Shown here one piece after another: positions 1 through 32,000 of a stretch of DNA of 32,000 nt (within the stretch, counting starts at the first letter, position 1; the number at the start of each line of letters is the position of its first letter). Source of the DNA: Faecalibaculum rodentium (lineage in GTDB: Bacteria > Bacillota_I > Bacilli_A > Erysipelotrichales > Erysipelotrichaceae); contig NZ_CP011391.1 of the NCBI RefSeq assembly GCF_001564455.1, positions 2,460,001 to 2,492,000 on the forward strand, given 5' to 3'. The position numbers and the translations under genes are program-made. The notes beneath the pieces were generated by a model. It made no database searches. It was not told the origin of the DNA and saw only the letters and a list, made by a program, of their open reading frames with translations.

Positions 1-8381: not shown

Positions 8382-9446
8382 TCAGCGGGAGGAGACCACG
8401 CGTTTTGTCAAGCGCTTCACCCGCCGCCACAAGCCGATGAGGGGATGAAACTTTTCGGAAATCATGGCGGATTTCTCGATGAACAGCTCCACCATCACGA
8501 GGATCGCCAGCATGACGAAGAACCCCAGGTTGCGGTTGAGCAGGTACACATAGGCCGAGAGCCCGAACAGGGCGGTGAGACCGCACATGATCAGCACGGT
8601 GTTGCGGTGACCGTACCGGGCCATGAGCAGGTGATGGATGTGGCTTTTGTCCGCCTGGGAAAACTTCATGCCCTTGAGGGTGCGCCGCAGGATCGCCGAG
8701 AGGGTGTCAATGATGGGAATCATGAGCAGCAGGATGGGCAGGGCCAGCGTCATGATGGTGCTCGACTTGAATCCCATGAGCGAGATGGCGGAAATCATGA
8801 ATCCCAGGAACAGGGACCCGCAGTCGCCCATGAAGATGCTCGCGGGGTAGGAATTGAACACCAGAAACCCCAGGGTGGCGCCGGCAAGCAGGAAGCAGAT
8901 GGTGATCACGTCCGGACGCCGGTCGATCATGGCCAGGCAGCCGGTGACCACGAGGATGATCACGGACATCCCGCCCGCCAGGCCGTCCAGGCCGTCAATG
9001 AGGTTCACCGCATTGGTGATGCCGCAGACCCAGAGGATCGTGAAGAGAAAGGACACGAATCCGAAATCGATGCGGATCCCGAAAGGCAGCCGCAGTACAT
9101 CCACCTGCACGCCGCTCCAGATCAGCACCAGGGCGGCAACGGCTTCAAAGGCCAGCTTCACCGGCGGCTTGATGTCGATGAGGTCATCCACCAGGCCGGT
9201 GAAAAACATGACGCTGCCTCCCGCCAGGATCCCGAACACCGCCCGGTCGGCGCGGACAAACACGGCGGCGCAGATCATGAACGCCAGGTAAATGGCCACG
9301 CCCCCAATGCGGGAAATCAGGCCGTGGTGGACCGTTCGCTTGTTTTCATGGGCGTAGGCTTTGCAGATCACGGAATACTGCTTCACCAGCGGCGTGAGGA
9401 CAACGGAAATCGCGAACGGCAGCAGATACAGACTGGCTTCAGGCAT
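8382..9446 (-). CDS. tagO: Glycosyltransferase family 4, undecaprenyl-phosphate GlcNAc-1-phosphate transferase (WecA/TagO/MraY superfamily)
   Basis: 354 aa polytopic membrane protein with 'GLVDDLIDI' and 'ITNAVNLIDGLDGLAGG' motifs. Confidence 0.85.
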   Translation of the reverse strand: MPEASLYLLPFAISVVLTPLVKQYSVICKAYAHENKRTVHHGLISRIGGVAIYLAFMICAAVFVRADRAVFGILAGGSVMFFTGLVDDLIDIKPPVKLAFEAVAALVLIWSGVQVDVLRLPFGIRIDFGFVSFLFTILWVCGITNAVNLIDGLDGLAGGMSVIILVVTGCLAMIDRRPDVITICFLLAGATLGFLVFNSYPASIFMGDCGSLFLGFMISAISLMGFKSSTIMTLALPILLLMIPIIDTLSAILRRTLKGMKFSQADKSHIHHLLMARYGHRNTVLIMCGLTALFGLSAYVYLLNRNLGFFVMLAILVMVELFIEKSAMISEKFHPLIGLWRRVKRLTKRVVSSR

Positions 9447-10479
9447 GCTCTTCCTCCCTTCTCACGGGATACCCCAGGGTCTGGACCAGGGTCTGGGGCA
9501 GACCGAAGCAGGCCGACAGGCTGCCGCGCAGACTCAGCCCTTCCTTCATGAACAGCTCCCGGGCTTCCATGCTCGCGGCCTCCAGCAGGCTGCCGGTCCA
9601 GGACACGATCTGGTCAATGACCGGCTTCATGCCCGGCCACAGTGCCGCGGCCCGGATCTGTACCGTTTCATACTCGCCGTAGCGGTTGAGGCCACTGACT
9701 TCCAGCAGGGGATTGGTACCCTTCCAGAGTGCCTGACTGGCCGACAGCCGCAGGGCGCGGGCGTCTTCCAGGTGCAGCAGGCAGCGGGTCCTGCGGGCCA
9801 CGAGCTGCTGGATGTCTTCATCCATGGCCCGGCCGCCGAACAGGATGTACTGGCTTTTCACCAGCCGCCCGCCGGCAAAGAGACCCAGTTCCGTTCCGGC
9901 GTATCCTGTCTGGATCACCAGTGCCGTGCCGGACTCCTGGAGCCTTGGCACAAACCGCACCTTCCTGGCCCCGGCTTCCAGGCCGGTCTTTTTCCACAGT
10001 TCCTTTCCCTCCTCCGTGATGTCCAGACGTGTGCGGACCTGCAGACAGGGGGACAGAAACCGGTCGAAGGCCCCTGCCTGGCGAAGCAGCAGGCCGATGA
10101 GTGCCGCGCTTTCACGCCCCGGGCGTTCCTGGTCAAAGGGCCGCCACACCTTGTAGTCCCGTGGTCCTTCGTACAGGCGCTTCATGGCATCTTCTCCCAG
10201 CCAGATCTGCCCGGAGGCATCTTCCCCGGCCAGCGACCGGATGGACACCTGCACCGGACGGGCTTCGACGCCGGCTTCTTTCGGGGATGCAGGGGAGTCT
10301 GTCGACTGAGCAGAGGCAGCCGGGACCGGGCCCGCCACACTCTGTGTCTCTCCGGCTGTTTCTTTTGCGTCCCCGGACTCTGACCGGCCGCTGCCGACAG
10401 TCCCCGTGCCGGTCTTCGGGCAGGTCATGGTGCACACATCCGCCCCGGGATCCAGGGTGTACCAGGTATCGAATATCAT
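9439..10479 (-). CDS. Divergent MreB/Mbl-like actin-fold protein with degenerate nucleotide-binding motifs
   Basis: 346 aa. By-eye colinearity with MreB, for example 'LGEDAMKRL', 'GTALVIQTGYAGTELGLFAGGRLVKSQYILFGGRAMDEDI' and 'GLSLRGSLSACFGLPQTLVQTLGYPV'. A low-complexity G/S/T/A/P insert lies near the N-terminus. Overlap-coupled to both neighbours. Confidence 0.72.
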   Translation of the reverse strand: MIFDTWYTLDPGADVCTMTCPKTGTGTVGSGRSESGDAKETAGETQSVAGPVPAASAQSTDSPASPKEAGVEARPVQVSIRSLAGEDASGQIWLGEDAMKRLYEGPRDYKVWRPFDQERPGRESAALIGLLLRQAGAFDRFLSPCLQVRTRLDITEEGKELWKKTGLEAGARKVRFVPRLQESGTALVIQTGYAGTELGLFAGGRLVKSQYILFGGRAMDEDIQQLVARRTRCLLHLEDARALRLSASQALWKGTNPLLEVSGLNRYGEYETVQIRAAALWPGMKPVIDQIVSWTGSLLEAASMEARELFMKEGLSLRGSLSACFGLPQTLVQTLGYPVRREEEHA

Positions 10480-10685
10480 CGTGCGAACCCGTTGAGCACC
10501 GTCAGGGACAGGATGGCCTGGCTGGCGAGATAGCCCATGATCAGCGACACGAGAAAGAGGAAAATCAGAGCTTTCTGCCGGTCGGGATGCTTCCAGAGGG
10601 CATCAAACCGCATGCCCCACAGGGCGTAGAACGACAGCCCGAAGCAGACCAGGAACAGGGAAAACTGCAGGAATGCGTAACTCAT
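10476..10685 (-). CDS. DUF1146-family small membrane protein
   Basis: 69 aa with two hydrophobic helices flanking 'WGMRFDALWKHPDRQKA', as in YwzB-type DUF1146 proteins. ATGA overlaps on both sides. Confidence 0.78.
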   Translation of the reverse strand: MSYAFLQFSLFLVCFGLSFYALWGMRFDALWKHPDRQKALIFLFLVSLIMGYLASQAILSLTVLNGFAR

Positions 10686-11572
10686 GACGACTCCCTCCCC
10701 GATCCTGCGGATCCGGATTCCGCGGGTGCCCCGGCATGCACCACCTGCACAAAGGGATGACGGTGCCGCAGCATGAGGGCCGCGTTTTCCAGCACCTCCT
10801 GGTCCACGGAAAAGCCCATCATGGCCGACCCAGAGCCGGTCATCATGACCCGCACCAGACCCAGTTCCGTCATTTCCTCCCGAAGCTGCTCCAGTTCCGG
10901 AACCAGGGCCATGGCCGCGGGCTCCAGACTGTTGACCATTGTCGACAGCAGCAGCTCGGCGTTGTGCTTGTGCAGGGCTTCCTCCACCAGGTCTATGTCA
11001 TGCAGCCCCGTTTCGGTTTCCTCCCATCGGGCAAACGCCTCCGGTGTGCTGACTCCTGCCTCGGGCTTCACCAGCAGCAGGTCGAAGCCCCAGTCCGTGT
11101 CGATGGGCCGGATCAGTTCCCCGATTCCGCGGACGCGGCTTGTGCGCCCGGCAATGCAGAAGGGGACATCCGCCCCCACCCGGGTCCCGAGTTCATAGAG
11201 ACGCTCTTCGCCAAGTCCCAGGCCTTCCAGCCGGTTCACGGCTTTGATCACCGCCGCGGCATCCGCACTGCCCCCGGCCAGACCCGCCTGTTCCGGGATC
11301 CGCTTGGTGATGTGAATGTCATACCCGCCGATGGTTCTTCCCTGGCAGGAGGCCTCTTCCCGCAGGATTGCCATGGCCTTCGTGACCGTATTGGTTTCCG
11401 GCAGAGGTGCATCGCACGTGATGCGGTCCGTATCTGCGCCGTTGGGTGTGATGTCGATCGTGTCCTTCAGCGACAGCGGGGCCATCACCATGTCCAGTTC
11501 GTGGTATCCATCCGCCCGCCGACGCACCACGTCAAGGGCGAGATTCACCTTTGCATTTGCGTATATCTTCAT
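10682..11572 (-). CDS. ispE: 4-diphosphocytidyl-2-C-methyl-D-erythritol kinase
   Basis: Start set at 'MKIYANAKVNLALDV' (ATG 11572). GHMP kinase motif 'IPEQAGLAGGSADAAA'. The longer track ORF to 11728 overlaps rsmA and looks spurious. Confidence 0.92.
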   Translation of the reverse strand: MKIYANAKVNLALDVVRRRADGYHELDMVMAPLSLKDTIDITPNGADTDRITCDAPLPETNTVTKAMAILREEASCQGRTIGGYDIHITKRIPEQAGLAGGSADAAAVIKAVNRLEGLGLGEERLYELGTRVGADVPFCIAGRTSRVRGIGELIRPIDTDWGFDLLLVKPEAGVSTPEAFARWEETETGLHDIDLVEEALHKHNAELLLSTMVNSLEPAAMALVPELEQLREEMTELGLVRVMMTGSGSAMMGFSVDQEVLENAALMLRHRHPFVQVVHAGAPAESGSAGSGRESS

Positions 11573-12413
11573 AATTTTCCTCATACAGACGGATGAAAGT
11601 CTCCAGGTCCAGGTTCTGTGCCCGGGCAGCGGGATCGATCCCGGCCTTCTCCAGGATCTTCGCCGCAAGCTCCTTGTCCTGCAGCCACTGCCGCAGGTTG
11701 TTGGAAATGGTTTTCCGGCGCTGCACAAAACAGGCCTTCACCATATCGATGAACAGCTTCTCGTCCCGGACAGGGTGATCCTTGATGAAGTCGAACCGCA
11801 CCACCGCGGAATCCACATTGGGACGCGGACTGAACACCTGCCGGGAGACATCCATGACTTTCCGGACATGGGTCCGGTACCGGGTGATCACCGACAGGGC
11901 ATTGTAGTCCGGACTGCCGGGTCCTGCTGTGAAGCGGTCCGCCACTTCCTTCTGCATCATCGCCGTTACACTGGCGATGTCGGCACCGGATTCAAACAGC
12001 CGGAAGAGGATCGGCGTGGTGATGTAGTACGGCAGGTTGCTCGCAAACCGCACCTTCTGCCCCGGTTCGCAAAACTGGTCAATGATGTCCTCCACTGGCG
12101 CTTCCAGGAAGTCCTGCAGGATCACCGTCAGGTTGTCGGCCCCCAGCTCCGCCTGCAGGATCTCCGGCAGCCGGGGATCCACTTCGAACGCCACCACCTT
12201 CTGCGCTTTTTCGCACAGAAACTGCGTCAGTGCCCCGATGCCGGGGCCGATTTCAAACACCAGATCCGACGGATCGTCAATGGCGCTCCGGGCGATTTTT
12301 TCCACCACACCAGGTTCCGTGATAAAGTTCTGTCCGAATTTCTTTTTTGCCTGCAGCCCGTAGCGGTCCTGGATTTCCCTAGTCCGCCGGACCGTCGCAA
12401 TCGCTTCCTGCAT
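11532..12413 (-). CDS. rsmA: 16S rRNA (adenine1518/1519-N6) dimethyltransferase
   Basis: 293 aa with 'KKFGQNFI' and the SAM motif 'VFEIGPGIGALT'. Confidence 0.93.
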   Translation of the reverse strand: MQEAIATVRRTREIQDRYGLQAKKKFGQNFITEPGVVEKIARSAIDDPSDLVFEIGPGIGALTQFLCEKAQKVVAFEVDPRLPEILQAELGADNLTVILQDFLEAPVEDIIDQFCEPGQKVRFASNLPYYITTPILFRLFESGADIASVTAMMQKEVADRFTAGPGSPDYNALSVITRYRTHVRKVMDVSRQVFSPRPNVDSAVVRFDFIKDHPVRDEKLFIDMVKACFVQRRKTISNNLRQWLQDKELAAKILEKAGIDPAARAQNLDLETFIRLYEENYEDIRKCKGESRP

Positions 12414-13011
12414 CCTGCACCAGCCTTTCCGCTTCCTCTTTCGTGATCCCCAGCAGATTCATCCGCCTGAAACACGTCTTCGCATTGCAGGGACCCATGT
12501 GCAGCAGCCGGCACACGGCTTCCCGTTTCTTCCGGTTTCCATTCAGACCCAGATCCAGGTACTCGGACCAGCTCAGCGTGTCGGTCTGCCGGTGTGTGAA
12601 CGTTACACAGGCAGAAAGCGCCGATTCCAGGTCCTCCCGACTGGCATGCTCGATTCCCACCTTTTTTGTGGTTCTCGCCTTTTCCTTCGGGACAAATGCC
12701 TGTCCGGCCTCCGGCAGTGCCTCCATGATTTTCCGCCGCAGCCGCTCTCCCGGGCCATCGGGATCCGTAAACACGATCACGCCCCGGGTCTTCGCTGCCT
12801 GCCGGATCAGGTCCAGCGTCTCCGGACGCAGGCGCCCGCCATCAGTTTCCACGGTATCGCAGTCAAAGAACCGCTTCAGTCTCGCAGTGTCGTTTTTGCC
12901 CTCCACCACGATGACCTCGGCGATGGACAGCCGCTCCATGGTCTGCTGCCCGGATCCGCTTCTCTTCTGTTCCTCTGTGCGCCGCATGGCGTTCATAGTC
13001 TCCATGGTCAT
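12379..13011 (-). CDS. rnmV: Ribonuclease M5 (Toprim)
   Basis: 'VIVVEGKNDTARLKRFF' and 'VIVFTDPDGPGERLR' Toprim motifs. An alternative start is at 12939 (MERLS...). Confidence 0.85.
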   Translation of the reverse strand: MTMETMNAMRRTEEQKRSGSGQQTMERLSIAEVIVVEGKNDTARLKRFFDCDTVETDGGRLRPETLDLIRQAAKTRGVIVFTDPDGPGERLRRKIMEALPEAGQAFVPKEKARTTKKVGIEHASREDLESALSACVTFTHRQTDTLSWSEYLDLGLNGNRKKREAVCRLLHMGPCNAKTCFRRMNLLGITKEEAERLVQDAGSDCDGPAD

Positions 13012-13014
13012 GGG

Positions 13015-13887
13015 CTACACCGTCCCGTGCGGGGCGACAAATCCTTCCCCGTGCACCGAGTTGACATCGCTGACGATGATGAATGCATTCCGGTCAATGG
13101 CCAGCACTCCCTGCTCAAGCTGCGGATACTGCGTGCGGGCAATGACACACATCACCACCGGCCGGCTGGTTTCCGTATAGCCGCCTTTGGAGTCCAGCAG
13201 CGTCACGCCGCGTTCCAGGTCCTCCAGAACAAACCGCCGCACAGCCTCCCACTGATCCGTGATGATCATCACATTCTGCGAAGGCTGGGATCCCAGCATG
13301 ATGGTGCGGTTGATCATGTATCCCGACACGAAGACCGAAATCAGCCCCACGAGCGCCGCCTGCAGACCGTAACTGGCAATGCCCAGGGCCACCGTCAGCC
13401 CATCCACCAGCATCACCGCTTCCCCCTCCTTGATGGGGGTGTACTTGGCCAGGATCAGTGCCGGAATGTCCATCCCGCCGGTCGAGGCACCGGTCCGGAA
13501 CACGAGACCCAGCGCCAGACCACAGAGAAATCCGGAGTAGATCGAAGCCACCCAGGACTCCATAATAAAATACCCCGGGGGGAAACAGGTCTGGGCCACC
13601 CAGGTGAACAGACTGACAAACAGCGGATAGAGAATCGCCGAGAGCAGGGAATTCATGGCGAATTTCTTCCCCAGCATCACAGCACCCAGGATATACAGTC
13701 CAATGGTCAGGCCGTTGATCATGGCAACGGTGGGAATGTGCAGAAGGGGATACAGTGCCACAGACACACCGGCAACACCGCCGGTCAGGATTTCATTGGG
13801 GACGATGAGAAAGGCCACGGCCGCCGCAAGCATCAGGTTGCCTGTCACGACCAGACCCAGTGAAACGAACTTCTTCATGTTCTTCAT
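13015..13887 (-). CDS. YitT-family membrane protein (C-terminal DUF2179)
   Basis: 290 aa polytopic protein with a soluble C-terminal domain 'VMCVIARTQYPQLEQGVLAIDRNAFIIVSDVNSVHGEGF'. The true start may be the second ATG at 13878. Confidence 0.85.
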   Translation of the reverse strand: MKNMKKFVSLGLVVTGNLMLAAAVAFLIVPNEILTGGVAGVSVALYPLLHIPTVAMINGLTIGLYILGAVMLGKKFAMNSLLSAILYPLFVSLFTWVAQTCFPPGYFIMESWVASIYSGFLCGLALGLVFRTGASTGGMDIPALILAKYTPIKEGEAVMLVDGLTVALGIASYGLQAALVGLISVFVSGYMINRTIMLGSQPSQNVMIITDQWEAVRRFVLEDLERGVTLLDSKGGYTETSRPVVMCVIARTQYPQLEQGVLAIDRNAFIIVSDVNSVHGEGFVAPHGTV

Positions 13888-13894
13888 TATAGCA
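13886..13894 (-). promoter_or_regulatory. Extended -10 promoter TGCTATAAT for the yitT operon
   Basis: The minus strand reads TGCTATAAT-GAAGAAC-ATG (ATG at 13878). The hexamer overlaps the first ATG at 13887. No SD is present. Confidence 0.5.
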
Positions 13895-14017
13895 TTGATG
13901 GCAGGACTGCCATGGCCGGACAGCCGGAATCCCGCTGCCTGTGCGCACCCGGGCTGCGGCTTTTCTTTCTCCGCTTTCCCTGGGATTCCCCGCTTCCCTC
14001 CGTTTGCCTGTCATTTT

Positions 14018-14055
14018 CCTTTGTTTCCTTATATAACCTTTGTTTCCTTATATAA
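14018..14055. repeat. Perfect tandem duplication, 2 x 19 bp (CCTTTGTTTCCTTATATAA)
   Basis: 14018-14036 is identical to 14037-14055. It lies between the DUF2075 stop and the yitT promoter region. Confidence 0.92.
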
Positions 14056-14093
14056 AAGGAATGCGGCTGATTCCTGCCACATTCCCGTACCCT

Positions 14094-16070
14094 TCAGTTT
14101 CTGTCTCCTGTTTCCCTCCCTGCCGATACTGGCAGTCCCGGCAATGATGCGGATGACGGGGATGCGGCTGGTGCGAACAGGGCCTGCAGGTGCCTGCCCA
14201 GGGCCCTGTCCGCACACCAGACAAAGCACCCTTTTCTGGCCCGTGTCAGCAGCACCCGGTAGGTGTTTCGGATCACATCGTCCGCTTCTTCCTGTTCTTC
14301 CATCCGCAGCCGCACCCTTGCCTGCAGGCCACCCATGAGCCGGTCACTGACAGACCTGGCTCTCCAGTCCGTCTGCACCCGGTCATGCCGGTACACCAGA
14401 TCCGGGCCGATGAACACACCGGTCCAGTCGGCTTCCTGCCCCTGGATGTCCTGCACCGAATCCACCAGCCTGTATCCCGCGGGCGCCGGAGCCTGCCGGC
14501 AGTCCGTTTTCCAGATGCCCCGAAACCCCGGGCCGATGTGAAAACCCCGCCCCTCTGGTTCAGGCTTCTGCCTGGACTGCGGCCAGCACCTGCCCGCACA
14601 CAGCCGGACAGAGTCACCGGCTGCTTTTTTCCTGTCCAGCGCCCGCACCACTGCCTGGGGTGTGGGCAGGATATGAAATTCATATCCCGAACAGACGGGG
14701 ACTGCATCTGTCGACTGCAGCGGCTCCCCGGCACGATCCAGGACTTTGTCCACCCATGCCGGGAACCCGGCTCCCCCGGCACAGCGCAGCTGCATCCTCA
14801 GCGGCGGGAGCTCCCGGAGGGTTTTTCGCCTTTGCGGATGGGTCCGGTTATGCAGCGCCACACAGCGCCGGATGTCAGCCAGGGTGCATCCATCGTCCGG
14901 ACTGACACGCTGTGACTCATCCAGAAACAGAACCAGGTGCCGGCTCTGATCTGCCAGCCAGTCCAGCATGGGTGCCCGAAGGCAGCAGTCCAGATCCGGG
15001 GACAGGACAGCCTTCGCCGGGAGGATCGGCCTGTCCCGGCGCGTGAGGCGATGGGCCTCATCCACCAGAATCACCTCGGCCTGGCGGTGGACAGGGGGCC
15101 CGAAGACCGCCAGAGGCTGCAGTGTCTGAAATACAGCCGGCGGCAGACCCCCAGCCGTGTCCAGCTGGTCCCGCATGTAATGACGCAGGCCGGCGGTTCC
15201 AAAGGTCAGCAGGCAGGATTGCCCGGCGTGCAGGCAGTGAAAGAGCAGCTGCAGGGCCAACGCGGTTTTTCCCGTGCCGCAGCCGCCGGTCACCACCATG
15301 AGCGAAGGCCGGCTGTCTTTGAGAATGGACAGGATCTGTGCAAAGAGTGGCTGACAGAGTGCGGGCAATCCGGAACTGCCCCCGGTTTCCGGCCGGATCA
15401 TATCCGTCAGCAGCCGTCGCAGTCCGGGACCGGGACGAACCGGGGCGCTCTGCAGAAGCCCGAGCAGATCTCCGGCGGGGGCCGGTCCCAGGGATGACTG
15501 CAGGCATCGGATCAGTGCCCCGCCATCACCCGCAAAAAAGAGGGAAACAGATCCCGAACCGGGGACCTCAAGGGGCAGTTCTCCCTGTTGCCGGTCCATA
15601 TTGTGGAGCCAGACCGCTCCATGCAGGGACAGGGCCCTCTCCTGCAGGACCTGGTTCCAGCTGGCCAGCTCGCTGACATATCCGGCCGCCTGCAGACAGG
15701 GATGCAGGACTGCCTGCAGGCAGCCGCCGGTCCGGGTCATCACCCGGCAGGGATCTGATGACGGACTGACCTGGCGCCACTGTTTCAGTTCCAGCACCAC
15801 GAGACCAGCGGCACCGGCCAGGATCACATCCGCCCGTCTGCCGGAAAGCGGCATGCGAACCTCCAGTCCGACCTGGATGCCGGGATCCAGGGAAGTGCCC
15901 GACAGAAGCCCGGCCAGCGCAGAGAGGGAATTCTGCCAGGACCTGTATTCACCTTCGGTGACAGGATACCCGGCGGCCACAAGCCTGGTTTCCAGCAGAC
16001 CTGCCAGCCGGCTGCCGTCTTGTGCCCGGGCGATGAATTCCTGCAGGGTGAACCGGCAGAGACTTTCCAT
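14094..16070 (-). CDS. DUF2075 / Schlafen-group-3-type P-loop helicase with N-terminal PD-(D/E)xK-like nuclease module
   Basis: 658 aa with RBS AAAGGAGAAACC. N-terminus 'SWQNSLSAL...GLEVRMPLSGRRADVILAG..VVLELKQW' (E..D..ExK). Walker A GGCGTGKT at 15264-15287. Walker B 'ILVDEAHRL' (DEAH at 15051-15062). C-terminal 'YRVLLTRARKGCFVW'. Confidence 0.85.
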   Translation of the reverse strand: MESLCRFTLQEFIARAQDGSRLAGLLETRLVAAGYPVTEGEYRSWQNSLSALAGLLSGTSLDPGIQVGLEVRMPLSGRRADVILAGAAGLVVLELKQWRQVSPSSDPCRVMTRTGGCLQAVLHPCLQAAGYVSELASWNQVLQERALSLHGAVWLHNMDRQQGELPLEVPGSGSVSLFFAGDGGALIRCLQSSLGPAPAGDLLGLLQSAPVRPGPGLRRLLTDMIRPETGGSSGLPALCQPLFAQILSILKDSRPSLMVVTGGCGTGKTALALQLLFHCLHAGQSCLLTFGTAGLRHYMRDQLDTAGGLPPAVFQTLQPLAVFGPPVHRQAEVILVDEAHRLTRRDRPILPAKAVLSPDLDCCLRAPMLDWLADQSRHLVLFLDESQRVSPDDGCTLADIRRCVALHNRTHPQRRKTLRELPPLRMQLRCAGGAGFPAWVDKVLDRAGEPLQSTDAVPVCSGYEFHILPTPQAVVRALDRKKAAGDSVRLCAGRCWPQSRQKPEPEGRGFHIGPGFRGIWKTDCRQAPAPAGYRLVDSVQDIQGQEADWTGVFIGPDLVYRHDRVQTDWRARSVSDRLMGGLQARVRLRMEEQEEADDVIRNTYRVLLTRARKGCFVWCADRALGRHLQALFAPAASPSSASLPGLPVSAGRETGDRN

Positions 16071-16319
16071 GGTTTCTCCTTTCCGCTGTGATCTTCATGA
16101 CCCGGCTGCCAGTCCTGCCGTGCGGCTGCCCGGAGCCGGTCACACAGCCTGGCTTTGCGGCAGCATGAAGCGCTTTCATATGCGTCCAGAGGCCGATACG
16201 CAAGGAGTTTGCCTGCAATTGTCTGAAATTTTATGACTCTTTTCTGACAAACTGTGTGATTTTTTGGGACTATCCGCTACAATAGGCCTTGTTCAGAACC
16301 AGAAAGGAGACTCTGACAA

Positions 16320-25202: not shown

Positions 25203-25605
25203 GCAAGGAAGCAGAAAGATCCGCCGCTTCCGACAGGGACCGAAAAGGTGCCAGACGCGTCAGACAAGACGTTAAAATCGACAGAGTGCAAAGAAACTCA
25301 AAGGGAAACAGAGATCCGGAAAAAGGGCCGAAGTTTCCAGCCTTGAAAAAATCCCTCCGATTCAGACATCCGAAAGAAAAAATACAAAATGATTCGAAAA
25401 GGATTGGAAAAAGGAGAGACACAGGACAGGCCAAAGGATGCAATCTAAACGGCTAAGTGGTTGAAAGATACCGGAAAGCATGAAGAAAGCAGAGAAGCTG
25501 TCCGAACCAGTCAAGGATAAACGTCTGAAACAATCAGCCAGCACCTGATCTCCCTGGACATACAAGGATCCGGGGATGATTCAGAAAGAATCATCCTTTG
25601 TTTTT
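25203..25605 (+). ncRNA. Candidate ~400-nt purine-rich non-coding transcript (orphan unit)
   Basis: Bounded by the extended -10 promoter and a strong terminator. Strongly A+G-rich on the + strand. No + strand ORF of 60 aa or more; only 19- and 22-aa ORFs without a usable SD. Many GGA/AAGGA motifs. Confidence 0.3.
25574..25605 (+). terminator. Intrinsic terminator
   Basis: GGATGATTC-AGAAA-GAATCATCC followed by TTTGTTTTT. Confidence 0.82.
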
Positions 25606-25720
25606 GGAACAGCGAAGGACCGCCTGACAGCGAATGCAGGCGGTCCTTCTGGCGTGATGGACTCGGAAGAGAGAACAGGAAATGACAGAGAATCAAAAGA
25701 ACTGTGGGTCAATTAAAGAA

Positions 25721-25746
25721 AATTGACTCAATCGATTGAGTCAATT
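25721..25746. promoter_or_regulatory. Perfect 26-bp palindrome AATTGACTCAATCGATTGAGTCAATT (operator-like), with extra GTCAATT half-sites
   Basis: Perfect dyad verified base by base. An additional GTCAATT lies at 25708-25714 and TCAATT at 25755-25760. Confidence 0.85.
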
Positions 25747-25786
25747 CAGCCGAATCAATTCAAATTGTACTTTGGGGAGATTCTGC

Positions 25787-25849
25787 ATGGAAAGAATCAA
25801 AAACGTTCTGATGTCAGACGGATTCGATGGTACAGAGACTACACCATAG
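25787..25849 (+). CDS. Possible 20-aa micro-ORF (MERIKNVLMSDGFDGTETTP)
   Basis: GGGGAG lies 7 nt upstream of the ATG. The ORF sits between the palindrome and a terminator. No homology evidence. Confidence 0.2.
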   Translation: MERIKNVLMSDGFDGTETTP

Positions 25850-25887
25850 CGACCCATTCTGACAGAGCTGTACAGGAATCAGCATCA

Positions 25888-25913
25888 GGGGGCTGAATCC
25901 AGCCCCCTTTATT
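25888..25913 (+). terminator. Intrinsic terminator
   Basis: GGGGGCT-GAATCC-AGCCCCC followed by TTTATT. Confidence 0.75.
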
Positions 25914-25982
25914 GTGGGCAATCACCATCGCTTATGAGTGAATCATGGGAAAACGATGATGGTGACTGCTTATGTAAATAGA

Positions 25983-26651
25983 TTATCTCCGTGGCATATA
26001 ATAACGGCCGCTTTTGTTGTAGTACGAAAAATGATTTGAAGCATAAGAAACACTCAATGATACAGATGCAGTTCCTTCGACGCCAGCGCCTACAGTTCCT
26101 CCCACTGTAGTGGTTCCATTGTCAAAGAAATCTCCATTAACGATCCAGTCAATTGTCTGAGCATCCACCAGATTCAGATATACGGTTCCTGCAAACTGCT
26201 TTGTTATACCACGACTGGAATCATATCTATTCAAGGAAATATTCATAATTTGAACACAGGTCATCTGGCTGCCTTCATAATCCGCTGATTTATGATAAAA
26301 CTGGATCCCTGCTGGAGCATATCCAGTCATGGCTGGAATCGGAATCGTAAGAGTTCTGTAGGTAGCAGCCCGCAAAGAAGCAAGAATTTCATTTTTCGTA
26401 TCGATCGAACCTGTTGATTGCTTAAATTCCTTCAAGTTATTTCGTTCAAGTTCCACCATTTCGTTAATTACTTCATTTGGTGTTTTGTTCTGTTCCATAC
26501 AGATCCTGTTAACCATTTCATCGAATGTCATAGTCTCATCAATGGATTCTTGAAAATTCACTGGTTTCGATTCTGTACAGCCTAATAAATGATGGCTGCT
26601 AACAGCAGCCAGTCCCATACTCATGATTATTGTCAAAAATTTCCCTTTCAT
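25983..26651 (-). CDS. Putative lipoprotein, unknown family (222 aa)
   Basis: Start at 'MKGKFLTIIMSMGLAAVSSHHLLGC' with lipobox LLGC, preceded by AAGGAAG. Low G+C. The C-terminal half is beta-rich and G/T/S-rich. Confidence 0.75.
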   Translation of the reverse strand: MKGKFLTIIMSMGLAAVSSHHLLGCTESKPVNFQESIDETMTFDEMVNRICMEQNKTPNEVINEMVELERNNLKEFKQSTGSIDTKNEILASLRAATYRTLTIPIPAMTGYAPAGIQFYHKSADYEGSQMTCVQIMNISLNRYDSSRGITKQFAGTVYLNLVDAQTIDWIVNGDFFDNGTTTVGGTVGAGVEGTASVSLSVSYASNHFSYYNKSGRYYMPRR

Positions 26652-26707
26652 AATGATTCTTCCTTTGCTTAATGAAGAAATCAAACTCCATTACTTATTT
26701 TAATACA

Positions 26708-27057
26708 CTATCTGGGATTTACCGTTACCCATATACATTTATTTGTGGAAACTCCATTAATGCTGATATAGACACTGACAATCTTGCTTCCAGGTGTCAT
26801 CAGTGCACCAGTTACTGTCACGGCAGCACTGCTAGATTCCAAAATCCATCCACGACAACTCCAATTACCATTAGCGTAAGTCATGGTAGCTGCAACTTTA
26901 ACATAATATCTATTTACTGATCCTGCATTCTCTCCATACCAGGTTTCGACACTATATGGTTCTATTTCGGTTTCTTCTGCACAGACTGCCATCGGAGATA
27001 ACCCAATACCTGAAGTAGCAATAATTCCTGCCAGTATTATTTTTTGAGAGTATTCAT
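26708..27057 (-). pseudogene. Small secreted protein, unknown family, split by a frameshift at an A6 run
   Basis: A strong RBS (AAAGGAGAGGAAATT) precedes ATG 27057, which reads MNTLKK then TAA (27039-27037). The -1 frame continues IILAGIIATSGIGLSPMAVCA-EETE... to 26708. Joined, it is a 116-aa protein with a textbook signal peptide. Confidence 0.6.
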
Positions 27058-27091
27058 AATTTCCTCTCCTTTCTGGCTCTACAATATTGCA

Positions 27092-29518
27092 TCAATCTTT
27101 CAAAAACTTTTCATTTCTTCTGTTAACCCAGAACCCGGCTATTGCCAAGACTACGGTCATACCCAGAACTGCAGGAAGCAGCCACAAGCTGATCTGGTGA
27201 TCGAGCTGATAGATTCCCACAGCCTCATTGTTGACAAAGAGAAAAGGCATTACACTCCCCAGCAAATCTCCATTGGTTGGAAATCGGCTGTGAATCGCCT
27301 CAACCAGGTTACCTGCCAGTAAAATTCCGGTCGCCAACAAAAACAGCAGCAAACCCCACACAGAGCAAATCGCTTTGTCAGCCTGTGACAATCGGGCACC
27401 CGCCAGGATCAGACATTGTTTCCAGTCTGCCAGCTGATTATGCAATCTTCCAGTTGCAGAAAGGATAAAGAAACTCAGGGACAAGAACAAAGCAGCTGTC
27501 AAAACACCGAAAAGCGTTTCCTGACTGTCAAGAAGGTCCATCACTCTCTGTTTAATAGCCCTCTCATTGGTCATATACACTGCTTCCCTGGCTGCTATGG
27601 CAGAGACCGACACTTGAACTTCGTCTTTCTGCTCATCAGAAAGAGTCAGGTGCAGACGATTCACAGGATATTCAAAAAAATCCGGAGCAGCATATATTGT
27701 ATAAGCCATGGACAGTCCCATCATCTCATCAAATCTCATCCATTCAGGCGGTTTTCGCAAAATGCCAGCAATTCTGGTCTTTACTTCTTTCCCGAAAGGA
27801 TCCTGCAGCAGAATTGTGTCTCCAGAACGATATCCTCCCTCACTCTTTACCTCTATTGAATTGGATAAATCATCAGCCAGCCACAGTTTGCCGTCATAAA
27901 TAGAGACATCCGGTGCATACAGAATAATGCCCTCTCCGCTGTTCCAGAGCTCCTCATCAAATCCTTCCACTTCTGTCAGGTCTATATCTTCCCGACTGAT
28001 AATGGGAACCATTTGCCAGTTCCTCAAGTCTTCTGCCATCAATTCCGATGGATACAGCAGACTGTTCCGGGATTCGTTGGAAATTGTCGGATCATTACGC
28101 AGCTGCTCCAGCAGTGATCCTTCTTCAACAGGTATGGCCCATCCATACATCTGGACAAAACCAGATTCCACATGAGAAAACCGACTGTCATCTTTCAGCT
28201 TTTCTGCTATTCTTTCCAGACTGTCATCTGTTCTGAAAGTCTGAAGTCCTTCAGGCTCCAGAGACAAAATGAAATCCGGCTTCTCCTGCAGCCACTTTTG
28301 TAACTGCCAAGTTTCTGTCAACGCCAGGGTCGTTCCGAAGAATACCGCAGCCAGAAAGACTGCAGCAATCAGATTTCCGGCTATGCTTCGGTTCCGGCTT
28401 TCCAGAAATCGCAGACCAAGACGGAAAGCTGTGACCCGTTTCATCGGCTTCCAGTGTCTTTGAGTTTCCGGAAGGTCTCCTCCACTGGCATTTTCCACTG
28501 CCGGAATCTCTTTGACATCCTTGGCCAGCAGACAGCACAGGATCAGAATCTCCAGAATCAGAGCTCCTGCTGTTCCCAGAATCACCGGCAACGGCCAGTT
28601 CATCAAAGTCGCGATTGTCAGAGAAATCAGAGCAGCTGTTCCGGCAGCCTGAATAATGGTTCTGATCAGGTCTTTTCGGATCTTTCGTTCTGACACACCC
28701 AATCCCTTCAGTACTTGAATATCATGTCTGCGGCTTTTCAGCCACTTACGGAAGACGACCATAATCAGGAAAGCGGACCCTCCCAGAGAAAATACCATCA
28801 ACATGGACCATGCAGCATTTTCCGGTGCAAAAGGTTCCCACAATTCCTTTACATGTACATTTCGAATCAGCAGCGGCATAGCCTGTTTCAAATCATCTAT
28901 TACTTCAGAGTTTTCACCTCTGATAAACACATTATCCCTGACAGATTTCAGTCCCGATCCAGGTCCTGTGAAAATGGCTGGCTGACTGTCACCACTGATC
29001 CAGGAGGTAGTGTAATTATTAATTATACCTGTCACTGTAAATTGTCGCTGACTTCCCTGAATTGTTCCGGTAATAGTTTCCCCCGGCTCATAGGCCATTC
29101 CAAGTCGGTCAAGAACCCAGTTTTCCACTGCGATTTCATCTCCTCTTTCCGGTAATCTACCTTGAAGGAGGCTGAAATTTGCCAATTTGTAAAAGGCACC
29201 ATCAGCACAGCCGGTTACAAATGTCAGGCCATTCGTTTCCAGCAACCCGAATATTTCCTGAGTTCCCACTTCTTCCAGCAATTCATGGGAATTCAGAATC
29301 TGACGGTCTTTTACACTGATATCCATCCTCACCCCCTGCCACAGACCATATTGCATCCTGGCAGTCTCCAGTCTTTTGTTCCACAGACCGGTCTGAACAG
29401 CGACAGCTGTCGTAAGGCACAGGAATCCGCAAAGGAATATAAGAAAAAAGCGCAGCTTCAAAGAGCGATTTTGTGAAAAGTACTGGAATTCAGATTTGCT
29501 CATTCTGAATTCTCCCAT
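27092..29518 (-). CDS. ABC transporter permease, tandem MacB/FtsX-type (two extracytoplasmic domains)
   Basis: 808 aa with a repeated TM-large loop-3TM architecture. Follows and overlaps the ATPase gene. An alternative start is at 29503. Confidence 0.88.
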   Translation of the reverse strand: MGEFRMSKSEFQYFSQNRSLKLRFFLIFLCGFLCLTTAVAVQTGLWNKRLETARMQYGLWQGVRMDISVKDRQILNSHELLEEVGTQEIFGLLETNGLTFVTGCADGAFYKLANFSLLQGRLPERGDEIAVENWVLDRLGMAYEPGETITGTIQGSQRQFTVTGIINNYTTSWISGDSQPAIFTGPGSGLKSVRDNVFIRGENSEVIDDLKQAMPLLIRNVHVKELWEPFAPENAAWSMLMVFSLGGSAFLIMVVFRKWLKSRRHDIQVLKGLGVSERKIRKDLIRTIIQAAGTAALISLTIATLMNWPLPVILGTAGALILEILILCCLLAKDVKEIPAVENASGGDLPETQRHWKPMKRVTAFRLGLRFLESRNRSIAGNLIAAVFLAAVFFGTTLALTETWQLQKWLQEKPDFILSLEPEGLQTFRTDDSLERIAEKLKDDSRFSHVESGFVQMYGWAIPVEEGSLLEQLRNDPTISNESRNSLLYPSELMAEDLRNWQMVPIISREDIDLTEVEGFDEELWNSGEGIILYAPDVSIYDGKLWLADDLSNSIEVKSEGGYRSGDTILLQDPFGKEVKTRIAGILRKPPEWMRFDEMMGLSMAYTIYAAPDFFEYPVNRLHLTLSDEQKDEVQVSVSAIAAREAVYMTNERAIKQRVMDLLDSQETLFGVLTAALFLSLSFFILSATGRLHNQLADWKQCLILAGARLSQADKAICSVWGLLLFLLATGILLAGNLVEAIHSRFPTNGDLLGSVMPFLFVNNEAVGIYQLDHQISLWLLPAVLGMTVVLAIAGFWVNRRNEKFLKD

Positions 29519-30170
29519 CCTCCATCACCAGCATCCGGTCTGCCTGTTTGGCCAGCGCCAGGTCATGAGTGACCATGATTACAGTCTGATTGAACATTCT
29601 CTGACACTCCCGGAACAAAGAGAACACCTTACGAGAGTTTTCGGAGTCCAGGTTCCCCGTAGGTTCGTCCGCCAGGATCAGATCCGGTTTCACAGAGAGT
29701 GCCCGGGCAATCGCAATCCGCTGCTGCTGACCGCCCGAACATTCACGGGGATATTTGTTCTCCAGCTTTTTGATATCCAGTCTGCTCTTCAGCTCCTCAA
29801 GAAACTCTTTATCAGGACTGCTCCCATTGACTTCGAAAGGAAGCCTCAGATTCTCTTCCACTGTCAGTTCCTGTACCAGAGAATAGAACTGGAAGACCAA
29901 ACCTATATGAGACAGGCGAAAATCAGACCGCTGTTCTTCATTCATTTCAGTAAGTATGGTTTTACCTATTTCAACAGTTCCTTCCTCTGGAGCAATCAGT
30001 CCGGCTATACAGTGCAGCAATGTAGATTTCCCGGAGCCGCTTCGCCCGATGATTGTGACAAACTCCCCAGGCTCAACTTTAAAAGAACAACCCTGCAAAG
30101 CATTGACAGGCGTCGTTTTCATGTTCCAGGTCTTGTGGATATCACAGATTTTTACGGCATATTCTTCCAT
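29490..30170 (-). CDS. ABC transporter ATP-binding protein (MacB/BceA-like)
   Basis: 226 aa with Walker A GRSGSGKST, signature CSGGQQQR, Walker B LILADEPT and H-loop VTHD. Confidence 0.93.
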   Translation of the reverse strand: MEEYAVKICDIHKTWNMKTTPVNALQGCSFKVEPGEFVTIIGRSGSGKSTLLHCIAGLIAPEEGTVEIGKTILTEMNEEQRSDFRLSHIGLVFQFYSLVQELTVEENLRLPFEVNGSSPDKEFLEELKSRLDIKKLENKYPRECSGGQQQRIAIARALSVKPDLILADEPTGNLDSENSRKVFSLFRECQRMFNQTVIMVTHDLALAKQADRMLVMEDGRIQNEQI

Positions 30171-31207
30171 GGTTTTACCTCCGAATTCATTGAATCAAAG
30201 GACTCTTTCATAAACATTGCAGTATCGGATTCCCATGGATGCACAGGCAAGAACAATCGCGCATTAAATCGGCCATCTTCCAGCGTAAGTGACAAATCCC
30301 CTCCGTGAAGTCTGGCTGCAGTTCTTGCCAGATCCAGTCCTATACCATAGTGACTGTCATCTGACGTTTCATATCGATTCATGGAGGGAAGAATCCCACT
30401 TTTTGTTTCATTGCTCACTGTTAACTCCAGACCTGTCTCTTGCTCAACAAGAGCTATCTGCACCTGCTGGCAATTCCTGCAGGCGTTGACCAGAAGAGTT
30501 TCCACTCCTTCCCTCAGAATCCGGGAATCCCCATACAGCCATCCAGGATCAAGCTTTGTCACAATCCGGACTTTATACCCATCAAGTGAAGGCAGTATGT
30601 CCTGTTCCAGCACTTCCTTCAGTGAAAAGAGCTTCATATCCAGAAGGCGATTATTGTAATGAATTCGGGAAGACTGTATAAATTTGTCCAGCTGTGAATC
30701 CATCAGTGCAAAAGATTCTTCAGCCGGTTCATACAAACCTTCGAGTTCCAGTCGCAGTGACAGACTGTTCAAAGATGATTTGAGCTGATGAGCAAAATTT
30801 TCCTACTCCTCCCTGCGAACCTTCATATCTCTGTCCTGTGCTCGAAGCAGTCCTTCCAGCTCCGTTACACGTTTCTGAAGAGCAGTATATTCGTGATGCC
30901 AATCCATCTTCTTCTTACGCTGTTGCCTGCAGCTGACTGCTGCAGATATCAGACCTGTCAGCAGAATAACTTCAGTTATCACAAAACGGCCGTCAAACAG
31001 GGAACTCACAGTTCTCCAGAAAGCATAATCCCCATATCCCTGTTGTATTGCAGATATCCGGATGGAAGAATCCAGATGAAAAAGCGCCTGAACCGGATCC
31101 GGTGCCATGGCTGTCAAATACAGCCGGCTGCCAATCCCATAAACCCAAAAGAAAAAGCTCAATATAAGAACCACAACCCAGAGTGTCATAAGGATATGTC
31201 GTTTCAT
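30152..31207 (-). pseudogene. Sensor histidine kinase interrupted by one in-frame TAG (30805-30803)
   Basis: ORFs 30803-31207 (2 TM plus coiled linker) and 30152-30772 (HATPase_c: 'LLVNACRN', 'HYGIGLDLAR') are in the same frame. Reading through gives ...VRREE*ENFAHQLKSSLNSL..., so the H-box lies just after the stop. Confidence 0.8.
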
Positions 31208-31845
31208 CGTTCCTCCAGACGATACCCGGTATTTTTCCTTCCGATGATATTCAGATCAAAAGGTTCCAGTTTCTTTTTCAGTGTGGACAGACGGGAACTG
31301 AAGGTTTCCGGAGAAATGTCGCGTCCTGTGGTCTGCCGGACAGCGCGCATCAAAGTCTCGGCCTGACAGGGATGCAGAATCAGCTGCCGGAGGATGGCGG
31401 TTTCGGTTCCTGAAAGATCAAGCTGCAGACTGTCTTTTTTCAGACAATGCGTATCTGGATACAGGACTGTTTCTCCCAGATGCAGGGCAGATCTGTACCC
31501 GCTTCTGTGAAGCAGGGCCTCTACTTTTTTCCTGAGGACCGCCAGTCTGACGGGCTTGACGATATAGTCATCACAGCCGGATTCAAAAGCCTCCAGCATG
31601 GTGGTCTCCATTCCATCACTGGAAAGAAACAGAATCGGGACATTGCTGACAATCCTGGCGGCTCTGGCAATATCCAGTCCGCTGCCATCTGGAAGTCTCA
31701 CGTCCAGAAGCAGAAGATCCCATCCCTTCTCACACTCTGCCAGTCCCTGTCTGCAGGTACAGCAGATTTGGCACTCCTCCGGATTCAGGGCTTCCCGAAT
31801 CACAGAAGCCAGTTCTCTGTTGTCCTCCACAATGCAAATTCTCAT
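31204..31845 (-). CDS. OmpR-family response regulator
   Basis: 213 aa. Receiver domain (VEDN, LLLLDVRLPDGSG, YIVKP) plus C-terminal winged helix (...LSTLKKKL...GRKNTGYRLE). RBS AAGGAGATAAGAATT. ATGA overlap with the kinase. Confidence 0.92.
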   Translation of the reverse strand: MRICIVEDNRELASVIREALNPEECQICCTCRQGLAECEKGWDLLLLDVRLPDGSGLDIARAARIVSNVPILFLSSDGMETTMLEAFESGCDDYIVKPVRLAVLRKKVEALLHRSGYRSALHLGETVLYPDTHCLKKDSLQLDLSGTETAILRQLILHPCQAETLMRAVRQTTGRDISPETFSSRLSTLKKKLEPFDLNIIGRKNTGYRLEER

Positions 31846-32000
31846 AATTCTTATCTCCTTAACTCATCATAAAATACAGTGGTGATTCTTCCAACTATCC
31901 TTTAAGTTTTCCGGAATATCTCCCGGATTTTTTCATTTTCCCATTCTTCATTTTCGCAAATCTGCCTTTCAGAAAAATTGCAGACCAGGATTTCCGCCTG

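Follow-up and report, generated by a model that had tools for sequence, protein, structure and literature searches.

A fast-evolving gene fixed in Faecalibaculum encodes a predicted nuclease-helicase related at profile level to AbiO, Nhi and Nhi-like proteins

A stand-alone gene in a housekeeping neighbourhood

Faecalibaculum rodentium is a much-studied commensal of the mouse gut. In the 32,000-nucleotide stretch of its DNA analysed here (the window), one open reading frame (ORF) matches WP_067559884.1 / AMK55856.1 of this species letter for letter; the database label of WP_067559884.1 is only ‘DNA/RNA helicase domain-containing protein’. A reading made from the letters of the DNA alone (the sequence-only reading) had described a 658-aa ORF with its own strong ribosome-binding site, no partner gene and ORF-free flanks of about 200 and 250 nt. 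The ORF list bears this out in full, with the ORF on the minus strand (Table 1), and a strong Shine-Dalgarno sequence precedes its ATG. The flanks measure 206 nt (13888-14093) and 249 nt (16071-16319) and hold only short or antisense, unsupported ORFs. A terminator-like hairpin begins 8 nt past the stop codon (11 bp with 6 G-C pairs, an 8-nt loop and a T-run), which confirms a monocistronic unit and upholds the description of the gene as stand-alone. This hairpin had escaped the sequence-only reading. The existence of a partner gene in Faecalibaculum was rejected from the ORF lists of the window and flanks.

Table 1. Features of the predicted nuclease-helicase gene and its borders, in window coordinates
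Feature	Position	Strand	Basis
Coding sequence, 658 aa, ATG start	14094..16070	-	ORF list
Shine-Dalgarno sequence GGAAAGGAG, 5 nt 5' of the ATG	16076..16084	-	Sequence reading
NERD-like PD-(D/E)xK nuclease core (predicted), aa 39-160	15591..15956	-	AF2 model, profile and fold matches
Putative catalytic residues E70 (15861-15863), D81 (15828-15830), E94-L-K96 (15783-15791)	15783..15863	-	
Invariant Q127-x-x-x-Y131, helix after the E-x-K strand	15678..15692	-	Family alignments, including Nhi-like
Linker, aa 161-250, poorly conserved	15321..15590	-	Orthologue alignment
SF1B-type helicase, PF09848 (SLFN-g3_helicase / DUF2075), aa 256-621	14208..15305	-	Pfam
Walker A GGCGTGKT, aa 262-269	15264..15287	-	
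Walker B / motif II, DEAH, aa 337-340	15051..15062	-	
Motif VI-like segment RVLLTRARKGCFVW, aa 605-618	14217..14258	-	
Intrinsic-terminator-like hairpin, then TTTTATAT	14049..14086	-	Terminator scan and sequence
yitT promoter-like site, TG-extended TATAAT (boundary feature)	13886..13913	-	Promoter scan

The immediate neighbours are yitT, rnmV, ksgA, ispE and an NCS2 purine permease. These are housekeeping genes rather than members of a defence island, and the nearest defence-like gene, encoding a SoFic-like Fic protein, lies about 10.5 kb off. An alignment of the downstream intergenic regions shows the yitT -10 element conserved in all four Faecalibaculum lineages, and the sequence between this element and the helicase gene cannot be aligned across them. 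Rfam gave no match in the window or flanks, so the ORF-free flanks are not explained by a riboswitch or known RNA. One Faecalibaculum lineage carries an extra 333-aa ORF, with no Pfam match and a weak PADLOC match to ‘invertase’.

A predicted PD-(D/E)xK nuclease joined to a Schlafen-type helicase

As the sequence-only reading had proposed, the C-terminal part of the protein belongs to the DUF2075 group. PF09848 matches with 171.7 bits, against a gathering threshold of 24 bits (E=3.5e-50), and the match takes in the complete model (positions 2-354 of 354). The Walker A and DEAH motifs that had been pointed out lie at the correct coordinates by ORF arithmetic, and the SF1 motif VI-like stretch ‘VLLTRARKGCFVW’ is present at aa 606-618. 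Across the 62 relatives that make up our family profile and alignment, G262, G265, G267 and K268 of Walker A, D337 of motif II, and L607 and R610 of the motif VI-like segment are invariant, with E338, A339 and H340 at least 90% conserved. The four Faecalibaculum orthologues keep the P-loop motif residues throughout, except for E338D and H340Q in one lineage, and R605, T609 and R610 of the motif VI-like segment are invariant among them. Foldseek searches with the full model returned SLFN11, DSH9, RecD2, Dna2, Upf1 and Dda at E values of 1e-10 to 1e-6, and the fold matches also included the RNA helicases Ighmbp2 and Sen1; SLFN11 was the top solved structure (E=2.5e-10). Searched against PDB sequences, the whole protein gave only a chance match to the P-loop of KaiC.

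The N-terminal part is predicted to be a nuclease. An AlphaFold2 (AF2) model of aa 1-240 (pLDDT 78, pTM 0.80) has a helix at 39-57, strands at 66-72, 79-85 and 89-96, a helix at 124-138 and a strand at 148-155, a predicted alpha-beta-beta-beta-alpha-beta core that places D81 in strand 2 and E94 and K96 in strand 3. This topology and the catalytic signature fit PD-(D/E)xK enzymes, in keeping with the restriction-endonuclease-type N-terminus suggested earlier, and the E70...D81...E94-x-K96 arrangement on which that suggestion was built is present by ORF arithmetic. E70, D81, E94, K96, Q127 and Y131 are invariant in the 62 relatives, the first four of them also in 4/4 Faecalibaculum orthologues, and E70/D81/E94-x-K96 align with the E/D/E-x-K of the verified B. 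cereus Nhi-like protein. Q127 and Y131 lie within the family motif ‘HPSYQAxxY’ and form a pattern that may resemble motif IV of RecB-type nucleases.

Among PD-(D/E)xK families, NERD recurs most visibly. The Pfam NERD model matches the window protein below its cut-off (E=0.025, 15.5 bits against 22.1), and such sub-threshold matches to NERD and other PD-(D/E)xK families recur among family members. When 35 aligned N-terminal cores were searched (34 from family members plus that of the B. cereus Nhi-like protein), 15 matched NERD, the best at 4.4e-5, and single further matches fell to HSDR_N, PDDEXK_3/9 and Mrr_cat. The best BFVD fold match of the domain is a NERD protein as well (E=4.7e-3, probability 0.91). 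Foldseek with the N-terminal model gave no significant match in the PDB, the best nuclease being Card1 at E=0.045, and an HMM of the domain gave no matches to PDB sequences. Between the two domains, the linker has a mean identity of 0.28 among the four orthologues, compared to 0.47 in the nuclease core and 0.57 in RecA2, the second RecA-like helicase lobe (aa 531-632), and has partly low pLDDT in AF2 models.

Kinship with known defence proteins

The sequence-only reading had linked the protein to Nhi-type defence proteins, and profile comparisons support this. With hhalign, our 62-sequence family aligns to the verified Nhi-like protein of B. cereus FSL H8-0482 at a probability of 99.2% (E=9e-20, 330 aligned columns), collinear across the nuclease, the linker and the first RecA lobe (sequence from the supplement of Millman et al., doi 10.1101/2022.05.11.491447); by BLASTP, the window protein alone matches it at E=1e-10. 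In a PADLOC check, the best match of the window protein is PDC-S41, with 53.4 bits in two stretches, the best of which aligns aa 541-619 to profile positions 558-623 of 657. The B. cereus protein itself is of the PDC-S41 family (E=8.8e-76); a partial sequence of it (about 65% of the protein) reaches 253.6 bits against profile positions 8-406. A full-length PDC-S41 match was not obtained for the window protein, and its 53 bits point to a large uncharacterised sister family rather than to PDC-S41 itself. The Nhi profile matches only the Walker A-Walker B segment (E=2.7e-5; aa 249-346 against profile positions 194-279, or 86 of 470) and the AbiO profile only aa 250-345 (E=6.8e-5), at about 20 bits each and with no match beyond the P-loop region. 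PDC-S41 is matched by 62/62 relatives, AbiO by 54/62 and Nhi by 50/62. Judged by these scores, the window protein is related to Nhi-like/PDC-S41, AbiO and Nhi at profile level and scores as a member of none of them. Faecalibaculum is absent from Millman's table of Nhi-like homologues, although F. rodentium ALO17 was in the genome set.

The family is large. At E<=1e-30 an exhaustive HMM search yielded 337 cluster representatives, rising to 3045 at E<=1e-3, and a typical member on its own has over 8000 relatives at E<=1e-20. A word-index homologue search returned three Faecalibaculum clusters only, both for the window protein and for the 62-sequence alignment; the remainder of the family is beyond this index but within reach of the exhaustive search. 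For the members examined, PADLOC 2.0 profiles gave partial matches only, and such partial coverage of a large family is a gap in defence catalogues. A literature search for ‘PDC-S41’ found no paper using the name among those covered.

The verified Nhi-like protein (Millman et al. 2022, SG141) is likewise the product of a single gene, of about 610-660 aa, and has in common with the window protein the E...D...ExK nuclease and Q-x-x-x-Y helix, followed by a linker and a DUF2075 helicase. However, the two are only 19-22% identical, and the window gene differs in lying at a housekeeping locus, outside a defence island and fixed in its genus. Nhi of Staphylococcus epidermidis (SERP2475) is also a single-gene PD-(D/E)xK nuclease with an SF1B helicase overlapping DUF2075; its immunity requires both nuclease and helicase activities (Bari et al. 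2022; doi 10.1101/776245), and it has a poorly conserved glyoxalase-like C-terminal domain of its own (doi 10.1101/776245). Nhi homologues are often plasmid-borne and near defence genes. AbiO, a Lactococcus abortive infection protein, shows the same layout, with a PD-(D/E)xK restriction-endonuclease-like N-terminus and an SF1B, SLFN-group-3-like helicase (PMC13064643). AbiO differs in being carried on a plasmid and in its toxicity at high copy number. Group III Schlafens, for example human SLFN11, also have their helicase domain in PF09848, but their N-terminus is the Schlafen-core tRNA endoribonuclease (AlbA_2, E-x4-E-x-K) and not a NERD/PD-(D/E)xK DNA-nuclease fold. Eukaryotic Schlafens are fast-evolving, immunity-associated genes, as the window gene appears to be. 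The recently described bacterial Schlafens share the Schlafen RNase domain, not the helicase of the window protein (PMC13056530).

These comparisons also bear on what the enzyme might attack. It could act on RNA, as an Upf1- or Schlafen-like protein, on plasmids or conjugative elements instead of phages, or as a modification-dependent restriction enzyme. Upf1, Ighmbp2 and Sen1, together with SLFN11, are among the fold matches, and DUF2075 proteins have been noted beside modification-dependent endonucleases (PMC6765204). Moreover, phages escape Nhi-like through loss of a DNA methylase (Stokar-Avihail et al., doi 10.1101/2022.08.27.505566), a hint that methylation of their DNA renders them susceptible. 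Yet the window protein has no substrate-discriminating sequence feature, and profile searches detected no modification-reading domain in it. We consider such a target rather unlikely, and it would refine the explanation that we favour, defence by an AbiO/Nhi/Nhi-like-kind enzyme, more than compete with it.

Unlike the Faecalibaculum gene, family members elsewhere do have defence or mobile neighbourhoods. A copy on a Priestia plasmid is flanked by an ABC-three-component system, a restriction endonuclease and a type I restriction-modification system, two tandem copies follow a restriction-modification pair on a Hymenobacter plasmid, and a Lachnospiraceae copy lies amid BrnT/A and ParE/Phd toxin-antitoxin pairs. 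The family is also found on bacterial and archaeal plasmids and in three phage records.

An old resident that evolves fast

The gene occupies the same site in 4/4 Faecalibaculum lineages and in 10/10 F. rodentium alleles (the window's own counted), and the four orthologues are each other's nearest relatives. It entered the ancestor of the genus once and has kept its place, with yitT on one side and the NCS2 purine permease on the other; it is an old, fast-evolving resident and not a recent mobile insertion. The sequence-only reading had pictured a gene recently wedged between housekeeping units, and this picture, with the island that it implied, had to be abandoned once synteny was compared, as the gene is conserved at its locus in the clade and clade-typical in composition, the outcome that the reading had itself named as refuting. 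‘Separate ancestry’, which had been proposed from G+C content, fares no better. A contrast does exist, with 0.64-0.65 inside the gene (windows 14401-16200) and mostly 0.59-0.61 in neighbouring genes, but the lines of about 50% quoted for the neighbours are unrepresentative, and positions 9200-11400 also reach 0.64. GC3 is 0.72 in the gene and 0.70-0.86 in its neighbours; as it equals or falls below theirs, the G+C excess stems from amino-acid composition, and foreign composition is rejected. A search for insertion scars in the form of flanking direct or inverted repeats gave only 12-17-nt matches, at chance level. Repeated replacement by foreign alleles is disfavoured as well, since the orthologues are mutually closest and dS falls within the range seen in neighbouring genes, a test that saturation limits.

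Despite this stable residence, the protein has diverged far more than those around it. Orthologue identity is 35-49%, compared to 67-97% for flanking proteins (94-96% for the permease), dN is 0.55 compared to 0.03-0.19, and dN/dS (omega), at 0.42-0.44 compared to 0.04-0.22, is the highest in the locus; dS is about 1.25-1.3, with synonymous sites near saturation. Within F. rodentium, variant codons (non-synonymous/synonymous) number 28/33 in the gene, 1/14 in the permease and 0/10 in ksgA. Among Faecalibaculum alleles, public data contain more than 300 sequence variants. In one F. rodentium sample, SRR32965984, 148 nt are deleted between 14-nt direct repeats, by which the D81/ExK region is lost and the frame shifted.

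With omega below 1 and fast evolution, relaxed constraint fits as well as an arms race. The gene could then encode a former defence or repair enzyme, no longer of importance and on its way to being lost, and this would agree with its position at the locus maximum of omega, with the high non-synonymous share of polymorphism within the species, with the deletion pseudogene and with a linker, N-terminal extension and C-terminal tail that are nearly unconstrained among the four orthologues. However, four lineages at this level of dS all retain an unbroken frame of 620-660 codons, and every catalytic residue of both domains is kept in the four orthologues despite their fast divergence. In addition, 9/10 F. 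rodentium alleles are intact, and the strong ribosome-binding site and the terminator are retained. Drift towards loss seems unlikely to us.

The addBA slot of sister genera

In three sister lineages, with permeases 73-78% identical, addB-addA lies directly upstream of the permease, and two of the three also have a yitT-like gene upstream of addB in divergent orientation. AddAB thus fills the yitT-permease slot in sister genera, and the nuclease-helicase fills it in Faecalibaculum. Absence of the nuclease-helicase gene was judged only in sister genera located via the permease; a genome scan with KsgA peptides, which are very specific, returned just one close genome and distant Firmicutes without the locus. 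AddAB has a PD-(D/E)xK nuclease and an SF1 helicase in common with the window protein, but AddA has its own layout, with an SF1A UvrD-type motor and a C-terminal RecB-type nuclease. We found no AddA/AddB sequence homology in the window by tblastn, and a literature search for AddAB/RecBCD in Faecalibaculum returned nothing.

This coincidence raises a housekeeping role in DNA-end processing, in which a Dna2-like single chain took over, wholly or partly, the double-strand-break resection of AddAB. That none of the four lineages and none of the ten F. rodentium alleles lacks the gene agrees with such a role. So does the order of a PD-(D/E)xK nuclease followed by an SF1B motor, which is that of Dna2, itself among the fold matches; the nuclease domain of Dna2 has an Fe-S cluster. 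AddB and AddA are very divergent between sister lineages (26-45% and 37-54% identical, respectively), so fast evolution would be compatible with end processing. Nevertheless, the gene is oriented opposite to addBA, 35-49% orthologue identity at 94-96% permease identity, with an omega of 0.43, is far outside housekeeping behaviour, and the frameshifting deletion allele was found in the wild. Furthermore, the family is sporadic, occurs on plasmids and in phage records amid restriction-modification and toxin-antitoxin genes, and has defence proteins as its nearest characterised relatives. We regard a housekeeping role as improbable.

More improbable still is a scenario in which AddAB was displaced in the Faecalibaculum ancestor, in the same yitT-permease slot, by a single chain of the Nhi-like superfamily that now serves Dna2-like end resection, possibly with a dual role in repair and defence. 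RecBCD has such a dual role. If true, a core recombination machine would have been non-orthologously replaced by a ‘defence-type’ protein, and Nhi-like enzymes would be mechanistically tied to DNA-end processing. Should the coincidence of slot be more than chance, it would link this class of enzyme to DNA-end processing.

A likely stand-alone defence enzyme

The explanation that we favour, with a probability of about 0.6, is that the gene encodes a single-polypeptide nuclease-helicase of the AbiO/Nhi/Nhi-like kind, most likely a stand-alone, chromosomally fixed defence enzyme against phages or other invading DNA. Homology to a verified defence protein, the defence-island context of relatives, the high speed at which the protein evolves and the deletion allele found in nature all point this way, and a defence function is the best reading on grounds other than those first put forward. 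A variable linker joins an N-terminal NERD-like PD-(D/E)xK nuclease, presumably metal-dependent, to a C-terminal SF1B DUF2075/Schlafen-group-3 helicase; nuclease and helicase activity, DNA as the substrate, and the defence role with its trigger are inferred. Powered by ATP, the helicase would engage foreign DNA or replication intermediates derived from it and move along them, while the nuclease would break the foreign DNA down.

Placement in the AbiO/Nhi/Nhi-like superfamily gives the F. rodentium gene a testable function. It also presents a defence-type gene that passes down vertically and is fixed throughout a genus, and that nonetheless diverges within this genus as far as the family does across phyla. 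The Faecalibaculum orthologues are a natural series for asking which parts of such an enzyme evolve under phage pressure. It is unusual for a defence gene to be fixed, as here, across all the lineages and strains seen.

The gene and its domains

The gene under study is one ORF of 658 aa, as the sequence-only reading had claimed, and arithmetic on this ORF shows that the motif coordinates given there were all right. Its product, the window protein, is identical in sequence to WP_067559884.1 / AMK55856.1 of Faecalibaculum rodentium (2.54-Mb contig), whose only annotation is 'DNA/RNA helicase domain-containing protein'. A Shine-Dalgarno sequence and a hairpin followed by TTTTATAT are both in place, and the helicase gene is therefore a self-contained transcription unit, consistent with its description as a stand-alone gene with its own ribosome-binding site. 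The flanks of 249 and 206 nt, said to be ORF-free, do contain nothing but short or antisense unsupported ORFs, and an Rfam search of them returned no match.

Coordinates of features in the window and in related loci (L-numbers, retrieved loci with their own coordinates)
Feature	Residues	Position	Strand	Basis or remark
Helicase gene	1-658	14094-16070	-	ORF listing
Walker A GGCGTGKT	262-269	15264-15287	-	ORF sequence
DEAH	337-340	15051-15062	-	ORF sequence
Shine-Dalgarno GGAAAGGAG		end 5 nt upstream of helicase-gene ATG	-	sequence
Terminator-type hairpin, 11 bp, G+C-rich, then TTTTATAT		starts 8 nt past helicase-gene stop	-	
Perfect 19-nt tandem duplication CCTTTGTTTCCTTATATAA, two copies		14018-14055		between helicase terminator and yitT promoter
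Permease 5' leader		~16155-16319	+	
Fic-domain protein gene	350 aa	2531-3583	+	
HipA_C-domain ORF		1093-1689	-	beside Fic gene
addB-addA, sister lineages		L055:924-6775, L057:1059-6811, L058-L061:1214-6884		loci oriented with permease on + strand
Deletion allele (Logan SRR32965984)		L136:3923-5751		F. rodentium metagenome
Extra ORF, one Faecalibaculum lineage	333 aa	L002:11965-12966	+	also in L003, L005
MazG-like gene, Lachnospiraceae		L049:9633-10004		4-nt overlap
MazG-like gene, Priestia plasmid		L144:7417-7746		
Tandem DUF2075 paralogues, Hymenobacter canadensis plasmid		L145:7806-11792		
AlbA_2/HATPase_c_4 gene, one Faecalibaculum lineage		L004:1-344		

The proposed DUF2075 architecture was borne out by Pfam, where PF09848 (SLFN-g3_helicase, formerly DUF2075) covers aa 256-621 over the whole model (E=3.5e-50). 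Using a full-length AlphaFold2 model (14-sequence alignment, pLDDT 67.6), Foldseek recovered SLFN11, deep-sea helicase (DSH9), RecD2, Dna2, Upf1 and Dda at E of 1e-10 to 1e-6, and the helicase part is predicted to be an SF1B-type motor. The ORF also carries RVLLTRARKGCFVW near its C-terminus.

The first 250 residues, which contain E70, D81 and E94-x-K96, matched no Pfam model above threshold. Searched exhaustively with an HMM, 1.84 billion cluster representatives yielded 3045 relatives at E<=1e-3 (337 at E<=1e-30), most of them 600-660 aa long and matching the query end to end. In an alignment of 62 relatives, E70, D81, E94, K96, W98, P124, Y131 and the Walker residues are invariant, and Q127 is kept in at least 90%. 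Modelled with AlphaFold2 (pLDDT 78, pTM 0.80), aa 1-240 follow the alpha-beta-beta-beta-alpha-beta arrangement typical of the PD-(D/E)xK fold, with D81 on strand 2 and E94-x-K96 on strand 3. Together, the invariant residues and the predicted topology uphold the nuclease-type N-terminus first proposed by eye. When 35 aligned N-terminal cores were scanned alone, 15 matched Pfam NERD (best 4.4e-5), with stray single matches to HSDR_N, PDDEXK_3/9 and Mrr_cat; the window protein's own core scored 0.025 against NERD, below the Pfam threshold. The best BFVD fold match was a phage 'nuclease-related domain' protein (E=4.7e-3, probability 0.91). We conclude that the N-terminal domain is a predicted NERD-like PD-(D/E)xK nuclease; motifs and topology support this strongly, library matches only suggestively.

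Relation to known defense proteins

Three relatives of this architecture have been validated experimentally, and the architecture and likely mechanism are already known. Nhi of Staphylococcus epidermidis joins a PD-(D/E)xK nuclease to an SF1B helicase overlapping DUF2075, and immunity requires both activities (doi 10.1101/776245); AbiO carries the domain pair of Nhi (PMC13064643); and the 'Nhi-like' system verified by Millman et al. shares the Nhi architecture, although no sequence identity to Nhi can be detected (doi 10.1101/2022.05.11.491447). The best PADLOC matches of the window protein were all partial (PDC-S41, a candidate family, 3.3e-15; Nhi, 2.7e-5; AbiO, 6.8e-5), and the 62 relatives gave the same families (62/62, 50/62 and 54/62, respectively), none strongly (best 1e-22). 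By profile score, the window protein does not count as a member of PDC-S41, Nhi or AbiO.

From Millman's supplement we took the verified B. cereus Nhi-like sequence (399 of 611 residues). This fragment scores as PDC-S41 in PADLOC (E=8.8e-76, 254 bits), and PDC-S41 and Nhi-like are therefore one family, an equation that is new here. By hhalign, our family profile matched it with 99.2% probability (E=9e-20), collinear over nuclease, linker and first RecA lobe and with the E/D/ExK residues aligned; BLASTP of the window protein gave E=1e-10 at 22% identity. Domain order and E/D/ExK residues are thus common to both, whereas the window protein reaches only 53 bits on the PDC-S41 profile. Millman's table of Nhi-like homologues lacks F. 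rodentium ALO17, although this genome belonged to the set examined there. This absence and the 53 bits place the window protein in a separate sister family. On these profile comparisons, it belongs to a large, uncharacterized family within the Nhi-like superfamily; both the placement of the F. rodentium gene and the sister family, matched only partially by PADLOC 2.0 profiles, are new.

Family members were located by tblastn in three phage records and on plasmids or chromids from Streptomyces, Halomonas, Hymenobacter, Priestia, haloarchaea and Methanosphaera. The Priestia plasmid copy lies between an ABC-three-component system, a restriction endonuclease and a type I restriction-modification system; on the Hymenobacter plasmid two copies stand in tandem after a restriction endonuclease/methyltransferase pair and a DUF4747 gene; and the Lachnospiraceae copy sits among BrnT/A and ParE/Phd pairs. 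Such restriction-modification and toxin-antitoxin neighbors are the usual company of defense genes. Directly upstream of the Priestia and Lachnospiraceae copies is a small MazG-like nucleotide pyrophosphohydrolase gene, overlapping in the latter, which suggests that the two genes may form a recurrent module. The Faecalibaculum locus is without the MazG-like gene.

A fixed but fast-evolving gene

The picture of a gene newly wedged between housekeeping units did not hold. Orthologues from three other Faecalibaculum lineages (49%, 46% and 39% identical to the window protein) occupy exactly the same site, with the divergent NCS2 purine permease on one side and yitT-rnmV-ksgA-ispE on the other, as does the gene in 10/10 F. 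rodentium alleles, the window's own counted (22 contigs read, 8 distinct contexts). The four orthologues are mutually closest (35-48% identical, versus <=31% to any outside sequence), which argues for a single acquisition in the Faecalibaculum ancestor and probable vertical descent since. The separate ancestry once read from G+C likewise failed. G+C is 0.64-0.65 inside the gene and mostly 0.59-0.61 in adjoining genes; another housekeeping stretch (9200-11400) also reaches 0.64, and third-position GC is 0.72 versus 0.70-0.86 in neighbors. The excess comes from amino-acid composition (Ala, Gly, Arg, Pro), not foreign origin.

DNA between the genes beside the helicase gene is unalignable across lineages, while the yitT TG-TATAAT promoter and the permease leader are conserved. 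About 165 nt of that leader are nearly invariant in the four lineages, and Rfam found in it no purine riboswitch or other family. In one lineage an extra ORF separates the helicase gene from yitT, so this intergenic site evidently tolerates insertions; the ORF had no Pfam match and only a weak PADLOC one ('putative invertase', E=1.3e-4). In several F. rodentium strains (L001, L134, L135, L138) YitT is 332 aa, with an N-terminal extension that starts near the position corresponding to ~14014. The window has ~13888-14014 out of frame, leaving a 290-aa yitT and a separate 73-aa ORF; the difference is an indel polymorphism of the yitT leader. YitT of other lineages is 287 aa.

Between lineages, the window protein is 45-49% identical and flanking proteins 67-97%, with dN of 0.55 versus 0.03-0.19, dS of 1.25-1.30 versus 0.5-1.2 (one flank value 2.0) and omega of 0.42-0.44 versus 0.04-0.22. 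Its divergence within the genus is comparable to that seen across phyla, where family members have a median pairwise identity of 0.33. Most change falls in the N-terminal extension, linker and C-terminal tail. At the nucleotide level, F. rodentium alleles are 98.1-99.6% identical, like the neighbors, but the differences are non-synonymous at 28 of 61 variant codons, compared with 1/15 in the permease and 0/10 in ksgA. Drift under relaxed constraint might produce such rates, but it is improbable given that frames are intact, and the catalytic residues of both domains all invariant, at saturated synonymous divergence. One metagenome allele (L136) has lost 148 nt between 14-nt direct repeats, and with them the D81/ExK segment; the resulting frameshift leaves two ORFs, of 136 and 435 aa. 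It may represent natural loss of function or an artefact of assembly; if not an artefact, the gene is dispensable.

The addBA slot in sister genera

No Faecalibaculum lineage lacks the gene, and yitT directly beside the permease, the arrangement to look for in its absence, is therefore never seen. Searching via the permease (73-78% identical) led to loci in three sister lineages, all with addB (PDDEXK_1) and addA (UvrD helicase + PDDEXK_1) directly upstream of it. In two of the three (L055, L057) a divergent yitT-like gene (43-46% identical) lies upstream of addB, and the yitT-permease slot thus holds AddAB in sister genera. In Faecalibaculum, this slot holds the single-chain nuclease-helicase, encoded in the opposite orientation. 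AddA and AddB are only 26-54% identical between sister lineages, and a literature search on AddAB in Faecalibaculum found nothing. The shared slot and genus-wide fixation would suit a housekeeping Dna2-like end-processing enzyme serving in place of AddAB; however, the gene's rapid evolution, its deletion allele and the mobile, island-associated distribution of the family make this quite improbable, and that the window protein displaced AddAB in Faecalibaculum is very unlikely.

A model for the window protein

We favor, at a probability of about 0.6, a model in which the window protein is a chromosomally fixed defense nuclease-helicase of the AbiO/Nhi/Nhi-like kind. On all available evidence it would work like a Nhi-like protein: by analogy, invading DNA, or intermediates of its replication, would be engaged through ATP-driven translocation and degraded by the NERD-like nuclease. 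For Nhi, phage escape has been mapped to core replication proteins of the phage; for Nhi-like, it maps to the loss of a phage-encoded DNA methylase (doi 10.1101/2022.08.27.505566). There is a small chance that the substrate is a different one or that the mode is modification-dependent, which would refine the defense model rather than replace it. Also new is the unusual evolutionary mode of the gene: fixed, syntenic, hyper-divergent and in the addBA slot.

Other genes in the window and related loci

SoFic is a verified single-gene defense system, and the Fic-domain protein ~10.5 kb from the helicase gene matches it over its full length in PADLOC (E=1.6e-35); the stretch with the neighboring HipA_C-domain ORF is lower in G+C (0.45-0.50). 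In one Faecalibaculum lineage, a gene ~10 kb from the helicase gene has HATPase_c_4 and Schlafen AlbA_2 domains, the latter a Schlafen RNase-type domain unrelated to PF09848. A low-G+C block (0.38-0.50) at 25200-31900, unlike the rest of the window in composition, has genes for a histidine kinase, a response regulator, an ABC ATPase and an 808-aa FtsX-type permease, and thus resembles a peptide-resistance module of the BceAB type.

Follow-up and report, generated by a model that had tools for sequence, protein, structure and literature searches.

Two-component systems (TCS) coupled to FtsX-type ABC transporters are the main route by which Firmicutes sense and resist envelope-active peptides, and the accessory proteins of such modules (YsaD, GraX, VraH) are poorly understood. 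In the Bce family, the transporter acts on the outer face of the membrane and informs the kinase (PMC9169098, PMC5985334, PMC11009047). BceB has 10 transmembrane (TM) segments with a single domain between TM7 and TM8, and the extracellular loop of Bce-type permeases has been reported to be divergent (PMC9169098). MacB-family proteins act in the extracytoplasmic space (PMC5985334), and a type VII ABC complex working by way of a partner protein that is secreted has a precedent in FtsEX (PMC6705773, PMC5985334). YbbP contains two units of one TM segment, an extracytoplasmic domain, and three TM segments in a single polypeptide, joined by two extra TM helices to give 10 TM segments, with a separate nucleotide-binding domain (NBD) (PMC5985334). 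In the YsaDCB/TCS-G system of Lactococcus lactis, the secreted peptide YsaD is co-operonic with a Bce-like transporter, and its reported effect is on the relay of the signal and not on resistance as such; ysaD is the first gene of its operon, YsaB is described as BceB-like, the TCS is encoded on a separate transcript, and in one laboratory strain the permease gene is naturally inactivated by a nonsense mutation (PMC7438565).

A cluster of six consecutive reading frames was analyzed on the minus strand of a 32,000-nucleotide stretch of DNA (the window) from Faecalibaculum rodentium, a mouse-gut bacterium. The cluster is a variant of the TCS-coupled type VII ABC modules, and it is degenerate in the window. 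The reading preferred here, to which a probability of roughly 0.5 is given, is that the region is the F. rodentium copy of a rare five-gene sensor-transporter module, the intact form of which would be of the mechanotransmission type with a secreted partner.

Gene order and composition

The genes are arranged in the order response regulator (RR), histidine kinase (HK), ABC ATPase, permease, small secreted protein, and lipoprotein-like protein (Table 1). The spacing given in the initial annotation was exact: overlaps of 4 nt between RR and HK (ATGA), 19 nt between HK and ATPase, and 14 or 29 nt between ATPase and permease (803-aa or 808-aa start, respectively), followed by gaps of 34 nt to the reconstructed small ORF and 56 nt to the lipoprotein gene. 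From these overlaps and short gaps alone, we infer that the cluster is co-transcribed. The promoter-like site ahead of the RR gene is listed as a candidate only, because the number of such sites in the region was not above chance. The hairpin beyond the lipoprotein gene, which has a T-tail on the plus strand, is likely to be the 3' end of the transcription unit.

The earlier hand counts of G+C (22/60 at positions 26401-26460 and 43/60 at 9481-9540) were also correct, and the computed profile bore out the drop in composition, with a G+C content of 0.458 in the island, a backbone mean of 0.586, and a minimum of 0.517 in any backbone segment of the same size. By codon position, GC3 was 0.36-0.55 in the island and 0.64-0.76 in the flanking genes.

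Table 1. Features of the cluster and its downstream edge, in window coordinates
Feature	Position	Strand	Basis or remark
Low-G+C stretch, 864 bp, without a convincing ORF, from lipoprotein gene to UDG gene	25119..25982	.	Downstream edge of the island
Perfect 26-nt palindrome AATTGACTCAATCGATTGAGTCAATT	25721..25746	.	Sequence
G+C-rich hairpin AGGGGGCTG-aatc-CAGCCCCCT	25887..25908	.	75 nt downstream of lipoprotein stop
Putative lipoprotein, 222 aa, intact, LLGC lipobox-like site	25983..26651	-	Sequence
Small secreted beta-protein gene, frameshifted	26708..27057	-	Sequence, intact homologues, intact lineage 3 allele
A6 run in small gene; one A lost from ancestral A7 (CTC AAA AAA ATA ATA), giving the frameshift	27040..27045	-	Allele comparison
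Permease, intact, 803/808 aa; two MacB/FtsX units fused in tandem	27092..29518	-	Near-threshold FtsX, TM scan, internal repeat
ABC ATPase, MacB/LolD/BceA/YtrE class, 226 aa, intact	29490..30170	-	ABC_tran E 9e-35
Histidine kinase pseudogene; H-box FAHQLKSSL, then HATPase_c	30152..31207	-	Translation, HATPase_c match, TM scan
In-frame TAG in HK gene (CAG to TAG, Gln135 to stop)	30803..30805	-	Five codons before phospho-acceptor His
Response regulator, OmpR/PhoB-type, 213 aa, intact	31204..31845	-	Response_reg E 5e-17, weak Trans_reg_C (winged helix)
Promoter-like site TTGGAA, 17 nt, TATGAT, then AAGGAG ribosome-binding site, ahead of RR gene	31866..31894	-	Consensus scan, sequence

Transporter and two-component system

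The best NCBIfam matches of the ATPase were LolD, Lcn972-type ABC, FtsE, DevA, and YbbA, all under their cut-offs. Its closest solved type VII-class NBDs were those of YtrE, BceA, LolD, YbbA, and MacB, and BceA (7tcg_B) ranked near the top of the solved chains with 160 bits and an E of 6e-46; as in the Bce family, the nucleotide-binding subunit is encoded separately. The single best solved match, Rv1281c, is unrelated and fused. The NBD class is shared with YbbAP, MacB, LolCDE, and FtsEX, and YbbA, LolD, MacB, and FtsE were strong matches. Compared with other type VII systems, the module has no MacA-like adaptor gene and is coupled to a TCS. Searches with the PADLOC anti-phage families returned only generic P-loop matches for the ATPase and no match for the RR, permease, small protein, or lipoprotein.

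The description of the permease as a double FtsX protein was upheld: a hydropathy scan gave 8 TM segments in two repeats of one TM segment, an extracytoplasmic domain (ECD1, residues 43-237; ECD2, residues 402-667; approximate limits), and three TM segments, and the N-half was homologous to the C-half (hhalign E 3.3e-6). Support for predicted FtsX-fold 4-TM units with an ECD between TM1 and TM2 is near threshold but consistent, because the Pfam FtsX match (residues 239-314) scored 24.8 bits against a cut-off of 25.5 and is accompanied by the repeated topology and the internal repeat. Pfam MacB_PCD was not matched at E <= 0.1, no NCBIfam family was matched at cut-off, and no PDB sequence was matched, solved YbbP chains included. 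In having two such units in one polypeptide and a separate NBD, the permease is YbbP-like. A YbbP-type fused permease was nevertheless rejected, since in place of the linking TM helices the module permease has a hydrophilic, cytoplasmic linker of about 50 aa (residues 331-382) without a TM segment.

The core had first been likened to a TCS with a MacB/BceAB-like transporter. The TCS and MacB-class transporter stood, and the combination of an OmpR-type RR, a HAMP-less membrane HK with a small loop, a MacB-class ATPase, and an apparent FtsX-fold permease, encoded together in Firmicutes, resembles that of Bce-type systems (BceRS-BceAB of B. subtilis), but a Bce-type permease architecture is excluded by the 8 TM segments, the two large extracytoplasmic domains, and the homologous halves. 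Between variants of the module, the extracytoplasmic domains were 56-61% conserved and the TM segments 32-46%, which is the opposite of the Bce-type loop (PMC9169098). The module also differs from Bce-type systems in that all of its genes form one overlapping unit, which includes a conserved secreted beta protein.

The RR gave full-length matches to the PhoB, CpxR, and VanR models of NCBIfam, each below its cut-off. The HK sequence has 2 TM segments and no HAMP or other input domain, and its loop of about 50 aa compares with a very short extracellular loop in BceS-like kinases; intact homologues of 341-351 aa exist. Among solved structures the HK gave only a weak match to DivL and none to BceS, which we presume to be present in the BceAB-S entries (8g3a and related).

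Secreted proteins and recurrence of the module

Intact, the small protein has 116 aa, comprising a Sec signal peptide and a mature domain of about 89 aa that, as read from the sequence, is near-neutral in charge and not cationic; six strands were predicted in the AF2 model (pLDDT above 90). The 116-aa reconstruction in the initial annotation corresponds to a real protein, as the intact A7 allele of lineage 3 is 98% identical to it, and further intact homologues were found (P0020 and others). The family is small, with about nine genuine clusters among 1.84 billion representative proteins. It had no match in Pfam at E <= 0.1, Lactococcin_972 (PF09683) included, or in NCBIfam; the family profile matched nothing in PDB, the best Foldseek hit against PDB had an E of 0.039 with no bacteriocin in the top 50, and no predicted viral structure was matched. 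Appended secreted proteins had been considered unusual for such modules, but YsaD is a precedent (PMC7438565). Compared by description and not by sequence, YsaDCB likewise has a small secreted protein in the operon of a TCS-linked ABC transporter; it differs in its BceB-like permease, in the leading position of ysaD, and in the separate TCS transcript.

The 222-aa ORF is intact as annotated, and its status as a lipoprotein is probable because the lipobox is imperfect and homologues in other genera have ordinary signal peptides. Three helices make up the N-terminal region of the protein; an 8-strand beta domain carries an invariant KQFxG...NGDF motif. The protein had no match in Pfam, NCBIfam, PDB, or BFVD. 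The set of lipoprotein, ABC transporter, and TCS resembles the lantibiotic immunity set NisI/NisFEG/NisRK. LanFEG permeases, however, are ABC-2-type and not FtsX, and no solved protein is detectably similar to the module lipoprotein.

The five-gene core (RR, HK, MacB-class ATPase, 8-TM tandem-FtsX permease, and secreted beta protein of about 90 aa) was found in at least six divergent variants, a count that includes partial or broken contigs, and the named genomes with the module are all Erysipelotrichaceae. The module is real, rare, conserved, and lineage-restricted. Of the two small genes thought to accompany the transporter, the one for the beta protein was present at every checkable locus, with permease identity down to 21-25%. 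It was adjacent to or embedded in the transporter genes in L018/L028-31, L027, L032/L041, L021, L039, L042, and L044, lying between the ATPase and permease genes in L039 and overlapping the permease gene by 7 nt in L042. The lipoprotein is an optional sixth gene and no obligate partner: its family co-occurs with the module in four variants (the window lineage, L021, L032/L041, and Erysipelotrichaceae 51-3), is missing from several intact modules, and is paired elsewhere with a 2-TM protein of about 65 aa (Alkalithermobacter, Paenibacillus, and a plasmid/phage-like contig).

Decay of the locus in F. rodentium

In the initial annotation, the HK was taken as intact and the operon as functional. 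The in-frame TAG had been missed, and both the HK and the small gene are pseudogenes in the window and should be annotated as such. The nonsense codon truncates the kinase just ahead of the catalytic His, and the small gene has lost its reading frame. These two lesions are genuine and fixed in lineage 1, to which the window belongs: both were carried by 12 of 12 near-identical copies retrieved from other metagenome assemblies. Signalling and the partner protein are thereby lost. The genes for the RR, ATPase, permease, and lipoprotein are still open and could be expressed with residual function, but with two genes broken the window copy is regarded as a relic and not as a working system.

Truncated HK fragments were found on 433 contigs of lineage 1 and 360 contigs of lineage 2, and intact 351-aa alleles were rare. 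At the position of the window's TAG, lineages 2 and 3 have CAG. Lineage 2 has its own HK stop (CGA to TGA) 13 codons upstream, together with 1-nt deletions that frameshift the ATPase and permease genes. The A6 run was present in every fetched copy of lineages 1 and 2, so length variation was not seen. The rare lineage 3 keeps the A7 run and an intact set of the five core genes and has lost the lipoprotein gene, its deletion stopping just short of the hairpin, whereas lineages 1 and 2 retain an intact lipoprotein gene despite the loss of the small gene and HK (and, in lineage 2, of the ABC transporter). The route by which the locus decays differs from lineage to lineage. Since the split of lineages 1 and 2, the HK, ATPase, and permease genes have together accumulated 4 synonymous and 16 non-synonymous changes (dN/dS about 1); the corresponding dN/dS was 0.02-0.12 for six backbone genes and 0.35 for SBP. 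Two of the 9 HK differences between these lineages are nonsense, only marginally above chance (P about 0.05-0.06).

It was considered whether the operon might function despite its lesions, by read-through or suppression of the TAG and -1 ribosomal or transcriptional slippage at the A6 run next to TAA, giving low-level or phase-variable expression. The frameshift does lie in a homopolymer (CTC AAA AAA TAA) at which slipping by -1 would bring back the correct frame, and a strong ribosome-binding site (AAAGGAGAG) is still present beside four other open genes. This is very improbable, however: given the RF1 (prfA-type) gene 8 kb upstream, the TAG is an ordinary stop, six A residues are few for slippage to be efficient and their number is constant in the fetched copies, and the additional, independent nonsense and frameshift lesions of lineage 2, with dN/dS about 1, are a signature of decay and not of recoding. 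The nonsense pseudogene of the YsaDCB permease (PMC7438565) is a parallel to this decay. F. rodentium is a widely studied species of the mouse gut, and its natural lineages, in which the locus ranges from intact through partly broken to heavily broken, amount to ready-made 'mutants' for functional work.

Proposed role of the intact module

The most plausible role would be to sense an envelope-active antimicrobial and to protect the cell from it. The ABC complex would be a type VII 'mechanotransmission' machine, which does not pump across the membrane but performs work on its outer face. Its dedicated extracytoplasmic partner would be the small secreted protein, an accessory subunit or modulator comparable to YsaD for YsaCB, and the HK would read the state of the transporter and, via the RR, make the operon autoregulated. 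The partner model is supported by the conservation of the extracytoplasmic domains, the tight coupling of the small gene to, or its position inside, the transporter genes, the near-neutral charge of the mature protein and its conservation of about 70% between the variants compared, the YsaD precedent, and the extracytoplasmic action of MacB-family proteins (PMC5985334). The flux-sensing logic is an analogy only, since the HK has no detectable BceS similarity and the permease no Bce architecture. The permease, with 8 TM segments in a tandem-FtsX layout and its pair of conserved extracytoplasmic domains, gives this family a distinct architecture, to which is added a strictly co-inherited secreted protein without a solved-fold match. 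If the small protein is the transporter's partner, the module would make extracellular mechanotransmission accessible to study in a gut commensal that is Gram-positive. A bolder suggestion, which is rather unlikely to hold, is that the type VII ABC machines of Gram-positives have in the beta protein an extracellular partner of a new class.

Alternatively, the cluster could be a bacteriocin locus, in which the small protein is a Lcn972-style bacteriocin or pheromone with leader-less processing, the ABC transporter confers self-immunity by expelling it from the membrane surface, the TCS autoinduces the operon, and the lipoprotein is a further, LanI-like immunity factor. On this view lineage 3 would produce the bacteriocin, and lineages 1 and 2 would be immune without producing it. 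The parts list is like that of Lactococcin 972 clusters, which have a Sec-exported small protein beside a large membrane protein and a MacB-class ATPase, and TIGR03608 (L_ocin_972_ABC) was the second-best NCBIfam match of the ATPase. That match, at 179.6 bits, is below the cut-off of 254.85, and since the permease matched no NCBIfam family at cut-off and neither Lactococcin_972 nor a solved bacteriocin was matched by profile or fold, assignment to a Lactococcin 972 cluster was rejected. The hypervariability of the locus among close species, its tandem paralogous modules, and its frequent pseudogenization are typical of antagonism loci, and the pairing of the lipoprotein family with a small 2-TM protein elsewhere, including on a plasmid/phage-like contig, is a toxin/immunity-like layout. 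The mature small protein is near-neutral, however, and about 70% conserved between variants whose permease domains were compared, with faster divergence in the permease and in the sensor region of the HK; in L039 its gene lies inside the transporter genes and does not lead the operon. Loss is reciprocal, as lineages without the small gene keep the lipoprotein and lineage 3, with the small gene, has lost it, and loss of the small gene first and the kinase next would fit a transition from bacteriocin producer to non-producer. A lineage 3 producer without its supposed immunity lipoprotein is a poor fit, and the numbers are small, with three lineages in all and a lipoprotein dN/dS drawn from 2 synonymous and 4 non-synonymous changes. 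A bacteriocin locus is accordingly considered possible but unlikely; were it one, the three lineages would be a natural polymorphism of producers and immune non-producers in the mouse gut.

Chromosomal site

The module is flanked by Fe-ADH and UDG. The initial annotation had it as a recently acquired mobile island between these genes, carrying a functional six-gene operon, and had proposed to seek its boundary in an integrase, tRNA, or direct repeats. The sharp drop in G+C and GC3 agrees with a foreign origin, a homologous module is found in another lineage in a different context (between a pur operon with rubredoxin and an alpha-amylase gene), and lineages 1 and 3 are 97.5% identical in nucleotide sequence over the island as against 94.9% over the 7.7-kb upstream flank, which is a recombination mosaic. 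No integrase, transposase, tRNA, or flanking direct repeat was found at the site, however; the permease and small protein were both absent from viral contigs, none of the 23 contigs read with an identical UDG had an empty site, and with two pseudogenes the operon is not fully functional. In addition, the corresponding site after Fe-ADH in a sister Faecalibaculum species is occupied by a divergent allele of the module, with module proteins 32-74% identical to those of the window and backbone proteins 92-95% identical; the locus is therefore old, and its turnover is by homologous recombination and not by insertion. Horizontal acquisition as first proposed is thus too simple although the composition anomaly stands, and a recent mobile island is improbable. 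The locus is a hypervariable, recombining, compositionally foreign segment of the chromosome. At its downstream edge, 60 nt around the palindrome match the intergenic region that precedes a second RR-HK-ATPase module in the sister species.

Operon organization and base composition

Six consecutive minus-strand reading frames, encoding a response regulator (RR), a histidine kinase (HK), a MacB-class ATPase, a tandem-FtsX permease, a small secreted beta protein, and a lipoprotein, were confirmed in the window (coordinates are collected in the feature table). The domain calls of the initial annotation were upheld (Response_reg with a weak winged helix, HATPase_c, ABC_tran, and near-threshold FtsX), and the gene geometry that it described was recovered on recomputation: RR and HK overlap by 4 nt (ATGA), HK and ATPase by 19 nt, and ATPase and permease by 14 nt with the 803-aa permease start or 29 nt with the 808-aa start, and gaps of 34 and 56 nt precede the reconstructed small ORF and the lipoprotein gene, respectively. 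The hand counts on which a drop in composition had been based (22/60 and 43/60 G+C) were exact, and the drop survived proper computation, with a G+C content of 0.458 vs a backbone mean of 0.586 and a minimum of 0.517 among backbone windows of the same size. GC3 decreases along the operon (RR gene 0.55, HK 0.43-0.47, ATPase 0.54, permease 0.47), with the island's minimum, 0.36, in the lipoprotein gene; that of the flanking genes was 0.64-0.76.

Coordinates of features at the locus, in window numbering unless another contig is named
Feature	Sequence	Position	Strand	Remarks
Low-G+C patch	window	1093-3583		G+C 0.47-0.48
Truncated HipA_C kinase-toxin ORF	window	1093-1689	minus	198 aa
Fic/DOC-family protein	window	2531-3583	plus	350 aa
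FtsH	window	3771-5714
Region scanned for terminator-like sites	window	25000-32000		16 vs 5.3 expected
Region lacking a convincing ORF	window	25119-25982		864 bp
Many terminator-like sites	window	25130-25600
Perfect palindrome	window	25721-25746		26 nt
Insertion in lineage 2	window	25764		23 nt
G+C-rich hairpin	window	25887-25908		downstream of lipoprotein gene
Deletion in lineage 3	window	25913-26540		628 bp
Six reading frames	window	25983-31845	minus
A6 run in small gene	window	27040-27045
Permease deletion in lineage 2	window	27875		1 nt
ATPase deletion in lineage 2	window	29986		1 nt
In-frame TAG in HK	window	30803-30805
Promoter-like site	window	31866-31894
Upstream island edge	window	about 32099		just past window edge
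Mosaic region	L001	7227-9747		just past right edge of window
Match to 60 nt around palindrome	L032	11668-11727		intergenic
Paralogous RR-HK-ATPase module	L032	11715-13579
RR	L021	2-620
Lipoprotein/2-TM cassette	L016	810-1678
Lipoprotein/2-TM cassette	L017	10001-10996
Lipoprotein/2-TM cassette	L049	3329-4302

Distribution of the module

The module is a real, conserved, and rare unit. The proposed co-occurrence of the small gene with the transporter was borne out across divergent variants: it was located directly 3' of the permease gene in all relatives that could be examined, with one exception, L039, in which the ATPase and permease genes flank it. An exhaustive search of 1.84 billion representative proteins with the small-protein profile returned only ten clusters at E <= 0.001, comprising that of the query, eight genuine clusters, and one spurious repeat protein. 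Members of the genuine clusters are 100-133 aa long and share a signal peptide and the motifs P-x-N-[VI]-E-T-W-x-G and MTYANGxWGxR. The metagenome scan used a 7-sequence alignment. The giant repeat protein P0105 was rejected as a relative, as its match was to a low-complexity motif (TxTDANGN Ig-like repeats). A permease-profile scan of 185,579 species representatives identified four loci, all in Erysipelotrichaceae: Faecalibaculum, Allobaculum, and 'bacterium 51-3' (two loci). The module parts in 51-3 are rearranged: the secreted homologue of the lipoprotein comes first, a 67-aa ORF and a fragment of the permease stand next, oppositely oriented genes for a 122-aa signal-peptide protein, a 151-aa protein, RR, and HK come after these, and the ATPase and permease genes are last. 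A literature search for the module in Faecalibaculum found nothing specific.

Module variants in fetched loci (numbers after gene names are protein lengths in aa; identities are to the window)
Locus	Gene order	Identity	Remarks
L018, L028-L031	RR213-HK341-ATPase226-permease806-small116	proteins 39-75%	pur operon with rubredoxin on one side, alpha-amylase with MsrB on the other
L027	RR213-HK341-ATPase210-permease797-small90	permease 51%	context as L018
L021	six genes including lipoprotein	RR 92-99%, HK 33-55%, permease 46-57%, lipoprotein 78%	RR and permease broken
L032, L041	six genes	lipoprotein-family member 34%	Faecalibaculum sp. MAG
L039	RR222-HK342-ATPase241-small125-permease797	small 32%
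L042	RR-HK323-ATPase228-permease846-small139	small 38%, permease 21%
L044	HK-ATPase-permease-small	permease 24%	partial contig

A probable recombination breakpoint inside the L021 module is indicated by sequence comparison, because its RR is 92-99% identical to that of the window while HK, permease, and lipoprotein are far more divergent; its RR and permease appear to be frameshifted. The two permease paralogues of Erysipelotrichaceae bacterium 51-3 share one contig (L035), and a 176-aa ORF in contig L014 corresponds to the C-terminal fragment of the permease. In L032, from the sister Faecalibaculum species, a paralogous second module begins right after the lipoprotein-family gene, so that the modules stand in tandem.

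Lesions and lineages within F. rodentium

The initial annotation was accurate in its observations but incomplete, as two lesions were missed. The HK frame contains an in-frame TAG (VRREE-stop-ENFAHQLKSSL) five codons upstream of the conserved phospho-acceptor His, and the small ORF gains its signal peptide only when one A is added to an A6 run (ATGAATACTCTCAAAAAA followed by TAA). Intact relatives have a sense codon in place of this TAG and an A7 run in the small gene (CTC AAA AAA ATC ATA CTG = LKKIIL). Sequencing error was excluded because both lesions are present in all 12 copies from other metagenome or MAG assemblies, which were picked for encoding an identical RR or lipoprotein and are 99.87-99.99% identical to the window.

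The island occupies the same site in three F. rodentium lineages. Across the 7.5-kb stretch compared, lineage 2 and the window share 98.4% identity; one lineage 2 member has an extra HK frameshift. Lineage 3 is rare; its intact small protein is 98% identical to the version reconstructed in the initial annotation, and its lipoprotein gene carries a TTA to TAA change in the signal peptide together with a 628-bp deletion. Truncated N-terminal HK fragments were encoded by 433 contigs of lineage 1 and 360 of lineage 2, and two intact 351-aa alleles by 7 of the contigs listed (a separate look-up of one allele read 23 contigs).

State of the module genes in three F. rodentium lineages
Lineage	Small gene	HK	ATPase	Permease	Lipoprotein
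1 (window; L001-L012)	A6 frameshift	CAG to TAG, codon 135	intact	intact	intact
2 (L036-L038, L040)	same A6 frameshift as lineage 1	codon 135 CAG; own CGA to TGA, codon 122	1-nt deletion	1-nt deletion	intact
3 (L045-L048)	intact, A7, 116 aa	intact, 351 aa	intact	intact, 803 aa	dead

Recoding, by which the HK and small-gene lesions would be rescued, is unlikely because the RF1 gene is present, the A-run length is invariant among the copies fetched, and lineage 2 keeps gaining lesions. The lesion and lineage data therefore show a window module partway through decay: it no longer provides the sensor kinase or the small secreted protein, and its RR, ATPase, permease, and lipoprotein genes retain open reading frames. 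The interpretation offered initially was right in part only; the window copy is a partly pseudogenised relic, and the acquired-island reading holds only partly. Between lineages 1 and 2, HK, ATPase, and permease (the small gene was left out) differ by 4 synonymous and 16 non-synonymous changes, giving a dN/dS of about 1, vs 0.02-0.12 in six backbone genes and 0.35 for SBP in the same comparison. Two of the nine HK differences are independent nonsense mutations (P about 0.05-0.06), which is suggestive, only marginally, of possible selection for HK inactivation.

Transporter and sensor kinase

Eight TM segments are predicted for the permease, in the order TM1, an extracytoplasmic domain (ECD1, approximately residues 43-237), TM2-4, a hydrophilic linker of about 50 aa, TM5, ECD2 (approximately 402-667), and TM6-8. 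An hhalign comparison shows homology of the N- and C-terminal halves (probability 88%, E 3.3e-6, over the late ECD, the next TM, and the LKxxG motif); together with the layout of eight TM segments, this marks the protein as two MacB/FtsX units fused directly in tandem. It differs from BceB, which has 10 TM segments and one ECD (PMC9169098), and from YbbP, in which the two units are joined by two linking helices (PMC5985334); a sequence search against PDB matched no solved structure. The nearest named relatives of the ATPase are the type VII nucleotide-binding domain set (LolD, Lcn972-type ABC, FtsE, DevA, YbbA, and MacB, with YtrE and BceA among solved chains); the top single PDB match was the fused, unrelated Rv1281c. 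The kinase, which lacks a HAMP domain, contains two TM segments and a loop of about 50 aa; similarity to BceS was not detectable. Between variants, the ECDs are 56-61% conserved vs 32-46% for the TM blocks; identity is about 70-75% for each of RR, ATPase, and small protein, and the sensor half of HK is least conserved (32-39%).

Secreted proteins and proposed function

The small protein carries a Sec signal and is a novel conserved secreted component of a two-component-system (TCS)-coupled type VII ABC module; the system is a variant of such modules. Its AF2 model has six long antiparallel strands (pLDDT above 90), and the mature protein, as read from the sequences, is near-neutral in charge. 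Scans of Pfam, NCBIfam, and PADLOC were empty for both the small protein and the lipoprotein, neither family profile matched PDB sequences, and Foldseek gave nothing at E <= 0.001 for the small-protein model against PDB or for the lipoprotein model against PDB and BFVD (predicted viral structures); the top Foldseek matches of both were generic up-and-down beta barrels, e.g. GFP and lipocalins. The two families were unrelated by hhalign.

MacB-family machines work outside the membrane rather than by transport across it (PMC5985334), and the type VII transporter of the module would act likewise, with the small protein as its dedicated extracellular partner or modulator. This is the most economical reading, held at a probability of about 0.5, because the small protein is strictly co-inherited, translationally coupled in L042 (where the permease and small genes overlap by 7 nt), and encoded within the transporter gene set in L039, because the ECDs diverge unusually little between variants and the mature small protein carries almost no net charge, and because of the site of action of MacB-family machines. 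YsaD of L. lactis (PMC7438565) and FtsEX, through its protein partners (PMC6705773), provide precedents. A bacteriocin-plus-immunity locus would fit the reciprocal loss, in three lineages only, by which the lipoprotein is kept where the small gene is lost and lost where it is kept; this explanation is the less probable of the two.

The lipoprotein is an optional addition to the module, with a separate history. Its proposed partnership with the module agrees with its presence in L021 and L032/L041, but it is absent from the intact L018 type, L039, and L042. In the AF2 model (mean pLDDT 77) three helices precede a beta domain of eight strands, the invariant polar residues of the family are grouped in KQFxG...NGDF[FY]xNGTT, and most other members have an ordinary signal peptide, not a lipobox. 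In Alkalithermobacter paradoxus and Paenibacillus terreus, where no such module was found nearby, the lipoprotein homologues are followed by homologous 2-TM proteins of about 64 aa (46% identity, E 5e-13), and on a plasmid/phage-like IMG/VR contig the homologue, which appears to lack a signal peptide, adjoins a 66-aa membrane-protein ORF. The neighbours on this contig were judged by eye and are presumably plasmid replication, partition, and LexA-like repressor genes. Outside Faecalibaculum, the family forms a two-gene cassette with a 2-TM protein of about 65 aa (L016, L017, and L049), a layout that resembles that of a putative secreted toxin and immunity pair.

Chromosomal site and recombination

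The upstream island end had been placed at or beyond the window edge, and the edge was found just past it. Between the end of the neighbouring Fe-ADH gene and the RR start are 254 bp, in which a terminator-like hairpin precedes the promoter-like site. The other side, up to a convergent UDG-family gene, has no convincing ORF and no protein-level remnant of a second module or of a 2-TM partner gene; it shows a strong purine/AT skew and several terminator-like hairpins. Integrase, tRNA, and direct repeats, suggested as boundary marks, were not found, nor was a transposase; Rfam and tRNA scans of the window gave no match, an att-like repeat search found none, and no empty site was recovered via the flanking UDG protein.

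Horizontal acquisition is favoured by the foreign composition and by a homologous module that another lineage carries elsewhere on its chromosome, but the sister Faecalibaculum species has a divergent allele at the same site. Backbone proteins of the two species are 92-95% identical, and identity falls abruptly at Fe-ADH (74%) and through the module (RR 74%, HK 32-55%, ATPase 74%, permease 50%, lipoprotein 34%). The upstream flank in F. rodentium is also a recombination mosaic. Lineages 1 and 2 share only 86% nt identity in the genes for the amino-acid ABC ATPase and the cytidylate-kinase-like protein, and 99.1-99.6% in the island genes; between lineages 1 and 3, the island is more similar (97.5%) than the flank (94.9%). 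The locus is best described as hypervariable and chromosomal, turning over by homologous recombination; a self-mobile island was rejected. The mosaic region was delimited on L001 by comparison with L036 (lineage 2) and L045 (lineage 3); genes beside the 86% pair are 98-99.5% identical between lineages 1 and 2, and Fe-ADH is intermediate (94.8% identity, GC3 0.57).

The palindrome (AATTGACTCAATCGATTGAGTCAATT) is flanked by further AATTGA repeats, and in lineage 2 an insertion lies beside it. As the surrounding 60 nt match the sequence just upstream of the second module in the sister species, the palindrome may represent an operator or promoter orphaned by loss of that module. All four lineage 3 contigs, from independent assemblies, end about 480 bp past the small gene, just beyond the palindrome, which suggests a repeat or strain-variable junction. 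A second low-G+C patch, beside FtsH and containing the HipA_C and Fic/DOC genes, looks like a toxin-antitoxin or addiction-module remnant.
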